NCBI GenBank assembly: GCA_965208575.1
Contig: CBDBOV010000002.1
Span: 160,001 to 224,000, forward strand
Reading direction: 5' to 3'
Source: Spirochaetia bacterium
Lineage (GTDB): Bacteria; Spirochaetota; Spirochaetia; SZUA-6; Bin103
DNA: 64,000 nucleotides
A program made the position numbers and the translations under genes. Of the stretch, positions 1-64,000 are shown piece after piece. Every line of letters begins with the position of its first letter. Position 1 is the first letter of the stretch. The notes under the pieces are model-generated. The model did no database searches. It had not been told where the DNA came from and saw nothing but the letters and a program-made list of their open reading frames with translations.

Positions 1-647
1 GCGGGATCGTGGCGCAGCACGAAGCGCGCGAGTGCCTGCAGAACCGGCACGTCGGCGACCAGCTCCGGGTCGCCCGGCCGGTTCTTGACCATGCCGCCCC
101 AGCCCTGCGCGGTCCAGTAGACGGCCGGCACGAAGCGCGGCTCGAGGCCGGCCAGGTAGCGGTCGAGCGCATCGAGATCGAACCACAGGGCGTCCGCCGG
201 TTCCGCGACCCCGCGGTGCCGCGCCGCGATCCGCCAGGCGTGCAGCGCGTGGTCGCGCGCGCGCCGGTACAAGCCGACGGCGCGCACCGGGTCGTCCTGC
301 TCCACGAACGCCAGCGCGTAGCCGGAGTACGCCTCGGCCGCCAGCAGGCGCACGTCGACGGCATCCGGGTCGCCGCGCAGCACCCCCTCCAGCAGCGGCA
401 GGCCGGCTGCCGCGCCGCCCTCGGCAAGTTCCAGGTCGTATTCGGCATTGACGGCGGCGAAGCTGTCGGCAACCAGTCCGGCACTGGCGCGCGCTGCCAG
501 GCGCTGCACGCTGCACCCCGGCAGCGCCACCACCACCACCAGCATCACCAGCAGCCCGGCGGCGCCCACCCCGGCGGGCCGCGAGGCAGGTGCCGCCCCG
601 GATGTCGGTGCCGCGGTGATCGGCGCACGGCAGGTCGTGCCATTCAT
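1..647 (-). CDS. TRAP transporter TatT-like (T-component) lipoprotein, runs off the window edge
   Basis: Manual translation from ATG at 647 gives a hydrophobic stretch with lipobox-like ALPGC, then EYDLELAEGG..LLEGVL..DP..LLAAEAYSGYALAFVE..RAVGLYRRARD, typical of TatT. Confidence 0.7.
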   Translation of the reverse strand, partial: MNGTTCRAPITAAPTSGAAPASRPAGVGAAGLLVMLVVVVALPGCSVQRLAARASAGLVADSFAAVNAEYDLELAEGGAAAGLPLLEGVLRGDPDAVDVRLLAAEAYSGYALAFVEQDDPVRAVGLYRRARDHALHAWRIAARHRGVAEPADALWFDLDALDRYLAGLEPRFVPAVYWTAQGWGGMVKNRPGDPELVADVPVLQALARFVLRHDP

Positions 648-830
648 GGGTGTCAACGTACCCCACCCCGACCGGCGCGTACAGATTTGGCGCGGGCCGT
701 GCCGTCACGCACGGAACGAGCTGTCGCTGCTGGCGAAACCTGCCGACTCGATGGTAATTTGTTTCCGTTGCAGGTACCACATCGAAAAACGGGCTCTCTC
801 CACGCTGAATCGGGGGCGTCGCAGGGGCGG

Positions 831-1934
831 GTGCACAACTTCAACGCCGGTCCCGGTGCGCTGCCGGCCCCGGTGCTGGCGGCGGCGCGGGCGGCGTTGT
901 GCGAACTGCCCGGAGCGGGCGTCACGGTTCTTGAAATCAGCCACCGCTCGGGGGAGTTCGAGGAGATCCTGGCCGAAGCCGAAGCGAACCTGCGCGCGCT
1001 GCTCGGCATCGACGACGCCTGGGCGGTGTTGTTCCTGCAGGGCGGCGCGCGGCAGCAGTTCGCCCTGATCCCGATCAACTTTCTCGCCGCCAGCGGGCGC
1101 CGCGCGGAGTACGTGGTAAGCGGCTACTGGAGCCGTACGGCGCACGCCGAGGCGGGCGTGGCGGCCGATGCCGGCGCCGGAGCGGTGTTGTGGGACGGCG
1201 CCGGCGATCGCTACCGCCGCATGCCGCGCCCGGACGAGCTTGTCCTGCCGCCCGCGCGGCGCGCCGCGGCCGCGTACGTGCACTACACCGTCAACGAGAC
1301 CATCGAGGGCATTCAGCTTGACACGCTGCCGGAGTTCGGCGCGCTGCCGGCGATCTGCGACGCCTCCTCGGAGATTCTCTCCCGTCCGCTGCCGCTCGAG
1401 CGCTGTGCGATGATCTACGCCGGCGCGCAGAAGAACCTGGGGCCGGCGGGGCTCACGCTGGTGGCCGTGCGCCGCGACCTGCTGGAACACGCCGCGCCGT
1501 CGCTGCCGGCGATGTTCGACTACCGGCGGCTGGCCGCGGCACGCTCGCTGCTCAATACGCCGCCGGTGTTCGCGATCTACGTGACGCTCCTGGTGACCCG
1601 CTGGATCCGCGACCAGATCGGCGGCCTGGAGGAGATGGCGCGCCGCAACCGCGCCAAGGCGCAGATGCTGTACCGGGTACTGGACGAGTCGGGGGGATTC
1701 TACCGCGGCCACGCGCTGCCGGAGAGCCGGTCGCACATGAACGTGACCTGGCGTCTTGCCGATCCGGAGTCGGAGCCGATGTTTCTGGAGCAGGCGTCCG
1801 CCGCCGGGTTCATGGGGCTCGCCGGCCACCGCTCGGTAGGTGGGCTGCGCGCGTCCTTGTACAATGCCGTGTCGCCCGCGAGTTGCCGCGAGTTGGCGGA
1901 GTTCATGAAGGAGTTTGCGCGGTGTCACGGCTAG
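831..1934 (+). CDS. serC: phosphoserine aminotransferase
   Basis: Motifs HNFNAGPGALP, EISHRS, LFLQGGA, YAGAQKNLGPAG, GHRSVGGLRASLYNA; GTG start at 831 is approximate. Confidence 0.93.
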   Translation: MHNFNAGPGALPAPVLAAARAALCELPGAGVTVLEISHRSGEFEEILAEAEANLRALLGIDDAWAVLFLQGGARQQFALIPINFLAASGRRAEYVVSGYWSRTAHAEAGVAADAGAGAVLWDGAGDRYRRMPRPDELVLPPARRAAAAYVHYTVNETIEGIQLDTLPEFGALPAICDASSEILSRPLPLERCAMIYAGAQKNLGPAGLTLVAVRRDLLEHAAPSLPAMFDYRRLAAARSLLNTPPVFAIYVTLLVTRWIRDQIGGLEEMARRNRAKAQMLYRVLDESGGFYRGHALPESRSHMNVTWRLADPESEPMFLEQASAAGFMGLAGHRSVGGLRASLYNAVSPASCRELAEFMKEFARCHG

Positions 1935-2116
1935 CCGGCATGGTCGCGGCCAGCGCGATGCGTTCGCGCGGCACCGGGCCGCCGGCATGCGACGCCGGCG
2001 CGCAGGCGTTACACTGTGGCGGCGAGCGGTGGCGGTGCAGAGACAATGAAACAGGGGACCGACGATCGGCATCTGCGCATGGGCGCGGCGATGAGCGGCG
2101 CACAGGGGGCAGCCGG

Positions 2117-3079
2117 ATGACCGGGGGATGTTGCGCGCCGCGGGCGCCGGCGCGGCGCGGCGCTGACGCCGGGCGCGCCGCGGGCGGTGCGCGGGCGGCG
2201 GTCGGGGGAGCCCATGACGACGGCCGCGCGATGTGCGAGCTGCCGGCGGCGGCGTTCCTGATGGGTGCCGAGGCGGGCGACGGCTTTCCCGCCGACGGCG
2301 AGGGACCGGTGCGCGAGGTGTCGCTGCGCGGCTTCGCCATCGACCTGTGCGCGGTGAGCGTCGCCGACTTCGCCGCGTTCGTGGACGACACCGGCTACGT
2401 CACCGAGGCGGAGCACTTCGGCTGGTCGTTCGTGTTCCGGAACCACGTCCCGAAGAACGCGTTCCGGAACAACCTGGTGCGCACCGTGCCCGGCCTGGCG
2501 TGGTGGTACGCGGTGGATCGCGCCTGCTGGCGGCGTCCGGAAGGCCCCGGTTCGCAGGCCCGGAAGCGGGAAGACCACCCGGTGACGCACGTTTCGCACG
2601 CCGACGCGGAGGCTTACTGCGCGTGGGCCGGCAAGCGGCTGCCCACCGAGGCGGAGTGGGAGTATGCCGCGCGCGGCGGCCTGGAGCAGCGCCGCTACGC
2701 CTGGGGCGACGAGCTTACGCCGGGCGGCAAGCACCGCTGCAACATCTGGCAGGGCACGTTCCCGGACTACGACCGGGCGACCGACGGTTACGCCGGCACC
2801 TGCCCGGTACGCACCTATCCGGCCAACGGCTACGGGTTGTACAACGTGGCCGGCAACGTGTGGGAGTGGTGCGCCGACTGGTTCAGCCCCGACCATCACC
2901 TGAACGCGCCGCGCGCGGACCCGACCGGCCCGGCGCGCGGCAGCAACCGGGTGATGCGCGGCGGCTCGTTCCTGTGCCACCGCTCCTACTGCAACCGCTA
3001 CCGGGTCGGCGCGCGCACCAGCAACTCGCCGGACAGCTCGACCGCCAACCTTGGATTCCGTTGCGCGAGGTCGTTGTGA
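2117..3079 (+). CDS. formylglycine-generating enzyme (sulfatase maturation, FGE/SUMF1)
   Basis: RLPTEAEWEYAARGG, GNVWEW and the catalytic RGGSFLCHRSYCNRYRVGAR motif. Confidence 0.9.
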   Translation: MTGGCCAPRAPARRGADAGRAAGGARAAVGGAHDDGRAMCELPAAAFLMGAEAGDGFPADGEGPVREVSLRGFAIDLCAVSVADFAAFVDDTGYVTEAEHFGWSFVFRNHVPKNAFRNNLVRTVPGLAWWYAVDRACWRRPEGPGSQARKREDHPVTHVSHADAEAYCAWAGKRLPTEAEWEYAARGGLEQRRYAWGDELTPGGKHRCNIWQGTFPDYDRATDGYAGTCPVRTYPANGYGLYNVAGNVWEWCADWFSPDHHLNAPRADPTGPARGSNRVMRGGSFLCHRSYCNRYRVGARTSNSPDSSTANLGFRCARSL

Positions 3080-3158
3080 CGCGCGGCGGGGAGACGGAGG
3101 TTGCGGCGCGCGTGAGCGGACCGGAGACGACGGCGCCGGCGCCGGCACAGAGGGCGTT

Positions 3159-3704
3159 GTGCTGACCGGCCTGTTCTGGATGACGGCCATATTCGGCGTC
3201 GGCGTGACGGTGGTCGACCTGCTCGGCCTGATCGGCGGCGGTTCCGACGATGGCGGTGCAAGCGGCGGCGAGGGCGGCGGCGCCGGCGGCGGGGCGCCGG
3301 TGCTGTCGTTCCTGCGCTGGCTGCGCACCCTGGTCTACTTCTGCCTCGGCTTCGGTCCGTTCGGGCTGGCAGCGGGGGCGTTCGGCTCCGGACCGGTCGC
3401 CAGCCTGATCTGGTCGCTGGCCGGGGGCGTGTCGATGTCGGTGCTCGCGCGCCTGTTCTTCCGCTTCCAGCGCACCAGGCTGGACTCGTCGCTGCACGAC
3501 GAGGAACTGCTCATGGAGCCGGGCACGGTGATCGTGCCGATCGCGTCCGGCGGCATGGGCAAGGTGCGCGTGCTGTTCGGCCAGAGCGTTGCCGAACGCT
3601 ACGCGCGCGCGGAAGACGCGGCCCAGGAATTCGCCTCCGGAGACCGCGTGGTCGTTTCGCGAATTACAGAACAATGCGTCTACGTGCGCAGGGAGGAACC
3701 ATGA
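3159..3704 (+). CDS. NfeD-like membrane protein (flotillin partner)
   Basis: Three hydrophobic segments and a C-terminal OB-like region (GTVIVPIASGGMGKVRV..GDRVVV); overlaps the SPFH gene start. Confidence 0.75.
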   Translation: MLTGLFWMTAIFGVGVTVVDLLGLIGGGSDDGGASGGEGGGAGGGAPVLSFLRWLRTLVYFCLGFGPFGLAAGAFGSGPVASLIWSLAGGVSMSVLARLFFRFQRTRLDSSLHDEELLMEPGTVIVPIASGGMGKVRVLFGQSVAERYARAEDAAQEFASGDRVVVSRITEQCVYVRREEP

Positions 3705-5077
3705 CAGAAGGATTTATCGGCGGCGGCGTGGGCGCGGTGGCCGCGTTCGTGTTCGTTATCGCCATGCTGCGCTCGGTGATCAGAGTGTGCCCGCCCGACC
3801 AGGTGCTGGTGGTGACCGGCGCCAAGACCACCATTCGCGGCAAGAGCTACGGCTTTCGCCTGCAGCGCGGCGGGTGGACGTTCGTCGTCCCCTTCTTCCA
3901 GAGCGTGCAGGGGCTGGGGTTGAGCACCATCCCCATCGACGTGCGCGTGGAGGGGGTGAACTCGGCCAACGGCATCACGGTCGGCGCCGACGCCACCGCC
4001 TGCGTGTGCGTGGACCACGAGGACGACTCCCTGCTCTACTCCGCGGTCGAACGCCTCATGGGCAAGTCGCGCGCCGAGATCCAGGAGCAGATTCAACAGA
4101 CCATGGTGGGCAACTTCCGCGGCGCGCTCAACAAGACCACGCCGCTGCAGGCGATCGGCATGGTGGAGAGCGTGGAGGAGCGCGACCGCACCGGCGAGGG
4201 CGACAGTCTGACGCGGAACGACGTCGATCCCGACGACGACGTGGAGGGCGAGCGCGCGCAGTTCCGCGCCGAGCTGCTGCGCGACAGCAACCAGGACCTG
4301 AGCACGTTCGGCATGCGCGTGGTGTCGGTGTCGCTGCAGAAGATCTGGGACACCTCCAACTACATCGCCAACCTGGCCAACAAGACCCTGTCGCGCAAGC
4401 GCCAGGAGGTGGAGATCGAGGAGGCGCGCCTGAAGGCGCAGGCGGAGCGCTCCGAGTCGGACGCCAACCGGCGCGAGGCGGTGGCCGAGAACAGCGCCGA
4501 CGAGCAGATCATCGCCGCCCAGCAGGAGCTGGAGGTGCTGCGCCGCACCTGCGAGGCGGAGGTGGAGCAGAACCGGCTGGAGACCGACAGCGCCATCGCG
4601 CGCGCCGAGAGCGAGGGCGAGCGCGCGGTGCAGGAGATCGCCGTCGAGCTGCGCAAGCTCAAGAACGTCTCCGACGTCACCCTGGAGGCGGACACCAGGC
4701 GGCAGGCGGCGGAGATCCTGGCCGACGGCCAGAACCAGGCGGTGCAGATCGTCGAGTCGACCCACAATGACCTCCTGGACCAGAAGGCGACCATGGTCGC
4801 CGGCGCCGGCGATTCCGGCAAGATCGCGCTGTTCGTGCAGCAGCAGCTTCCCACGCTGTTTGCCGCCTATGAGAAGCATGCGCGCGAATTGAAGGTGGAC
4901 AACGTGGTGATCATGGATGACGAGCGCGGCATGAACGGGCTGCTCAACCGCGGCCCGGACGCGTTCGTCGACTTCCTGCAGCGGTTCGAAGAGGGGTTCG
5001 GCATCAGCGTGAAGGATCTGCTCGGCCAGCGTGCCGGAACCGCCGCGGCCCGCGCCGACCAGGAGGTGAAGTCATGA
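3701..5077 (+). CDS. SPFH/flotillin family protein 1
   Basis: N-terminal TM, VCPPDQVLVVTG, GGWTFVVPFFQ, coiled-coil EA-rich tail; RBS GGAGG before ATG 3701. Confidence 0.85.
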   Translation: MTEGFIGGGVGAVAAFVFVIAMLRSVIRVCPPDQVLVVTGAKTTIRGKSYGFRLQRGGWTFVVPFFQSVQGLGLSTIPIDVRVEGVNSANGITVGADATACVCVDHEDDSLLYSAVERLMGKSRAEIQEQIQQTMVGNFRGALNKTTPLQAIGMVESVEERDRTGEGDSLTRNDVDPDDDVEGERAQFRAELLRDSNQDLSTFGMRVVSVSLQKIWDTSNYIANLANKTLSRKRQEVEIEEARLKAQAERSESDANRREAVAENSADEQIIAAQQELEVLRRTCEAEVEQNRLETDSAIARAESEGERAVQEIAVELRKLKNVSDVTLEADTRRQAAEILADGQNQAVQIVESTHNDLLDQKATMVAGAGDSGKIALFVQQQLPTLFAAYEKHARELKVDNVVIMDDERGMNGLLNRGPDAFVDFLQRFEEGFGISVKDLLGQRAGTAAARADQEVKS

Positions 5078-6366
5078 CCGGGTTCGTCGTCGTCTTTGCC
5101 CTGCTCGTGCTCATCACCCTGCTGCTCCAGTTGATCACCAAGATGAAGATCGTCGGTGCCGACGAACTGGCGATCGTGGCCGGCCAGGGCAAGTCGTTCT
5201 CGTCGGTGCGCGGCGGGCGCGTGTTCGTGTTCCCGCTGATCCACCGCTTCTACCGCATGGACATGCGCCCGCGCACCACCAGCGTGCGGGTGGAGTCGGC
5301 GATCGCGGCCGGCATCGTGCCGCTGACCGTGGTGGCCACCGTCAGCTTCGCGGTGGCTGCCTCCGGCGAGGGGCTGCGCAACGCGATCCGCCGCATCCTG
5401 CTGATGACGCGCGACTGGAACGAGCTCACCGGTATCGCCACCGGCATCATCGAGGGCCACCTGCGCGACTCGATCGCCACCATGACCCCGGAGGAGGTGA
5501 TGACCGACAAGGACCGGCTGGTGCAGAACATGATCCGCGTCTGCAAGACGGATCTGGAGGGGATCGGACTGGAGATCACGGCCATGAACATCGCCGACGT
5601 GGACGACCACCGGCTGGAAGGGGTGCGCGAGCCGGAACTGTACATCGCGCTGTTGAAGCGGATTCAGTCGGCCAACGCCGAGGCGCAGTCGCGGGCCGCG
5701 CAGGCGCAGGCGCGCGCCGCCGCCAAGGAGGAGTCGGAGACGCGGCGCGCCGAGGTGGCGGTGCGCGATGCGGCCAACGCCAAGGAGAGCCTGACTGCCC
5801 AGACGCGGGTGGACGTGGCTCAGCAGGGCCAGCGCAGCGCCATTGGCGTGCAGCGGGCACAGCGCGACGCGGAGGCCAACGTGGCCGGCATCAAGGCGCA
5901 GATCCGCGCCGAGGAGCAGCGCATCGCGATGCTGCGCGAGAAGTACCGCGCCGAGATCCTGGTGCCCGCCGAGGCGGAGCGGGAGCGGATGGCGCTGCAG
6001 GCAAAGACCAGCGCGGCCGAGATCCGCGGCCGCGCGCAGGCCGAGATCGACCAGTTGACGCGCACCATCGAGATCCTGCGCGCCGGCGGCAAGTCTGCCC
6101 TCGCCGCCTACGTGATCGAGCACTTCGACAAGTTCATCGAGCCGTTCGCGCAGACCCTGGCGCTGTTCCCGACCGCGCACGCGGCGGTAATCTCGGGCGC
6201 GGGCGGCACCCACGCGCCGATCTCCGGCGTGCACCCGCACCCGGTGGAGGAGGAAAAGGCGCGCATCACCCTGCAGGCCCTCGGCGCCATCTCCACCGCC
6301 GCGCCGCCGCCCGCATCCGCCGAGCCCGCCGACGCGCGGCCTGGCGGCGCCCGGACGCGGCGGTAG
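5074..6366 (+). CDS. SPFH/flotillin family protein 2
   Basis: N-terminal TM, GGRVFVFPLIH, IIEGHLRDSIATMTPEEV..DLEGIGLEI, AE-rich coiled coil; ATGA overlap with the preceding gene. Confidence 0.85.
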   Translation: MTGFVVVFALLVLITLLLQLITKMKIVGADELAIVAGQGKSFSSVRGGRVFVFPLIHRFYRMDMRPRTTSVRVESAIAAGIVPLTVVATVSFAVAASGEGLRNAIRRILLMTRDWNELTGIATGIIEGHLRDSIATMTPEEVMTDKDRLVQNMIRVCKTDLEGIGLEITAMNIADVDDHRLEGVREPELYIALLKRIQSANAEAQSRAAQAQARAAAKEESETRRAEVAVRDAANAKESLTAQTRVDVAQQGQRSAIGVQRAQRDAEANVAGIKAQIRAEEQRIAMLREKYRAEILVPAEAERERMALQAKTSAAEIRGRAQAEIDQLTRTIEILRAGGKSALAAYVIEHFDKFIEPFAQTLALFPTAHAAVISGAGGTHAPISGVHPHPVEEEKARITLQALGAISTAAPPPASAEPADARPGGARTRR

Positions 6367-6622
6367 CGGGGGCGGCGGCGGCAGTCGTCCGCCCGCGCTC
6401 TGCGCCGCGGATGGCGGGGCTGGCGCGGTAACCAAGCGGCCCGGCCCGGCCCGGCCCGGCCTCGCCGCGGCGGTAGTCGTGCGCCCGCCGCCCATGGCGG
6501 GGCTGGTGCGGCAACCCGGCTGCCGGGTCCGGCTGCGTCCGGCCTCGCCACGGCGCGGCGGCCGGCCGCCGGCCGCCTGCTCCGGTAAACCGGCAGCAGG
6601 TCCGCGCCGACGAGCGGCCCGT

Positions 6623-7897
6623 TCAGCCTTGCAGTTGTGCGAAGCGGGTGAAGTAGTCGGGGAAGGTCTTGGCGGTGCAGCCGGGGTCGGCGATGGCGAT
6701 GCCGGGGGCGCGCAGGCCGGTGACCGCGAACGCCATCGCCATGCGGTGGTCGTCGTAGGTCTCGACGGTGGCGGGGCGCGGGGGGGCCGGCTCGATGCGC
6801 AGGCCGTCGTCGCGCTCCTCGACCGGCACCCCGAGGCGGCGCAGCTCGGTGGCCATGGCGGCGACCCGGTCGGTCTCCTGCAGGCGGGTGTGGGCGATGC
6901 CGCGGATGGTGACCGGCGCCTTGGCGAACGGCGCGATCGCGGCGAGCGTGGGTGCGGTGTCGCTGATCGGCGCCAGGTTCACGTCGACGCCGGCGAGCTG
7001 GGCGGGCCCGCGCACGGTGACCGTGTCGCCGCGCCAGCGCACCTTGCAGCGCATCCGGTGCAGCACTTCCAGGAACGCCAGGTCGCCCTGCAGCGAGTCG
7101 CGGGTCAGGCCGGCTACCGTCACCCGGCCGCCGGTGACCGCGGCGGCCGCGAAGAAGTAGGAGGCGTTGGTGGCGTCCGGCTCGATTGCCATGTTCACCG
7201 GGTGGTAGCGCTGCCCGGCGGCAATGTACAGGCTCGTGCTGCCGCCGGCCGCGGTCACGCCGAACTGCTCCATGAGGCGCGTGGTCATGCCCACGAACGG
7301 CTTCGACACCAGCGCCCCGGTGATGTACACGGTGGTCGTGGCGCGCGCCAGCGGCGCCACCATCAGCAGGGCCGAAATGGGCTGGCTGCTGCGCATGCCG
7401 GAGATCTCCAGGTGGCCCCCGGCGAGCCCGGTGCCGCACAGGGTGAACGGCATGCGCGGCGGCTCCGCGTCCGAGGTGATGCGCGCGCCCTGGGCGGTCA
7501 GCGCGGCGAGCAGTTCGTCGATCGGCCGCTCGCGCATGCGCGGCACCCCGTCCACCGTGTAGCAGCCCTCGCCGAGCGCCAGCAGCGCGGTCAGAAAGCG
7601 CGCCGCCGTGCCCGCGTTGCCCACGAACAGGTCCGCCTTGCGCGCCGGAATGGAACCGCCCTGGCCGTCGACGCTGATCGTTGCGGCTTCGGCATCTTCA
7701 CGCACCTCGATACCGAGCGCCCGCAGCGCCTCGCCGAAGTAGCGCGTGTCGTCGCTGAACAGGGCGTTGTGCAGGGTCGACGTGCCGGAGGCCAGCGCCG
7801 CCATGCACATGGCGCGGTTGGTCAGGCTCTTGGATCCGGGCACCCGCACCTCGGCATCGATCGGCCCGTTGGCCGGTGAAATAGCTTGTACACTCAC
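6623..7897 (-). CDS. aroA: 3-phosphoshikimate 1-carboxyvinyltransferase (EPSP synthase)
   Basis: VPGSKSLTNRA, GNAGTAARFL, RLQETDRVAAM, YDDHRMAMAFA, KTFPDYF. Confidence 0.95.
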   Translation of the reverse strand: MSVQAISPANGPIDAEVRVPGSKSLTNRAMCMAALASGTSTLHNALFSDDTRYFGEALRALGIEVREDAEAATISVDGQGGSIPARKADLFVGNAGTAARFLTALLALGEGCYTVDGVPRMRERPIDELLAALTAQGARITSDAEPPRMPFTLCGTGLAGGHLEISGMRSSQPISALLMVAPLARATTTVYITGALVSKPFVGMTTRLMEQFGVTAAGGSTSLYIAAGQRYHPVNMAIEPDATNASYFFAAAAVTGGRVTVAGLTRDSLQGDLAFLEVLHRMRCKVRWRGDTVTVRGPAQLAGVDVNLAPISDTAPTLAAIAPFAKAPVTIRGIAHTRLQETDRVAAMATELRRLGVPVEERDDGLRIEPAPPRPATVETYDDHRMAMAFAVTGLRAPGIAIADPGCTAKTFPDYFTRFAQLQG

Positions 7898-8040
7898 CCC
7901 CCAATGGTGCCGCACGCAGCCGGAACCGCACAAGGGTCGTTTCCGCTCGCCACGCCCGCACGACCTTGTACCGCGTGCTCGGAGTGTGCTACCTGTTCGG
8001 CGCCTGCCGGACGCCGCCGCTCGCGGAGTGACGGCTCCCC

Positions 8041-8157
8041 ATCCACGCGGCGTCGGGAGTGTCCCCGGAACTGGTGCGCCTGTCGATCGGCATCGAGCAC
8101 ATCGACGACATCCTCGCGGACATCGACCAGGCGCTGCACGCCGCCAGGCAGGCCTGA
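8041..8157 (+). pseudogene. C-terminal remnant of an O-acetylhomoserine sulfhydrylase (Cys/Met PLP enzyme)
   Basis: Manual translation [27 protein letters not shown] is the MetY-type C-terminus; no upstream gene body is present. Confidence 0.75.
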
Positions 8158-8203
8158 CCGGCGCCGGCGCTCTTTCGCCGGCGATTGGTGGTAGAGTAGC
8201 GCC

Positions 8204-8581
8204 ATGGACAAGATACCGGTTACCTCCGCCGGCGGAGCGCCGCCGGGCGGGCCGTACACCCCCGCGTTGCGCTGGGGCGAGTTGTTGTTCGTGTCGGGGC
8301 AGGTGGGAGTGGATCCGGCCACCGGCGAGCCGGTGGCGGGCGACTTCGCCGCCGAAGTGCGGCAGGTGCTGAGCAACGTCCGGACGCTGGTGGAGGCGGG
8401 CGGTTCCTCGATGGACAAGGTGTTGCGCGCCACCGTGTACCTGACCGACATGGCGCTGTTCGCGGAGATGAACGCCGTGTACGAACAATTCTTTCCCGAG
8501 CCGCGCCCCACGCGCAGCACGGTGCAGGTGGGCCTGGCACGGCAGTACCGCGTCGAAATCGACGTGATCGCCCACACCTGA
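8204..8581 (+). CDS. RidA/YjgF family enamine deaminase
   Basis: GPYTPA, LFVSGQVG, VYLTDM..FAEMNAVY..FF..PRPTRSTVQV..VEIDVIA. Confidence 0.9.
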   Translation: MDKIPVTSAGGAPPGGPYTPALRWGELLFVSGQVGVDPATGEPVAGDFAAEVRQVLSNVRTLVEAGGSSMDKVLRATVYLTDMALFAEMNAVYEQFFPEPRPTRSTVQVGLARQYRVEIDVIAHT

Positions 8582-8588
8582 CACCGCG

Positions 8589-9704
8589 GTGAGCGAGGAA
8601 ACCACCCGGCACCAGATCCACTTTGCTGACGCGCGGCGCATGTCCGCGGTGCGCGACGGCTCGGTGTCATTGGTGGTTACCTCGCCACCGTACCCGATGA
8701 TTGAGCTATGGGACGAGCAATTCGCCGCAGCCGACCCGTTGATCGCGAAGGCGCTGGCAGCGGAGGACGGGATTCGGGCCTTCAAGTTGATGCACGCTCG
8801 CCTGGACGCGGTGTGGCGCGAGTGCCGCCGCGTGCTGCAGCCGGGCGGGCTGGCGTGCATCAACATCGGCGACGCCACCCGCAAGATCGGCGGCGAGTTT
8901 CGGCTGTTCTCGAACCACAGCCGTATCCTGCAGGCACTGATGCGACTCGGGTTCTCCGTGCTGCCCGACATCCTGTGGCGCAAGCCGACCAATGCGCCCA
9001 ACAAGTTCCTGGGCTCCGGCATGCTGCCGGCCGGCGCCTACGTGACCTACGAGCACGAATATATCCTGATCGCCCGCAAGGGCGGACCGCGCAGGTTTTC
9101 CCCCGCCGACAAGGCCCGCCGACGGCGCAGCGCCTTCTTCTGGGAGGAACGCAACGAGTGGTTCTCGGATGTCTGGCTCGGCTTGGTCGGCACGAGGCAA
9201 CTGCTCGGCAACGCGGGGCTGGGAGATCGCGATCTCCGCGCGCGGAGCGCCGCGTTCCCGTTTGAGTTGGCGCACCGGCTGGTCCAGATGTACTCGCTGA
9301 TCGGCGACACCGTGCTCGACCCGTTTCTCGGTACCGGGACGACCACGGCGGTCGCCATCGCCGGCGGCCGTTCCAGCATTGGTTTCGAAATCGAGCGCGA
9401 GCTTGAGCAACCCATCCGCGACACCATCGACACCGCATGCCCGCTCGGGCGCGTCTACGCGAGCCGGCGGCTGTCCGCACACCTCGACTTCGTACAATCC
9501 CGTGAGGCAGCTGGAAAGCCCTGCCGCCACGTCAACCGCCACTATGGCTTCCCGGTAGTGACAGGCCAGGAGACCGACTTACAATTCCTTATACCGAAAT
9601 CAATAAGGGTCGATTCAGACGCGAACTGTTTCGCTTACCACGATCCTGCTCCGCAACCGGTTCGGGAGTCGCAGCCGGAACTCTCATTCGGGAGTCCGTC
9701 ATGA
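8589..9704 (+). CDS. N4/N6 DNA methyltransferase (beta class)
   Basis: Catalytic VTSPPY precedes the SAM-binding VLDPFLGTGTT. Confidence 0.9.
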   Translation: MSEETTRHQIHFADARRMSAVRDGSVSLVVTSPPYPMIELWDEQFAAADPLIAKALAAEDGIRAFKLMHARLDAVWRECRRVLQPGGLACINIGDATRKIGGEFRLFSNHSRILQALMRLGFSVLPDILWRKPTNAPNKFLGSGMLPAGAYVTYEHEYILIARKGGPRRFSPADKARRRRSAFFWEERNEWFSDVWLGLVGTRQLLGNAGLGDRDLRARSAAFPFELAHRLVQMYSLIGDTVLDPFLGTGTTTAVAIAGGRSSIGFEIERELEQPIRDTIDTACPLGRVYASRRLSAHLDFVQSREAAGKPCRHVNRHYGFPVVTGQETDLQFLIPKSIRVDSDANCFAYHDPAPQPVRESQPELSFGSPS

Positions 9705-9916
9705 TGATCAAACTCGCGCCGCAAGACCTGCGCCGACGACTTGTAGGGGATCGTCCAGCATACGAAAAGTACGACGGGCGTCCGGTCTCGGTGAAGCCAA
9801 TCACCTACAAGACGATGGACACGCTCGGCGAGACGATCGACGCCCTGATGGTCTACTACGAAAAGAAGTCCAACGGCACGACAGTGGCTGAGTTCGACGA
9901 GGTTGAACGCCGTTGA
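9701..9916 (+). pseudogene. internally deleted restriction endonuclease, MjaI-like family
   Basis: 71 aa ORF coupled to the MTase stop; C-terminal PVSVKPITYK..LGETI..MVYYEKK resembles, from recall, the end of MjaI-family REases, with the central core missing. Confidence 0.55.
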
Positions 9917-11211
9917 ATCGGGACGAGTTGGCGCGGCTGGTCGGGTCCGGGGAGAACTCGGGGGTGGAGTTCAAGCGGGATGATCTGCGTCCGGAGCGGG
10001 CGGCGAGAGAGATCGCCGGCCTGCTCAACCTGGAAGGGGGGCACCTGCTGCTCGGGGTGGAGGACGACGGCACGGTCACCGGCCTTTCGCGGGACCGGCG
10101 GCGGGCGGAGGAATGGGTGATGGAGGCGGCGCGTGCCCACGTGCGCCCGGCGACGATTCCCTACTGGGAGACGGTCGAATGGCGCGAGGGGGTGGTCGTC
10201 GGCGTCGTGTCGCTGCCGGCGGACGCCCCGGACAAGCCGTACAAGGCGAAGCGCGGGTCGGCCTGGGTGACGCAGGTGCGCGTCGGAACCACCACCCGCG
10301 ATGCCACCGACGAGGAGGAGATGCGCCTGTACCAGCAGTCGGGGCGGCTGCAGTACGACCGCAAGCCGGTGCCCGGCACTTCGTTCGCCGACCTCGACCG
10401 GCGCCGACTGATCAACTATTTCCGCGACGTCCGCGAGCAGGAGTGCCCCGACGAGACCGACGAAGCAGCGTGGACGCGGCTCCTGGTGAACACCGAGATC
10501 ATGGTGGAAGGGAGCGGGCGGTCGATGGCGAGCGCGGCCGGACTGCTCCTGTTCGGCAAGAATCCGAATCGCTATCTCCCGCACGCAGGGGTCAGTGCGG
10601 CAGCCTACGGTGGTGCGGAGAAGGACTACGACGCGAGGGAGCGGGCCACGGTGCGCGGGCCGGCAGTGTCGCTGGCGTTCCGACGGACGGACGCGGACGG
10701 TACGCGGTATCCCGGGCAGACACGCACGTTCTCCGCGAGCAGCGAGTGGATGGAGAGCGGCGTGATCGAGCGCACGCTCGAGTTCGTGCGGCGCAACGTC
10801 TGCCTGGAGGCTTGGATCGATGCCGGCGGGCGCCGGCAGGAGCGCTGGGAGTACCCGCTGGAGGCGGTGCGGGAGGCGGTCGTGAACGCGGTCGCGCACC
10901 GCGACTACACGATCACGGTGAGCGACATCGAGCTGTCGATCTACGCCGACCGCCTGGAGATCGTCTCGCCCGGCCGGCTGCCGAACACGGTCACGGTGGC
11001 CAAGATGCGCGCCGGCTACCGTGCCACCCGCAACGAGCTGGTGAAGGAGGTGCTGCGCGACTACCGCTACGTCGAGGCCACCGGCCTGGGGGTGCCGCGC
11101 AAGCTCGTGCGCGGCATGCGCGAGCACAACGGCACCGAGCCCGACCTGATCGAGGAGGAGGACCGCTTCACGGTGCGGCTCTGGAAGCAGCGTCCGGCGG
11201 CGGGGGCGTGA
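9913..11211 (+). CDS. AlbA_2 (Schlafen-like) + HATPase_c_4 domain protein
   Basis: GENSGVEFKR..NLEGGHLLLGVEDDG and YPLEAVREAVVNAVAHRDY..DRLEIVSPG. Confidence 0.85.
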   Translation: MNRDELARLVGSGENSGVEFKRDDLRPERAAREIAGLLNLEGGHLLLGVEDDGTVTGLSRDRRRAEEWVMEAARAHVRPATIPYWETVEWREGVVVGVVSLPADAPDKPYKAKRGSAWVTQVRVGTTTRDATDEEEMRLYQQSGRLQYDRKPVPGTSFADLDRRRLINYFRDVREQECPDETDEAAWTRLLVNTEIMVEGSGRSMASAAGLLLFGKNPNRYLPHAGVSAAAYGGAEKDYDARERATVRGPAVSLAFRRTDADGTRYPGQTRTFSASSEWMESGVIERTLEFVRRNVCLEAWIDAGGRRQERWEYPLEAVREAVVNAVAHRDYTITVSDIELSIYADRLEIVSPGRLPNTVTVAKMRAGYRATRNELVKEVLRDYRYVEATGLGVPRKLVRGMREHNGTEPDLIEEEDRFTVRLWKQRPAAGA

Positions 11212-12812
11212 TGGGGAGGACGCCGAACGTCGTCTATTTCCTCGTGGATGACATGGGGTATGGGGACGTGTCGTGCCTCAATCCACGTGGCAGAATCGCC
11301 ACGCCGCAGTTCGACCGGCTGGCGCGCGAGGGAATGGTGTGCCGCGACGCCCACTCCAGCTCGGCGGTGTGCTCGCCGTCCCGCTACGGCGTGCTCACCG
11401 GCCGCTACAACTGGCGCAGTCCCCTGCAGCGGGGCATCGTCAGCCCGTACGGCCCGCCGCTGATCGACGAACGGCGGCTCACGGTGGGCAAGCTGCTGCA
11501 GCGCCACGGCTACCATTGCGGTGCCATCGGCAAGTGGCACCTGGGCATGGAGTGGCCGTTCGATTCCGGCGCCCGGCCCGGCCCGACCGACGCATCCGCC
11601 TCCTGGCCATCCGCGGCCGACGAGGATTTTCTGCCGCCGCACGCCGCCGGCGAACCGGCCTCCGCCGAGCTCGAGGCAACGGAGCGGCAGCGGGCGCGGT
11701 GGCGCGAGTTCTTTGCGCGCAGGATCGCGGGCGGCCCCACCGCGCGCGGGTTCGACTACTACTTCGGCGTCGACGTTCCCAACTGGCCGCCCTACTGCTA
11801 TATCGAGAATGACGCCGCCATCGGCGCGCCGAGCGAGTTCCTGCCGGCGCGGCTGCTCGGCGACAACCTGGCCAGCCTGCCGGGTCCGGCGATGCCCTAC
11901 TGGCACTTTGAGCAGCTCCTGCCGGCGTTCGCCCGCGCCGCCGACCGCTACATCGCCGCGCGCGCCGCCGACCGGCAGCCGTTCTTCCTGTACCTGCCGA
12001 TGACCTCACCGCATACCCCGCTGTCGGTGAACAAGCGCTGGATCGGCGGCAGCGGGCTGAACAACCTGTACGCCGACCTGGTGATGGAAACCGACGACGT
12101 GTTCGGCCAGGTGCTCGACTCCCTGGAGCGCCACGGCGTCGCCGGCGACACGCTGGTCATCTTCACCAGCGACAACGGCTGCGCGCCCTACATCGGCGTC
12201 GACCAGATGGAGGCGCAGGGCCACCACCCGAGCGGCGGCTTCCGCGGCTACAAGTCGGACGCCTGGGACGGCGGACACCGCGTGCCGTTCATCGCGCGCT
12301 GGCCGGGGGTAATCGAGCCTGGCAGCGGCAGCGACCGGCTGGTGTGCCTGACCGACCTGCTGGCCACCTGCGCCGACTTCCTGGAGGATCCGCTGCCGGC
12401 GGACGGGGGCGAGGACAGCGTCAGCATGCTGCCGCTGTTCGAGGGCCGCGACGAGCCGATCCGCGACCACGTGGTGCACCACTCGATCTCCGGCAAGTTC
12501 GCCATCCGCGACGAGCGCTGGAAGCTGGTGCTGTGCCCGGGGTCGGGAGGCTGGACCCTGAATGACGCCGCCGCGGCCCGCGAAGGGCTGCCCGTGGTGC
12601 AGCTCTACGACATGCGGCGCGACCCGGCGGAGCGGCGCAACCTGCATGCCGAACACCCGGCGGTGGTGAAGGAGATGGTGGCGCACCTGAAGCGGCTGGT
12701 CGCCGCCGGGCGCAGCACGCCGGGGCCGCAGCAACGCAACGACGCGGCCGTGGACATCTGGAAGGCGGACACGCTCCCGGGCATCGATCCGGCGCTGTTC
12801 GACGACTACTGA
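11211..12812 (+). CDS. arylsulfatase (Cys-type)
   Basis: PNVVYFLVDDMGYGD, CSPSR motif, GKWHLG, TSDNG. Confidence 0.92.
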   Translation: MGRTPNVVYFLVDDMGYGDVSCLNPRGRIATPQFDRLAREGMVCRDAHSSSAVCSPSRYGVLTGRYNWRSPLQRGIVSPYGPPLIDERRLTVGKLLQRHGYHCGAIGKWHLGMEWPFDSGARPGPTDASASWPSAADEDFLPPHAAGEPASAELEATERQRARWREFFARRIAGGPTARGFDYYFGVDVPNWPPYCYIENDAAIGAPSEFLPARLLGDNLASLPGPAMPYWHFEQLLPAFARAADRYIAARAADRQPFFLYLPMTSPHTPLSVNKRWIGGSGLNNLYADLVMETDDVFGQVLDSLERHGVAGDTLVIFTSDNGCAPYIGVDQMEAQGHHPSGGFRGYKSDAWDGGHRVPFIARWPGVIEPGSGSDRLVCLTDLLATCADFLEDPLPADGGEDSVSMLPLFEGRDEPIRDHVVHHSISGKFAIRDERWKLVLCPGSGGWTLNDAAAAREGLPVVQLYDMRRDPAERRNLHAEHPAVVKEMVAHLKRLVAAGRSTPGPQQRNDAAVDIWKADTLPGIDPALFDDY

Positions 12813-12906
12813 GCCGCGAAGAACGGACGGCGAAGCTCTCCTTTCGAAGAGGCGAATCACCTGGTAACTTCTCCCTCTGATAAGGAGAAAATGGTTGGAC
12901 CTCACG

Positions 12907-14229
12907 ATGCGTCAGGCACTGGTGGAACAGCTTGCGGAGTCGCTCGCGCGGCCGCTGCCTTCGCTCACGCCGCGGCGCGTGTTCGGGCGCAGCGGCATGC
13001 CGGGCAAGGCGACGGCGGTGACCGGCATGCGGCGCGCCGGCAAGACCACCTTTCTGCACCAGCTTCGGCGCGAGCGTGTCGAGCGGGGCATATCGCGGGA
13101 CCGGCTGCCGTTCGTCTCCTTCGAGGACGAGCGCCTCGCCGGACTGCAAGCGGCCGAACTGGGCGTCCTGGTTGACGAGTACTACCGGCGCGTGCCGCGG
13201 GCGCACGACGGGACCGTGACGTGGTGCTTCGACGAAGTCCAACTGGTGCCGGGCTGGGAGCGGTTCGTGCGCCGGCTGCTCGACGCGGGCGGCAGCGAGG
13301 TGTTGATCACCGGGTCGTCCGCGGCGCTGCTGTCGCGTGAGATAGCCACCGCGCTGCGCGGGCGGGCGTGGCAGGTGCTGATCCATCCGTTCGCGTTCGC
13401 TGAAGCGCTGCACCACCGGGGGGTCTCGATCCCCGGTCCCCAGGATCGCGCATCGGGGCGCGAACGTCATCGACTGGAGCGGGCGCTGCTCGACTGGCTG
13501 GCCGCAGGCGGCTTTCCGGAAGCGCAAGGACTGGACCCCGAGTCGCGGCATCAGCTCCATCGCGACTACGTGGACGTGGCGGTGCTGCGCGACGTGGTGG
13601 AGCGCCACCAGGTGCGTAACGTCGCGGCGCTGCGCTGGCTGGTGCGCCACCTCCTGGGCAACGCCGGTTCCACGTTCAGCGTGGAGAAGTTCCACGCCGC
13701 GCTGCGTTCCGAGGGCGTGCCGGTGGGCCGCGACACGCTGCACGAATACCTCGCATACCTGGAGGACTGCTACCTGGTGCGGGTGGTGTGGATGGAGTCG
13801 GCTTCCGAGCGCCAGCGCATGGTCAACCCGCGCAAGGCGTACCCGGTCGACCCCGGCCTGATCCCGGTGTTCGACCGCAGCGGGCGGGCCAACGTGGGGC
13901 ATGCGCTGGAGACCGCGGTTCTGATCGAACTGGAGCGCCGCCGGCGCGAGGTCACCTACGTGCGCACGCCGGAGGGCTACGAGGTGGACTTTCTCGCGCG
14001 CGACGCCACCGGCGGCATGGAGCTGATTCAGGTGTGTGCGGACGCCTCCGACCCGGGGACCGCGGCCCGCGAGCTGCGCGCCTTGGCGGCTGCCGGCGAT
14101 CGGTTCCCGCGCGCCGGCAGGCGGCTGATCACCCTGACCGGTGACGCCTTCCCCTCGCAACGGCCCGCGGGCGTGGCAGTGCAAGCGGCCGCCGAATGGC
14201 TGCTCGCGCCGTACGCCGCCGTCAGGTGA
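12907..14229 (+). CDS. AAA_14 ATPase with DUF4143 domain
   Basis: Walker A GMRRAGKT, FDEVQ, ITGSSA, KAYPVDPG, EVDFL; alternative TTG start at 12895. Confidence 0.85.
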   Translation: MRQALVEQLAESLARPLPSLTPRRVFGRSGMPGKATAVTGMRRAGKTTFLHQLRRERVERGISRDRLPFVSFEDERLAGLQAAELGVLVDEYYRRVPRAHDGTVTWCFDEVQLVPGWERFVRRLLDAGGSEVLITGSSAALLSREIATALRGRAWQVLIHPFAFAEALHHRGVSIPGPQDRASGRERHRLERALLDWLAAGGFPEAQGLDPESRHQLHRDYVDVAVLRDVVERHQVRNVAALRWLVRHLLGNAGSTFSVEKFHAALRSEGVPVGRDTLHEYLAYLEDCYLVRVVWMESASERQRMVNPRKAYPVDPGLIPVFDRSGRANVGHALETAVLIELERRRREVTYVRTPEGYEVDFLARDATGGMELIQVCADASDPGTAARELRALAAAGDRFPRAGRRLITLTGDAFPSQRPAGVAVQAAAEWLLAPYAAVR

Positions 14230-14274
14230 CGCGGATGAGAACGTGGTCTTCCCGCGCCGCGCCGCCTCCAGCCG

Positions 14275-14682
14275 TCACTGCGTGCCGGACGGCTCGACCC
14301 GGATGAACGCCAGGCCGGAGATGCGTTCGAAGTGGCCGTCGCCGGTGAGCAGCACGGCGCCGCTCTCCATGGCCTGCGCCGCGATCCAGACATCGTTCAC
14401 GGGAATCGGCGTGCCGGCGCGCCGCAACTGCGCGGATATGCGGCCGAAGCGATCGGCGGTCTTGCAGGTCGCAGGATGGAATTCGACGAACGGACTGGCG
14501 AGGAACTCATCCAGTTGCGTCCGGTTCCTGTCGTAACGGGTGCCATGGCGAAAGCCGTACAGCAACTCCGCAACCGTCGCCACCGGTAGCAGGACCCGTT
14601 GCGCACCGCGGACTTTCGTTCTGACCTCGGCGGCACCGCGCATGTACGCGGTGTACACGTTGGTGTCGAGCGCGAGGATCAT
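14275..14682 (-). CDS. vapC: VapC PIN-domain toxin
   Basis: LALDTNVY, AELLYG, PIPVNDVWIAAQA..LLTGDGHF. Confidence 0.88.
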   Translation of the reverse strand: MILALDTNVYTAYMRGAAEVRTKVRGAQRVLLPVATVAELLYGFRHGTRYDRNRTQLDEFLASPFVEFHPATCKTADRFGRISAQLRRAGTPIPVNDVWIAAQAMESGAVLLTGDGHFERISGLAFIRVEPSGTQ

Positions 14683-14942
14683 CGCCAGAACGGATCGTCG
14701 GCCCGGTCCAACTCCGCCACCGCTTCCAGGACGGTACGCTCCTCCTCGGCCGACCACGAGCCGAAGAATCGGTCGAGGGCGTTGCCGATGGTCGGCGGCG
14801 CTTCGCCGGGACCGCTCATGCCTGCCCCTTTCCGCATCAGCGCCAGGGCTGCCCTGTTCAACGACGTGTCGCGGCGCTGTGCCTCTTCGCGTACGCGTCG
14901 TTCCAACTCCACGTCGCGAAACCGAATCGTCAACTGCGTCAT
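14679..14942 (-). CDS. putative antitoxin (RHH-like) of vapC
   Basis: 87 aa MTQLTIR..SLN..L..FFGSWSAEE; overlaps the toxin start. Confidence 0.75.
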   Translation of the reverse strand: MTQLTIRFRDVELERRVREEAQRRDTSLNRAALALMRKGAGMSGPGEAPPTIGNALDRFFGSWSAEEERTVLEAVAELDRADDPFWR

Positions 14943-15048
14943 GGCGGAAAGCGTAATGCGAGGGCGGAGTCGGTTCAAGTCATACTGTGAGGCAGAATGA
15001 GTCACCAAGTACCACTGGTGATCGGTCGTTGGCGAGGCACGCGAGCCG

Positions 15049-16329
15049 TCAGGTGATGCGGATGAGTTGGTCGCGGCGCGGGCCGATGGACACCCAGCGC
15101 ACGGGAATGGCGGCGGCGGTCTCGATGGCGCGCACGTAGGACTGCGCCTCGGGCGGCAAATCGCCGAAGCTGCGCGCGCCGCTGATGTCGCGGCGCCAGC
15201 CGGGCAGGGTCTCGTACACCGGGCGGGCGCGTTCCAGCACCGCCGTGGCGGGGAAGTCGTCCACCCGCCGGCCGTCCACCTCGTAGGCGGTGCAGACCGG
15301 AATGGCGTCCAGGTAGCCGAGCACGTCCAGCAGCGTGACCGCCAGCTCGGTGGCGCCCTGCACGGCGCAGCCGTAGCGGGTGGCGACGGCGTCGAACCAG
15401 CCGACCCGGCGCGGGCGCCCGGTGGTGGCGCCGTACTCGCCGGCGTCGCCGCCGCGCTCGCGCAGCTCGTCGCCGCACGCGCCGGTGAGCTCGGTGGTGA
15501 ACGGGCCGGCGCCGACGCAGGAGGAGTACGCCTTGACGGTCGCTACCACCCGGTCGATGGCATGCGCGGGCACGCCGGCGCCCACGGTGGCGAACCCGGC
15601 CAGCGGCGAGGAGGAGGTGACGTACGGGTAGATGCCGTGGTCGGGGTCGCGCAGGGCGCCGAGCTGGCCCTCCAGCAGCAGGTGCTTGCCGTCGCGCAGC
15701 GCCGCGTGCAGCAGCGCGGTGGCGTCCACCACCATCTCGCGCACTCCGGCGCCGAGGGCAAGCATCTCCTCGACCACGCGCTCCAGGGACAGCGGCGCGG
15801 CATCGTACAGGTGCTCGCGCAGCACGTTGATGCGCGGCAGGGTGTGCTCGAGGCGGCCGCGCAGGTGGCCGGCGTCGAACAGCTCGCGCACCTGGAAGCC
15901 CACCTTCAGGTACTTGTCGGCGTAGAACGGCGCGATGCCGGACTGGGTGGAGCCGAACTTGGCCGCCCCGCGCCGCGCCTCCTCGAGCCGGTCCAGCTCC
16001 ACGTGCCACGGCAGCACCACCTGCGCGCGGTCGGCGATCAGCACGCGCGGATTGGGCGCGCCGCGGGCGCGCAGCTCGGCCAGCTCGGCCAGCAGCGCCG
16101 CCACGTCGACCGCCACGCCGGGGCCGAGCAGGTTGGTGGTGTGGGCGTGGCACACCCCGCACGGCACCAGGTGCAGGGCGAACTTGCCGTACTGGTTGAT
16201 GATGGTGTGGCCGGCGTTCTTGCCGCCCTGAAAACGGATCACCACGTCGGCGGTCTCCGCCAGGTAGTCGCACAGCTTGCCCTTGCCCTCGTCGCCCCAG
16301 TTGGCGCCGACCACCGCCGTCACCGGCAT
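15049..16329 (-). CDS. purA: adenylosuccinate synthetase
   Basis: GANWGDEGKGK, GGKNAGHT, EYGATTGRPRRVGWFD. Confidence 0.96.
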   Translation of the reverse strand: MPVTAVVGANWGDEGKGKLCDYLAETADVVIRFQGGKNAGHTIINQYGKFALHLVPCGVCHAHTTNLLGPGVAVDVAALLAELAELRARGAPNPRVLIADRAQVVLPWHVELDRLEEARRGAAKFGSTQSGIAPFYADKYLKVGFQVRELFDAGHLRGRLEHTLPRINVLREHLYDAAPLSLERVVEEMLALGAGVREMVVDATALLHAALRDGKHLLLEGQLGALRDPDHGIYPYVTSSSPLAGFATVGAGVPAHAIDRVVATVKAYSSCVGAGPFTTELTGACGDELRERGGDAGEYGATTGRPRRVGWFDAVATRYGCAVQGATELAVTLLDVLGYLDAIPVCTAYEVDGRRVDDFPATAVLERARPVYETLPGWRRDISGARSFGDLPPEAQSYVRAIETAAAIPVRWVSIGPRRDQLIRIT

Positions 16330-16350
16330 CGCCTGCTCCTCATCGTGCTG

Positions 16351-18204
16351 CTAGCCGCCCGCCTGGTCCGAGATTACCGCCCGGCGAGCGGCGCCGGGAG
16401 TGGACCCGCGGTCGCCATTGGCGCCCGCAACCTCCGTACCGGGGGCCGCGGCATCGGCGCCGCGCTGGCGCGCCCGCCGCCGCCTGATGCAGGCGGCCAC
16501 GAAGCTGTGGAACAGCGGATTGGGGCGCGCCGGCCGGCTGGTGAACTCGGGGTGGAACTGTACCCCGATGAAGAACGGATGGTCGGGCAGCTCGGCGACC
16601 TGGATGATCGGCTGCCCCGGCGCCCAGCCGGAGAACACCATGCCGCCCGCTTCGAACGCATCCTTGTACAGCGGATTGAACTCGTAGCGGTGGCGGAATC
16701 GCTCGTGCGCCTTCTGTCCGCGGTACAGGCCGGCCACCCGCGACCCGGCCAGCAGCGCCACCTCGTGCCGGCCGAGCCGCATCGAGCCGCCGATGCCCTC
16801 GATCTCGTACTGCTCCGGCAGCAGGCACACCACCGGATCGGCGGTGCTGGCGTCGTTCTCGGTGGTATTGGCGTCGGCCATGTCGCAGCAGGAGCGGGCG
16901 TATTCCACCATCGCCGCCTGGAACCCGTAGCAGATGCCCAGCATCGGCAGGCCGCCGGTGCGGGCGTGGGTAATGCAGGCGATCTTGCCCTCCCAGCCGC
17001 GCGCCCCGAACCCGCCGGGCACGATGATGCCGTCGATGTCGGCGAGGTGGCCGGCGGCGCTGGCCACCCGCTCGGCGCGGCCGCCGGCGTGTTCGATGGC
17101 GTCGGTCGGGATGTCCACCACTTCCACCTCGACGCCGCAGGCGCAGCCGGCGTGCTCGAGCGCGCTGTGGATGCTGGCATAGGTGTCTCGCGGGCCCATG
17201 TACTTGCCGGCCAGGCCCACCACCACGCGCTCGCCGGCGCTGCCCAGGCGCTCCAGGTAGGTGGTGAAGTTGAACCGCACCTGCCGTTGCCGCGGCGTCA
17301 GGCCGAAGTAGTCCAGGGTCAGCCGGTCCACGTCCTGCGCCGCCAGGTGGTCCGGCACCTGGTACACCGACCGCTGGGTGTGCAGGTCGATCACGTTGCG
17401 CTCCGGCAGGCGCAGCCGCTGCGCGAGCTTGCGCAGCACCCCCGGCTCCACCCGATTCTCGCACCGGCACACCAGCATGTGCGGCTTGATGCCCATCTGC
17501 ATCAGCATCTGGGTGCCGTGCTGGGCGGCCTTGCTCTTCTGCTCGTTCAGGTGGGGGGCCTCGATGATCCACGCCAGGTTGATGAAGAACACGTTGCGCT
17601 CGCCTTCCTGGTAGGCGAGCTCGCTCATCGCCGAGATGTAGGGCCGCACCTCCTCGTCGCCGACCGTGCCGCCGATCTCCACCAGCGTGATGTCCGCCTC
17701 GTTGAACAGCGACGACTCGCGCACGAAGCGGATCACCTCGCCGGTCACGTGCGGATAGAACTGCACGTCGGAGCCGGAGAACTGGCCGCTGCGTTCCAAC
17801 TCGTTCAGCCGCCGGGTCAGCCGCCCGTTGGTGAAGATGTTGTGCTGCGAGAAGCTCTTGTCGACGAACCGCTCGTAGGTGCCGATGTCCATGTCGCACT
17901 CGGTGCCGTCGTCGAGCACGAACACCTCGCCGTGGCGGAACGGGCTCAGGGTGCCGGCGTCCTCGTTGAAGTAGCCGTCCATCTTGATCAGGTTGGTGCG
18001 ATGGCCGCGTTCCTCCAGCAGCGCCGCCAGGCCGGCCGAGAACACGCCCTTGCCGAGGCCGCTGATCACGCTGCCGGTGACGATGATGAACTTGGTCTGC
18101 CCCGGCCGGTAGCCGGGCGGCAGGATGGAGTACTCCTCGCCCGGGTCGGAGCGGCTGCTGAGCGCGCGCAGGCGGTCGGGGATCCTGCCGGGGTGCTGCG
18201 TCAC
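16351..18204 (-). CDS. pyrG: CTP synthase
   Basis: VTGSVISGLGKG, GTLSPFRHGEVFV, EIGGTVGD, VPGGFG, GICYGFQ, ERFRHRYE, QFHPEF. Confidence 0.95.
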   Translation of the reverse strand: MTQHPGRIPDRLRALSSRSDPGEEYSILPPGYRPGQTKFIIVTGSVISGLGKGVFSAGLAALLEERGHRTNLIKMDGYFNEDAGTLSPFRHGEVFVLDDGTECDMDIGTYERFVDKSFSQHNIFTNGRLTRRLNELERSGQFSGSDVQFYPHVTGEVIRFVRESSLFNEADITLVEIGGTVGDEEVRPYISAMSELAYQEGERNVFFINLAWIIEAPHLNEQKSKAAQHGTQMLMQMGIKPHMLVCRCENRVEPGVLRKLAQRLRLPERNVIDLHTQRSVYQVPDHLAAQDVDRLTLDYFGLTPRQRQVRFNFTTYLERLGSAGERVVVGLAGKYMGPRDTYASIHSALEHAGCACGVEVEVVDIPTDAIEHAGGRAERVASAAGHLADIDGIIVPGGFGARGWEGKIACITHARTGGLPMLGICYGFQAAMVEYARSCCDMADANTTENDASTADPVVCLLPEQYEIEGIGGSMRLGRHEVALLAGSRVAGLYRGQKAHERFRHRYEFNPLYKDAFEAGGMVFSGWAPGQPIIQVAELPDHPFFIGVQFHPEFTSRPARPNPLFHSFVAACIRRRRARQRGADAAAPGTEVAGANGDRGSTPGAARRAVISDQAGG

Positions 18205-19433
18205 GCGGCGTTGGCCTTCAGGATGTGCTTGAGCTTGTTGCCGTAGTAGGCAGCGAGGTGGGGATGGTGGATGAACACCTCCCGGTCGTCGTATTCGAGC
18301 GTCATGTAGGACTTCGACGGGATGATGGGAACATCGGGAAAATTGTACACCTTGACGGTGCGCGCGAGCAGGTCCTCGGTGGCGAGCCGGCGGCGGTCGG
18401 CGTCATAGAGCGGCGCGGTGTCCAGCCCGTGCGCCTCGATCCGCTCCAGGGTGGCGGCCAGGCGCTCCTCCAGTTCGTCGCGGCTCATCTTGTAGCGGTC
18501 GTCGAGGGAGGCGAACACCAGCGTGCTCTCGTACACCCGCATCAGCTTGCCCATCCGCTCGTGCAACACCGATGCCAGTTCGCGGGCGCGGGGGTGGCGG
18601 TCGGCCGGGACTCCCTCGCCGAAGCGGATCAGCACCCGCGAGCGCTGGTCGCGGATGCGGCGCGCGAACGGCATCTTCATGAACGCGTAGTAGTGATCGT
18701 AGACGTACTTCGCGATCTTGCTCTTGCGCGAGCGGGCCTGGTACTCGCGGAACACGATGTCCTCCGGGATGCGCTCGTAGGAGATGTTGACCGGTACGTA
18801 CAGCGCCCCGTCGATGCCCATCTGGCGGATCGCCGTGTTCAGCACCAGGAACACGTACGGCGACAGCTCGGCGAACTGGCCCGAGTAGGAGCGCCCGTAC
18901 TTCGCCTCGCCGGTGTTGCGGTCGATTTCGTAGCCGGGGAAGATCATCAGGTGCAGCCCTTCGCCGAGCACGCGCTTGATCTGCGCCAGGTAGAGCTTGT
19001 TGTACTGCTCCTTGGTGAGCACGAACGGCCGCGTGCGCAGCGCGCGCATCGTCCAGTCGGCGAGCCAGTGGCGGGCGTAGAACGAGCGCCGGTCGCGGAT
19101 GGTCATGAACGCGCCGCACTTGCGCAGAAAGGTGTCGATCGGGCCGACGTACAGGTTCTCGCCGGCCTGGATGGCGGTGCGGATGTAGCGCTGCGCGAGG
19201 TAGGTCTGCAGCAGCATCCAGTCGTACTCGCTCTGGTGGTTGGGAATGAAGATCAGCGTGCGCCCGCCGCGAGACAGCTCCTCGACCTGGTCCAGCCCCT
19301 CGACCTGCACCCCGCTGAAGCAGTTGCCGAACAGAAGCACCTCCACCGTGTTGGCGGTGTTGACCACGTAGCGGTCGCTGCGCCGGTGGTGCAGAAGATC
19401 GAGGATCTGTTCCTGGGAGAGATTGGATCTCAT
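18201..19433 (-). CDS. glycerol-phosphate/lysophospholipid acyltransferase (PlsB/PlsC-like)
   Basis: HX4D motif (PNHQSEYD), AGENL, RKCGAF, IFPG..GRS, VPVNISYE. Confidence 0.8.
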   Translation of the reverse strand: MRSNLSQEQILDLLHHRRSDRYVVNTANTVEVLLFGNCFSGVQVEGLDQVEELSRGGRTLIFIPNHQSEYDWMLLQTYLAQRYIRTAIQAGENLYVGPIDTFLRKCGAFMTIRDRRSFYARHWLADWTMRALRTRPFVLTKEQYNKLYLAQIKRVLGEGLHLMIFPGYEIDRNTGEAKYGRSYSGQFAELSPYVFLVLNTAIRQMGIDGALYVPVNISYERIPEDIVFREYQARSRKSKIAKYVYDHYYAFMKMPFARRIRDQRSRVLIRFGEGVPADRHPRARELASVLHERMGKLMRVYESTLVFASLDDRYKMSRDELEERLAATLERIEAHGLDTAPLYDADRRRLATEDLLARTVKVYNFPDVPIIPSKSYMTLEYDDREVFIHHPHLAAYYGNKLKHILKANAA

Positions 19434-19506
19434 GGGCGGGACATTCGTCTCGACAGTGCCGTCACGGCAGAATCATGCGGGCCCGGGAATCGAACCACGC
19501 GCGATC

Positions 19507-20814
19507 CTACCAGAAACCGGCGACCAGATTCTCGAACTGTTCCTGGCGGCCCGACCTCTTCTCCGGCTCGCCCGCCTCCAGCACCCACTGCTCCAGGTCG
19601 CGGAAGCCGGCGGCGCCGCTCTCGATCTGGGCCCCCGTGCCGGTGTCGTAGCTGGCGTAGCGCTCCCGGCGCCACCGGTCGAGCGTGCCGTCGGCAATGA
19701 TGCGGTCGGCGATCAGCAGGCCGCGGGCGAACGCGTCGATGCTGCCCACGTGGGCGGCGAACATGTCGCGCACGTCGGTCGACTCGCGGCGCAGCTTGGC
19801 GTCGAAGTTGAACCCGCCCGGAGCGATGCCGCCCTGGCGCAGCACGACCATCATCACCGCGCTGGTCACCGCCACGTCGAGGTTGAACTGGTCGGTGTCC
19901 CAGCCGATCAGTTCGTCGCCGGTGTTGGCGTCGATCGAGCCGAGCAGGCCGGCGTCGGAGGCGGTCTGCAGCTCGTGGGCGAAGGTGTGGCCGGCGAGGG
20001 TGGCGTGGTTGCACTCGACGTTGAGCTTGAACCGGTCGAGCCCGTAGCCGCGCAGGAAGGCGAGCACGGTGGCGGCGTCGAAGTCGTACTGGTGGGTGGT
20101 GGGCTCCTTCGGCTTGGGCTCGATCAGCAGGGTGCCGTCGAAGCCGATCTCGCGCGCGTAGTCGGCGGCCATGTGCAGGAAGCGCGCGAGGTGGTCCTGC
20201 TCCCGCTTCATGTCGGTGTTGAGCAGGGTGGCGTAGCCCTCGCGGCCGCCCCAGAACACGTAGCCTGCGCCGCCGAGGCGGTGGGTCACCTCCATCGCCT
20301 TCTTGACCTGCGCCGCCGCGTAGGCGAACACGTGCGCGTCGGGGTTGGTGGCGGCGCCGTTCATGTAGCGCGGGTTGGCGAACAGGTTGGCGGTGCCCCA
20401 CAGCAGCCGGATGCCGGTGTCGGCCTGCAGCTTCTCGGCCAGGTCGACCACCTGGTCCAGGTTGCGGTTGGATTCCGCCAGGGAGGCGCCCTCGGGGGCG
20501 ATGTCGCGGTCGTGGAAACAGTAGAAGCCGACGCCCAGCCGGGCGATGAAGTCGAACGCCACGCGCATGCGGCGCAAGGCGTTGTCGACCGAGTCGACCG
20601 GGTCGTCCCAGGGGCGCACCAGGGTCTGCTGGCCGAACGGGTCGACGCCGGTGCCGCGGAAGGTGTGCCAGTAGGCGACCGCGAAGCGGAAGTGGTCCGC
20701 CATGCGCTTGCCGGCCACGATCCGGTCGGCGTCGTAGTAGCGGTAGCTCAGCGGGTTGCGCGATTCGGGGCCTTCGTAGCGGATCGGCTCGATGCCGGCA
20801 AAGTAGTCTTCCAT
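19507..20814 (-). CDS. xylA: xylose isomerase
   Basis: [46 protein letters not shown]. Confidence 0.96.
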
Positions 20815-21086
20815 GGCGACTCCCGGACGGTACGGCAACAGGCGCCCGGTGGTCAAACCCCGGCCCGCCGGGCGGGATGCGAACGCGGAAAGCGGTAAGC
20901 AGGTCATTGCGGCATGGCCTACCCGCTCGCCGGCGCGGAAGCGAACATCCGGGGACTGGCGAAACTGGATAGGCGAGGCGATGGAGCGCGGCTATACCCC
21001 GACCGCCGGCAATCGGCAACGCAGCGGACGCGCAACCAACGAGGGCCGCGTGTTCGCAACCGTGAACGGCACGGCGACGATTCGGG

Positions 21087-21950
21087 GCGCAGGCTGCCAC
21101 GACGGCGCGGTCACGCCCCAACCCGCTCGATTGCCGCGGGCGATCCGACGGTCCGCCCGCGTTCCTTGGCAGGGTCGTCGGTCGTCGCGGCGCCGCCTCG
21201 ATGCCCCGAGACCGTCCCGGCGCCGAAGCAGCGCCGGCACCACGGCGCGCTGCTTCCTCGGCAGGCACGCCCTCGTCCTGCATGACTCGCTTCGCCGGGT
21301 CGGAGCGGCGGACAGTGTCCCGCGCTGGCGCGGACGTCCGGCGGGCCGCGGTGTAGCCCAGTTCATGCACCACGTAGTCGAACAGACTGCCGTACCCGCG
21401 CGTCAGGTGGAGGCGGCGCGCCTCGATCTCGCGCAGGTGGTCGAGGACCAGGATCTGCAGCGCCTGCTCGTGGCGGGCGAGTTGCACGGTTTGCGCCAGG
21501 AGGAGGTAGTCGGGAAGCGCGGCAACGGTCGACCAGAGGACGGGAGAAGGCGACTCACTCATACTCATAAGTATACCATGGGATTGAAAATAGCGGATTT
21601 CTCCGAGTCCTGGACTGCGCTGAAACGGCGCCTGGAAGGCCGCGCAACGGGGCGCTGACGCGTGAACGGAGGCCAAGTCGTTCCGGGGCAGTCGGAGGGA
21701 CCGCCGCGGGCCGTAGCGAGCCATGGTGAGCCCGGCAAATCGCGTCAAGGGGTGCGCGCAACTTTTTCGCGATTCTTTCCATGCCCGCGATCTGCGGGGA
21801 CGGCACACTGCCTGGTCCGAAAAAGCCGGCTGGGAGGTGATGCTCGGGCATCGGTTCTCGGCGTCTTCCCTGTCACGGAGTGACCGTACAGGCTCGTGCA
21901 TCTCATTCTCGGTCCACGGCTGCCGCCCTTGGCGTCCCCACCCCCTGCCG
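21087..21950 (-). mobile_element. HNH element copy A: internally deleted, non-autonomous-like derivative
   Basis: Leader and first ~75 codons match 57890-58340; 21190-21340 matches ~59660-59830; 21087-21170 matches 60411-60492; the HNH domain is absent. Confidence 0.75.
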
Positions 21951-21968
21951 GGCTGCGTTCGCGCCTTC

Positions 21969-22234
21969 TTGCCACTCGCGCCGATGCGCGCTCTGCCTGG
22001 TCACGGTGGTCAGACATCGCTCCGGCAGCTTCAATCGGGCCTGTCAGGCCACTCCTGGCGATGCGGATTGCTCGACCCCGGTGGTCAGACGGTGCCGCCG
22101 CGGCTACAATCCGAGCCGTCATGCCATTGGTGCCGATGCGCATTCTGTTGGACCACGGTGGCCTGACTACCGCTACCCCAGATACAAGGATCCACCTATG
22201 CCACTAGTGCCAATGCGCATTTTGCTAGACCACG
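21969..22234 (+). repeat. tandem array of 75-77 bp units, each the first 12 codons of fba plus a promoter-like segment
   Basis: Units start at 21969, 22046, 22121 and 22198 (the fba start); shared GCCAYT..CGATGCG..CGGTGG and T(A/T)CAA. Confidence 0.8.
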
Positions 22235-23238
22235 CCGCCGAGAACGACTACGGGCTGGCGGCCTTCAACGTCAACAACATGGAACAGATCCAGGCCATCA
22301 TGGCCGCCGCCGACAACACCGAGTCGCCGGTCATCATCCAGGCCTCGCGCGGGGCGCGCAGCTACGCGCAGGAGGGATACCTGCGCCACCTGATGCTGGC
22401 CGCCGCCGAACTCCACCCGGGCATACCGATCGCCCTGCACCAGGACCACGGCAACAGCCCCGCCACCTGCCGCAGCGCGATCGAGCAGGGCTTCACGTCG
22501 GTGATGATGGACGGCTCGCTGGGCGAGGACGCCGCCACCCCCGCCGACTACGACTACAACGTGCGCGTGACGCGCGAGGTGGTCGCGCTGGCGCATGCCA
22601 AGGGGGTGACCGTGGAAGGCGAGATCGGCGTGCTCGGCTCGCTGGAGACCGGTATGGGCGACAAGGAAGACGGCCACGGTGCCGAGGGCGTGCTGAGCCA
22701 CGACCAACTGCTGACCGACCCCGACGAGGCGGAGCGTTTCGTGGCCGACACCGGGGTGGACGCCCTGGCGGTGGCGATCGGCACCAGCCACGGCGCCTAC
22801 AAGTTCTCGCACCAGCCGGACGGCGAGGTGCTGGCGATGGCGCGCATCGAGGAGATCCACCGCCGCCTGCCCGACACCCACTTGGTGATGCACGGCTCGT
22901 CGTCGGTGCCGCAGGAGCTGCAGGACCTGGTCAACGCCTACGGCGGCAGCATCCGCCAGACCTGGGGCGTGCCGGTGGAGGAGATCCAGCGCGGCATCCG
23001 CCACGGCGTGCGCAAGATCAACGTCGACACCGACAACCGGCTCGCGATGACCGGCGCCGTGCGCAAGGCGCTCGCCGAGTCACCGGACGGCTTCGACCCG
23101 CGCGACTACCTGAAGGCCGCGCGCGCCGCCATGCAGGACGTGTGCGAAGCGCGCATGACCGCCTTCGGCCAGGCCGGCCAGGCCGCCGGCGTCCCGTCTG
23201 TTACCCTGGAGCAGATGGCCGCCCGCTACAGCTCGTAG
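22198..23238 (+). CDS. fba: fructose-bisphosphate aldolase class II
   Basis: [55 protein letters not shown]. Confidence 0.96.
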
Positions 23239-23387
23239 CCCTGTGCGGTGAGAACGGAGCGAACGGTGTCACGAGCAATCCGGCGACTGTCCTATCGGAC
23301 GCTGCGCGACCGAGGCCCATCGTCCGACAAGTCAGCGGTTTCCTGCGCGACTCGAGTGACACGAATTGAGAGCCTGCGAACATGCGA

Positions 23388-24155
23388 TTAAGCCGACATC
23401 CGATCAAGGTCAGCCACTACACCCTCTCTAAAGTCATCTAGAACGGGATACTGCCGGTCGGCATTCCGGGTCAGGTACTGGCGCTCCCTCCTGCCTAGAG
23501 CCTCCATATCTTCATGGACGACCAAGCTGATAAACCGAAGGTTAGACTTCTGGAATTCCAGCAAGGTGATGGCAACGTTCTTGGCCTTGTCGTTGCCAAG
23601 CACGCCAAAGAGATAGAAATCACGTCGATTGTGGGTCAGTGTCCAATCCACGCTAAAAACGCCAGCGTTTGATATCGGAGTCTGGTCGGCAACAGGGGCG
23701 TATGGTGCAAGGTTCGATCTCACATAGTCGCTGAGGTCTTCGTAGAAGGAGCTGCGCACGACTTCCCTTGCCCAGTAACGCATGTTGCACACCTTTTGGA
23801 CGCATCCGGCGAACTGCATTATTCCTTCGTAGAGCGCTCCAACGGGTACGTCGAGACAGAGATTGCCATCGTCATTGGCGACATGGTTGTTGATCAGGAT
23901 GTCGTCGAATATGCGTCGCCTTGTGTCCGAATTCAGTTCGTAGGAATAAGAAAGTCGCATCAGCGCCATGCCGAAGTCGCAGATGCGGATGTACGCTTCG
24001 CCGCGTGGGCTGTCCTGCAGGTACATGTCCACCATGTCGCCGTCCTCATGGCAGATTGGAACGATGAGCTGATAGCCGCCTTCCCTCCGAGTGTAAATGT
24101 CGAAGCCGGCCGCCATGCGTCCGCCGAGTGCGTCTCTGATGCTACTTATGTTCAT
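23388..24155 (-). CDS. DUF1828-like protein
   Basis: PICHEDGDMVDMYL..IRICDFGMALMRL resembles DUF1828; lower GC than its flanks. Confidence 0.7.
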   Translation of the reverse strand: MNISSIRDALGGRMAAGFDIYTRREGGYQLIVPICHEDGDMVDMYLQDSPRGEAYIRICDFGMALMRLSYSYELNSDTRRRIFDDILINNHVANDDGNLCLDVPVGALYEGIMQFAGCVQKVCNMRYWAREVVRSSFYEDLSDYVRSNLAPYAPVADQTPISNAGVFSVDWTLTHNRRDFYLFGVLGNDKAKNVAITLLEFQKSNLRFISLVVHEDMEALGRRERQYLTRNADRQYPVLDDFREGVVADLDRMSA

Positions 24156-24639
24156 CAAAAAGCTCCAATTGCTTATCGTACGCAAAGTACTTGGCGTGGT
24201 TCAACACATGCGTGTCGGTGAAGAAGACCCTAAGTGCCTGGTCCAGCGTTGCGTACCGGGAGGTGACCGTTCGGTCGCGCTCCTGGGGTTGCGTGCTACC
24301 CGATGCGAGATCCTGTTCGGTGACGCGGTGAATGTGCGGCTTGGCAAAGTGGCCATCGGGCGCACGGCTGCTCTCCCCGTGGGGGCCATTGTATCGCAAA
24401 AGGGTGATCGCGCCTAGCGGCAAGTCGGCTCGATAGCGCAGTCCGATGGAGAAGTTCTCAGCGAACTTGAGGTTCTGCCGGACAAAGACCGTAAAATCAA
24501 GACCCTCGTGTCCGTCGCTCCGCAGTTCCAGGTCACAGCGCCGGTTCCCACTCTCTTCTCGATACCCACGGCTGGGCCGCTTGCCGACTATCGTCTTGGG
24601 AGTCTCGATCAGCTCCTGAATCCGTTGCCGCGTCAGCAT
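24142..24639 (-). CDS. hypothetical protein (DUF6978-like), partner of the DUF1828 gene
   Basis: MLT...IQELIETPK, LLRYNGPHG..HF.KPHIH; overlaps the downstream gene. Confidence 0.65.
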   Translation of the reverse strand: MLTRQRIQELIETPKTIVGKRPSRGYREESGNRRCDLELRSDGHEGLDFTVFVRQNLKFAENFSIGLRYRADLPLGAITLLRYNGPHGESSRAPDGHFAKPHIHRVTEQDLASGSTQPQERDRTVTSRYATLDQALRVFFTDTHVLNHAKYFAYDKQLELFDEHK

Positions 24640-24746
24640 CGCCTATCCTCGTAACAGATGCTACACGAATCGCTGCTACTGTCCCATGGTCTCGGCCAGC
24701 CCTACGGCCTGTGGTCTCCGGAACAGAGCCGAACCACTGGTCTGCG

Positions 24747-25901
24747 TTAGCCTTCAGCTTGGAATCGGGATGCAGTTACGTGGCGGCGGAGTTGGCCGCA
24801 GGCGGCTGCTACCTCCTGGCCTTTTTCCTTGCGGACGGTGACCGGGACGGCGCGGCGGCGCAGCGCCTGGAAGAAGGCGTGCACGCGGGCGGCGGAGGGG
24901 CGGCGCAGGTCGGCGAACTCGGGCACCGGGTTGTAGGGGATCGCGTTTACCTTGGTCGGGCCGGGTGCATGGCGGTGCAGGAGGGCGGCGAGGCGCTCGG
25001 CGTCGGCCACGGTATCGTTGACCCCTTTCAGCAGCACGTACTCGAAGGTCACGGTGCGCCCGGTGGCGCGCGCGTAGGCGGCCGCGGCGGCGACGATCTC
25101 GGCGACCGGCCAGCGGCCCGATGTGGGCACCAGGCGGCGGCGCAGAGCGTCATCGGCGGCGTGCAGGCTCACCGCCAAGCCGACCGGCAGCCCGTCGCGC
25201 GCCAGCCGTTCGATGCCGGATACCAGTCCCACCGTGCTGACCGTGATGCGCCGGGCGCTGAAGCCGAACCCGTCGCGGTCGCAGAGCACGGCGAGGGCGC
25301 GGTGCAGGGCGGGGTAGTTGGCCAGCGGCTCGCCCATGCCCATGAACACGAGGTTGGTAAGTGGCCCGAACTCGCGCTGCACGACCGCCACCTGGTCGAG
25401 CATCTCGCCGGCGGTGAGGTTGCGCGCCACGCCGCCGATGCCGGAGGCGCAGAAGATGCAGCCCATGGCGCAGCCCACCTGGCTGCTGACGCACACGGTG
25501 TGGCGGGCGCGGCGCACGCGCCGCGGGTCCGCCGGCAGCGGCTCCCGAATCGAGACCGCCTCCACCGTGTGGCCGTCGGCGACCTGCAGCAGGAGCTTGG
25601 TGGTCAGGCCGTCGCGGGAGCGCGTTCGGCTGCGCTCGGCCAGGCCGTAGGGGGCGAGGTCGCGCTCCAGGCGCTCGCGCAGCGCCGCCGGGAGCTGGGC
25701 CATGGCGGCGAAGGAGGCGGTGTGGCGGCGGAACAGGTGGTGGCGGATCTGCCGCGCCCGGTAGGCGGGCTCGCCGGCCTCGGCCAGGTAGGCTGTCCAT
25801 TCGGCGGTGTCCAGGTCGGTGGCGCCGCGCCGCGCGCCCGCCGGCGCTGCCGGGTGGCCCGGCGCGGGGGGCGCGGCGTCGGGCGGCGGCCCGGCGGTCA
25901 C
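24747..25901 (-). CDS. rlmN: 23S rRNA/tRNA m2A methyltransferase (radical SAM)
   Basis: CVSSQVGCAMGCIFC, VFMGMGEPL, SLHA, FEYVLL, AACGQL. Confidence 0.93.
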   Translation of the reverse strand: MTAGPPPDAAPPAPGHPAAPAGARRGATDLDTAEWTAYLAEAGEPAYRARQIRHHLFRRHTASFAAMAQLPAALRERLERDLAPYGLAERSRTRSRDGLTTKLLLQVADGHTVEAVSIREPLPADPRRVRRARHTVCVSSQVGCAMGCIFCASGIGGVARNLTAGEMLDQVAVVQREFGPLTNLVFMGMGEPLANYPALHRALAVLCDRDGFGFSARRITVSTVGLVSGIERLARDGLPVGLAVSLHAADDALRRRLVPTSGRWPVAEIVAAAAAYARATGRTVTFEYVLLKGVNDTVADAERLAALLHRHAPGPTKVNAIPYNPVPEFADLRRPSAARVHAFFQALRRRAVPVTVRKEKGQEVAAACGQLRRHVTASRFQAEG

Positions 25902-27334
25902 TTGCCGGGCCGGCGGGGGCGGTGGAGGTGGGTGCTCTGGCCGAAGAACAGGTCGGCGCTCTCCATCACCGTCTCGCTCAGGGTGGGGTGCGGGTGGATG
26001 GTGAGGCGCAGGTCGGTGGCCAGGGCGGCCATCTCCACCGCCAGCACGCCCTCGGCGATCAGCTCGCCGGCGCCGGTGCCCACCACGCCCATGCCCAGCA
26101 CCTGTTCGCTGCCGGGGTCGAGCACCAGCTTGGTGAGGCCGTCGGGGCGGCCCATGGTGGTGGCGCGCCCGGATGCGGCCCACGGGAACCGTTGCACGCT
26201 GACCTCGCGGCCCTGCTCGCGGGCAGCCGTTTCGGTGAGCCCGCACCAGGCGACCTCCGGGTCGGTGAACACCACCGCCGGGATCGCCCCCGGCTCGAAC
26301 GCCACCTTCATGCCGGCGGCCGCCTCGGCGGCGGTGCGTCCCTCGTGGGTGGCCTTGTGCGCCAGCCCCGGCTCGCCGGCCACGTCGCCGATCGCGAACA
26401 CCGACTCATCGGCGGTGCGGCGCTGCTCGTCTACCGGGATGAAACCGCGTGCGTCGGGAATGATGCCGAGGTGTTCCAGGCCCAGATCCTGAGTGTTGGG
26501 GGTGCGTCCGACGCTCATCAGCACCTTGGCGAAGGTTTCGGTCACCTTGCCGCCGGGGGTGTCGAGCGTGGCGGCGATGCCGGCGCCGGTTTCCTCCAGC
26601 GCCGCCACGTGCGTGTTCACGTGCACCTTGGCGAAGCGCGCCGCCACCTGCCGCGCCAGGATGCCCACCAGGTCGCGGTCGGCGCCCGGCAGCAGGCCGG
26701 GCAGCATCTCGACCACGGTGACCGCCGAGCCGAGCGCGGCGTACACCGAACCGAGCTCCAGGCCGATGTAGCCGCCGCCGATCACCAGCAGCGACGGCGG
26801 CACGTCGGGCAGCTCCAGGGCGGTGGTGGAGTCCATCATCCGCTCGCTGTCCAGCCACAGTGACGGAATACGGGCCGGGCGCGACCCGGTGGCGATGATC
26901 GCCCGGTCGAAGCTCACGCTGTGCCGGCCATCCTCGCCGCTCACCAGCAGCGTCCCCGCACCGCTGAAACGGCCGCGGCCCTGCACGTAGGTCACCTTGC
27001 GCTGCCTGCTGAGCGTGCCGAGGCCGGCGGTCATCTTGCCGACCACGCCCTCCTTCCAGGAGCGCAGCTTGTCGAGGTCGACCTGCGGCTTGGCGAACCG
27101 GACGCCCCACTGCGCGGCAGCTTCCGCCTCGTGCAGCAGCTTGGCCACGTGCAGGAGCGCCTTGGAGGGGATGCAGCCGCGGTACAGGCATACCCCGCCG
27201 GGGTGCGGGGCGTCATCGACCAGGGTCACGTCCAGCCCCAGGTCGGCGCCCATGAACGCGGCCGCGTAGCCGCCGGGGCCGCCGCCGAGCACCGCCAGGC
27301 GGGTGCGTTCTCCGCTCGCTGTCGAATCAGCCAT
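25898..27334 (-). CDS. lpdA: dihydrolipoamide dehydrogenase (E3)
   Basis: GGGPGGY, GGVCLYRGCIPSK, IHPHPTLSE. Confidence 0.95.
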   Translation of the reverse strand: MADSTASGERTRLAVLGGGPGGYAAAFMGADLGLDVTLVDDAPHPGGVCLYRGCIPSKALLHVAKLLHEAEAAAQWGVRFAKPQVDLDKLRSWKEGVVGKMTAGLGTLSRQRKVTYVQGRGRFSGAGTLLVSGEDGRHSVSFDRAIIATGSRPARIPSLWLDSERMMDSTTALELPDVPPSLLVIGGGYIGLELGSVYAALGSAVTVVEMLPGLLPGADRDLVGILARQVAARFAKVHVNTHVAALEETGAGIAATLDTPGGKVTETFAKVLMSVGRTPNTQDLGLEHLGIIPDARGFIPVDEQRRTADESVFAIGDVAGEPGLAHKATHEGRTAAEAAAGMKVAFEPGAIPAVVFTDPEVAWCGLTETAAREQGREVSVQRFPWAASGRATTMGRPDGLTKLVLDPGSEQVLGMGVVGTGAGELIAEGVLAVEMAALATDLRLTIHPHPTLSETVMESADLFFGQSTHLHRPRRPGK

Positions 27335-27338
27335 TCGC

Positions 27339-28805
27339 TCAGCCCTCCAGCGCCAGCAGCAGCGGCTGCTCCAGCGCTTCGATGATCCAGCGCAGGAAGC
27401 GGATGCCGTCGGCACCGTCGATCAGCCTGTGGTCGTAGGTCAGGGACAGCGGCAGGCGCAGGCGCGGCACGAATTCGCCGTCGCGCCACACCGGCTCGGT
27501 CTCGGCGCGCGACACGCCCAGGATCGCCACCTCCGGGGCGTTGATGATCGGCGAGAAGTGGGAGCCGCCGATGCCGCCCAGGTTGGAGATGGTGAAGCTG
27601 CCGCCGGCCATCTCCGCCGGGCTGAGCTTGCGGGCGCGGGCGCGCTGTGAAACCTCGCCCAGGGCGGCGGCGATCTCGACGATGTTCATGCGGTCGGCAT
27701 CGCGGATCACCGGCACCAGCAGGCCGCGGTCGGTGTCGACGGCGATGCCGACGTGGCAGTAGCGCTTGTAGATCACCGTGGAGCGCGCCATGTCGATGCT
27801 GGCGCTGAATTGCGGGAACACCTTCAGGGCGGTGGCTACCACCTTCACCAGGATGGCGGTAACGGTCAGCTTGCCGCCGGCCGCCTCGGCGCGCGGCGCG
27901 TAGCGCTTGCGCAACCGCTCCAGGTCGGTGATGTCCGCCTTGTCGAGCTGGGTGACCGCCGGGATGGTCTGCCACGCCGCGCTCAGGTGGGTGGCGGTGA
28001 CGCGGCGCACCGCGTTCATCGCCTGCTCTTCGACCGGCCCCCACTGGGAGAAGTCGGGCAGCGGCGGGGCCGCCGCCTGGGCTGCCGCCGCGGCCGGCGC
28101 CGGCGTCTGCAGCAGGCGCTTGGCGGTGGCCTTGACATCGTCGAGCAGGATGCGCCCGCCCGCCCCGGTGCCGGTGACGGCGGCGATGTCGACGCCGATC
28201 TCGCGCGCCAGCCGGCGCACCGCCGGGGTGGCCGGAATCGGCTGCACCGCCTCCGGCGCGGGTACGCCGGCGGTCGCCGCGGAGAGTGCCGGCGCGGCTG
28301 GCGGCGCGGGCGCGGTGGCCGGGCCCGGCGCCGGCGGCGGCACGGGTTTGGCCGGTTCGGTGGCGGCGGGAGCGGCACCCGCGGAGGGAGGGGCGGTTAC
28401 GCCGGAGGCCGCGGCGAGCAGTCCGCCCGCCGCCTGTGCGGACGCCGTCGCCGGTTGCGGCGGTGTAGCCGCAGGGACGGCGTGCGCGGCAGAAGGCGCG
28501 TCCGCGGCCGAAGCGGGCTGGGCCGCGGGCGCCACTGCGGGTTCCGGGACGGCGGCGGCGCCCGCGCCGTCCGGTTCAAGGCTGGCGATGGTGTCGCCGA
28601 CGCCTATGGTGTCGCCCGCCTTGACCATGATGGCGGTTACCACGCCGGCGTCGGGTGCGGGTACCTCCACCACCGCCTTGTCGGTCTCCAGTTCCAGCAG
28701 CGGCGCGTCCTTCTCGACGCGGTCGCCGGGGCTCACCAGGACGGCGGCGACGTCGCCGGACTCGATATTCTCTCCCAGTTCCGGGAGTGTTACGTCAGTT
28801 GCCAT
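27339..28805 (-). CDS. aceF: dihydrolipoamide acetyltransferase (PDH E2)
   Basis: Lipoyl ETDKA, E3-binding ATPAVRRLARE, catalytic YDHRLIDGA. Confidence 0.9.
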   Translation of the reverse strand: MATDVTLPELGENIESGDVAAVLVSPGDRVEKDAPLLELETDKAVVEVPAPDAGVVTAIMVKAGDTIGVGDTIASLEPDGAGAAAVPEPAVAPAAQPASAADAPSAAHAVPAATPPQPATASAQAAGGLLAAASGVTAPPSAGAAPAATEPAKPVPPPAPGPATAPAPPAAPALSAATAGVPAPEAVQPIPATPAVRRLAREIGVDIAAVTGTGAGGRILLDDVKATAKRLLQTPAPAAAAAQAAAPPLPDFSQWGPVEEQAMNAVRRVTATHLSAAWQTIPAVTQLDKADITDLERLRKRYAPRAEAAGGKLTVTAILVKVVATALKVFPQFSASIDMARSTVIYKRYCHVGIAVDTDRGLLVPVIRDADRMNIVEIAAALGEVSQRARARKLSPAEMAGGSFTISNLGGIGGSHFSPIINAPEVAILGVSRAETEPVWRDGEFVPRLRLPLSLTYDHRLIDGADGIRFLRWIIEALEQPLLLALEG

Positions 28806-29009
28806 CGATCCTCCGCCCGATACTCAGGGTAAGGCTCCGAGCGCGCACCGCCTGCCGGGCGGCGACGAAACGGGATGCAGAGAGCCGCAGGGGAAACGTG
28901 ATGCTCTCGGGCTGGCAAGGCTGGAAGATAACACCGAAACCGCCTCTTGTCAGGTACGACCAGGCCACGAGACCGACCCGACGAGAGCGCGCGTGGCGGT
29001 AGTTTTGCA

Positions 29010-29037
29010 TTGACAGGCGGCATTTCTCCGGTAAATT
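29010..29037 (+). promoter_or_regulatory. sigma70-like promoter
   Basis: TTGACA (29010-29015), 16 bp spacer, TAAATT (29032-29037), 8 nt before ATG 29046. Confidence 0.55.
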
Positions 29038-29045
29038 TGACAACT

Positions 29046-30193
29046 ATGTTAGCAAGAAGGCTGCTGCCGCCGCCCGCGTCCTTCTTCCTGTTCGGGCCGC
29101 GGGGCACGGGGAGTCGACGTGGATTGCGAGCCACTTCGCGGGGGCGCCCACCTATGACCTTCTGAATACGCGCGAGTCGCTGCGTCTGAGCCGCGACCCG
29201 GAAGCGCTCTACCGGGAGATGGAGGGCGTGCCAGCGGGTACGTGGGTGGTGATCGACGAAGTGCAGAAGGTGCCGGAGCTGCTCGACGAGGTCCATCGCC
29301 TGATCGAGCGGCGGCGCCTGCGCTTCGTGCTTTCGGGGTCGAGCGCGCGCAAGCTGAAGCGGGGCGGCGGCAACCTGCTCGCGGGCCGCGCCGTGGTGGC
29401 GCAGATGTTCCCGCTGGTCTCGGCGGAACTCGCGTTCGGGCCGCCGGTAGATGACCTGCTCGTCCACGGCAGCATGCCGCTCGCCGTGACCGGCGCCGAC
29501 CCGGCGGGGTATCTCCTTGCTTGCGCCGAGACCTACCTGGAGGAGGAGATACGCGCCGAAGCGCTCACCCGGAGCATCGGCGCCTTCAGCCGCTTCCTGG
29601 AAGTCGCCGCACGGCAGAACGGGCAGGTGACCAACCTGTCGGCGATCTCCCGCGACGCGGCGGTGGCCAGGTCCACGGTGGAGAATTATTTCGAGATCCT
29701 CGAAGACACCCTGGTCGGGCACCGGGTCCACCCGTGGAGACTCAAGCGGGCAACGAAGCAGGTGGCGCACCCCAAGTTCTATCTGTTCGATTGCGGGGTG
29801 GCCCGCGCCCTGTCAGGAAGGTTGCCCTACCCGCCGGCGCCCGAGGAGGAAGGGCCGCTGCTGGAGACGTTGCTGTTCGCGGAGATACGGGCCTACGTCG
29901 CCTATGCCAAGCTGCGCTACCCCCTCTACTACTGGCGCAACTACGATGGCGTCGAGGTGGACGTGCTGTGCGAGACGCGGCGCGGTTTCGTGGCGGTGGA
30001 GATCAAGTCGGCGGCCAGGTGGGAGCGCCGCCACCAGCGCGGCCTGGAGCGCATGCGCACCGAACTCGGCGCCCACCGCGTGTGCTGTTATGGCGTGTAC
30101 CGCGGCAACCGGCCAGCGAGGTGGAACGACATCGAGATCCTGCCGGCAATGGATTTCCTCCGCCGCCTGTGGGACGGCGACATCGTCGATTGA
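29046..30193 (+). pseudogene. AAA_14/DUF4143 ATPase, frameshifted in Walker A
   Basis: FFLFGPRGTG then a 1-nt loss at ~29111 (AAG read as AG) before STWI; the other frame continues IDEVQKVP..SGSSARKL..KFYLFDCG..EVD. Confidence 0.8.
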
Positions 30194-30274
30194 ACCGAAC
30201 GCAGCGGTAGCGAGACGCTGACGACCTGCGTAGAAATCGCCACGGCACGAGCCACGGGCAGCCCGGGCGGGCAG

Positions 30275-30433
30275 TCAGTCCTTGCCGGACGCTTTGCCCT
30301 CTGTTGGTTTGCGGTCGTCGGGCCGCTGGCCGGCGGGGTTGGCCGTCGGCCTGGGGGTCTGGGGTCTTGGACGCTGACCACCTTTCTGGAGAATACCCTC
30401 TTCAAGGGGATGGATCGGGTCCTTTTCTGCCAT
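30275..30433 (-). CDS. 52-aa Pro-rich micropeptide (not in the ORF track)
   Basis: MAEKDPIHPLEEGILQKGGQRPRPQTPRPTANPAGQRPDDRKPTEGKASGKD*; GGAGG RBS just upstream; overlaps the 3' end of the membrane-protein gene. Confidence 0.6.
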   Translation of the reverse strand: MAEKDPIHPLEEGILQKGGQRPRPQTPRPTANPAGQRPDDRKPTEGKASGKD

Positions 30434-30738
30434 CGGCTTCCTCCGGTTGGGTTTTCAAAATCTCTACGGATACCTCATGCGGGTCGCGCGAAACGTATAA
30501 TCGAGGCACCTCGTACAGACGGATGCCCGACGCGTTGTCGAATACTTCCACATCGTTCAGAAGTAGCTCCCGATTCGGTCCCGCGTCCGAGTATAGTTGA
30601 ATCCAGCCTTTGTATACCAGCCCATATCGGTGGTCTCGCAGGAAGATCCACCCTGAACCCTTGCTATGCATTGAGCTGGTCCCGGAAAAACGGACGGTAT
30701 GGTAGAGTGTATCCAAGGCCACGAGGAGGGCCAGCAAG

Positions 30739-31023
30739 ATGGCGACGAAGAGGCGTCGGTTCACAGCGGAGTTCAAGGCGAAGGTAGTGATTGAGGCGCT
30801 GCGGGGAGACCGTACGATCCAGGCGATCGCGGCCAAGCACGAAATACATCCGAACCAGATCAGCAGTTGGAAGCGGCAGGCTCAGACCGGTCTGCGGGAC
30901 CTGTTCGCCGACGGCCGGAGCCGGCGGCAGAAGGAGCACGATGAGACCATTCACGACCTGCATGCCAAGATCGGGGAGTTGACCGTGGAGCGCGATTTTT
31001 TAGCACGCGGGCTCGGGCGCTGA
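30739..31023 (+). CDS. IS3 transposase OrfA
   Basis: RRRFTAEFKAKV HTH, LHAKIGELTVERDFL; slippery T-run near 30996. Confidence 0.9.
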   Translation: MATKRRRFTAEFKAKVVIEALRGDRTIQAIAAKHEIHPNQISSWKRQAQTGLRDLFADGRSRRQKEHDETIHDLHAKIGELTVERDFLARGLGR

Positions 31024-31043
31024 GCCGGGCCGAGCGACGAGAG

Positions 31044-31880
31044 ATGATCGACCGCGAGCACGAGGGTCTGAGCATCAGCCGGCAGTGCCGCCTGATCGGG
31101 CTGAACCGGTCGACGCTGTACTACCGAGCGGTGGGCGAGAGCGCTGACACGCTCGCGTTGATGCGCCGCATCGACGAACTTTATCTGGAATGTCCGTTCT
31201 ACGGCAGCCGGCAGATGATGCGCCATCTGGCACGCGAGGGAAAGCGGGTCGGTCGGCACCGGGTGCGGCGGCTGATGCGGCTGTTGGGGCTGGAGGCGAT
31301 CTACCGCAAGCCACGCACCAGCGTCGCGCACCCGGACCATCGGGTGTATCCGTATCTGCTGCGAGGGCTTACGATTGAGCGCCCGAACCAGGTGTGGTGC
31401 GCGGACCTGACCTACATCCCGGTGCAGGGAGGATTTCTGTACCTGGTGGCGATCATGGACTGGGCGAGCCGGCGGGTGTTGGCCTGGCGGCTGTCCAACA
31501 CGATGGACACCTCCTTCTGCCTGGAGGCGTTGGCGGACGCTCTGGAAGACTTCGGCATTCCCGAGATCTTCAACACCGATCAGGGCAGCCAGTTCACCAG
31601 CATCGCGTTCACCGGCCAGTTGGAGGCGACCGGGATACGGTGCTCGATGGACGGGCGCGGTCGTTGTCTGGATAACGTATTCATCGAACGGTTGTGGCGC
31701 TCGCTGAAGTACGAGTCGGTATACCTGCACGATTTGGAGGATGGCTTCGAGGCGCAGCGGGTGATCGACGGGTGGATGGCATTCTACAACGAGACCCGAC
31801 CACACTCGGCGCTCGGCGGGCGTACGCCCGCGGAAGCGTACCGCGACGGGGTGGCGGAACAACAGCAGGAGGTGGCGTAG
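31044..31880 (+). CDS. IS3 transposase OrfB (DDE)
   Basis: NQVWCADLTY, NTDQGSQF, DNVFIERLWRSLKYE. Confidence 0.92.
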   Translation: MIDREHEGLSISRQCRLIGLNRSTLYYRAVGESADTLALMRRIDELYLECPFYGSRQMMRHLAREGKRVGRHRVRRLMRLLGLEAIYRKPRTSVAHPDHRVYPYLLRGLTIERPNQVWCADLTYIPVQGGFLYLVAIMDWASRRVLAWRLSNTMDTSFCLEALADALEDFGIPEIFNTDQGSQFTSIAFTGQLEATGIRCSMDGRGRCLDNVFIERLWRSLKYESVYLHDLEDGFEAQRVIDGWMAFYNETRPHSALGGRTPAEAYRDGVAEQQQEVA

Positions 31881-32518
31881 CGAACAGGAACGGCAGGCGG
31901 TTGGCATGGGGTGCAAGGGCATCCGAGGACCAACGGGAGCGCGAGCAGTGGGGACGAAGTATCCACATATCCACAGGCTCGCTCACCCCCTCCCCGGACC
32001 CCACCCCCATTACCGCCGCCTGATCATCTCGACCAGGAGGGTGGGTTGACAACGAACGAGATGCACTCTACAATATCCCATCCACTGTCCAACCTATCGG
32101 GTCCACGTCACATCAGGAAGGTCCATACGTCCTCGGCACCATAGCGCTGTATCCCCAAGGGCTGAGCGATGCATCGGTACAGGAGTTTACGATTGGCCGC
32201 GGCTGCAGCGACCACCCCCACAGACGCGGCAAAACAAAATGGTACGACAAGATCAAACAGCCAGTGCGGAGTTGCAAGCGTCTTGTCGCTCACGGTCAGG
32301 AGCGCCGGCTCTTGCCACCACGGGGCCAGCCCAGACAGAAGGAGTCCCGGGAACTGTCCGATGAGCGCAAATACGAGCACCTGCAAGAAATCACCCCACG
32401 ACTTCATGGCGCGGTCATGCGTCGATCTTCCCAAGGAGCGGTAGACCTGTGTGCCGAGATACCCTGGGACGAGCAGTATCGCCAGGGTTACGACGAAGCT
32501 ATTGAGATCCGGCATGCG

Positions 32519-32704
32519 TTAGTAGGGCGTCAGTCGTTTCCGCAGCAGCTTCCCGCTCTGCTCCAGCACCAGCTCGAACTCCTTGACGCACGCCGCCCGG
32601 TGGAGGTCGTAGATGATGTCCTCTTCGGCGGCGCCCTCCAGGTGCTCCAGTGCCAGCTCCAGCGTGGCGATGCAGCGGCGCAGAAAGGTAGTGTCGATGC
32701 TCAT
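32519..32704 (-). pseudogene. truncated nucleotidyltransferase substrate-binding (HI0074-like HEPN) protein
   Basis: MSIDTTFLRRCIATLE..RAACVKEFELVLEQSGKLLRKRL, stop after 61 aa; RBS GAAGGAG. Confidence 0.7.
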
Positions 32705-32724
32705 GGCGCTCTCCTTCACGGTGC

Positions 32725-33159
32725 CTACAACTCTGCCGGATCGGTAACCCGCACATGAGGCGAGAGCCGCCGGAAGTCGGCGACGTTGTAGGTGACGATC
32801 GCCTCGGCGCCGGCTTCGCTGAGCAGGCGAACGATGAACGCGTCGTAGGCGGCGCCTCCCGCGGCGGGTAACGCCGTCATCCCGGTCATGAAATTCCACA
32901 TCGACTCGACGCTGAACGGTGCGAGGCGAGCGTTCGCCTGTACGGTTTCGCGCAGCACGGTCTCGGCTTCGGACGGCCCCACCCGGTATTGAGGCGGGAG
33001 CCGCGTGAGAACGGCGTATGCCTCCAGCAGGGAGTGATGGGCTACGACCACGTCGTGCGTGTCGAACGCCGCGTCGAGCCAACGCGACGACGACACGTGC
33101 ACGGGATGGTTGGCGTGCACTGCCGCAATGATGACCGAGGTGTCCACGCCGACCGTCAC
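32725..33159 (-). CDS. PIN-domain toxin
   Basis: VDTSVIIAA, EAYAVLTRLP, GGAAYDAFI, IVTYNVADF. Confidence 0.85.
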   Translation of the reverse strand: MTVGVDTSVIIAAVHANHPVHVSSSRWLDAAFDTHDVVVAHHSLLEAYAVLTRLPPQYRVGPSEAETVLRETVQANARLAPFSVESMWNFMTGMTALPAAGGAAYDAFIVRLLSEAGAEAIVTYNVADFRRLSPHVRVTDPAEL

Positions 33160-33422
33160 CTCAGCAACCCGCCCCTGCCGTCGAGGTGGGCGGCCCTGAC
33201 CCGGTCGACGGAGAAAACCTCAGCGGATGCCGTGTCGGCGCCGGTATCCACCGCGGTGATGCGGCCGCGCCGCACGATGCGCCGCTTGGGCATGACCGGC
33301 ACCAGCGTGATGCCGTCCGGAATCGTGACTATCTCGACCTCCGCGCCCGGCTCGAACCGGTAGCGCTCGCGCAGCGGTTTCGGTATCACGAGGCGGCCGA
33401 AGTTGTCGATTCGCGTCTTCAT
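33156..33422 (-). CDS. AbrB/MazE-type antitoxin
   Basis: MKTRIDNFGRLVIPKPLRERY. Confidence 0.85.
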   Translation of the reverse strand: MKTRIDNFGRLVIPKPLRERYRFEPGAEVEIVTIPDGITLVPVMPKRRIVRRGRITAVDTGADTASAEVFSVDRVRAAHLDGRGGLLR

Positions 33423-33488
33423 GACTGACGATAATACCAGGAAGGCTGGCAATTGCCAAGAGGATTGCCAATCACCTCCTGGACTGTC

Positions 33489-33530
33489 GAAAAGAAACGC
33501 CCCGAACCGCGTTGCAGCCCGGGGCGTTTC
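33489..33530 (-). terminator. rho-independent terminator after the ABC operon
   Basis: On the minus strand, GAAACGCCCCG..CGGGGCGTTTC stem followed by TTTT. Confidence 0.65.
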
Positions 33531-33549
33531 ACGTCGGCGGGCTCGATGG

Positions 33550-35127
33550 TTACATCGAGGCTTTCCACTGGCGGTTGGCTTCTTCGGTGAGCCGGTCGCC
33601 GCCGCGGCGGGTCCACTCGTCGACGTAGGCGTCCCAGTCGGAAGTAAAGTTGGCCTGGCCGATGATGGCGCGGAAGAAGAACTCGCTCTCCACCTCGCGG
33701 AGCTGGTTTTCGACGGCGCGCAGCTCCTCGTCCCACTGGGGAACGAAGCCGTTGTCGAGCTTCGGCGCATCGATGCCGATGGTGTGCGGAATGGTGCGCC
33801 AGCGCGGCAGCCGGAAGCGCGAGATATCGGGCGTGATGGTGTTCCACATGGTGAAGTACTGCCAGCCCTGGTTGGTGCGCTCCTCGCCGGTGCCGAAGCC
33901 CGGCTTCTGAATCAGCAGTCCATCCGCGTCCCACTCGTAGTGGGTGCCTTCCTCGCCGTAGGCCACCCTGCCGTACAGCTCCATGTTGGTGTGGATCTCG
34001 TCGAGCATGGCGAGCAGCTTCTCGGTGACCGCGTCCGACGCGTTGGCGCCGATCGAGGTGTTGCCGAGGATCGGGTTGAAGTTGACCGACGCCTTGCCGC
34101 CGGGCCCCTCGTAGGCGATGAAGTAGACCAGCTCGGTTTCCGGCACGTTCTTGAGCAGCACGCCGGTGGGGCCGCTCGGGCGCGGGCCGGTCCACGCCGG
34201 CGATGCCTGGAAGGCGCCCACGATGCCGTTGGAGAACTTGGTGATCAGCTCCGAGCGCTTGTCGGTGACGAATTCGGGATCGATGATCTCCTCTTCGTAC
34301 CAGCGGTGCAGGAACGCCAGCGCTTCCTTGTAGCCGTCCGAGATCATCGAGTACTGCAGCGCCCCGCCGACCTCCTGCCACGACGAGATGCGCACGCCGT
34401 GGGCGCCGAACTCGTTCGGGAACGCCCACTGGGCGCCGGCGTTGAAGCTGACGGTGTTGCTGTTCTTGTACACCGAGATGCCGTAGGTGTCCTTCTGGCC
34501 GTTGCCGTCCGGATCCTCGTTGCGGTACTTGCGCAGCAGGCGCTCGACATCCTCCAGGCTGGAGTAGTCGGAGTAGGGGGAGCCGAGCATGCGCTTCTCC
34601 GGCAGCGGCTCGCCGACCGCCTCCAGCCAGTCGCGCCGGGTCACGAAGGTGGCCCCCGAGGCGATGGCGACGTTGACGCTCGGGATGCCGACCACCTCGC
34701 CGCCCGAGGTCACCGTCTGCCAGCCGTACGGGCCGGCGATCTGATCGACCAGCTTGGTGTAGTTGGGCATGTGCCGGCGCAGGTAGTCCTCGGACAGCAC
34801 CCGCACCGCGCCGATGTCGTGCAGGCCGGAACGGATCGCATCGGTCTTGATGTAGTCGGGAATGTCGCCGGACGCGATGCGCGTCTTCCACTGGTCCGAC
34901 TGGTACAGGTCGACGTCGGTCCACGGCTCCAGTTCGACGTTGAAGTACTCTTCCAGGTACAGCTCGGTCGGGCTGTCGGGCGGCAGCAGGACGCCGCGGT
35001 TGTTCGGCCCCATCCAACTGATCGTGAGCCGCTCCTCGGCGGCCGCTTCCTCCTGCTCGGCGCCGCCGAACGCGAGGCCGGCGGCCAGCAGGCAGGCAAG
35101 CGCCAGGAGCCATGTCTTGTGTGCCAT
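33550..35127 (-). CDS. carbohydrate ABC transporter extracellular solute-binding protein
   Basis: Signal peptide then GGAEQEE; IASGDIPD, RRDWLEAVG, DPDGNGQKDTYG. Confidence 0.85.
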   Translation of the reverse strand: MAHKTWLLALACLLAAGLAFGGAEQEEAAAEERLTISWMGPNNRGVLLPPDSPTELYLEEYFNVELEPWTDVDLYQSDQWKTRIASGDIPDYIKTDAIRSGLHDIGAVRVLSEDYLRRHMPNYTKLVDQIAGPYGWQTVTSGGEVVGIPSVNVAIASGATFVTRRDWLEAVGEPLPEKRMLGSPYSDYSSLEDVERLLRKYRNEDPDGNGQKDTYGISVYKNSNTVSFNAGAQWAFPNEFGAHGVRISSWQEVGGALQYSMISDGYKEALAFLHRWYEEEIIDPEFVTDKRSELITKFSNGIVGAFQASPAWTGPRPSGPTGVLLKNVPETELVYFIAYEGPGGKASVNFNPILGNTSIGANASDAVTEKLLAMLDEIHTNMELYGRVAYGEEGTHYEWDADGLLIQKPGFGTGEERTNQGWQYFTMWNTITPDISRFRLPRWRTIPHTIGIDAPKLDNGFVPQWDEELRAVENQLREVESEFFFRAIIGQANFTSDWDAYVDEWTRRGGDRLTEEANRQWKASM

Positions 35128-35250
35128 GCACACCTCCTTGTGTGAGTTGTCTGATCGCGCCAACCGAGTGGCGCCGCGGAAAGCGGTCGCGCCGCTCCCG
35201 ATCCCGTTGTTCGGTACCGTCTGGCCGGTTACCCTTCAGGCAGCCGTCCG

Positions 35251-36165
35251 TCATCCTTTCAGGCTGCCGGTCATGATTCCCTTGACGAAGTACCGCTGCA
35301 GGAACGGGTACAGGAGTATAATCGGGCCGATGGCGATGTACAACGTCGCTGCCTTGATCGTTTCCACCACGAAGCTGCTCTCCAGCTCGTCCACCGACAG
35401 GTCGAGCAGGTTGGACGCCTGGTGCTCGATCAGGATGCGCCGCAACATCAGTTGCAGCACCAGTTGCTCCCGCTTCGGCGTATACAGCAGGGCGTCGAAC
35501 CAGGAGTCCCAGTGGAACACCGCCGACCACAGCGCGATGGTGGCCACCACCGGCATCGACACCGGCACGATGATGCGCAGCAGCACGGTGTAGGCCGAGG
35601 CGCCGTCCATGAACGCGGACTCCTCCAGCTCCGGCGGGATGGCGCGGAAGAAGTTGCGCATGATGATGATGTAGTAGGCGCTGGCGGCGGGCGGCAGGAT
35701 CAGCGCCAGCCGGTTGTTGTGCAGCCCCATCTGCCCCATCCACAGGTAGGTGGCGATCAGGCCGCCGGAGAAGAACATGGTGAAGATCATCAGCAGGGTG
35801 ATGGTCTTGTTCAGGGGCAGCGTGCGCCGCGCGAGCGCGTAGGCGGCGGAGAACGACACGAACAGCGTCACCAGGGTGCCGGCGACCGTCCTGAGGACGG
35901 TGTTGTAGTAGGCGATGCCGACCGTGTCCTTGGACAGCACGTCGCGGTAGGCGTCGAGGGTCGCCGGGCGCGGCCACAGCCGGAAGCCGACCGAGTACAC
36001 GTTCTCGGGGGTGGAGAAGGAGTCGATCAGCATGGTCCAGAACGGGTAGATCACCGACACCGAGAAGCCGATCATGACGATCCACACCACCGCGTCCACG
36101 ATCACGTCCTCGAGCGTGCGCCGTTTCAGGGCGGCTCGTCTGACGGTCGGCAGGCGCAGGCGCAT
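35251..36165 (-). CDS. carbohydrate ABC transporter permease
   Basis: MFFSGGLIATY, FFRAIPPELEESAFMDGA, YPFLQRYFVKG. Confidence 0.9.
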   Translation of the reverse strand: MRLRLPTVRRAALKRRTLEDVIVDAVVWIVMIGFSVSVIYPFWTMLIDSFSTPENVYSVGFRLWPRPATLDAYRDVLSKDTVGIAYYNTVLRTVAGTLVTLFVSFSAAYALARRTLPLNKTITLLMIFTMFFSGGLIATYLWMGQMGLHNNRLALILPPAASAYYIIIMRNFFRAIPPELEESAFMDGASAYTVLLRIIVPVSMPVVATIALWSAVFHWDSWFDALLYTPKREQLVLQLMLRRILIEHQASNLLDLSVDELESSFVVETIKAATLYIAIGPIILLYPFLQRYFVKGIMTGSLKG

Positions 36166-36170
36166 GGGAG

Positions 36171-37130
36171 CTAGACCACCGAGTAGTCGGCCTGCATGCG
36201 CCGGGTCACCACGTTGACCATCAGCAGCAGCATCAGCCCGACCACGTTCTGGAACAGGCTCGCCGCGGCCGTCAGGCTGTACTGAAAGCCGCTGATGCCC
36301 TCGCGGTACACGTAGGTGTCGATGATGTCCGCGACGTCGTACACCAGCGGGTTGTACAGGTTGAAGATCTGGTCGAAGCCGGCCTCCAGGATGTTCCCGA
36401 TGCGCAGCAGGAACAGGATGATGATGACGTGCGTGATCGACGGCAGGGTGATGTGCCACATGCGCCGCACCCGCCCGGCGCCGTCGATCTCCGCCGCCTC
36501 GTACAGGTCCGGGTCGATGCTGGTGATCGCCGCCAGGTAGATGATCGACCCCCAGCCGATGTTCTTCCAGATCATGGAGGTGATGACGATCGGCAGGAAC
36601 GAGTGCATCTCCTGCAGGAACAGGCGCGGCTCGGCGCCGAAGAATCCCATCATGCCGTTGATGACGCCGTGCACGGACAGCACGTCGCGCACGATGCCGC
36701 CCACCACCACCCAGGACACGAAGTGCGGCAGGTAGCTGATGGTCTGGAACGACTTCTTCCAGGCCGTCTGGCGCACCTCGTTGAGCAGCAGGGCGAAGAT
36801 GATCGGCCCCGGGAAGCCGATGGCGATCTTCAGGAAGCTGATGCGGATCGAGTTCCACAGCACCTGGTAGAACTTCTCGGAGTCGAACAGGCGCTCGAAG
36901 TAGGTGAACCCGACCCAGGGGCTGCCGAACAGGCCGCCGGCGATGGTGTACTTCTTGAAGGCGATCACGATGCCGGCCATCGGGATGTAGCGGAACAGGA
37001 CGAAGATCACCAGCGCCGGCAGCAGCAGCAGCAGGTACTCGCGGTGCCGGTACACCTCCTCGAGAAACGTGCCGCGCGCACCGGTGCCGCCCCTGGCACC
37101 CTTCGTCGCGACCATCATCTCCTCGCTCAT
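36171..37130 (-). CDS. carbohydrate ABC transporter permease
   Basis: SYLPHFVSWVVV, GWGSIIYLAA..LYEAAEIDGA, DIIDTYVY. Confidence 0.9.
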   Translation of the reverse strand: MSEEMMVATKGARGGTGARGTFLEEVYRHREYLLLLLPALVIFVLFRYIPMAGIVIAFKKYTIAGGLFGSPWVGFTYFERLFDSEKFYQVLWNSIRISFLKIAIGFPGPIIFALLLNEVRQTAWKKSFQTISYLPHFVSWVVVGGIVRDVLSVHGVINGMMGFFGAEPRLFLQEMHSFLPIVITSMIWKNIGWGSIIYLAAITSIDPDLYEAAEIDGAGRVRRMWHITLPSITHVIIILFLLRIGNILEAGFDQIFNLYNPLVYDVADIIDTYVYREGISGFQYSLTAAASLFQNVVGLMLLLMVNVVTRRMQADYSVV

Positions 37131-37236
37131 CCCAATTCCTTCCGACGGTCATCGATCATATGCGATGCCACTTCCAGGCGGCTTCCCTCAGTGTGGTAGC
37201 GGCGTGCAGGCTGCGGTCGAGGCTGCTGCCGCGGCC

Positions 37237-38233
37237 TCAGACGGTGGACTCCGTCCCGCTGTCCTTCGCGTCGACTCGCTGCCTGAGCCGCTGGAATGCC
37301 GCCTCGTCGACTCCCGTGGCCGCTTCGATGATGGGCCACGGTACATTTCGTGCCACGAACCCCTCGATGGCTCGCACCTGGCCCTTCAGTTCCCCCTCCC
37401 GGCGGCCTTCCCGACGGCCTCGCTCGATCATTTCTTCCACGTAATTCATCACCTCTCCCCCGCGTCCCGGCACGTTCCTCCGCAGCGCCTCCGAAAACAC
37501 CTTGCGCTGTGCTTCCGGCTGCGTCGCCAGCACGTACTCCACGTGCTTCGCCACTTCCTCGAACCCCTTGGCGCGGTACAACTCCCCGATCAACCGCGTC
37601 ACCCACTCCAGCAACTCCCGCGGCGCTTTCCGAAAACGTCGCCATCATCGCGATCTGCAACACTCGCGCCGCTACCGCGCCGGTCACCGATTGCGCGTCC
37701 AACCCGGTCTGGTCGATCAGCAGGTGTTCGAACCTCGGCACCCAGCGCCACTCCTGTGCCGCGTCCGCTACCAGGTCCGCAAACTCCCGCGCGTGCTCCC
37801 ACCGTTGCGCTCCCCGATAGAATACCACCGGCACCAGCAGCGGCAACCGCTCGTCATCCTCATGGGTCCGGTGCCACTGCTGCCACATCTGTACGCAGTA
37901 GCCGAGCAACCGCAACCGCAGCCACCGGTCCGGGGTCGACTGATGCTCCAGCAGCACATACACCAGCACGGGCGTCTCGGTACCTTCCCGCTGCACCGAA
38001 TACAGCATGTCGGTCTCGTTGCGCCGCCACTCGTCATCCACGAAGCGACCGCGCAGCAGGGAGAGCGTCGACCACTTCAGCGTGTCGGCGAGTGGGCGCG
38101 GCACGCAGGTGCGCAGCAGGCTGGCGGCGTCCTGCTCGTTCGAGAACACGCGCTGGAAGTACTTGTCGTGCGGCTGGCTGATCGCCGCCTCCGACGCGCC
38201 ATCCGCCTGTTCTCCTGCGCGCTCGTCAGCCAT
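37237..38233 (-). pseudogene. Rpn/YhgA-like PD-(D/E)XK nuclease, frameshifted
   Basis: HDKYFQRVF, TDMLYSV, LLEHQSTPD, PVVFY; extra T in a T-run near 37635; C-terminal GRREGRREG repeat. Confidence 0.82.
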
Positions 38234-38399
38234 GAGACCCGGCGGCGAACGTATCCGTGCACGTTCTTCGGTGTCAACGGCAGATCGGGGGGGCGCGGGG
38301 GACGGGTACGGGGGGCCTCTGAACACGGAACGGCAGGAGGGGCTTGGTCGTTCGGCACGCAGCTTGGCCCGCTCTCGCCGAGGCGCTACGATCCGCGGC

Positions 38400-39845
38400 A
38401 TGGCAAGCGAATTCCCCAACATACTGTGGATCTGCACCGACCAGCAACGCTGGGATACCGTCCACTGCCTGAACAACCCGCACATCCACACGCCGGTGGT
38501 CGACCGGCTGTGCGCCGAGGGGGTGGCGTTCAGCCGCACGTATTGCCAGAGCCCGGTGTGCCAGCCGAGCCGCGCCAGCTTCCTCACCGGCCTGTACCCC
38601 AACACCATCCACGTGAACCGCAACGGCAACGCCTACTTTCCCGCCAACGAGCGGGTGCGGCTGATCACGCGCCGCCTCGCCGACCGCGGCTACGACTGCG
38701 GGCTCGCCGGCAAGCTGCACATCGCCTCCTGCTGGACCGGGGCGGAGCCGCGCGTGGACGACGGCTACCGCGTGTTCCACCTCAGCACGTCGGCGCTGCA
38801 GTTCGTCGGCCGCGGCAACGCCTACACCGACTGGCTGACCCGCGTCGGGCGCCTGGATGAGGCGATCGACACCAGCGGCATCGACCCCGCCCGCAACAGC
38901 GGCGCCCGCTACCGCCCCGACATCCCGCCCGAGCTGCACCAGAGTGCCTGGTGCGCCGACCGCGCCATCGAGTTCATCGAGCAGCCGCGCGGCGGCCCGT
39001 GGCTGATGAGCGTGAACATCTTCGACCCGCACGGTCCGTTCGACGCGCCCCTCTCATACCAGCAGCGCTACCTGGACAAGGAGCTGCCGCCGGCAATCTA
39101 CGGCGAGCACGACGCCGACACCCAGGAGCGGCTGCGCGGCGCGTTCTTCCAGCAGTACTCGGGGCCGCCGGGCGACAAGCAGCGGCGCCAGAAGGCGTCC
39201 TACTACGGCATGATCGAACTGATCGACGAGCAGGTGGGGCGCATGCTGGATGCGCTGTCGCGCACCGGCCAGCGCGACGATACCGTGGTGATCTTCATGT
39301 CCGACCACGGCGAGATGCTCGGCGACCACGGCCTCACCGCCAAGGGCTGCCGCTTCTACGAGGGCGCGGTGCGCGTGCCGCTGATCATCTCCTGGCCGGG
39401 CCGCTTCCGGCAGGGGCTGGTGGCCGACGGCCTGGTCGAGCTGACCGACGTGGCCCCGACCCTCGCCGAGCTGACCGGCGAGCCGCTGCCGTGGACCAAC
39501 GGCCGCTCGCTGCTGCCGATCCTGACCGGAGCCGCCGACCCGGCACGCCACCGCGACCACGTGCGCTGCGAATACTACGACGCCCTGAACATGTACCTGC
39601 CCCAGGAGCCGGGCCGCCACACCCCCTGCTGGGCCACCATGTACCGCGACGACCGCCACAAGCTGGTCACCTACCACGGCCTCGGCCACGGCGAACTGTA
39701 CGACCTCGACCACGACCCGCAGGAGCTCACCAACCTCTGGGAGGACCCGTCCGCGGCCCCGTTGCGCGCCGGCCTCACCCAGAAGAGCTTCGACGCCACC
39801 GTGGCAGCGAGCGACCCCGGCCCCGACCAGATCGGCCGCTTCTGA
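38400..39845 (+). CDS. sulfatase (Cys-type)
   Basis: PNILWICTDQQR, CQPSRAS, GKLH, SDHGEMLGDH. Confidence 0.92.
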   Translation: MASEFPNILWICTDQQRWDTVHCLNNPHIHTPVVDRLCAEGVAFSRTYCQSPVCQPSRASFLTGLYPNTIHVNRNGNAYFPANERVRLITRRLADRGYDCGLAGKLHIASCWTGAEPRVDDGYRVFHLSTSALQFVGRGNAYTDWLTRVGRLDEAIDTSGIDPARNSGARYRPDIPPELHQSAWCADRAIEFIEQPRGGPWLMSVNIFDPHGPFDAPLSYQQRYLDKELPPAIYGEHDADTQERLRGAFFQQYSGPPGDKQRRQKASYYGMIELIDEQVGRMLDALSRTGQRDDTVVIFMSDHGEMLGDHGLTAKGCRFYEGAVRVPLIISWPGRFRQGLVADGLVELTDVAPTLAELTGEPLPWTNGRSLLPILTGAADPARHRDHVRCEYYDALNMYLPQEPGRHTPCWATMYRDDRHKLVTYHGLGHGELYDLDHDPQELTNLWEDPSAAPLRAGLTQKSFDATVAASDPGPDQIGRF

Positions 39846-39949
39846 ATCGGGTGGCCACCGGAATGGACCACCCGATCACGGTCGTCGCCGTCGCGGGCTA
39901 AGTTTAGACACTTGTTTTTAACACTATAACTGTCGTATATTGGTCGTCG

Positions 39950-40381
39950 ATGGCGCATGAAGGCGATCGGATCGGGATCGACGAGCTGTGTGTGCTGGTG
40001 GATATGCCGCGGCGCACCGTCCGTTACTACATCCAGGAGCGGCTGGTCGACCGGCCCGCCGGCGCCAAGCGCGGCGCTTACTACACCAGGCGCCACGTCG
40101 AGCAGTTGATGACGATTCGCACCTGGCAGCGGGCCGGCCTGAGCCTGGAGCGGATCCGCGAGTTGGTGTCCGGCGGCGGAGCAACTGCTTCTCCGCTGCC
40201 GCCGCCGCGCGCCCGGCGCCCCGGAGAGGTGACGTTGCGCACGCACGTCACGCTCGCCCCCGGCGTCGAGTTGGTGATCGACCCGCAGGAGGCCGGCCTC
40301 GGCGCCGAGGCGGTGCGGGCGATCGTCCGTCGAGCCGCATCACTGGTCGAGCAGATACGCAAGGAGGATGCCGAGAAATGA
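39950..40381 (+). CDS. MerR-like HTH protein
   Basis: RTVRYYIQERLVDRP..YTRRHVEQL..GLSLERIR. Confidence 0.8.
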   Translation: MAHEGDRIGIDELCVLVDMPRRTVRYYIQERLVDRPAGAKRGAYYTRRHVEQLMTIRTWQRAGLSLERIRELVSGGGATASPLPPPRARRPGEVTLRTHVTLAPGVELVIDPQEAGLGAEAVRAIVRRAASLVEQIRKEDAEK

Positions 40382-42642
40382 GAACGAGCAAGGCGGCGAC
40401 GCTGGAGAGCGCTCAGGGAGAGGTGGTGCTGGAGGAGGTGGCGATCGACGCCGGCGTGGACGACCTCATGACGGTGGTCGAGGTACGCCAGCGTTACCGC
40501 AACCCCGGCACCGCGCACATCGAGGCGGTGTACACCTTTCCGCTGCCGGTGGAGGCGGTGCTGCTGAAGTTCACGGTGGCGATCGGCGACCGGAATATGG
40601 CCGGCACGGTCGTCGCCCGGACGGAGGCGGAGCGGCGCTACGAGGACGCGGTCACCGACGGCGATGCGGCGGTGCTGCTGGAGCAGGCGCAGCCCGGGCT
40701 GTACACCGCCAGCGTCGGCAACCTGGCCCCGGGCGAGACGGCGACGCTCCGCTTCCGCTACGGGCTGCTGCTGGGGTGGAACGGCGACCTGGTGCGGTTC
40801 GCCATGCCCACGACCATCGCGCCGCGGTACGGTGATCCGTCCACCGGCGGCCTGCAGCCGCACCAGCAACCGGAGTACGGCTTCGACGCCGAACGCTCCT
40901 TTCGGATGCGGGTGTCGGTAAACGGAGTCCTGCAGGGTGCCCGCTGGACATCCCCCTCGCACGACATCGCCGTCACCCCGGACGGCGGGCGCACCGTGAT
41001 CGAGATCGCCCGACCGGCGGCGATGGACCGCGACTGCGTGCTGGAGGCGCGCGCGGCCGGGACGAGTGCGCGCCGGGCGCAGCTCGACCGCGACGATGGC
41101 GACTGGGTGGCGCTGGCGAGCTTCCGCCCCGAGATTCCCGACCTGGACGAGAGCGGCGCCCACCGCTGCGTCAAGATCGTCGTGGACTGCTCCGGCTCCA
41201 TGAGCGGCGACTCGATCGAGCAGGTACGGGTCGCCGGTGAGCGCATTCTCGACAGCCTGCGCCCCGGCGACCGGTTCGATATCGTCGCGTTTGGCAGCCG
41301 CCATCGCGTCCTGTTCGGTCGTGCGATGGCGGCGAGTCGGGCCAACGTCGCCCGCGGGCGCGAGTTCGTGCTCGACCTGGACGCCGACCTCGGCGGTACC
41401 GAGATCGCATCCGCCCTGCGCGCGGCGTACCGCATCGAGAGCGATCCCGGCACACCGCGCGACCTGCTGCTGATCACCGACGGCGAGGTATGGGACACCG
41501 ACTCCACCGTGGCGGAGGCACGCGCGTCCGGCCACCGCATCTTCTCGGTAGGCGTCGGCAGCGCCGTCGCCGAACCGTTCGTCCGCGCCCTCGCCGCGGC
41601 GACCGGCGGCGCCTGCGAACTGGTGACTCCGCGCGAGAACATGGCCGCGCGCATCCACCGTCACTTCCAGCGCATCCTCGCGCCGCCCGCCAAGCGGGCT
41701 CGCGTCATCTGGCCGGCGCCGGTGCGTTACGCGACCCCCGACCCGCTGCCGCCGCCGTACCCCGGCGACACCCTGCACCTGTTCGGGTCGTTCGCGGAGC
41801 GGCCGGAGGGTCCGGTGGTGCTGGAACTGGAGCTTGCGGACGGGCGCACCGTCAGCCACCGCCTGGAGCTCGGCGCGCCTCCTCCCGGAAACGCCGGCGC
41901 GGAAGGCACGAGCGCCATTCGATCCGACCTGGCGCGCATGGGGGCCGCCCGGCGGTTGTCCGCGATTGGCGAGGCGGCGGCGGCGACCGATCTGGCCGTG
42001 CGCTATCAGCTCGTCTCGGAGTGGACCGACTGCCTCGTCGTCCACGTGCGGGCGGATGCCGACAAGGCTGCCGGGCTGCCGAGCCTGGTCAAGGTTCCAC
42101 AGGTTGTGGCCGCCGGCTGGCACGGCATCGGCACCGTGCACGACGCCCCGCCGGTCAGTGCCGCCGCCTACGGCGAGTTGCCACCGCCGACCGCTCGGTC
42201 CTTCAGCGAGCGGGTGCCCGGCCCTTCGCGACTGTCGCCGGTCAGACGACTCAGCCGACGTGCGGCGCAGGCAGCCGACATGGAGCCGCTGCCGGACATG
42301 GTCGCGCCGGTTTCGCCCGGGACCATCGGCTCACCTGCCGAACTCGTTGCGGCGCTCAACCAGCGCTTGCTGCCAGCCGTGCCGACGCTCGAAGAGCTCG
42401 CGGCGCTCGGCACTCCGGACGAGATTATCGCTGGCCTTCGTGCTCTGGTAGATGGAGGCGAGGACGCGCGCGCCGTCGCGGTGATCTTCCTGTACGTGGT
42501 CTGCGAGTCGACGGCCGGCGACGGTCTGGACCGCCAGCGGCGCCGGCTGATCCTCGCCGCCTACAAGAAGCTCCGGCCGCGGGCAGCCGCGGTCGCCGCG
42601 GTCCGGCGCGTCTGGCAGGACGGGAACCCGATCCGACGGTGA
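40378..42642 (+). CDS. VIT + vWA domain protein
   Basis: VIT (QRYRN..IEAVYTFPLP..VGNL), MIDAS DCSGSM, GGTEI, LITDGEV. Confidence 0.88.
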   Translation: MRTSKAATLESAQGEVVLEEVAIDAGVDDLMTVVEVRQRYRNPGTAHIEAVYTFPLPVEAVLLKFTVAIGDRNMAGTVVARTEAERRYEDAVTDGDAAVLLEQAQPGLYTASVGNLAPGETATLRFRYGLLLGWNGDLVRFAMPTTIAPRYGDPSTGGLQPHQQPEYGFDAERSFRMRVSVNGVLQGARWTSPSHDIAVTPDGGRTVIEIARPAAMDRDCVLEARAAGTSARRAQLDRDDGDWVALASFRPEIPDLDESGAHRCVKIVVDCSGSMSGDSIEQVRVAGERILDSLRPGDRFDIVAFGSRHRVLFGRAMAASRANVARGREFVLDLDADLGGTEIASALRAAYRIESDPGTPRDLLLITDGEVWDTDSTVAEARASGHRIFSVGVGSAVAEPFVRALAAATGGACELVTPRENMAARIHRHFQRILAPPAKRARVIWPAPVRYATPDPLPPPYPGDTLHLFGSFAERPEGPVVLELELADGRTVSHRLELGAPPPGNAGAEGTSAIRSDLARMGAARRLSAIGEAAAATDLAVRYQLVSEWTDCLVVHVRADADKAAGLPSLVKVPQVVAAGWHGIGTVHDAPPVSAAAYGELPPPTARSFSERVPGPSRLSPVRRLSRRAAQAADMEPLPDMVAPVSPGTIGSPAELVAALNQRLLPAVPTLEELAALGTPDEIIAGLRALVDGGEDARAVAVIFLYVVCESTAGDGLDRQRRRLILAAYKKLRPRAAAVAAVRRVWQDGNPIRR

Positions 42643-42812
42643 CACCCCGGCCGGCCCGCGACCGACCAGTCAGTGGGTCGAGCCGTCCGCCGTCGCGCTA
42701 CGCGCCGGTCTCACCCGGTGGAGGTTCGACGGCGCGGTGGCCGCCAGCGAGCCTGGCCCGCCGCGATCGGCTTCTGAACCGCGATCCCTGGCTGAGTGCG
42801 GCGCCTGCCAAG

Positions 42813-43202
42813 TCATTGGCAGGCCAATTCGCGGAACGTGTGGGCGATGGCGGCCTTGTCCTTCTCGCCGCGGGCTACCGCCATCATGAGTGGATAGAGC
42901 CTGCCTTCGTGATCGCTGAGTGCTACTCCGTTGAGATCGAGAAACACGAGCGCCGCCGCCAACGCCAAGCGCTTGTTGCCGTCGATGAACGGATGGTTCT
43001 GACACAGGTGATACGCGTACGCGGCAGCCATCTCCAGCAGATCGCCGTGAAGGTATTGGCCGCCGAACGAAGCTTGCGGGACCGTGATCGCAGAACTGAC
43101 CAATCCCAGGTCGCGTACGCCGAACTCACCTCCATACCGCGTCGTCTGATCGCACAGAATCGCCAGGACCTCCGCGAGGGTAAGGAATCGAGGTGTCTCC
43201 AT
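42813..43202 (-). CDS. doc: Doc/Fic family toxin
   Basis: Fic motif HPFIDGNKR. Confidence 0.88.
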   Translation of the reverse strand: METPRFLTLAEVLAILCDQTTRYGGEFGVRDLGLVSSAITVPQASFGGQYLHGDLLEMAAAYAYHLCQNHPFIDGNKRLALAAALVFLDLNGVALSDHEGRLYPLMMAVARGEKDKAAIAHTFRELACQ

Positions 43203-43427
43203 TCATTCGGCGAGGCGTCTCAGCGTCGGCGCGAACGTCCGGTTGATTCGCTCCAGGGACGTGCGGAACTCATCCTCGGAAAGCGAAGTCGCCGGAGAGA
43301 TCACCAGACTGCGCCCATCGGTCGCGATCTCGAGCGGAGTGTCCATCGTGACGTTGAGCAGTTCCAGGATCGGCTTGTCGATGATCAGGGCAGCGCTGTT
43401 CCCATGCCGCACGAGCGTCTTGGTCAT
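43203..43427 (-). CDS. AbrB/MazE-type antitoxin of doc
   Basis: MTKTLVRHGNSAALIIDKPILELL..LRRLAE. Confidence 0.85.
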   Translation of the reverse strand: MTKTLVRHGNSAALIIDKPILELLNVTMDTPLEIATDGRSLVISPATSLSEDEFRTSLERINRTFAPTLRRLAE

Positions 43428-45100
43428 GCCACGACCGTATATACGTCGTGTATCCTCGTCAAGGTAAACGGACGTTCCGCATGCGTGCCGCGGGCCAACG
43501 ACGCCGCCGCGAACCCGCGAGCCGATGGCTCGGTGCCCCCAACTGCTGTGGGCGACACCCGGCTGCATGCGAGCGGCGACACATACGCGGCTGCGGTTCG
43601 GGCGGTGGTGTGCCGTTGCGGGCGGCGAAGCGGCGGCGGGTTCGAACCGGCGGCGTGCCATGCGGCCGGCATGGGCTGGAGAAACTGCATATGCTGCTGT
43701 CGCACACGGTTCCGCACCTGACGCTCGGCGGGCTGGTGGCGCGGCTGGTGCGCGACGGCCTGGACCGCTACGACCCGGCGCGACCGCGGCGTGCGCGGCG
43801 CACCGGCCGTCGCGGCTTGGTCGAGGGCGCGCAAACCGTGAGCAGGCCGGCACGCCGTGATGTGGAGGCAATGCAGCGGAACGTGGTGCGCGCGCACGGG
43901 ACCGATGTCGAGCGGCCGAGCGAAGCCGAGCGGGGTGACAGATCGTTGACGGCAGATGCGAGTGGCACTCCCCGTCCTTCGGCGGCGAAGCGGCATACGC
44001 AAGGCGAATGCGGCACACGAAGTCCGCGCCGGTGCGGGACGGCGGCGGTCGCGCCGATTCGGAGGCGAAGCCCTCGGCCGCCGAGCACGGCGGCGCTGCG
44101 TTGGGGGTACCGAACAGCGGCGGGCACACCGCTTCGCGAGGGAAGCGCGAGTCCCAGGACGAACTCGGTCGCCCGTCGCCCGCGGTGGCGCAGGACGGCA
44201 GCGGTCGGGCGGCCTCGGCGGCGAAGCGGCATGGGCGAGCCGACGGCGATGGCCGGGACGCCGGTGCGGGCGGTGTCGTGGGCCGTGCGACGTGCGCGGC
44301 TGGACCGCGGTTCGACGCCGACCGGCGCACCGCGTCGCGGGCACCGGGGTCAGGGCGGCCGCCGGTTCCCGACTTCGCCGGCGAAGCGGCTTGCGTCCGC
44401 CGCCGGGGGTGGCGCTGCCGGGCTGGCGGAGCGTTCGCCGGCCCTGGAGCGGCACCTCGCCGCGTTGCGCTGCGTCGGCGCAGTGCCGGGCTCCCGGTCA
44501 CGGTACATCCCGGCGGCGGTGCGGCGCGAGGTGTGGCGCCGCGACGAGGGTTGTTGCAGCTACGTCGACGTCCGTAGCGGGCGGCGCTGCGGCTCCCGCT
44601 ATCGGTTGGAGATCGACCACATCGTGCCGTTCGCGCTCGGCGGCACTGCCGAGCTTTCCAACTTGCGCGTTGTATGTGAAGCGTGGGATTATGTGAAGTG
44701 ATTTAACTTAAATCATGGTAGACAGATAATTTGTGTCGACGATCACTTCGCATTATGAGAAGGAGTCTATCCGAGCTGTGCCCGAGAGCAGCGTGCGCTA
44801 GCCATAGCCGGCGTCGCCGGGCACAGTTCGGATAGGGTTGATTGAACTAAACCGCGGGCCTATCTATGGGGCTTGGAATGCCGGTATCGCGTGCCGGCGG
44901 AGTGCTGAGCGTGGTGGGGAACGCCCAGGCTGACGAAGAAAGACCGGGAAGCGGTGATGTTGCCGTGCGATGCGGCGGCGGCGCGCGGTTGGCGGGCAGA
45001 TCTCGGGTTCCCGACGGGCACGGATGCGCTCGGGCAGCGACAAAAGGGCTGCCAGAGAGGCGAGTGCTGGAGTCGAGCCGACGGCGTGGTGGCGATTGCT

Positions 45101-46297
45101 TCATGCGGTGTCGGGTGGACCACGGCGAAGCGGCCGGTATTCCCAGGTGGTTTGGGAGCGGAATTCCTGGATACGCCGCATGGTTCGTTGCTGACACGCA
45201 GGACAGCGCTCGCCATCATCGGTGGAAGTTTCGAGAGCAGGTGCAGCAATCATTTCGTTGCCGGTGGTGCGCGCGATCAGGCGGCGGCACAGCGGCAGTT
45301 TCTCCTTGCGGGCACGATTGGCGAGAAATCCGTAGTGACGAATGCGGACGAAGCGATCGGGCAGGACGTGCTGCAGGAAACGACGCAGAAATTCGACCGC
45401 ATCGAGTTGCATCATGCGGTGCCGGTGGCCACCAGCATAGTCCTGGTAGCGGAAGCGCACCGAGTCCGCGTCAGCCGCCGTGATCCTGCTGTTGGCGATG
45501 GCGACGCGATGGGTGTAGCGGGCGAGATATTTCAGCACCTGCTCGGGGCCGCCGAAGGGTGGCTTGGAATACACCACCCACTGCTTGGCGCGCAGTTGCT
45601 CGCAGAGTGCTCGGAAACGACCGGGATCAGCCAACTCGGCAAGGGCACCGTGGAACTGGAGGCGGTCGGCAGCGAAGTGTTCCTGCAGCGCCGCCAGCAT
45701 CTTGCCGCGAAACAGTTTCGAGAGAACCCGGACCGGGAGGAAGAAGCCGTTGCGGCAGGATATCCAGTCGGCGCCGTCGGGTGACAGCCCGCCGCCGGGG
45801 ATGACGCAGTGGAGATGGGGATGGTGCACGAGCGTCTGGCCCCAGGTGTGCAGCACGGCGATGAAGCCGATGTCGGCGCCCAGATGTTTGGGATCGGCGG
45901 CGATGGTCTTGAGGGTAGCTGCGGTGGCAGCGAACAGGGCGCCGTAGATTGCGCGTTGGTTCTGCAGTGCCAGCGGGGCAAGTTCGGTCGGCAGGGTGAA
46001 GACGAGGTGGAAATAGGGCACCGGCAGCAGATCCTGGCAGCGATTCTCCAGCCAGGTGGCGCGCTGCTGCGCCTGGCACTTCGGACAGTGGCGATTGCGG
46101 CAGGAGTTGTACGATACGCGTACCTCGCCACAGGCATCGCACGCATCGACGTGGCCGCCGAGTTTGGCGGTGCGACAAGCTGCGAGGTCGCGCATGACGC
46201 GCTGCTGGGCCTGCGACACCCGCAAGGCCGGCACGCGGCCATCGGCAGCTGCCAGGGTACGGATGACGTCGGCCACCTCGAAGGGTGGCTGGGGCAC
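45101..46297 (-). CDS. IS91-family (HUH, Y2) transposase
   Basis: Zn-binding YNSCRNRHCPKC, HLVFTLP, LHTWG..HPHLH, YLARYTHRVAI, RIRHYGFL. Confidence 0.93.
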   Translation of the reverse strand: MPQPPFEVADVIRTLAAADGRVPALRVSQAQQRVMRDLAACRTAKLGGHVDACDACGEVRVSYNSCRNRHCPKCQAQQRATWLENRCQDLLPVPYFHLVFTLPTELAPLALQNQRAIYGALFAATAATLKTIAADPKHLGADIGFIAVLHTWGQTLVHHPHLHCVIPGGGLSPDGADWISCRNGFFLPVRVLSKLFRGKMLAALQEHFAADRLQFHGALAELADPGRFRALCEQLRAKQWVVYSKPPFGGPEQVLKYLARYTHRVAIANSRITAADADSVRFRYQDYAGGHRHRMMQLDAVEFLRRFLQHVLPDRFVRIRHYGFLANRARKEKLPLCRRLIARTTGNEMIAAPALETSTDDGERCPACQQRTMRRIQEFRSQTTWEYRPLRRGPPDTA

Positions 46298-46304
46298 GGC
46301 TCGC

Positions 46305-47148
46305 TCAGCGCAGCGGCGGCAACGACTCCAGTGGGCTCTCGACCGCGGTGATGCGCTTGCGGGTGACGTGGGTGTAGATCACGGTACTCCTGATCGAGGC
46401 GTGCCCGAGCAGCGCCTGAACGGTGCGCAGATCGGTGCCGGATTCGAGCAGATGGGTGGCGAAACAGTGGCGCATGGTGTGCGGGGATACAGGCTTGCCG
46501 GCGACGACGTGGCGCACCTTGGCGATGGCCTGCGCCACCGCATCCCTGGTGACGTGGCGGTCGGGATAGGTCCTGCTGGGAAACAGCCAGGAGCGCGGCC
46601 GATAGCGTTGGTAGTGGCAGCGCAAGTGGTGCAGCAGGGCCGGCGACAAGGTCACCAAACGATCCTTGCGGCCCTTGCCTTGCACGGCATGCAGCAGCAT
46701 CCGCTTGCTGTCGATGTCTGCGACTCTCAGCGAGACCGCCTCGGAAACGCGCAGCCCGGCCGCATACAGGGTGATGGCGATGACGCGGTTCTGCGGGTTG
46801 GTGATCGCTTCGAGTACGGCGCGCACCTGGTCCTGGCTCAACACCAGCGGCAGCTTCTTGGGCTGCTTGGCGAACGGGATGGACTCGATGTGCCAGTCCT
46901 GTGCCGAGGGTCTTGAGGTACAGGAAGCGGAGCGCGCAGACCGCCTGATTGAAGCTACCCCAGCCCAGATTTCGCTCCTGCACCAAGTGCAGTTGATAGA
47001 CCCGTAAGTCGTCGAGCCCGAGAAGTTCCGGAGAGCGGTTGAAGTAGCGAGCAAACAACGCGACCTGGCGGACGTAGTATTCGATGGTGTGCGGCGACAG
47101 GTTGCGCACCTGCATGTCTTCGATCATTCTCTGGCGCAGTGGTGTCAT
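46305..47148 (-). pseudogene. tyrosine recombinase/integrase, frameshifted near 46902
   Basis: MTPLRQRMIEDM N-domain in one frame; YAAGLRVSE, KGRKDR, HTMRHCFATH, LLGH..TVIYTH in another. Confidence 0.85.
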
Positions 47149-47736
47149 GATGGACTCCTCCTCGTGTCGAGACACGTGGACCATCAGCCCCCGGGGCGGC
47201 GCTTCGCTCCGGGGGCAACCACCTGTCTCCCGGTTAGTAGCGTTCAGACACCATATGAGCGTTGCGTTTGGGAAGGGGCTCCCGCATCGCGACGGCAGGC
47301 GCCCCTACCGCGGAGCGGTTTAGTTCAAGATTCTTTATGTGAAGCTTCACATAACGCGTTCGCTGCCGTGCGCACCACAGGTTGCGCCACGCTCAGCGCC
47401 ATGCTCACGCCGAGCGTGTGCCGACTGAAGCGGCCGCTTGGTGACAGCGTGGCGCTACGGGCCGCTGCCGGCGAACGCGGCTACCTGTACTTTCGCTCGG
47501 CTGCCCGCCGTGGGCAGTGTGCGGGGTGCGCCGCGGCAGTGCGCGGGGTGCGGCGCGGCCTACTGCAGGAGATCGAGCGCCAGGGCCGCTTGGCTCCGGA
47601 CACCCGCTGGGAGGACGCGCTGGCAAGGCCCGGCGCCTCGCTGACCGCGTTCGACGACAAGGCGGTGTACCGCGCCCACGATGGCGGCGTGCGCGTGCGG
47701 CGGCTGCGCAGTCCCCACGCACTGGGGCAGCGTTGG

Positions 47737-48208
47737 CCGGCTGCCGGCCCGCCTGGTGCTGCCTACATCGCCAGCCAGGTGGTGGGCGCGGTGCTGGCCA
47801 GCTTCGCCCTGTCGCTGCTGCTGCCGGCGCACCGCGGCCTGATGGGCGCCCATGTTCCGGCCATCCCGGCGGCGCCGTCGGTGGCGATGGAGGTGATTCT
47901 CACCTTCCTCCTGATGTTCGTGATCCTCGTGGTGATCGGCTTCCTGAATGCGGCCGCCGGCGCCGACAGGATCAACCGGCAGCCGTCGTCCGGCCTCGCG
48001 GTCGGGAGCGGTGGTGGCGCTGGCGATCTGGTTCGCCGGCCCCACCAGCGGCGCCTCCATGACCCCGGCGCGCTCCCTGGCCCCGGCCCTGTTCGCGGTA
48101 GAGCCGCTGCAGTACCTGTGGATCTACGTCATCGGCCCGGTCGGCGGCGCCCTCCTCGTCGTCCTCACCGGCCGCCTCATCCGCCACACCAGCCGATCCG
48201 GAATCTGA
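47737..48208 (+). pseudogene. truncated, frameshifted MIP aquaporin paralog
   Basis: Near-identical to ~60718-61175; lacks the N-terminus; frameshift near 48007; second NPA changed to TPA. Confidence 0.85.
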
Positions 48209-48664
48209 CTACGGGTAATTCGAGCGTGCTGGATGAGTTGCCTTCACACAGTACGAGACCAGGTCGCCTACAAGCGCAGCTTGCGGAGACCCCGCACCGG
48301 GAAAGCCGAAGATCTCACAGTGCGATCGGTCAGCCGGGTGGCGTTCGTCTCGCGGCAGAGGTCGTCGCTCGAATCGCAGGATCGCTTGGTCACGAGCCCG
48401 TTCCTTTGTGTCGCCAACATTCAACTGTGCCAGGCACCCTCTGGTTTTCATTGAGATCCGCGAAAGCCGCCGCACCTCTTCGACTTGTTCCAGCGTGGGC
48501 TTGGTCGCAAAACACTCTAGCCAATTCACGGAAAGCCCGGCCTCTCCTGACCGCAAACAGAACGCCGATCCATCGGGGCGACCATCGTCTCCCATGGATG
48601 ATGGTTTTATGTAGCGAACTACATGATCCTCGTCACGTAGTTCGCTATCGTTTATTCTCGCCAA
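48209..48664 (-). CDS. hypothetical protein, possible ART/RES-like toxin
   Basis: 151 aa with HVVRY..SAF..GLSVNWLE..SHCEI pattern; overlaps the upstream gene. Confidence 0.55.
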   Translation of the reverse strand: MARINDSELRDEDHVVRYIKPSSMGDDGRPDGSAFCLRSGEAGLSVNWLECFATKPTLEQVEEVRRLSRISMKTRGCLAQLNVGDTKERARDQAILRFERRPLPRDERHPADRSHCEIFGFPGAGSPQAALVGDLVSYCVKATHPARSNYP

Positions 48665-49416
48665 CTGAGAAACGACGAAAGGCCCGACGTTCGAATCTGT
48701 TCTTGTACTCCCTCAAGGGTGTCCTGGCCCGCCTTCGGAGCGATCCGTGTAGATCCTGTGCGTCGTGTCCAGATCACGTACTCCACCCATCGGTCGCCGA
48801 GGAATTGGAGACCAATGTGCTTGTCGCCACTCCCGCGCCAAACCGCGCGGAGATTACCGTTGTCGGTAACGACGACATTCGCCCTGCGCGTGAACGGATT
48901 CGAGCGCATGAACTCCCAGAAGTCTCTTTCGGAAGCGGCCCTGAAGGGGATCTCGTCGAGCATGGCGTCGTGCTTCAGGGCTGCGATCCTATTCCTATAT
49001 TCTTGTTCCGTCTCGTGAGCTTGGTTCCGCCTACTCTCCAATTCGCTAAAGAACTGAGTCCATGGATCAGTGTTCCAAATTGGTGGGAGCGTCTGTGTGG
49101 TTCCCCCTTCATCACCGGCTCTGCTCGTTTCCAAGACCACTAGACGCAAGGAGGGTGATAGGTCATGGGCTGGAAACTGTTTCCACACCGGGCAGTTACG
49201 GATCTGTGCCGTGGTCTTTGACTCGTAGTTGCCCTCCCCCGGCCAGAAGCCGACAGTCGCGAAGGCGGGAAGCATCGAATTCGGTTGCTCTGGTCTCGCA
49301 CTCCTGCATAGCACGGCCTCACTTCGGCGAAAATCCTGGTCAAAGGCTGCCGTACGCCAAGGGCCGGGTTCTAAGAACTGAAGCTGATTGTATTCTGAGA
49401 TGGCAGTCCTACTCAT
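48652..49416 (-). CDS. hypothetical protein (middle gene of the three-gene module)
   Basis: ATG overlaps the end of the TIGR04255-like gene; open to 48652; lower GC. Confidence 0.6.
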   Translation of the reverse strand: MSRTAISEYNQLQFLEPGPWRTAAFDQDFRRSEAVLCRSARPEQPNSMLPAFATVGFWPGEGNYESKTTAQIRNCPVWKQFPAHDLSPSLRLVVLETSRAGDEGGTTQTLPPIWNTDPWTQFFSELESRRNQAHETEQEYRNRIAALKHDAMLDEIPFRAASERDFWEFMRSNPFTRRANVVVTDNGNLRAVWRGSGDKHIGLQFLGDRWVEYVIWTRRTGSTRIAPKAGQDTLEGVQEQIRTSGLSSFLSWRE

Positions 49417-50185
49417 GTGGGGTTTGCTTGCGCTCCCAGTTTTCGAATTGGATTCTCTCACTCGTAATCTCAAGAAAGCAGTCCATGATTGCCGTGTGAG
49501 CTCGATCAAACCAACGATCAGCCGCAGATTTCGGAATACTTCCGACCTGTTCCGTCGCCTTAATCTCAAACACAAGAATGGGCGTGCTGTTGGCGTGACT
49601 CGTAGTTCCACTACGTACAGCCACTTGCAGGTGTATTCTTTCCGGCGCGTAAAACCCGAAGTTACAGTTGAAGCCAACAGAATCCCAGCCCTCAACCACG
49701 GGTTGAAGCAGGCAGAAGGAGGGGAGAATCTTGTTCGTGTCTTGTGGCCCGGCCCAGAAGTCACACTCTTGGATTGCGTTCACGTATGTGAGTTCGCACA
49801 TATCGATCGCCTGCTCCGAAGACGGGACTTCAGCACGAATGAACTCCGAAAAAAGGGCGTAGTATCTGTCGAAACGTGGTTTGATCTTGTGATATCTCGG
49901 GTACGCATCCTCTTGGCGTCGCCAATTGAACATGAATGCGTTCTTTTGAATCTGTATGAGACTAATGCCATCGACTGCAGTAAACCAATAGCGGGGCATT
50001 GGGAAAACGTCACCGCCGACCGGGATTTCTGTGCCTACTGGTGGTTGTTGACGCACGGTCGGAAACTCGCTCTTGATCTGCTCCCAGAACAGACCAATGT
50101 GTTCACTGCGCAAATCGAAGGGAGGCTTGAAGTACGTGGCGATCACGACTTCGTTTATGGGTGGGTTTTTGAAGTAGACTGACAT
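49409..50185 (-). CDS. TIGR04255-like protein
   Basis: FKNPPINEVV, RYWF..LIQIQ..FMFNWR..YPRY, ELTYVN, WFDRAH..F..IT. Confidence 0.75.
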   Translation of the reverse strand: MSVYFKNPPINEVVIATYFKPPFDLRSEHIGLFWEQIKSEFPTVRQQPPVGTEIPVGGDVFPMPRYWFTAVDGISLIQIQKNAFMFNWRRQEDAYPRYHKIKPRFDRYYALFSEFIRAEVPSSEQAIDMCELTYVNAIQECDFWAGPQDTNKILPSFCLLQPVVEGWDSVGFNCNFGFYAPERIHLQVAVRSGTTSHANSTPILVFEIKATEQVGSIPKSAADRWFDRAHTAIMDCFLEITSERIQFENWERKQTPHE

Positions 50186-50344
50186 CGATACGAGGTTGTT
50201 CACTCCGGTGCCGGGCTCGCAGGTTACGTGGGGACTCGGCAAGCAAGCGTATTGCAGCTTCAGTAGTCAGGGTAGCGGCAATCGCGTGGGCGGACAAGCG
50301 GCGGGACAGGTTCTTGCGCTGCCTTTGGAGTGAAGCGTCGCCAA

Positions 50345-50630
50345 CGATGTGAGGCGAGGTCGGTGCGCAGGTCGGCGGCGACCTGGTCGCGGGTGGTGCG
50401 GAAGGCGGTGCCGACCCGGTCGGCGAGGCCGGTGGCCTTGGCGGGGTCGGGGAAGCTGTGGTGCAGGCGCCGGGCAGCATCGGGCAGCGCTCGCGGGCGT
50501 CGCACACCGTCACCACGAGGTCGAACGGTTGCCCGCGGTAGTCGTCGACCTGGTTGGAGGGGTGCCCGGAGGTGTCGATGCCCACCTCCACCGAGGCGGC
50601 CACCGCGGCGGGGTTGAGGCCGTGCGGGTC
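50345..50630 (-). pseudogene. arsenate reductase (LMW-PTP ArsC) remnant
   Basis: PHGLNP.AV..EVGIDTSGH..FDLVVTVCD.ARERCP / HHSFPDPA..AFRTTRDQ; catalytic N-terminus missing and frameshifted. Confidence 0.75.
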
Positions 50631-50874
50631 GTCGTCGTCGGCCGCAACCTGCAGTTGCTCTGGGAGTACAGCAGGTCCGGCCCTCGACGCTGGCGCTCGG
50701 GCGGTCGCCTTCGATGACGCATGTGACCGGTTGGGGCAAGGCGACCGATTTCGGAGGTAAGCTACCACATTGAGACGCTCTGACGATCAAGGTTATCTTG
50801 AAGATATGGGCGAAAGGTGCAGCTTGCGGCATATCCCGACGATGTCACCCGGTACGGAAGTCGGTTCGGAGCGC

Positions 50875-53800
50875 ATGGAAAAGAAGTATGAAGTGACTGA
50901 CCGCCGACCCGGCCTGAAGGGCGTGGCGTCCGCAGGACTGGCCGCGGTCATCTGCGCAGCACTTGCGAGTTGCAGCGCCATGGCTCCGACCCACGGGCAA
51001 GGTGCCGCGGGGAACACTCCGGACCTGGAGGTGGAGGTTCGGGTCAACGACAGTGCTCCGGTTGCCGACGGGCGGTTCACGATTGCAGCGACGGTCCGGA
51101 ACGCCGGAGGTGCAGCGGCGGAGGCCACTACACTGCGCTACTACCGCTCGACGGACGCGAGGATCACGAGAGCCGACACGGAGGTCGGCACCGACGCGGT
51201 TGCGGAGATCGCCGCGTCGGAAGCCGGCGGAGAGTCGGTGGAGGTAACGGCACCGTCGAAGCCGGGTACGTATTACTACGGGGCGTGTGTGGACGCGGTG
51301 GCGAACGAGTCCAACCTGACGAACAACTGCTCGGCATCGGAGCGGATCACCGTTCGGGAACGGCAGGACGATGACGACCACCCGGACCTGGTGGTGCTGG
51401 CGGCATCGGTCAGCGACAGCGTTCCGGCTGCGGACGCCACGTTCACGCTGTCGGCCACGGTGCGAAACTCGGGTGGTGGCGTTGCCGACGCGGCGACGCT
51501 GCGCTACTACCAGTCGACGGACGCCACAATCACGATGGCGGACACCGAGGTGGCGACGGAAGCAATCACGGGGCTGGCCGGTGCGGGGAGTGCGGGTCGC
51601 TCGGTGGAACTGACAGCTCCTTCGACACCCGGTACCTACTACTACGGGGCGTGTGTCGACACGCTGGCGAACGAGTCGGACCTGACGAACAACTGCTCGA
51701 CATCGGTGCAGGTCACGGTGCCGGAGCCGCAGCACCCGGAGTTGGTGGTGACGTCGGCTTCGGTGAACGACGACGGCCCCGTCATCGGTGCGCCGCTGAC
51801 GCTGTCGGCGACGGTCAGGAACGCCGGCGGGGGAGCGTCGGAGCCGACGGAGCTGCGCTACTACCGATCGCCGGATGCGACGATCTCGCCGACGGACACG
51901 CACCTCGGGACGGAGGAGATCTCGGAACTTGCCGGTGAGGGAAGCGCGGGCAAGTCGCTGGACCTGACCGCGCCGGCGACGCCGGGGACGCACTACTACG
52001 GGGCGTGCGTGCAGGCGGTGACCGGCGAGTCCGACACCACGAACAACTGCTCGCCATCGGTGGCGGTCACGGCGCGGGCCCAAGCGCGCGCGCCGCAGGG
52101 GGATCCCGACCTGGTGGTGACGTCGCCTTCCGTGAGCGACAGCGGTCCCGCCGCGGGGGCATCGTTCACGCTGTCGGCGACGGCCAGGAACGACGGTGAC
52201 GGAGCGGCGGCGGGGACGACGCTGCGCTTCTACCGGTCGACGGATGCGACCATCACGACGGCGGACTCATCGGTAGGGACGGCGTCGATCGCGGGGCTGG
52301 CCGCGTCCGGGAGCGCCGGAGGGTCGGTGGACCTGACGGCGCCCGCGACGCCGGGGACGTACTACTACGGAGCATGCGTGGACGCGGTGACGGGTGAGTC
52401 GGACACGACGAACAACTGCTCGTCGTCGGTGACGGTGACGGTACCGGCGCCGAAGCGCCCGGACCTGGCGGTGACATCGCCTTCCGTGAGCGACAGCAGT
52501 CCTGCGCCCGGGGGATCTGTCACGCTGTCGGCGACGGTGAGCAACAGCGGCAATGGAGCCGCCGCGGCGACGACGTTGCGCTACTACCGGTCGACGGACG
52601 CGACGATCACGACGGCGGACACTCCGGCGGGGACGAGCGCGATCGCGGGGCTTGCCGCATCCGGGAGCGTCGGAGGGTCGGTGGATCTGACGGCGCCGGC
52701 GACGGCGGGGACGTACTACTACGGAGCGTGCGTGGACGCGGTGACGGGTGAGTCGGACACGACGAACAACTGCTCGTCTTCGGTAACGGTGACCGTGACG
52801 GCGCCGTATCCCGACTTGGAGGTGGCGCTGACGGTGAACGCCGCGACCCAGCACCCGGGAAGGACGTTCAACCTGTCGGCGACGGTGAGCAACACGGGTG
52901 ACGGGGCGTCCCCGTCGACGACGCTACGGTACTACCAGTCCACGGACGCGACCATCACGACCTCCGACACGTCGGTGGGCACGGATGCGGTTGGGACGCT
53001 TGCCGCTTCGGGGACCAGCGCCGAGTCGATTTCGCTGACGGCGCCGTCTTTGTTGGGCACGTACTACTACGGGGCGTGCGTGGACACCGTGACCGGCGAG
53101 TCGGATACGACGAACAACTGCTCGTCGGCGGTGCAGGTGAACGTCCAGGCGTGGAAGCCGGACCTGCTCATGTCGAATCTGAGGGTAGACTTGACGGACC
53201 CGGTGACGGGGGAGACGTTCACGCTGTCGGCGGACGTGTTGAACGGCAGCCGCGCAGCATCGGCTGCTACGACGCTGCGCTACTACCGGTCGGCGGACTC
53301 GACCATCACGACGTCCGACACCGAGGTGGGGACGGACGCGGTGGACGCGCTGTCGGCGTATGGGAGCAGCGCTGAGTCGATCTCGCTGACCGCACCGGCG
53401 ACGACCGGCGCGTACTACTACGGTGCGTGCGTGGACGCGGTGGCGGGCGAATCCGACACGACCAACAACTGCTCGGTGTCGGTGAAGGTGGACGTCGTGG
53501 CCCAGCAAAGGCGGGTGGATATTTCGCCGCGCACGCTGACGTTCGAGGCGGTGGGCGACTCCGAGACGGTGACCGTCCGGATCCTGGACGAGAACGGCGA
53601 CGAGGACGCCGACGCGTCATACGTTTGGATCAGCATCTCTGGCCCCGGGGGACCGTGTTGCACGCTCAAGAAGGTGAAGGGCGGTCTGGAGGTCACGATG
53701 ACCCAGGCCGCGAGGCCCATGCAAGTTAGCTTGTCCTCGACCGGCGCAAAGTCGGCCACGCTGCAGGTGACCGCCTACCAGAAGGCGACGACGCTGGAAA

Positions 53801-54078
53801 TATCACCGAGCTCGGTGACCCTGGCGGTCGATGGGACCGACACGCTGAGTGCTACGGTCAAGGACCCGAACGGACACGCGATAGAAGGACTCACGGTCTA
53901 CTGGACGACGAGCGATTCGGACGTGGCAACCGTCGAAGGTGCGGACGACGGGGGTGAAACGGGTGCCACCGCCACGGTCACGGCGGCCGCAACCGGGACG
54001 GCCACGATCACCGCTCGCCACGCGGTCGAGATCAGGGGTACCGCCGCGGTGACGGTGACGAGCAGCAACGAGCAATAA
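50875..54078 (+). CDS. large surface lipoprotein with 7 CARDB-like repeats and C-terminal Ig-like (Big_2) domains
   Basis: Lipobox LASC; seven ~120-aa repeats P(D/E)L..TLSATV.N.G..LRYY.S.D.TI..GTYYYGACVD...ES..TNNCS; tail WTTSDSDVATV..GTATITA. Confidence 0.85.
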   Translation: MEKKYEVTDRRPGLKGVASAGLAAVICAALASCSAMAPTHGQGAAGNTPDLEVEVRVNDSAPVADGRFTIAATVRNAGGAAAEATTLRYYRSTDARITRADTEVGTDAVAEIAASEAGGESVEVTAPSKPGTYYYGACVDAVANESNLTNNCSASERITVRERQDDDDHPDLVVLAASVSDSVPAADATFTLSATVRNSGGGVADAATLRYYQSTDATITMADTEVATEAITGLAGAGSAGRSVELTAPSTPGTYYYGACVDTLANESDLTNNCSTSVQVTVPEPQHPELVVTSASVNDDGPVIGAPLTLSATVRNAGGGASEPTELRYYRSPDATISPTDTHLGTEEISELAGEGSAGKSLDLTAPATPGTHYYGACVQAVTGESDTTNNCSPSVAVTARAQARAPQGDPDLVVTSPSVSDSGPAAGASFTLSATARNDGDGAAAGTTLRFYRSTDATITTADSSVGTASIAGLAASGSAGGSVDLTAPATPGTYYYGACVDAVTGESDTTNNCSSSVTVTVPAPKRPDLAVTSPSVSDSSPAPGGSVTLSATVSNSGNGAAAATTLRYYRSTDATITTADTPAGTSAIAGLAASGSVGGSVDLTAPATAGTYYYGACVDAVTGESDTTNNCSSSVTVTVTAPYPDLEVALTVNAATQHPGRTFNLSATVSNTGDGASPSTTLRYYQSTDATITTSDTSVGTDAVGTLAASGTSAESISLTAPSLLGTYYYGACVDTVTGESDTTNNCSSAVQVNVQAWKPDLLMSNLRVDLTDPVTGETFTLSADVLNGSRAASAATTLRYYRSADSTITTSDTEVGTDAVDALSAYGSSAESISLTAPATTGAYYYGACVDAVAGESDTTNNCSVSVKVDVVAQQRRVDISPRTLTFEAVGDSETVTVRILDENGDEDADASYVWISISGPGGPCCTLKKVKGGLEVTMTQAARPMQVSLSSTGAKSATLQVTAYQKATTLEISPSSVTLAVDGTDTLSATVKDPNGHAIEGLTVYWTTSDSDVATVEGADDGGETGATATVTAAATGTATITARHAVEIRGTAAVTVTSSNEQ

Positions 54079-54117
54079 CAACACGGGCATACCCGCTACG
54101 TATCCTCGACAACCTGC

Positions 54118-54247
54118 GCGCAGAATCGCCAGGACCTCCGCGAGGGTAAGGAATCGAGGTGGGTCCATTCATTCGGCGAGGCGTCTCAGCGTCGGCGCGA
54201 ACGCCCGGTTGATACGCTCCAGGGAGGTGCGGAACTCATCCTCGGAA
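54118..54247 (-). pseudogene. duplicated fragment of the antitoxin-doc junction
   Basis: Near-identical to ~43152-43281 (antitoxin 3' end plus doc 5' end). Confidence 0.85.
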
Positions 54248-54376
54248 TGCGACATCGTGGTATATCGTGGTCAGTTCACGCTTCCTCCAGGACAGATCGC
54301 GGTTCAGATAGTCGGTCAGTTCCTGCTCGCGGTCACTGTTGGAGGTGACGGAGCGCGTCTTCAGGATGCGCTTCAA
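54248..54376 (-). pseudogene. N-terminal remnant of a MAE_28990-like HEPN protein
   Basis: ELTDYLNRDLSWRKRELTTI resembles that family's start; truncated by the doc fragment. Confidence 0.5.
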
Positions 54377-55725
54377 TGGCGCTTCGGTAGCTCCTTTTTC
54401 CACGCTTCTTCCGCCGACCTCTGATCCTTGGTGGTGTACACTTGGCGCAACGATCGACCGGGATCGAGCCAATCGCGGATGCACAAGACGTACAGTTTTG
54501 CCACTCTCTCGAACGCTCGGGAAGAAAGGTGGATTTCGTCGTACCAGTCGGCATCACTGTTTGCCAGTCCCCGGCAATCGATGTGCGCGACAGGGCCGAT
54601 CCTACCTGACCTCGCAATTGACGCCAGGACTTCATTGAACTCCATGATCATCGCGTATGTCGCGTCCTTCTTCTGGTGCTCCGACAGCTCCTTCTTTTCG
54701 AATGGTACCCACAGCCACTTTCCCGGCTTCGTCAACCGGTTTACGAGTCGCTGCGCGGAAACACGTCGTGCCGTTGACTTCGGTCTTGGTACAGCGTAGT
54801 CATAGCCCTGGCTTACAATCAGCATCTCCTTGAAGCGTTGTGATTTGCGGAGATTGAGCAGGAACAGAAAGTACTGAACCGACACTACGTTCAGGAATTG
54901 AAAAAATTCGTCAGACAGGACTCGTAGACCATTCATGAGTCGTTTTCCATCGAAAAAGTGTGGATCGCAGCGATACTGGCACATGCGCTTCTCAAAAAGC
55001 TTTGCCCGGACGGTGCAAGCGTCGAGGCTCTTCAGGGTTCTCCTGCGGTGGACGACCATGTTGCCGGCACGTCCTTCCCCGAGCAGGTCGTTGCCGCCAC
55101 CGCTGAACAGGAAGACATCCGGCTCCAGTTGCGAAAGAGCATCGACGTACTGCCGCGAATGAAGCATGTTGGAAAGCCAGTCTCCACCCGCCGCAATGCT
55201 CTCCACACAGACATCCCTTCGAGTAATGAGATGATTCAGTATGTCTCGTAGAAGGTCTATCCTCATTCTCCGAAGGCCGACGCTCGGGAACTGAAACCAG
55301 GAGTCACCCTCGGCGAGAACAACGACTCGCTTTCGACACTCCTGGTCTCGCAACAACCTGCGAAGGCGTCTTGTACGATTGGCTTGCTCACCTGCGTTGA
55401 AGCGGCCAAGCAAGCCGCTGAAGGCGCTGGATCGATTGGGTATGGCGTCCAGATCGAAGATGCTCCGAAATGCGTGCTTACCTGATTTCGGTTGGTCGTT
55501 CAGCGCCGCGAGGAGAGCCGCGAATATGGTCGTGGCGTCCAGAGTGCGCTCTCGCCACGCGTAGCCGGTACCGTCCGGCTTAATCCTGTCGAAGATTTCC
55601 GAGTCTCCGTCCTTCAGCTCATCGAGGTTCACGTCGAAGTAATACCACTCAAGAAACCGCACCTTGTTGCGAAGAACCGCGGCAGCACGGCGGGCAAGCT
55701 CGATTCCCGGCAATTTGGATGCCAT
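54373..55725 (-). CDS. SGNH/GDSL-like hydrolase
   Basis: AEGDSWF, SGGGNDLL, GYDY, DEIHL; lower GC. Confidence 0.7.
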   Translation of the reverse strand: MASKLPGIELARRAAAVLRNKVRFLEWYYFDVNLDELKDGDSEIFDRIKPDGTGYAWRERTLDATTIFAALLAALNDQPKSGKHAFRSIFDLDAIPNRSSAFSGLLGRFNAGEQANRTRRLRRLLRDQECRKRVVVLAEGDSWFQFPSVGLRRMRIDLLRDILNHLITRRDVCVESIAAGGDWLSNMLHSRQYVDALSQLEPDVFLFSGGGNDLLGEGRAGNMVVHRRRTLKSLDACTVRAKLFEKRMCQYRCDPHFFDGKRLMNGLRVLSDEFFQFLNVVSVQYFLFLLNLRKSQRFKEMLIVSQGYDYAVPRPKSTARRVSAQRLVNRLTKPGKWLWVPFEKKELSEHQKKDATYAMIMEFNEVLASIARSGRIGPVAHIDCRGLANSDADWYDEIHLSSRAFERVAKLYVLCIRDWLDPGRSLRQVYTTKDQRSAEEAWKKELPKRH

Positions 55726-55902
55726 GAGATGATCCCCTTCGCGAGTCGCTCACCCGCCGGGCAGTCGGTCATCGAGACTAACGCCGCACGAATACCGGAG
55801 TCGCGCCGAGATTGGTCCGCGTCGTCGTGTGCTCCTCTACCGTCGCAGAGCCCCTTGCGGACTGCGGGTGATTTCGAATTGTACCATGTGACCAGGATCC
55901 GG

Positions 55903-57330
55903 TCAGCGTTCGCGGGCGGAGAGGAACAGGTCGTAGGAGTTGGCCTGCCAGGCGTTTTCGGACGCCAGGCCGTCTCCCGTGGCGCGCATGCGGGTAACGA
56001 GGCGCTCCTTCATGCGGCGCAGGACGTGGCCGAAGGCTACCATGCCGGCCAGGTTGTGCAGTTCGCCGGGGTCGGAGCGCAGGTCGTAGAGTTCGTCCTC
56101 GGTGGCGGGGTTGTAGACGTACTTCCAGTCGGCGGTGCGGATCATGCGCGTGCTGTACAGGGTGGTCTCGTAGCCGTGGAACTCGGCGAACACGTCGTCG
56201 GGCCAGTCAGCGGGGGTGGTTCCGGCGAGCAGCGGCGCAAGGGAGCGTCCGTCGGCGCCGGCGAGCGGCTCGGCCGCGGCCAGTTCCAGCAGCGTGGGGG
56301 CGAGGTCGACCAGGCTGGCGAACGCATCGGTGGCAGTGCCGCGTTCGACGCCGGGGCCGGAGAGCAGCAGCGGCACGCGATGGGTCTCCTCGTACATGTG
56401 GAAGCCCTTGTTGAACAGCCGGTGGCTGCCGAGCATGTCGCCGTGATCGGCGGTCACCACCACGATGGTGTCGTCGCGCCGTCCGGAGCGTTCCAGTGCT
56501 TCGAGCACGCGGCCCACCTGGTAGTCGACGAAGCTGCAGTAGCCCCAGTAGGCGGCGATCACGCGCTGCCAGTCGGGCCAGGTGAGGTGGGCGGCGTTCC
56601 AGCGCAGCAGCTCCTTCTGCTGGATGAGCGGCTTGCCTGCGAAGCGCTCGTCGAAGTTGTCCGGGCGCGGGACGTCGGCGGGGTCGTACCGGGTGTCCCA
56701 CGGCGCCGGCACCGAGTAGGGGAAGTGCGGCCCGAAGAAGGAGGCGAACACCAGGAAGGGAGCGTCGCCGCCGCCGAGCGTGTCCACCATCTCGATGGCG
56801 CGGTCCGCCGTCCATGCCTCCTGGGTCTGCCCGGCGGCCAGCGTGTTGCGCCCGGCGAACGGCGCCGACCCGCCCCATTCCAGGCGCTGCACCTCGTCGC
56901 GGGCGAAGTCGTAGCCGCGCTCGGCCAGCGGGCCGGACCACTCGGCGGGCGTGTGCCAGCGGTGAATGCCCCACAGCGCGCCGTCGCCCTCGCGCGGCAG
57001 GTGCCACTTGCCGGCGTAGCCGATCCGGTAGCCGGCGGCGGCGAGCCGTGACAGCAGCGTGGGCTGACCGATGAGCCGGTCGTCGAACACGCCGTTGAAG
57101 TTGCCCATGTTGGAGAGTTGCAGGTGGTTGTGCGGATAGCGCCCGGTCAGCAGCGAGGCGCGCGCCGGCGTGCACAGCGCGATCGGCGTAAAGGCGCCGG
57201 TGAAGCGCACCCCGGCCGCGCCCACCGCGTCCATCGCCGGCGTCCGGCACACCGCGGCGCCGTTACAGCTCAGCGCGTCGTAACGAAGCTGGTCGGCCAG
57301 CAGGATAAGGATGTTCGGCGGTCTCGGCAT
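55903..57330 (-). CDS. sulfatase (Cys-type)
   Basis: PNILILLADQLR, CTPARAS, GKWHL, ADHGDMLGSH. Confidence 0.92.
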   Translation of the reverse strand: MPRPPNILILLADQLRYDALSCNGAAVCRTPAMDAVGAAGVRFTGAFTPIALCTPARASLLTGRYPHNHLQLSNMGNFNGVFDDRLIGQPTLLSRLAAAGYRIGYAGKWHLPREGDGALWGIHRWHTPAEWSGPLAERGYDFARDEVQRLEWGGSAPFAGRNTLAAGQTQEAWTADRAIEMVDTLGGGDAPFLVFASFFGPHFPYSVPAPWDTRYDPADVPRPDNFDERFAGKPLIQQKELLRWNAAHLTWPDWQRVIAAYWGYCSFVDYQVGRVLEALERSGRRDDTIVVVTADHGDMLGSHRLFNKGFHMYEETHRVPLLLSGPGVERGTATDAFASLVDLAPTLLELAAAEPLAGADGRSLAPLLAGTTPADWPDDVFAEFHGYETTLYSTRMIRTADWKYVYNPATEDELYDLRSDPGELHNLAGMVAFGHVLRRMKERLVTRMRATGDGLASENAWQANSYDLFLSARER

Positions 57331-57399
57331 CGGTGGTCACTGATACCACGGCCGCCGGCCCGCGTCGACAGCCGCGCGGGTCCGCGGCGCGGGTGGGCA

Positions 57400-60300
57400 T
57401 TGCGGCAGCACCGACGACGCCGCGAACCTTGCGAGCCGATGGCGCGGCACCCCCCGACCGCCGGTGGCGACACCCGGCTGCATGCGGGCGGCGACACATC
57501 CCCGGCTGCGGTACGGGCGGTGGTGTGCCGTTGCGGGCAGCGAAGCGGCGGCGGGCTTGAACCGGCGGCGTGCCATGCGGCAACGCCGCAGGGCACGCGA
57601 GCGCGCCGCCGCGCACAGGCAGGGGGTGCGAACGCTGAACGCGGTAGCCTGATGCGAAGAAACCGGACGGCGGGCAGTGCTTGGGTATCGGGCTCATGGC
57701 GCCGTGGCTGGCGCTGCGGCCGGGGCTGCGGCCGCCTCGCGGAACCCGACGCCTGAAGGGGCTGGAGCGGACCTCGCCGAGAGGGTGGAGCAGAGGCAGG
57801 GCTGTCTTCGATGTCGCGGCGTGACCGTACAGACTCCGACCGAGCGTGGACACCGTGCGAGGCAGCCCTGCCGTACCGGCCGTACCGGCAGATCGCGGAC
57901 GAGGAGAGAATCGCAAAAAAAGTTGCGCGTACCACTTGACGCGATTTTCGGGGCGCGTAGCCGCTTGCTGTGCCCCGCGGCGGCCCCTCCGACTGTCCGA
58001 GAACGACTTGGCCTCCACGGGTACGACAGCGCCCTGCTGAGCGGCCTTCCGGGCGACGTTTCACCGCCATCGAGGACTCGGACAAATCGGCTATTTTGAA
58101 TCCCATGGTATACTTACGACATGGATGCCGTGACCTCCCCCGCCCTCTTGTCCACCGTTGCCGCGCTCCCCGATTACCTCTTGTTGGCGCAGACTCGGCA
58201 GCTCGCCCGCCACGAGCAGGCGCTGCAGATCCTGGTGCTCGACCACCTGCGCGAGATCGAGGTGCGCCGCCTGCACCTGACCCGCGGGTACGGCAGCCTG
58301 TTTGACTACGTGGTGCACGAACTGAACTACACTGCGGCCGCCGCCTGGCGGCGCATCAAGGCGATGCGGCTGTGCAGCCAGACCAACGGGGCGCGCGAAC
58401 TGCTACAGGACGGCTCGCTGAACCTGAGCAACGCGGCACAGGTGCAGAACCTGTTCGAGCGCAGCGACCGCAGCCGGGGCCGCCCGCCGGTAAGTACCGG
58501 AGCAGGTGGCGCCCTGGGCGGTGCGCCACGGAGTGACGGCGCACCGGGGGAGCCGGGACCGTCTGCGCCGATGCGCGGCGGCGAGCGCGATCCGGCGCAA
58601 CCAGCAGCCGGGCCGGCACCGGCAGCCGGGCCGGTGCTGGACTCCGCGGCGCGGGAGGAGCTGGTCAAGCGGGCGGCGGGCAAGAGCACGCGCGAAGTGC
58701 AGCAGATGCTGGCGGAGGTGGATCCCGAGCTGGCGCGGCCGAGCGACCGGATGCGCGCGCTCGGAGGCGGGCGCTGGGAGTTGAAGGCGGCGGTCGACGC
58801 GGACTGCCGGCATGGGCTGGAGAAGCTGCAGATGTTGCTGTCGCACACGGATCCGCACCTGACGCTGGGCGTGCTGGTGGCGCGGCTGGTGCGCGACGGC
58901 CTGGACCGCTACGACCCGGCGCGGCCACCGAGGCCGCGGCGTACGGCCGGTCGCGGCTCGACTGACGGCGCGGGACCGGTGAGCACGCCGGTGCGGCGCG
59001 CTACGGACTCGGAGGCGCGGAACGTGGTGCGCGCGAGCGAGAGCAATGTCGAACGGCAGAACGAAGTCGAACGGGATGACACGTCGCGGACCGCCGATCG
59101 GGTTGGCACTCCCCGTTCTTTCGCGGAGCGGGGAGTCGCGCACTGCGCCGATTCGGCGGCGCATCGGTCGGATGCCGCGCACGGCAGCGCTGCGCTCGTG
59201 GCGGCAGCGGGGAGCGGCGCGTACGCCACGTCGGCGGCGCATCGCCAAGCGGAAGCCGAGCCCGGTCGCGCGGTGCGGGTTGGCGGCGGGCGCACCGATT
59301 CGGCGGCGGGGCGGCACACGGAAGCCGAGCGCGTGTCCGCGGCAGTGCGGGGAAGTGTCCGCGGCACCGCATCGGGGGCGAAGCGACACTCGGAGGACGA
59401 GCACGGAAGCGATTCGCTCATGGGGGTACCGACCAGCGGCGGGCACTCCACTTCGTCGGTGAAGCGCGATTCGGGCACCGAGCACGGCAGCGCGTCACCG
59501 GCGGCGGCACTACCGGTCGGCGGCGGGCACACCGATTCGTCGGCGAAGTGCCGGGCCGAGGCCGAACTCGGTCGCGCGGCGCGTCCGGTGACGCGGAACG
59601 GCGACGGTCGGTCGGTGTCGGCGGCGAAACAGCGTGCGGAGGAAGCGCGCGGCGGCGCGAAGTCGGCGGCGGGCCGGGACTCTGTCCGCCGTTCCGACTC
59701 GGCGCCGAAGCGAGTCACGCAGGACGAGGGCGGGCACACCGAGGAAGCGGAGCGCATTCCTGCCGACGCGGCTTCGGCGCCGGGGCGCGGTCGCGAGAGG
59801 GAGCACGGATGCGGGCAACCGACGGCGATCCGCGGCAGCGGCGTTCGGGCTGCTTCGCCGGCGAAGCGGCGGGGGCGAGCAGACGGCGGTGGCCGGGACG
59901 CGGGGGTGGGCGGTGTTCTGGACGGCGCAGCGTGCGCCGCCGGACCGGGGTTCGACGCCGACCGGTGCAGCGCGGCGCGGGCAGCGGGGCGGGGCGACCG
60001 CGGGTGTCCGACTTCGGCGGCGAAGCGGCTTGCGCACGCCGCCGGGCATGGCGCGATGGGGAGGGGGGAGCGTTCGCCGGCAGTGGAGCGGCACCTGGCC
60101 GCGTTGCGTGGCGTCGGCGCGGTGCCGGGCTCGCGGTCACGGTACATTCCGGCGGTCGTGCGGCGCGAGGTGTGGCGGCGCGACCAGGGTTGTTGCAGCT
60201 ATGTCGACCCGCACAGCGGCCGGCGCTGCGGCTCCCGCTATCGGCTGGAGATCGACCACATCGTGCCGTTCGCGCTCGGCGGCACTGCCGAGCTTTCCAA

Positions 60301-60492
60301 CTTGCGCGTGCGCTGCCGTGCTCACCACAGGTTGCGCCACGCTCAGCGCCATGCTGGCCCCGAGAGTGTGCCGACCGAAGCCCGGCGTGCTCCGGGCTTC
60401 GCGGTCGACCCCAAGGAACGCGGGCGAACCGTCGGTTCGCATGCGGCAATCGAACGGGCCGGGGCGTGACCGCGCCATCTGGCAGCCTGCGC
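57400..60492 (+). mobile_element. HNH element copy C (apparently complete)
   Basis: Extent defined by homology with copies A and B: ~720 bp non-coding 5' region, ORF, 3' end ..GGCAGCCTGCGC. Confidence 0.65.
58121..60469 (+). CDS. HNH endonuclease with helical N-terminal domain and repetitive linker
   Basis: N-terminal HLREIE.RRL..GYGSLFDY..AWRRIKAMRL; C-terminal RREVWRRDQGCC..CGS..LEIDHIVP..GG..NLRVRCRAHH. Confidence 0.85.
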   Translation: MDAVTSPALLSTVAALPDYLLLAQTRQLARHEQALQILVLDHLREIEVRRLHLTRGYGSLFDYVVHELNYTAAAAWRRIKAMRLCSQTNGARELLQDGSLNLSNAAQVQNLFERSDRSRGRPPVSTGAGGALGGAPRSDGAPGEPGPSAPMRGGERDPAQPAAGPAPAAGPVLDSAAREELVKRAAGKSTREVQQMLAEVDPELARPSDRMRALGGGRWELKAAVDADCRHGLEKLQMLLSHTDPHLTLGVLVARLVRDGLDRYDPARPPRPRRTAGRGSTDGAGPVSTPVRRATDSEARNVVRASESNVERQNEVERDDTSRTADRVGTPRSFAERGVAHCADSAAHRSDAAHGSAALVAAAGSGAYATSAAHRQAEAEPGRAVRVGGGRTDSAAGRHTEAERVSAAVRGSVRGTASGAKRHSEDEHGSDSLMGVPTSGGHSTSSVKRDSGTEHGSASPAAALPVGGGHTDSSAKCRAEAELGRAARPVTRNGDGRSVSAAKQRAEEARGGAKSAAGRDSVRRSDSAPKRVTQDEGGHTEEAERIPADAASAPGRGREREHGCGQPTAIRGSGVRAASPAKRRGRADGGGRDAGVGGVLDGAACAAGPGFDADRCSAARAAGRGDRGCPTSAAKRLAHAAGHGAMGRGERSPAVERHLAALRGVGAVPGSRSRYIPAVVRREVWRRDQGCCSYVDPHSGRRCGSRYRLEIDHIVPFALGGTAELSNLRVRCRAHHRLRHAQRHAGPESVPTEARRAPGFAVDPKERGRTVGSHAAIERAGA

Positions 60493-61197
60493 TTCTTGCG
60501 TCCCGATGCGCTACTGGCGGAGGTGGTGGGTACCTTCGCGCTCGTGTTTGCCGCTACCGGCTCGATCATGGTCAACGACATGTCCGGCGGCGTGGTGACC
60601 CACATCGGCGTGGCCGCCGCGCCGGGGCTGGTGGTGGCGGCGATGATCTACGCGGTGGGAGACATCTCCGCCGCCCACTTCAACCCCGCCGTGACGATCG
60701 GGTTCTGGAGCGTCGGCCGGCTGCCGGCCCGCCTGGTGGTGCCTTACATCGCCAGCCAGGTGGTGGGCGCGGTGCTGGCCAGCTTCGCCCTGTGGCTGCT
60801 GCTGCCGGAGCACCGCGGCCTGATGGGCGCCCATGTTCCCGCCATCCCGGCGGCGCCGTCGGTGGCGATGGAGGTGATTCTCACCTTCTTCCTGATGTTC
60901 GTGATCCTGGGCGTGATCGGCTTCCTCAACGCCGCCCCCGGCGCCGACAGGATCAACCGGCAGCCGTCCTCCGGCCTGGCGGTCGGGGCGGTGGTCGCGC
61001 TGGCGATCTGGTTCGCCGGCCCCACCAGCGGCGCCTCCATGAACCCGGCGCGCTCGCTGGCCCCGGCCCTGTTCGCGGTAGAGCCGCTGCAGTACCTGTG
61101 GATCTACGTGATCGGCCCGGTCGGCGGCGCCCTCCTCGCCGGCCTCGCCGGCCGCCTCATCCGCCACACCAGCCGCGCCAGCCGCGCCACGAAGTGA
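60466..61197 (+). CDS. MIP family aquaporin
   Basis: AEVVGTFALVF, ISAAHFNPAVT, SGASMNPARS. Confidence 0.9.
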   Translation: MTAPSGSLRFLRPDALLAEVVGTFALVFAATGSIMVNDMSGGVVTHIGVAAAPGLVVAAMIYAVGDISAAHFNPAVTIGFWSVGRLPARLVVPYIASQVVGAVLASFALWLLLPEHRGLMGAHVPAIPAAPSVAMEVILTFFLMFVILGVIGFLNAAPGADRINRQPSSGLAVGAVVALAIWFAGPTSGASMNPARSLAPALFAVEPLQYLWIYVIGPVGGALLAGLAGRLIRHTSRASRATK

Positions 61198-61228
61198 CAC
61201 TCGCCGTGGCGCCGCGCGTAAAGCTGGA

Positions 61229-62251
61229 TTAGCTGCCGGCGGTGCCTACGGCGTCGAGCCAGGCCTGTTTGGCGGCGTCGAGGGCGGCCTGGTGGGCCGG
61301 GAAGTAGCCCACGTCGATCACTTCCTCGTTGACGTAGGTCAGGTAGAAGTTCACGAACGCGGCCACCTGCGGCTTCTCGGTCATGATGTCCGCGGTGGTG
61401 TAGATGAACATCGGGCGGGCGAGCGGGTAGGAGGCGTCGTCGACGCTCTCGGTGCTCGCCTCGACGCCGTCGATGTCGAGCACGTTCAGCTTGTCCGCGT
61501 TCTCGGTGTAATAGGCGTAGCCGAAGAAGCCCACCGAGTAGGGGCCGCCGAGGACGCCCTGCACCAGGATGTTGTCATCCTCGCTCATCTGCAGGTTGCC
61601 GGCGCTCAGGATCGGCTCTTCGTCCTTGTCGAACACCGCTTCCACGAAGTAGTCGAAGGTGCCGCTGTCGGTGCCGGGAATGAAGCGCTGGATCGGCTCG
61701 TCGGGCCAGTCGGAGTTGACGTCGCTCCAGTTGGCGGCGGTGCTGAACAGGGCGTGGAGCTGCTCCATGCTGACGTTGTCGGCGAAGGTGTTGTCCCGGC
61801 TCACCACCACGGCGAGCGCATCGGTGCCGACGCGCATCTCGATCGGCTCGCGACCGATCGCCTGGCAGTTGGTCACCTCGGCGCCGTTGATCGCCCGGCT
61901 GGCGTTGGAGACGTCGGTTTCGCCGCTGGAGCAGAAGCGCTCGAAGCCGGCGCCGGTGCCGATGCTGTCGACGCTGATGTTGCCGGGGAAGCCTTCATCC
62001 TTGAACCGCTCCACCATGCGCTCGGAGAGCGGAAACACGGTGGAGCTGCCGGCGGTGACGATGTTGCCCGGTACGTCGAGCGGGTTGATGCCGGGAAGCA
62101 TCGGATCGTCGGACTCCTCGTTCATAATGAACGACCAGGCGCCGCCGGCGTCCTCGCCGGAGCCCCTGGCCATCGCCGTGGTACCGGCCGCCAGGTACGC
62201 CAGCACCGCCAGCAGGGCGGCGGCGCGCGCGAACAGAGATAGGTGAAACAA
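61229..62251 (-). CDS. pstS: phosphate ABC transporter substrate-binding protein
   Basis: AGSSTVFP, GTGAGFERFC, DSGTFDYF, YPLARPMFIY. Confidence 0.9.
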   Translation of the reverse strand: MFHLSLFARAAALLAVLAYLAAGTTAMARGSGEDAGGAWSFIMNEESDDPMLPGINPLDVPGNIVTAGSSTVFPLSERMVERFKDEGFPGNISVDSIGTGAGFERFCSSGETDVSNASRAINGAEVTNCQAIGREPIEMRVGTDALAVVVSRDNTFADNVSMEQLHALFSTAANWSDVNSDWPDEPIQRFIPGTDSGTFDYFVEAVFDKDEEPILSAGNLQMSEDDNILVQGVLGGPYSVGFFGYAYYTENADKLNVLDIDGVEASTESVDDASYPLARPMFIYTTADIMTEKPQVAAFVNFYLTYVNEEVIDVGYFPAHQAALDAAKQAWLDAVGTAGS

Positions 62252-62343
62252 GAGCCGTCCTCCTTCGAGACGAGTGAGATGCCTCGAAAGTGGAGGGCGC
62301 CCTTTAGCGTTTCAACAGGTAACCGTTAGCTTTGTGTAAGGCG

Positions 62344-64000
62344 CTAACGGGTGAGGGTGCTTGGGGCGTCGGCTTCGATGTTCAGGTCGGCGATCGCCTT
62401 CTCGACCAGCTCCTGGTCCACTTCGCCGGCATCGGCCAGGGCGCTCAACGCGGACACGGCGATGTGACGGGCGTCGACCTGGAAGAAGTCGCGCAGCGCC
62501 TCGCGCGTCTCGCTGCGCCCGAAGCCGTCGGTGCCCAGCGCCGCCAGCGGCCCCGGCAGGTGCGGCGCCAGCGCGCGCGGCAGGATCTTCAGGTAGTCGG
62601 ACGCCGCCACGCACACGCCGCGTTCGCCCGCGAACGCCTGCTGCAGGTAGCTGTGCCGCTGCTCGCCGGGATGCAGCGCGTTCCAGCGCTCCACCTCGTT
62701 GATGTCGTTGTACAGCTCCTTGTAGCTGGTCACGCTCCACACGTCCGCGGCGACGCCGTAGCCGTCCAGCAGCTCGGCGGCGGCGCGCGCCTCGTTCAGG
62801 ATGGTGCCGCTGCCGAGCAGGTGCGCGCGCGGCTTGTCCTCGCCGGCAGGCGAGTGCGCCAGCCGGTAGATACCGCGCAGGATGCCCTCCTCGGCGCCCT
62901 CCGGCATCGCCGGCATGGCGTAGTTCTCGTTCATCACCGTCAGGTAGTAGAACAGGCTCTCCTGGCGCACGAACATGCGCTCGATGCCGTCGCGGATGAT
63001 CACCGCCAGCTCGAACGCGTAGGCGGGATCGTACGCCTTCAGGTTGGGGATGCTGAGGGCGGCGACGTGGCTGTGGCCGTCCTGGTGCTGCAGGCCCTCC
63101 CCGTTCAGGGTGGTGCGCCCGGCGGTGCCGCCGAGGAAGAACCCCTTGGCGCGCATGTCGCCGGCCGCCCAGATCAGGTCGCCCACGCGCTGGAAGCCGA
63201 ACATCGAGTAGAAGATGTAGAACGGGATGATGTTGATGCCGTGGGTGGCGTAGGCGGTGCCGGCGGCGATGAAGCTGGAGAACGAGCCCGCCTCGGTGAT
63301 GCCCTCTTCGAGCACCTGGCCGTCGGTGGCCTCGCGGTAGTAGAGCAGGTTCTCGCGGTCGACCGGCTCGTACAACTGGCCCAGGCTGCTGTAGATGCCC
63401 ACCTGGCGGAACAGCGCCTCCATGCCGAAGGTGCGCGCCTCGTCCGGCACGATGGGCGCCAGCAGCTTGCCGAGCGCCTTGTCGCGCAACAGCTTGGACA
63501 GGATGCGCACGAACACCATGGTGGTCGATACCTCGCGTCCGTCGGTGCCGGCGTAGAACTCCTCGAACAGTGCCTCCGGCGGTGCCGGCAACGGCGGCGC
63601 CTGCGGCCCCCGGTGCGGCAGGTAGCCGCCGAGGGCGTGCCGCTGCCGGTGCAGGTACTGCATCTCCTCGCTGTCCTCGGGCGGCCGGTAGAACGGCGCC
63701 TTGGCCACCTGGTCGTCCGAGATCGGAATGCCGAAGCGGGTGCGGAAGGTGGCGAGTTCGTCTTCGTTCAGCTTCTTCTGCTGGTGGGTGACGTTCTTGC
63801 CCTCGCCGCCCTCGCCGAGGCCGTAGCCCTTGATGGTCTGCGCCAGGATCACGGTCGGGGCGCCGCGGTGCTGCACGGCGGCCTGGTAGGCGGCGTACAC
63901 CTTCTCCGGGTCGTGCCCGCCGCGCCGGAGCTTGCGGAGCTGGTCGTCGGAGTGGTTTCTGACCATCTCCAGCAGCCGCGGATCGGCGCCGAAGAAGTCC
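62344..64000 (-). CDS. aceE: pyruvate dehydrogenase E1 (homodimeric), 5' part outside the window
   Basis: RGGHDP, TIKGYG, PDEARTFGME, EEGITEAG, GEGLQHQDGHS, GTDGFGRS. Confidence 0.95.
   Translation of the reverse strand, partial: DFFGADPRLLEMVRNHSDDQLRKLRRGGHDPEKVYAAYQAAVQHRGAPTVILAQTIKGYGLGEGGEGKNVTHQQKKLNEDELATFRTRFGIPISDDQVAKAPFYRPPEDSEEMQYLHRQRHALGGYLPHRGPQAPPLPAPPEALFEEFYAGTDGREVSTTMVFVRILSKLLRDKALGKLLAPIVPDEARTFGMEALFRQVGIYSSLGQLYEPVDRENLLYYREATDGQVLEEGITEAGSFSSFIAAGTAYATHGINIIPFYIFYSMFGFQRVGDLIWAAGDMRAKGFFLGGTAGRTTLNGEGLQHQDGHSHVAALSIPNLKAYDPAYAFELAVIIRDGIERMFVRQESLFYYLTVMNENYAMPAMPEGAEEGILRGIYRLAHSPAGEDKPRAHLLGSGTILNEARAAAELLDGYGVAADVWSVTSYKELYNDINEVERWNALHPGEQRHSYLQQAFAGERGVCVAASDYLKILPRALAPHLPGPLAALGTDGFGRSETREALRDFFQVDARHIAVSALSALADAGEVDQELVEKAIADLNIEADAPSTLTR

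Follow-up and report, generated by a model that had tools for sequence, protein, structure and literature searches.

The window, by which we mean the whole stretch of DNA analyzed (64,000 nucleotides), contains an HNH nuclease gene whose linker carries an array of 16-bp palindromic units (dyads). In the Pfam and NCBIfam libraries, the reading frame matches HNH-type models alone. The boundaries of the predicted N-terminal domain are transferred from the model of a short homologue (L170), and in the window protein this ParB/KorB-type domain is split by a low-complexity insert (aa ~116-172). The gene and its surroundings comprise the following features.

57624..57648, + strand: left terminal inverted repeat (TIR) of the window copy, common to a resident 1438-bp ISKra4-like insertion sequence (IS)
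57936..57948, + strand: conserved TTGAC-N4-TTTT box, family-wide, 185 nt upstream of the start codon
58106..58114, + strand: extended -10-like box TGGTATACT, ending 6 nt upstream of the ATG
58121..60469, + strand: HNH ORF, 782 aa, with ParB-like HTH, ribbon-helix-helix (RHH), repeat linker and HNH; DUF222-related family
58154..58729, + strand: predicted N-terminal dimer helix and ParB/KorB-type DNA-binding domain, aa ~12-203
58775..58918, + strand: ribbon-helix-helix-like beta-alpha-alpha domain, aa 219-266
59150..60026, no strand assigned: dyad array, 11 in-frame 16-bp units, consensus RCTTCG-SCGS-CGAAGY, basic period 81 nt; units start at 59150, 59228, 59297, 59369, 59450, 59534, 59615, 59696, 59771, 59852 and 60011
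59852..59867, no strand assigned: perfect 16-bp palindrome GCTTCGCCGGCGAAGC, 8/8 pairs
60140..60355, + strand: HNH nuclease domain, D-H...N...H motif and cysteines intact

The TTGAC box is present in 23 of the genome's 27 copies of the gene. Among distant groups, 16 of 25 have it between -280 and -150, compared with 13 of 158 control windows, so that it is more than a piece of the IS end. Judged by its sequence, the extended -10-like box would give rise to a leaderless transcript from a strong-looking promoter.

The dyad array and the copies of its gene

The ten repeat positions reported in the first-pass annotation each correspond to the TCG codon of one dyad unit (59231 to 60014), and the array has an eleventh unit, at 59150, that was absent from that annotation. 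The in-frame periodicity described there holds throughout: successive units are separated by 78, 69, 72, 81, 84, 81, 81, 75, 81 and 159 nt, each divisible by 3. The palindrome at 59852, also singled out before, is indeed perfect; the other ten units form 3-6 of 8 pairs each, and the first nine are 2-3 positions off the consensus. At pairs 3-8 beyond the 16-bp core we found no symmetry.

Several observations show that the array is real. The element copies, which make up 1.2% of the genome, contain 71 instances of the pattern TTCG-N4-CGAA, whereas other gap lengths are rare (1, 0, 0 and 1 occurrences for N2, N3, N5 and N6), so that the pattern lies far above chance. DNA contigs from public runs (X2 and X4) match positions 58897-59642 and 59614-60196 with zero differences, indicating that the array is not an assembly artefact, although the runs possibly derive from the source sample and hence are not independent. 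In the subfamily A copies, 70 of 72 spacings are divisible by 3 (45 of them equal to 81 nt), indicating that translation through the array is preserved.

Two further copies lie in the window.

43665..44683, + strand: copy B, a decayed, frameshifted paralogue without the HTH, with an IS91-type insertion within the HNH
43976-44387: array span of copy B, five dyads, at 43976, 44056, 44131, 44212 and 44372
20875..21812, - strand: third copy, internally deleted, its leader and 5' gene part fused to a late array unit

The first-pass annotation had counted fewer units in copy B, and the five dyads fall within 1 nt of the positions that it gave. The third copy ends in a right TIR at 20875; for the window copy no right TIR was found. 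Across the genome we examined 15 copies of subfamily A and 12 of subfamily B, which share ~45% identity in their folded domains. The frame is open from the chosen start point through the HNH domain in 11 of 15 A copies and all 12 B copies. The folded domains are under purifying selection (dN/dS 0.07-0.41), with the catalytic motif intact.

Seven HNH copies retain both TIRs, and six of the seven are flanked by an exact TSD of 8-9 bp; ten full copies of the 1438-bp IS have the same ends. The transposase of this IS scores 198.8 bits against the ISKra4 model NF033572 (cut-off 205), the best among three related families. The HNH cassettes carry one ORF each and no transposase. Because they share their ends with the resident IS and lack a transposase, we regard the vehicle as an ordinary transposase-less cassette, likely moved in trans by the ISKra4-like transposase rather than by the HNH protein. 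In other lineages the ends are different, or none were detected: a de novo TIR/TSD scan flagged 21 of 80 relatives, mostly at chance level, and 3 of 24 distant loci, weakly, and a second convincing end type was seen only in L127, L135 and L150, with L084, L088 and L095 as possible cases. An IS insertion inside a dyad of copy A13 was rejected as evidence of dyad targeting, since the same IS inserts at CTAG elsewhere in the genome.

The close homologues are labelled Spirochaetaceae. Of 31 related genomes, 16 have matches (15 of the 18 that belong to the same family), up to 59 in a single genome; in 400 other sampled genomes of the phylum the full family was not found, and two gave HNH-only matches. 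Searches of plasmids returned no homologue beyond the HNH part, and searches of phages and viral contigs returned none. The contigs of a metatranscriptome run (X1) come mostly from relatives.

Conservation of the dyads as DNA

A repeat that stays in frame might be a protein feature, a T-S-A-A-K motif that grips DNA or is modified, with the DNA symmetry arising from descent and codon bias. Such a reading would suit the strong conservation of S and K within the spirochaete units, the abundance of NCG codons in the genome and the 0.84 modal G reached in other columns of the array. The codon test, for which units were selected by peptide pattern and not by DNA, speaks against it. The 13 A copies used (A13 and A15 left out) contain 83 units, of which 53 are non-redundant. 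In 43 of these 53 the codon preceding Ser ends in T irrespective of which residue it encodes (T, A, D, P, V, S, G or L), yet T-ending codons are scarce genome-wide (~6%; 5.8% in 1140 host ORFs) and in the remainder of the array (10.7%). The Ser codon itself is TCG in 50 of these 53 units.

A wider peptide-anchored set drew 335 sites from all spirochaete loci fetched, 66 of them with unrelated flanks (copies A13-A15 left out). The third-position T of the codon before Ser (T3) is present in 62 of these 66 units; sites of the same peptide pattern have it in only 3 of 19 cases from host genes, and sites in the gene's other linker in 11 of 98. The TCG codon for Ser follows the same trend (65 of 66, versus 7 of 19 and 54 of 98), as does the third-position G of the second Ala/Pro codon (64 of 66, versus 8 of 19 host-gene controls). 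For the first such G the contrast with host genes is weak (54 of 66 versus 10 of 19), and at the AAG codon units and host-gene controls do not differ.

The short-range rate test is weak, a point in favor of the protein-feature reading: between paralogues, silent-site divergence of the terminal unit is 0.16 in the core and 0.22 in the flanks (A13 and A15 left out). Outer-pair covariation, calculated without A13-A15, gives p=0.002 for one pair and a marginal p=0.056 for the outermost, values that overstate the significance since the dyad units are kin. Subfamily B has the same dyad bar one change, inside a 72-nt unit of different peptide, and in other genera the dyad is retained between unrelated spacers. 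In 80 loci from relatives, 305 of 334 matrix hits lie 750-1250 nt into the gene.

The family is very large: a profile search with the N-terminal domain gives 11,679 clusters (50% identity). Bdellovibrionales and Oligoflexia are among the named members. We compared a distant set of 76 metagenome loci, from which loci with GC > 0.68 were left out for counting perfect palindromes. In the equivalent linker, 6 of 22 non-redundant distant ORFs (GC <= 0.68) have a perfect 16-bp palindrome; all six are centred on C|G and five are in the same frame. Their half-sites differ in the arms and in the encoded peptides (ACTCCGAC, ACTCCGCC, CCGCCAAC, CCGCCGCC, TTTCCAAC and CTCCCGAC): the palindrome is kept while the peptide becomes PTSE, PTLA, PTLE or PPAE. 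By a looser rule (at least 7 of 8 pairs), 19 of 47 distant loci qualify, compared with 11 of 239 control windows; in the other 28 no clear dyad was seen.

Outside the reading frame, the very word specific to the locus recurs ~80-470 nt upstream in 4 of 12 independent loci (permutation p=0.003). A blind test found such upstream twins in 4 of 25 groups by their representative (5 of 25 by any member), compared with 6 of 600 cross pairs, and none in 20 of 25 groups; one distant group has 2-3 upstream and up to two internal dyad copies. Because these twins are non-coding, selection on the peptide cannot account for them, and we consider it very unlikely that the repeat is a protein feature. The array is thus a genuine feature, conserved as DNA. 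This agrees with the first-pass annotation, which had proposed conservation at the nucleic-acid level and a check at third codon positions: the silent sites of the palindrome are held. Its description of the peptide as a tolerant linker is likewise consistent with the varying residue before Ser and the differing distant peptides.

Could the conserved molecule be RNA? In that case the dyads would be RNA hairpins, and the transcript would be cut into ~80-nt guides for the HNH protein. Isolated 16-mers can indeed fold as short stems (-1.1 to -6.7 kcal/mol), and the HNH domain is IscB-like in sequence and fold, a likeness that is generic among HNH domains; the IscB model NF040563 matches the HNH part only, with 22.8 bits against a cut-off of 175. 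The spacers, however, are in-frame, diverged tandem copies of one another, with an alignment score of 33.4 against 18.4 +/- 0.9 for codon shuffles and ungapped spacer-to-spacer identities of 49-55%. The intervening sequences, previously described as divergent, are therefore so, but they are homologous to each other. They have no noteworthy outside targets: 45 spacer matches fall inside elements, in paralogous arrays, and six short ones outside. The expectation that inter-repeat segments might match phage was not borne out, since phage matches are at chance level (best E 7e-3) and plasmids gave no match. An Rfam search of the array found no relevant family, and the fold search found no RuvC or RNA-binding domain. 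Single-site distant homologues have no spacer at all.

The dyads themselves also behave unlike hairpins. Their self-pairing probability in the folded mRNA is never above 0.25, and the central C|G, which would be the hairpin loop in RNA, is conserved and symmetric. Both halves independently fit one half-site consensus, central C included, and position 7 is S in each half without pairing. Arm mismatches comprise 23 A.C and 8 G.U, so that the sense strand shows no tolerance of G.U, although the excess of A.C would read as G.U on an antisense RNA. We ruled out a UUCG-tetraloop reading of CTTCGG, the next pair being A.C in most units. The symmetric halves, the unpaired S7, the lack of G.U bias and the lack of self-pairing together point to a double-stranded site for a symmetric dimer. 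The array is not a guide array, and processing of its hairpins into guides, as suggested in the first-pass annotation, is extremely unlikely.

A predicted ParB-type dimer as the probable reader of the dyads

The fold was modelled on two short homologues, L170 and P0237, rather than on the window protein. The two models (pLDDT 68 and 90) show a helical N-domain, a beta-alpha-alpha domain, a disordered linker and the HNH domain. The low-GC homologues P0235, P0237 and P0213 have T-S-A-[PQ]-K repeats. When the N-domain was compared with spirochaete ParB HTH profiles by hhalign, the probability was 69% (E 4e-5, 81 columns), whereas shuffled and reversed controls gave at most 1.3%; the informative signal comes only from this profile-profile comparison, a single-sequence comparison giving 9.9%.

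Fold searches point the same way, with every match at Z < 8, a range that the tool flags as possibly generic: residues 21-141 matched ParB-parS (Z 6.7, rmsd 9.0, 121 aligned), KorB (Z 6.5, rmsd 3.4, 99 aligned), Spo0J, SopB and VirB, five ParB-family proteins at Z 4.5-6.7; residues 152-208 matched RHH antitoxins and repressors (Z 4.6-5.0, rmsd 1.5-2.6); and residues 220-298 matched HNH enzymes. Foldseek returned nothing at E<=0.001 for either homologue model, and a sequence search of the N-domain against solved structures returned nothing. A homodimer predicted for residues 1-212 scores 0.79, compared with 0.01 for the best control, with contacts through the first helix and the RHH; its runs share at least 88% of contacts at a pLDDT of at least 76. 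In calibration, 20 of the 30 solved homodimers reach the mark used, as does 1 of the 23 monomers; RHH likeness may drive the score.

These models suggest that the protein is a homodimer combining a ParB/KorB-type HTH, a ribbon-helix-helix and an HNH nuclease. The first-pass annotation had named the N-terminal domain as a candidate binder of the repeats; the ParB HTH profile, the fold matches and the upstream twins support this domain as the likely, if still predicted, binder. Cognate binding of the dyads by the protein's own head is, in our estimate, probable, and each subunit of the dimer would then read one half-site of 8 bp, RCTTCGSC. Near-identical recognition helices pair with like half-sites in four small sets of loci, a pairing that may reflect kinship.

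The dyads might instead be sites for a recruited host protein, such as ParB, a Noc-like protein or another dimeric regulator. They resemble parS in geometry, being 16 bp long with CG at the centre, and a host parS was not found, classical motifs being absent and no candidate lying close to parB, which would leave such a role vacant for the dyads. Yet the dyad sequence tracks the lineage of the HNH gene, and a copy of it recurs upstream of that gene. A single HTH_ParB gene is present in the genome, and the strong sites are concentrated in the element copies rather than around parB. Since, moreover, a ParB-type domain is encoded by the element's gene itself, we regard recruitment of a host protein as improbable.

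Proposed role and comparison with known systems

What would binding of its own gene do for such a protein? Our preferred reading, to which we give a probability of roughly 0.55, is that the dyads are operators for the protein's own predicted ParB-type dimer and restrain the nuclease. A dimer bound at the array would keep the nuclease tethered to the gene that encodes it, and expression or free activity would likely be damped. Many distant homologues have a single internal site, and where this is accompanied by an upstream copy, as in some of them, the arrangement suggests looping or paired-operator repression. In the present lineage no upstream site was found, and the IS end occupies the position that such sites have in distant loci; here the internal site was probably multiplied by tandem duplication in frame, and the resulting sink or roadblock would increase with copy number. 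Self-restraint would thereby comprise looping or roadblock repression plus sequestration.

We rank self-restraint as the likeliest use of binding for four reasons: upstream and internal pairs are the classic paired-operator layout known from lac and gal; the gene has a strong-looking leaderless promoter; dozens of intact nuclease copies coexist; and the genome shows no avoidance of the dyad. Against an operator reading stands the degeneracy of nine of the window's 11 units. No leader dyad was found among the 27 copies in this genome, so promoter-proximal repression cannot be read from this genome. Upstream dyad hits in the relatives L086, L087 and L121 were rejected as leader operators, since they look like remnants of neighbouring arrays.

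The same binding evidence would be expected if the protein bound the dyads in order to nick beside them, triggering recombination, gene conversion or replicative copying as a homing-like helper. Many copies retain an intact HNH motif under selection, the linker gives the HNH domain a long tether, and nickase activity is common among small HNH enzymes (according to the available text of PMC3592412). Whole array units are gained and lost between copies; multi-copy distant sets share gene-plus-leader blocks in which TIRs and TSDs were not found; and in one locus (L162) the dyad is also present within a dispersed non-coding repeat. However, wherever ends are intact, ISKra4-type TIRs and 8-9 bp TSDs already explain mobility, and inspection of seven partial copies showed no clustering of breakpoints at dyads. 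Perfect 14-mer dyads number 14 genome-wide against 1.7 expected, with no restriction-style avoidance, and this speaks against a lethal cut wherever the site occurs. Among the 14-mers whose reading frame is clear, most lie in ordinary genes and encode F-[AG]-[AG]-E. Self-nicking, the main rival, thus appears rather unlikely to us.

Tentatively, and with more doubt than confidence, these genes may be seen as a widespread class of self-addressed nucleases, in which the gene's own DNA serves as the antidote to, or the nicking origin of, a nuclease with a ParB-like head. If this were true, loss of a copy would free the nuclease, making the element a DNA-antitoxin addiction or self-propagation module, and site and recognition helix would co-diversify over >11,000 sequence clusters.

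If the operator-in-frame design of our preferred reading is correct, every member carries its predicted target and the family is directly testable: a very large, uncharacterised nuclease family would have its first testable target, and its members would provide a natural library of orthogonal pairs, each made up of a 16-bp site and a protein fused to a nuclease. Self-restraint would also account for a genome's tolerance of dozens of intact nuclease copies, and the gene would be an unusually clear case of a single sequence encoding both a protein and its operator. In the literature covered, which includes few subscription journals and no supplements, we found no paper on these palindromes or on the family's function. 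The component parts are already known; their arrangement was not found described in print.

Among known systems, the DUF222-HNH / REP13E12 proteins are likewise encoded by multi-copy chromosomal genes with HTH-like and HNH parts and no assigned function. The DUF222 model PF02720 matches 2 of 17 homologues weakly (best E 9e-5) and the window protein (P0001) not at all; among Atlas clusters that have a name, the closest are DUF222 proteins from Bdellovibrionota, with PF02720 on 12-14% of their members. The papers found on these families describe, in their accessible text, neither internal palindromes nor a function; if the DUF222 link holds, the present results offer a lead for the REP13E12 repeats.

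The carrier resembles the ISKra4 / p-MULT 4 non-autonomous cassettes (for which we take MIC to be the name) in its TIRs of ~23-25 bp, TSDs of 8-9 bp, lack of a transposase and partner IS. The p-MULT elements are described with TIRs of 18-39 bp and direct repeats of 8-9 bp in the part of PMC3942029 available, where the term HNH has no occurrence; its element table may include related cassettes. Unlike those cassettes, ours carries as its passenger a selected nuclease with an internal operator-like array.

With OMEGA systems (IscB/TnpB) and CRISPR- or TIGR-like arrays the element shares a nuclease in an insertion-sequence shell, an HNH domain and a periodic repeat; it differs in having no RuvC and no Rfam RNA, and its spacers are self-homologous coding DNA. 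In REP-RAYT systems, the gene for a DNA-cutting enzyme is associated with its own short palindromes, a likeness extended by the dispersed repeat of L162. Here, in contrast, the enzyme is HNH rather than HUH, and in this genome the palindromes are loopless and lie inside the ORF rather than being dispersed intergenically.

Parallels also exist with ParB-parS, Noc-NBS, SopB-sopC and KorB-OB, with clear differences. The homologue model is fully covered by HTH, RHH and HNH, so that the protein lacks the ParB/Srx CTPase domain and ends in an HNH domain, and the cassette lacks ParA. The site array, moreover, lies inside the protein's own reading frame and is present in dozens of chromosomal copies; one Bacillus parS is located within spo0J. 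What the systems share is the ParB-type domain and the dimer (both predicted here), the 16-bp dyad and the 8-bp half-sites. ParB-family domains bind 16-bp palindromes as dimers with two-fold symmetry (PMC7383237, text available in part), and KorB, according to the accessible portion of PMC11790492, is a ParB-type fold able to repress from a distance. In sopC, as the available part of PMC3177203 describes it, 12 direct repeats of 43 bp each contain a 16-bp inverted repeat, and the window array, too, consists of direct repeats that each hold a 16-bp inverted repeat.

Promoter-like boxes upstream of the HNH gene

The leader of the HNH gene (58121..60469, +), whose product is predicted to join HTH and RHH domains to HNH through a linker encoded by the in-frame dyad array, contains two promoter-like boxes:

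57936-57948, TTGAC-N4-TTTT box, in the HNH gene leader
58106-58114, -10 box, directly 5' of the HNH gene ATG

Of 25 distant groups of homologous loci (L156-L225), 16 carry the TTGAC-N4-TTTT box 150-280 nt ahead of the gene, as do 23 of the 27 copies in the window's own genome. No good -10 follows the box in these groups and copies; the -10 stands directly 5' of the ATG, and the gap of ~170 nt between the two boxes is conserved. In the L077 group and at locus L170, the two boxes stand side by side, forming one promoter. At L170 a perfect 8-bp inverted repeat (2961-2990) occupies the whole -35/-10 spacer, making it a candidate second operator, perhaps a target of the RHH domain.

Dyads, peptide repeats and reduced elements

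At two distant loci, a dispersed non-coding repeat with a common tail also carries the locus's own dyad (L162 1523, 4040, 4282; L156 802), in both orientations and adjoining unrelated genes. A perfect 14-bp palindrome present in six copies with identical flanks in the window's own genome (contigs C1:175212, C3:527076, C4:1276495, C4:1278562, C5:174191, C6:129071) probably belongs to another repeated element.

At the protein level, the peptide T-S-A-[PQ]-K is repeated in the same linker of four lysine-rich homologues of low-GC-type composition (P0235, P0237, P0213, P0266), which suggests array expansion in other lineages as well.

Internally deleted derivatives in the resident genome (C5:491921-493200, C3:719600-720500) have lost the HTH/RHH part and retain one element end, the dyad array and the HNH region. 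Miniature elements (570-bp and 75-bp) have the same ISKra4-type ends:

C4:140189-140758, miniature element
C5:154972-155541, miniature element
C5:265363-265437, miniature element

Neighbours and insertions in the window

60466-61197, aquaporin (MIP) frame, overlapping the HNH stop codon (GTGA)
44685-47354, IS91-type element (tyrosine integrase and Y2 transposase), splitting the HNH of copy B

The aquaporin frame stands in place of the right end of the HNH element, and a decayed duplicate of it lies at about 47729-48195. Seven tandem repeats of ~355 nt (51016-53509) within a long ORF (50770-54078, +) probably encode a repeated protein domain. The same IS91-type element that interrupts copy B, the decayed paralogue, also splits the subfamily A copy A13, at an almost identical site.
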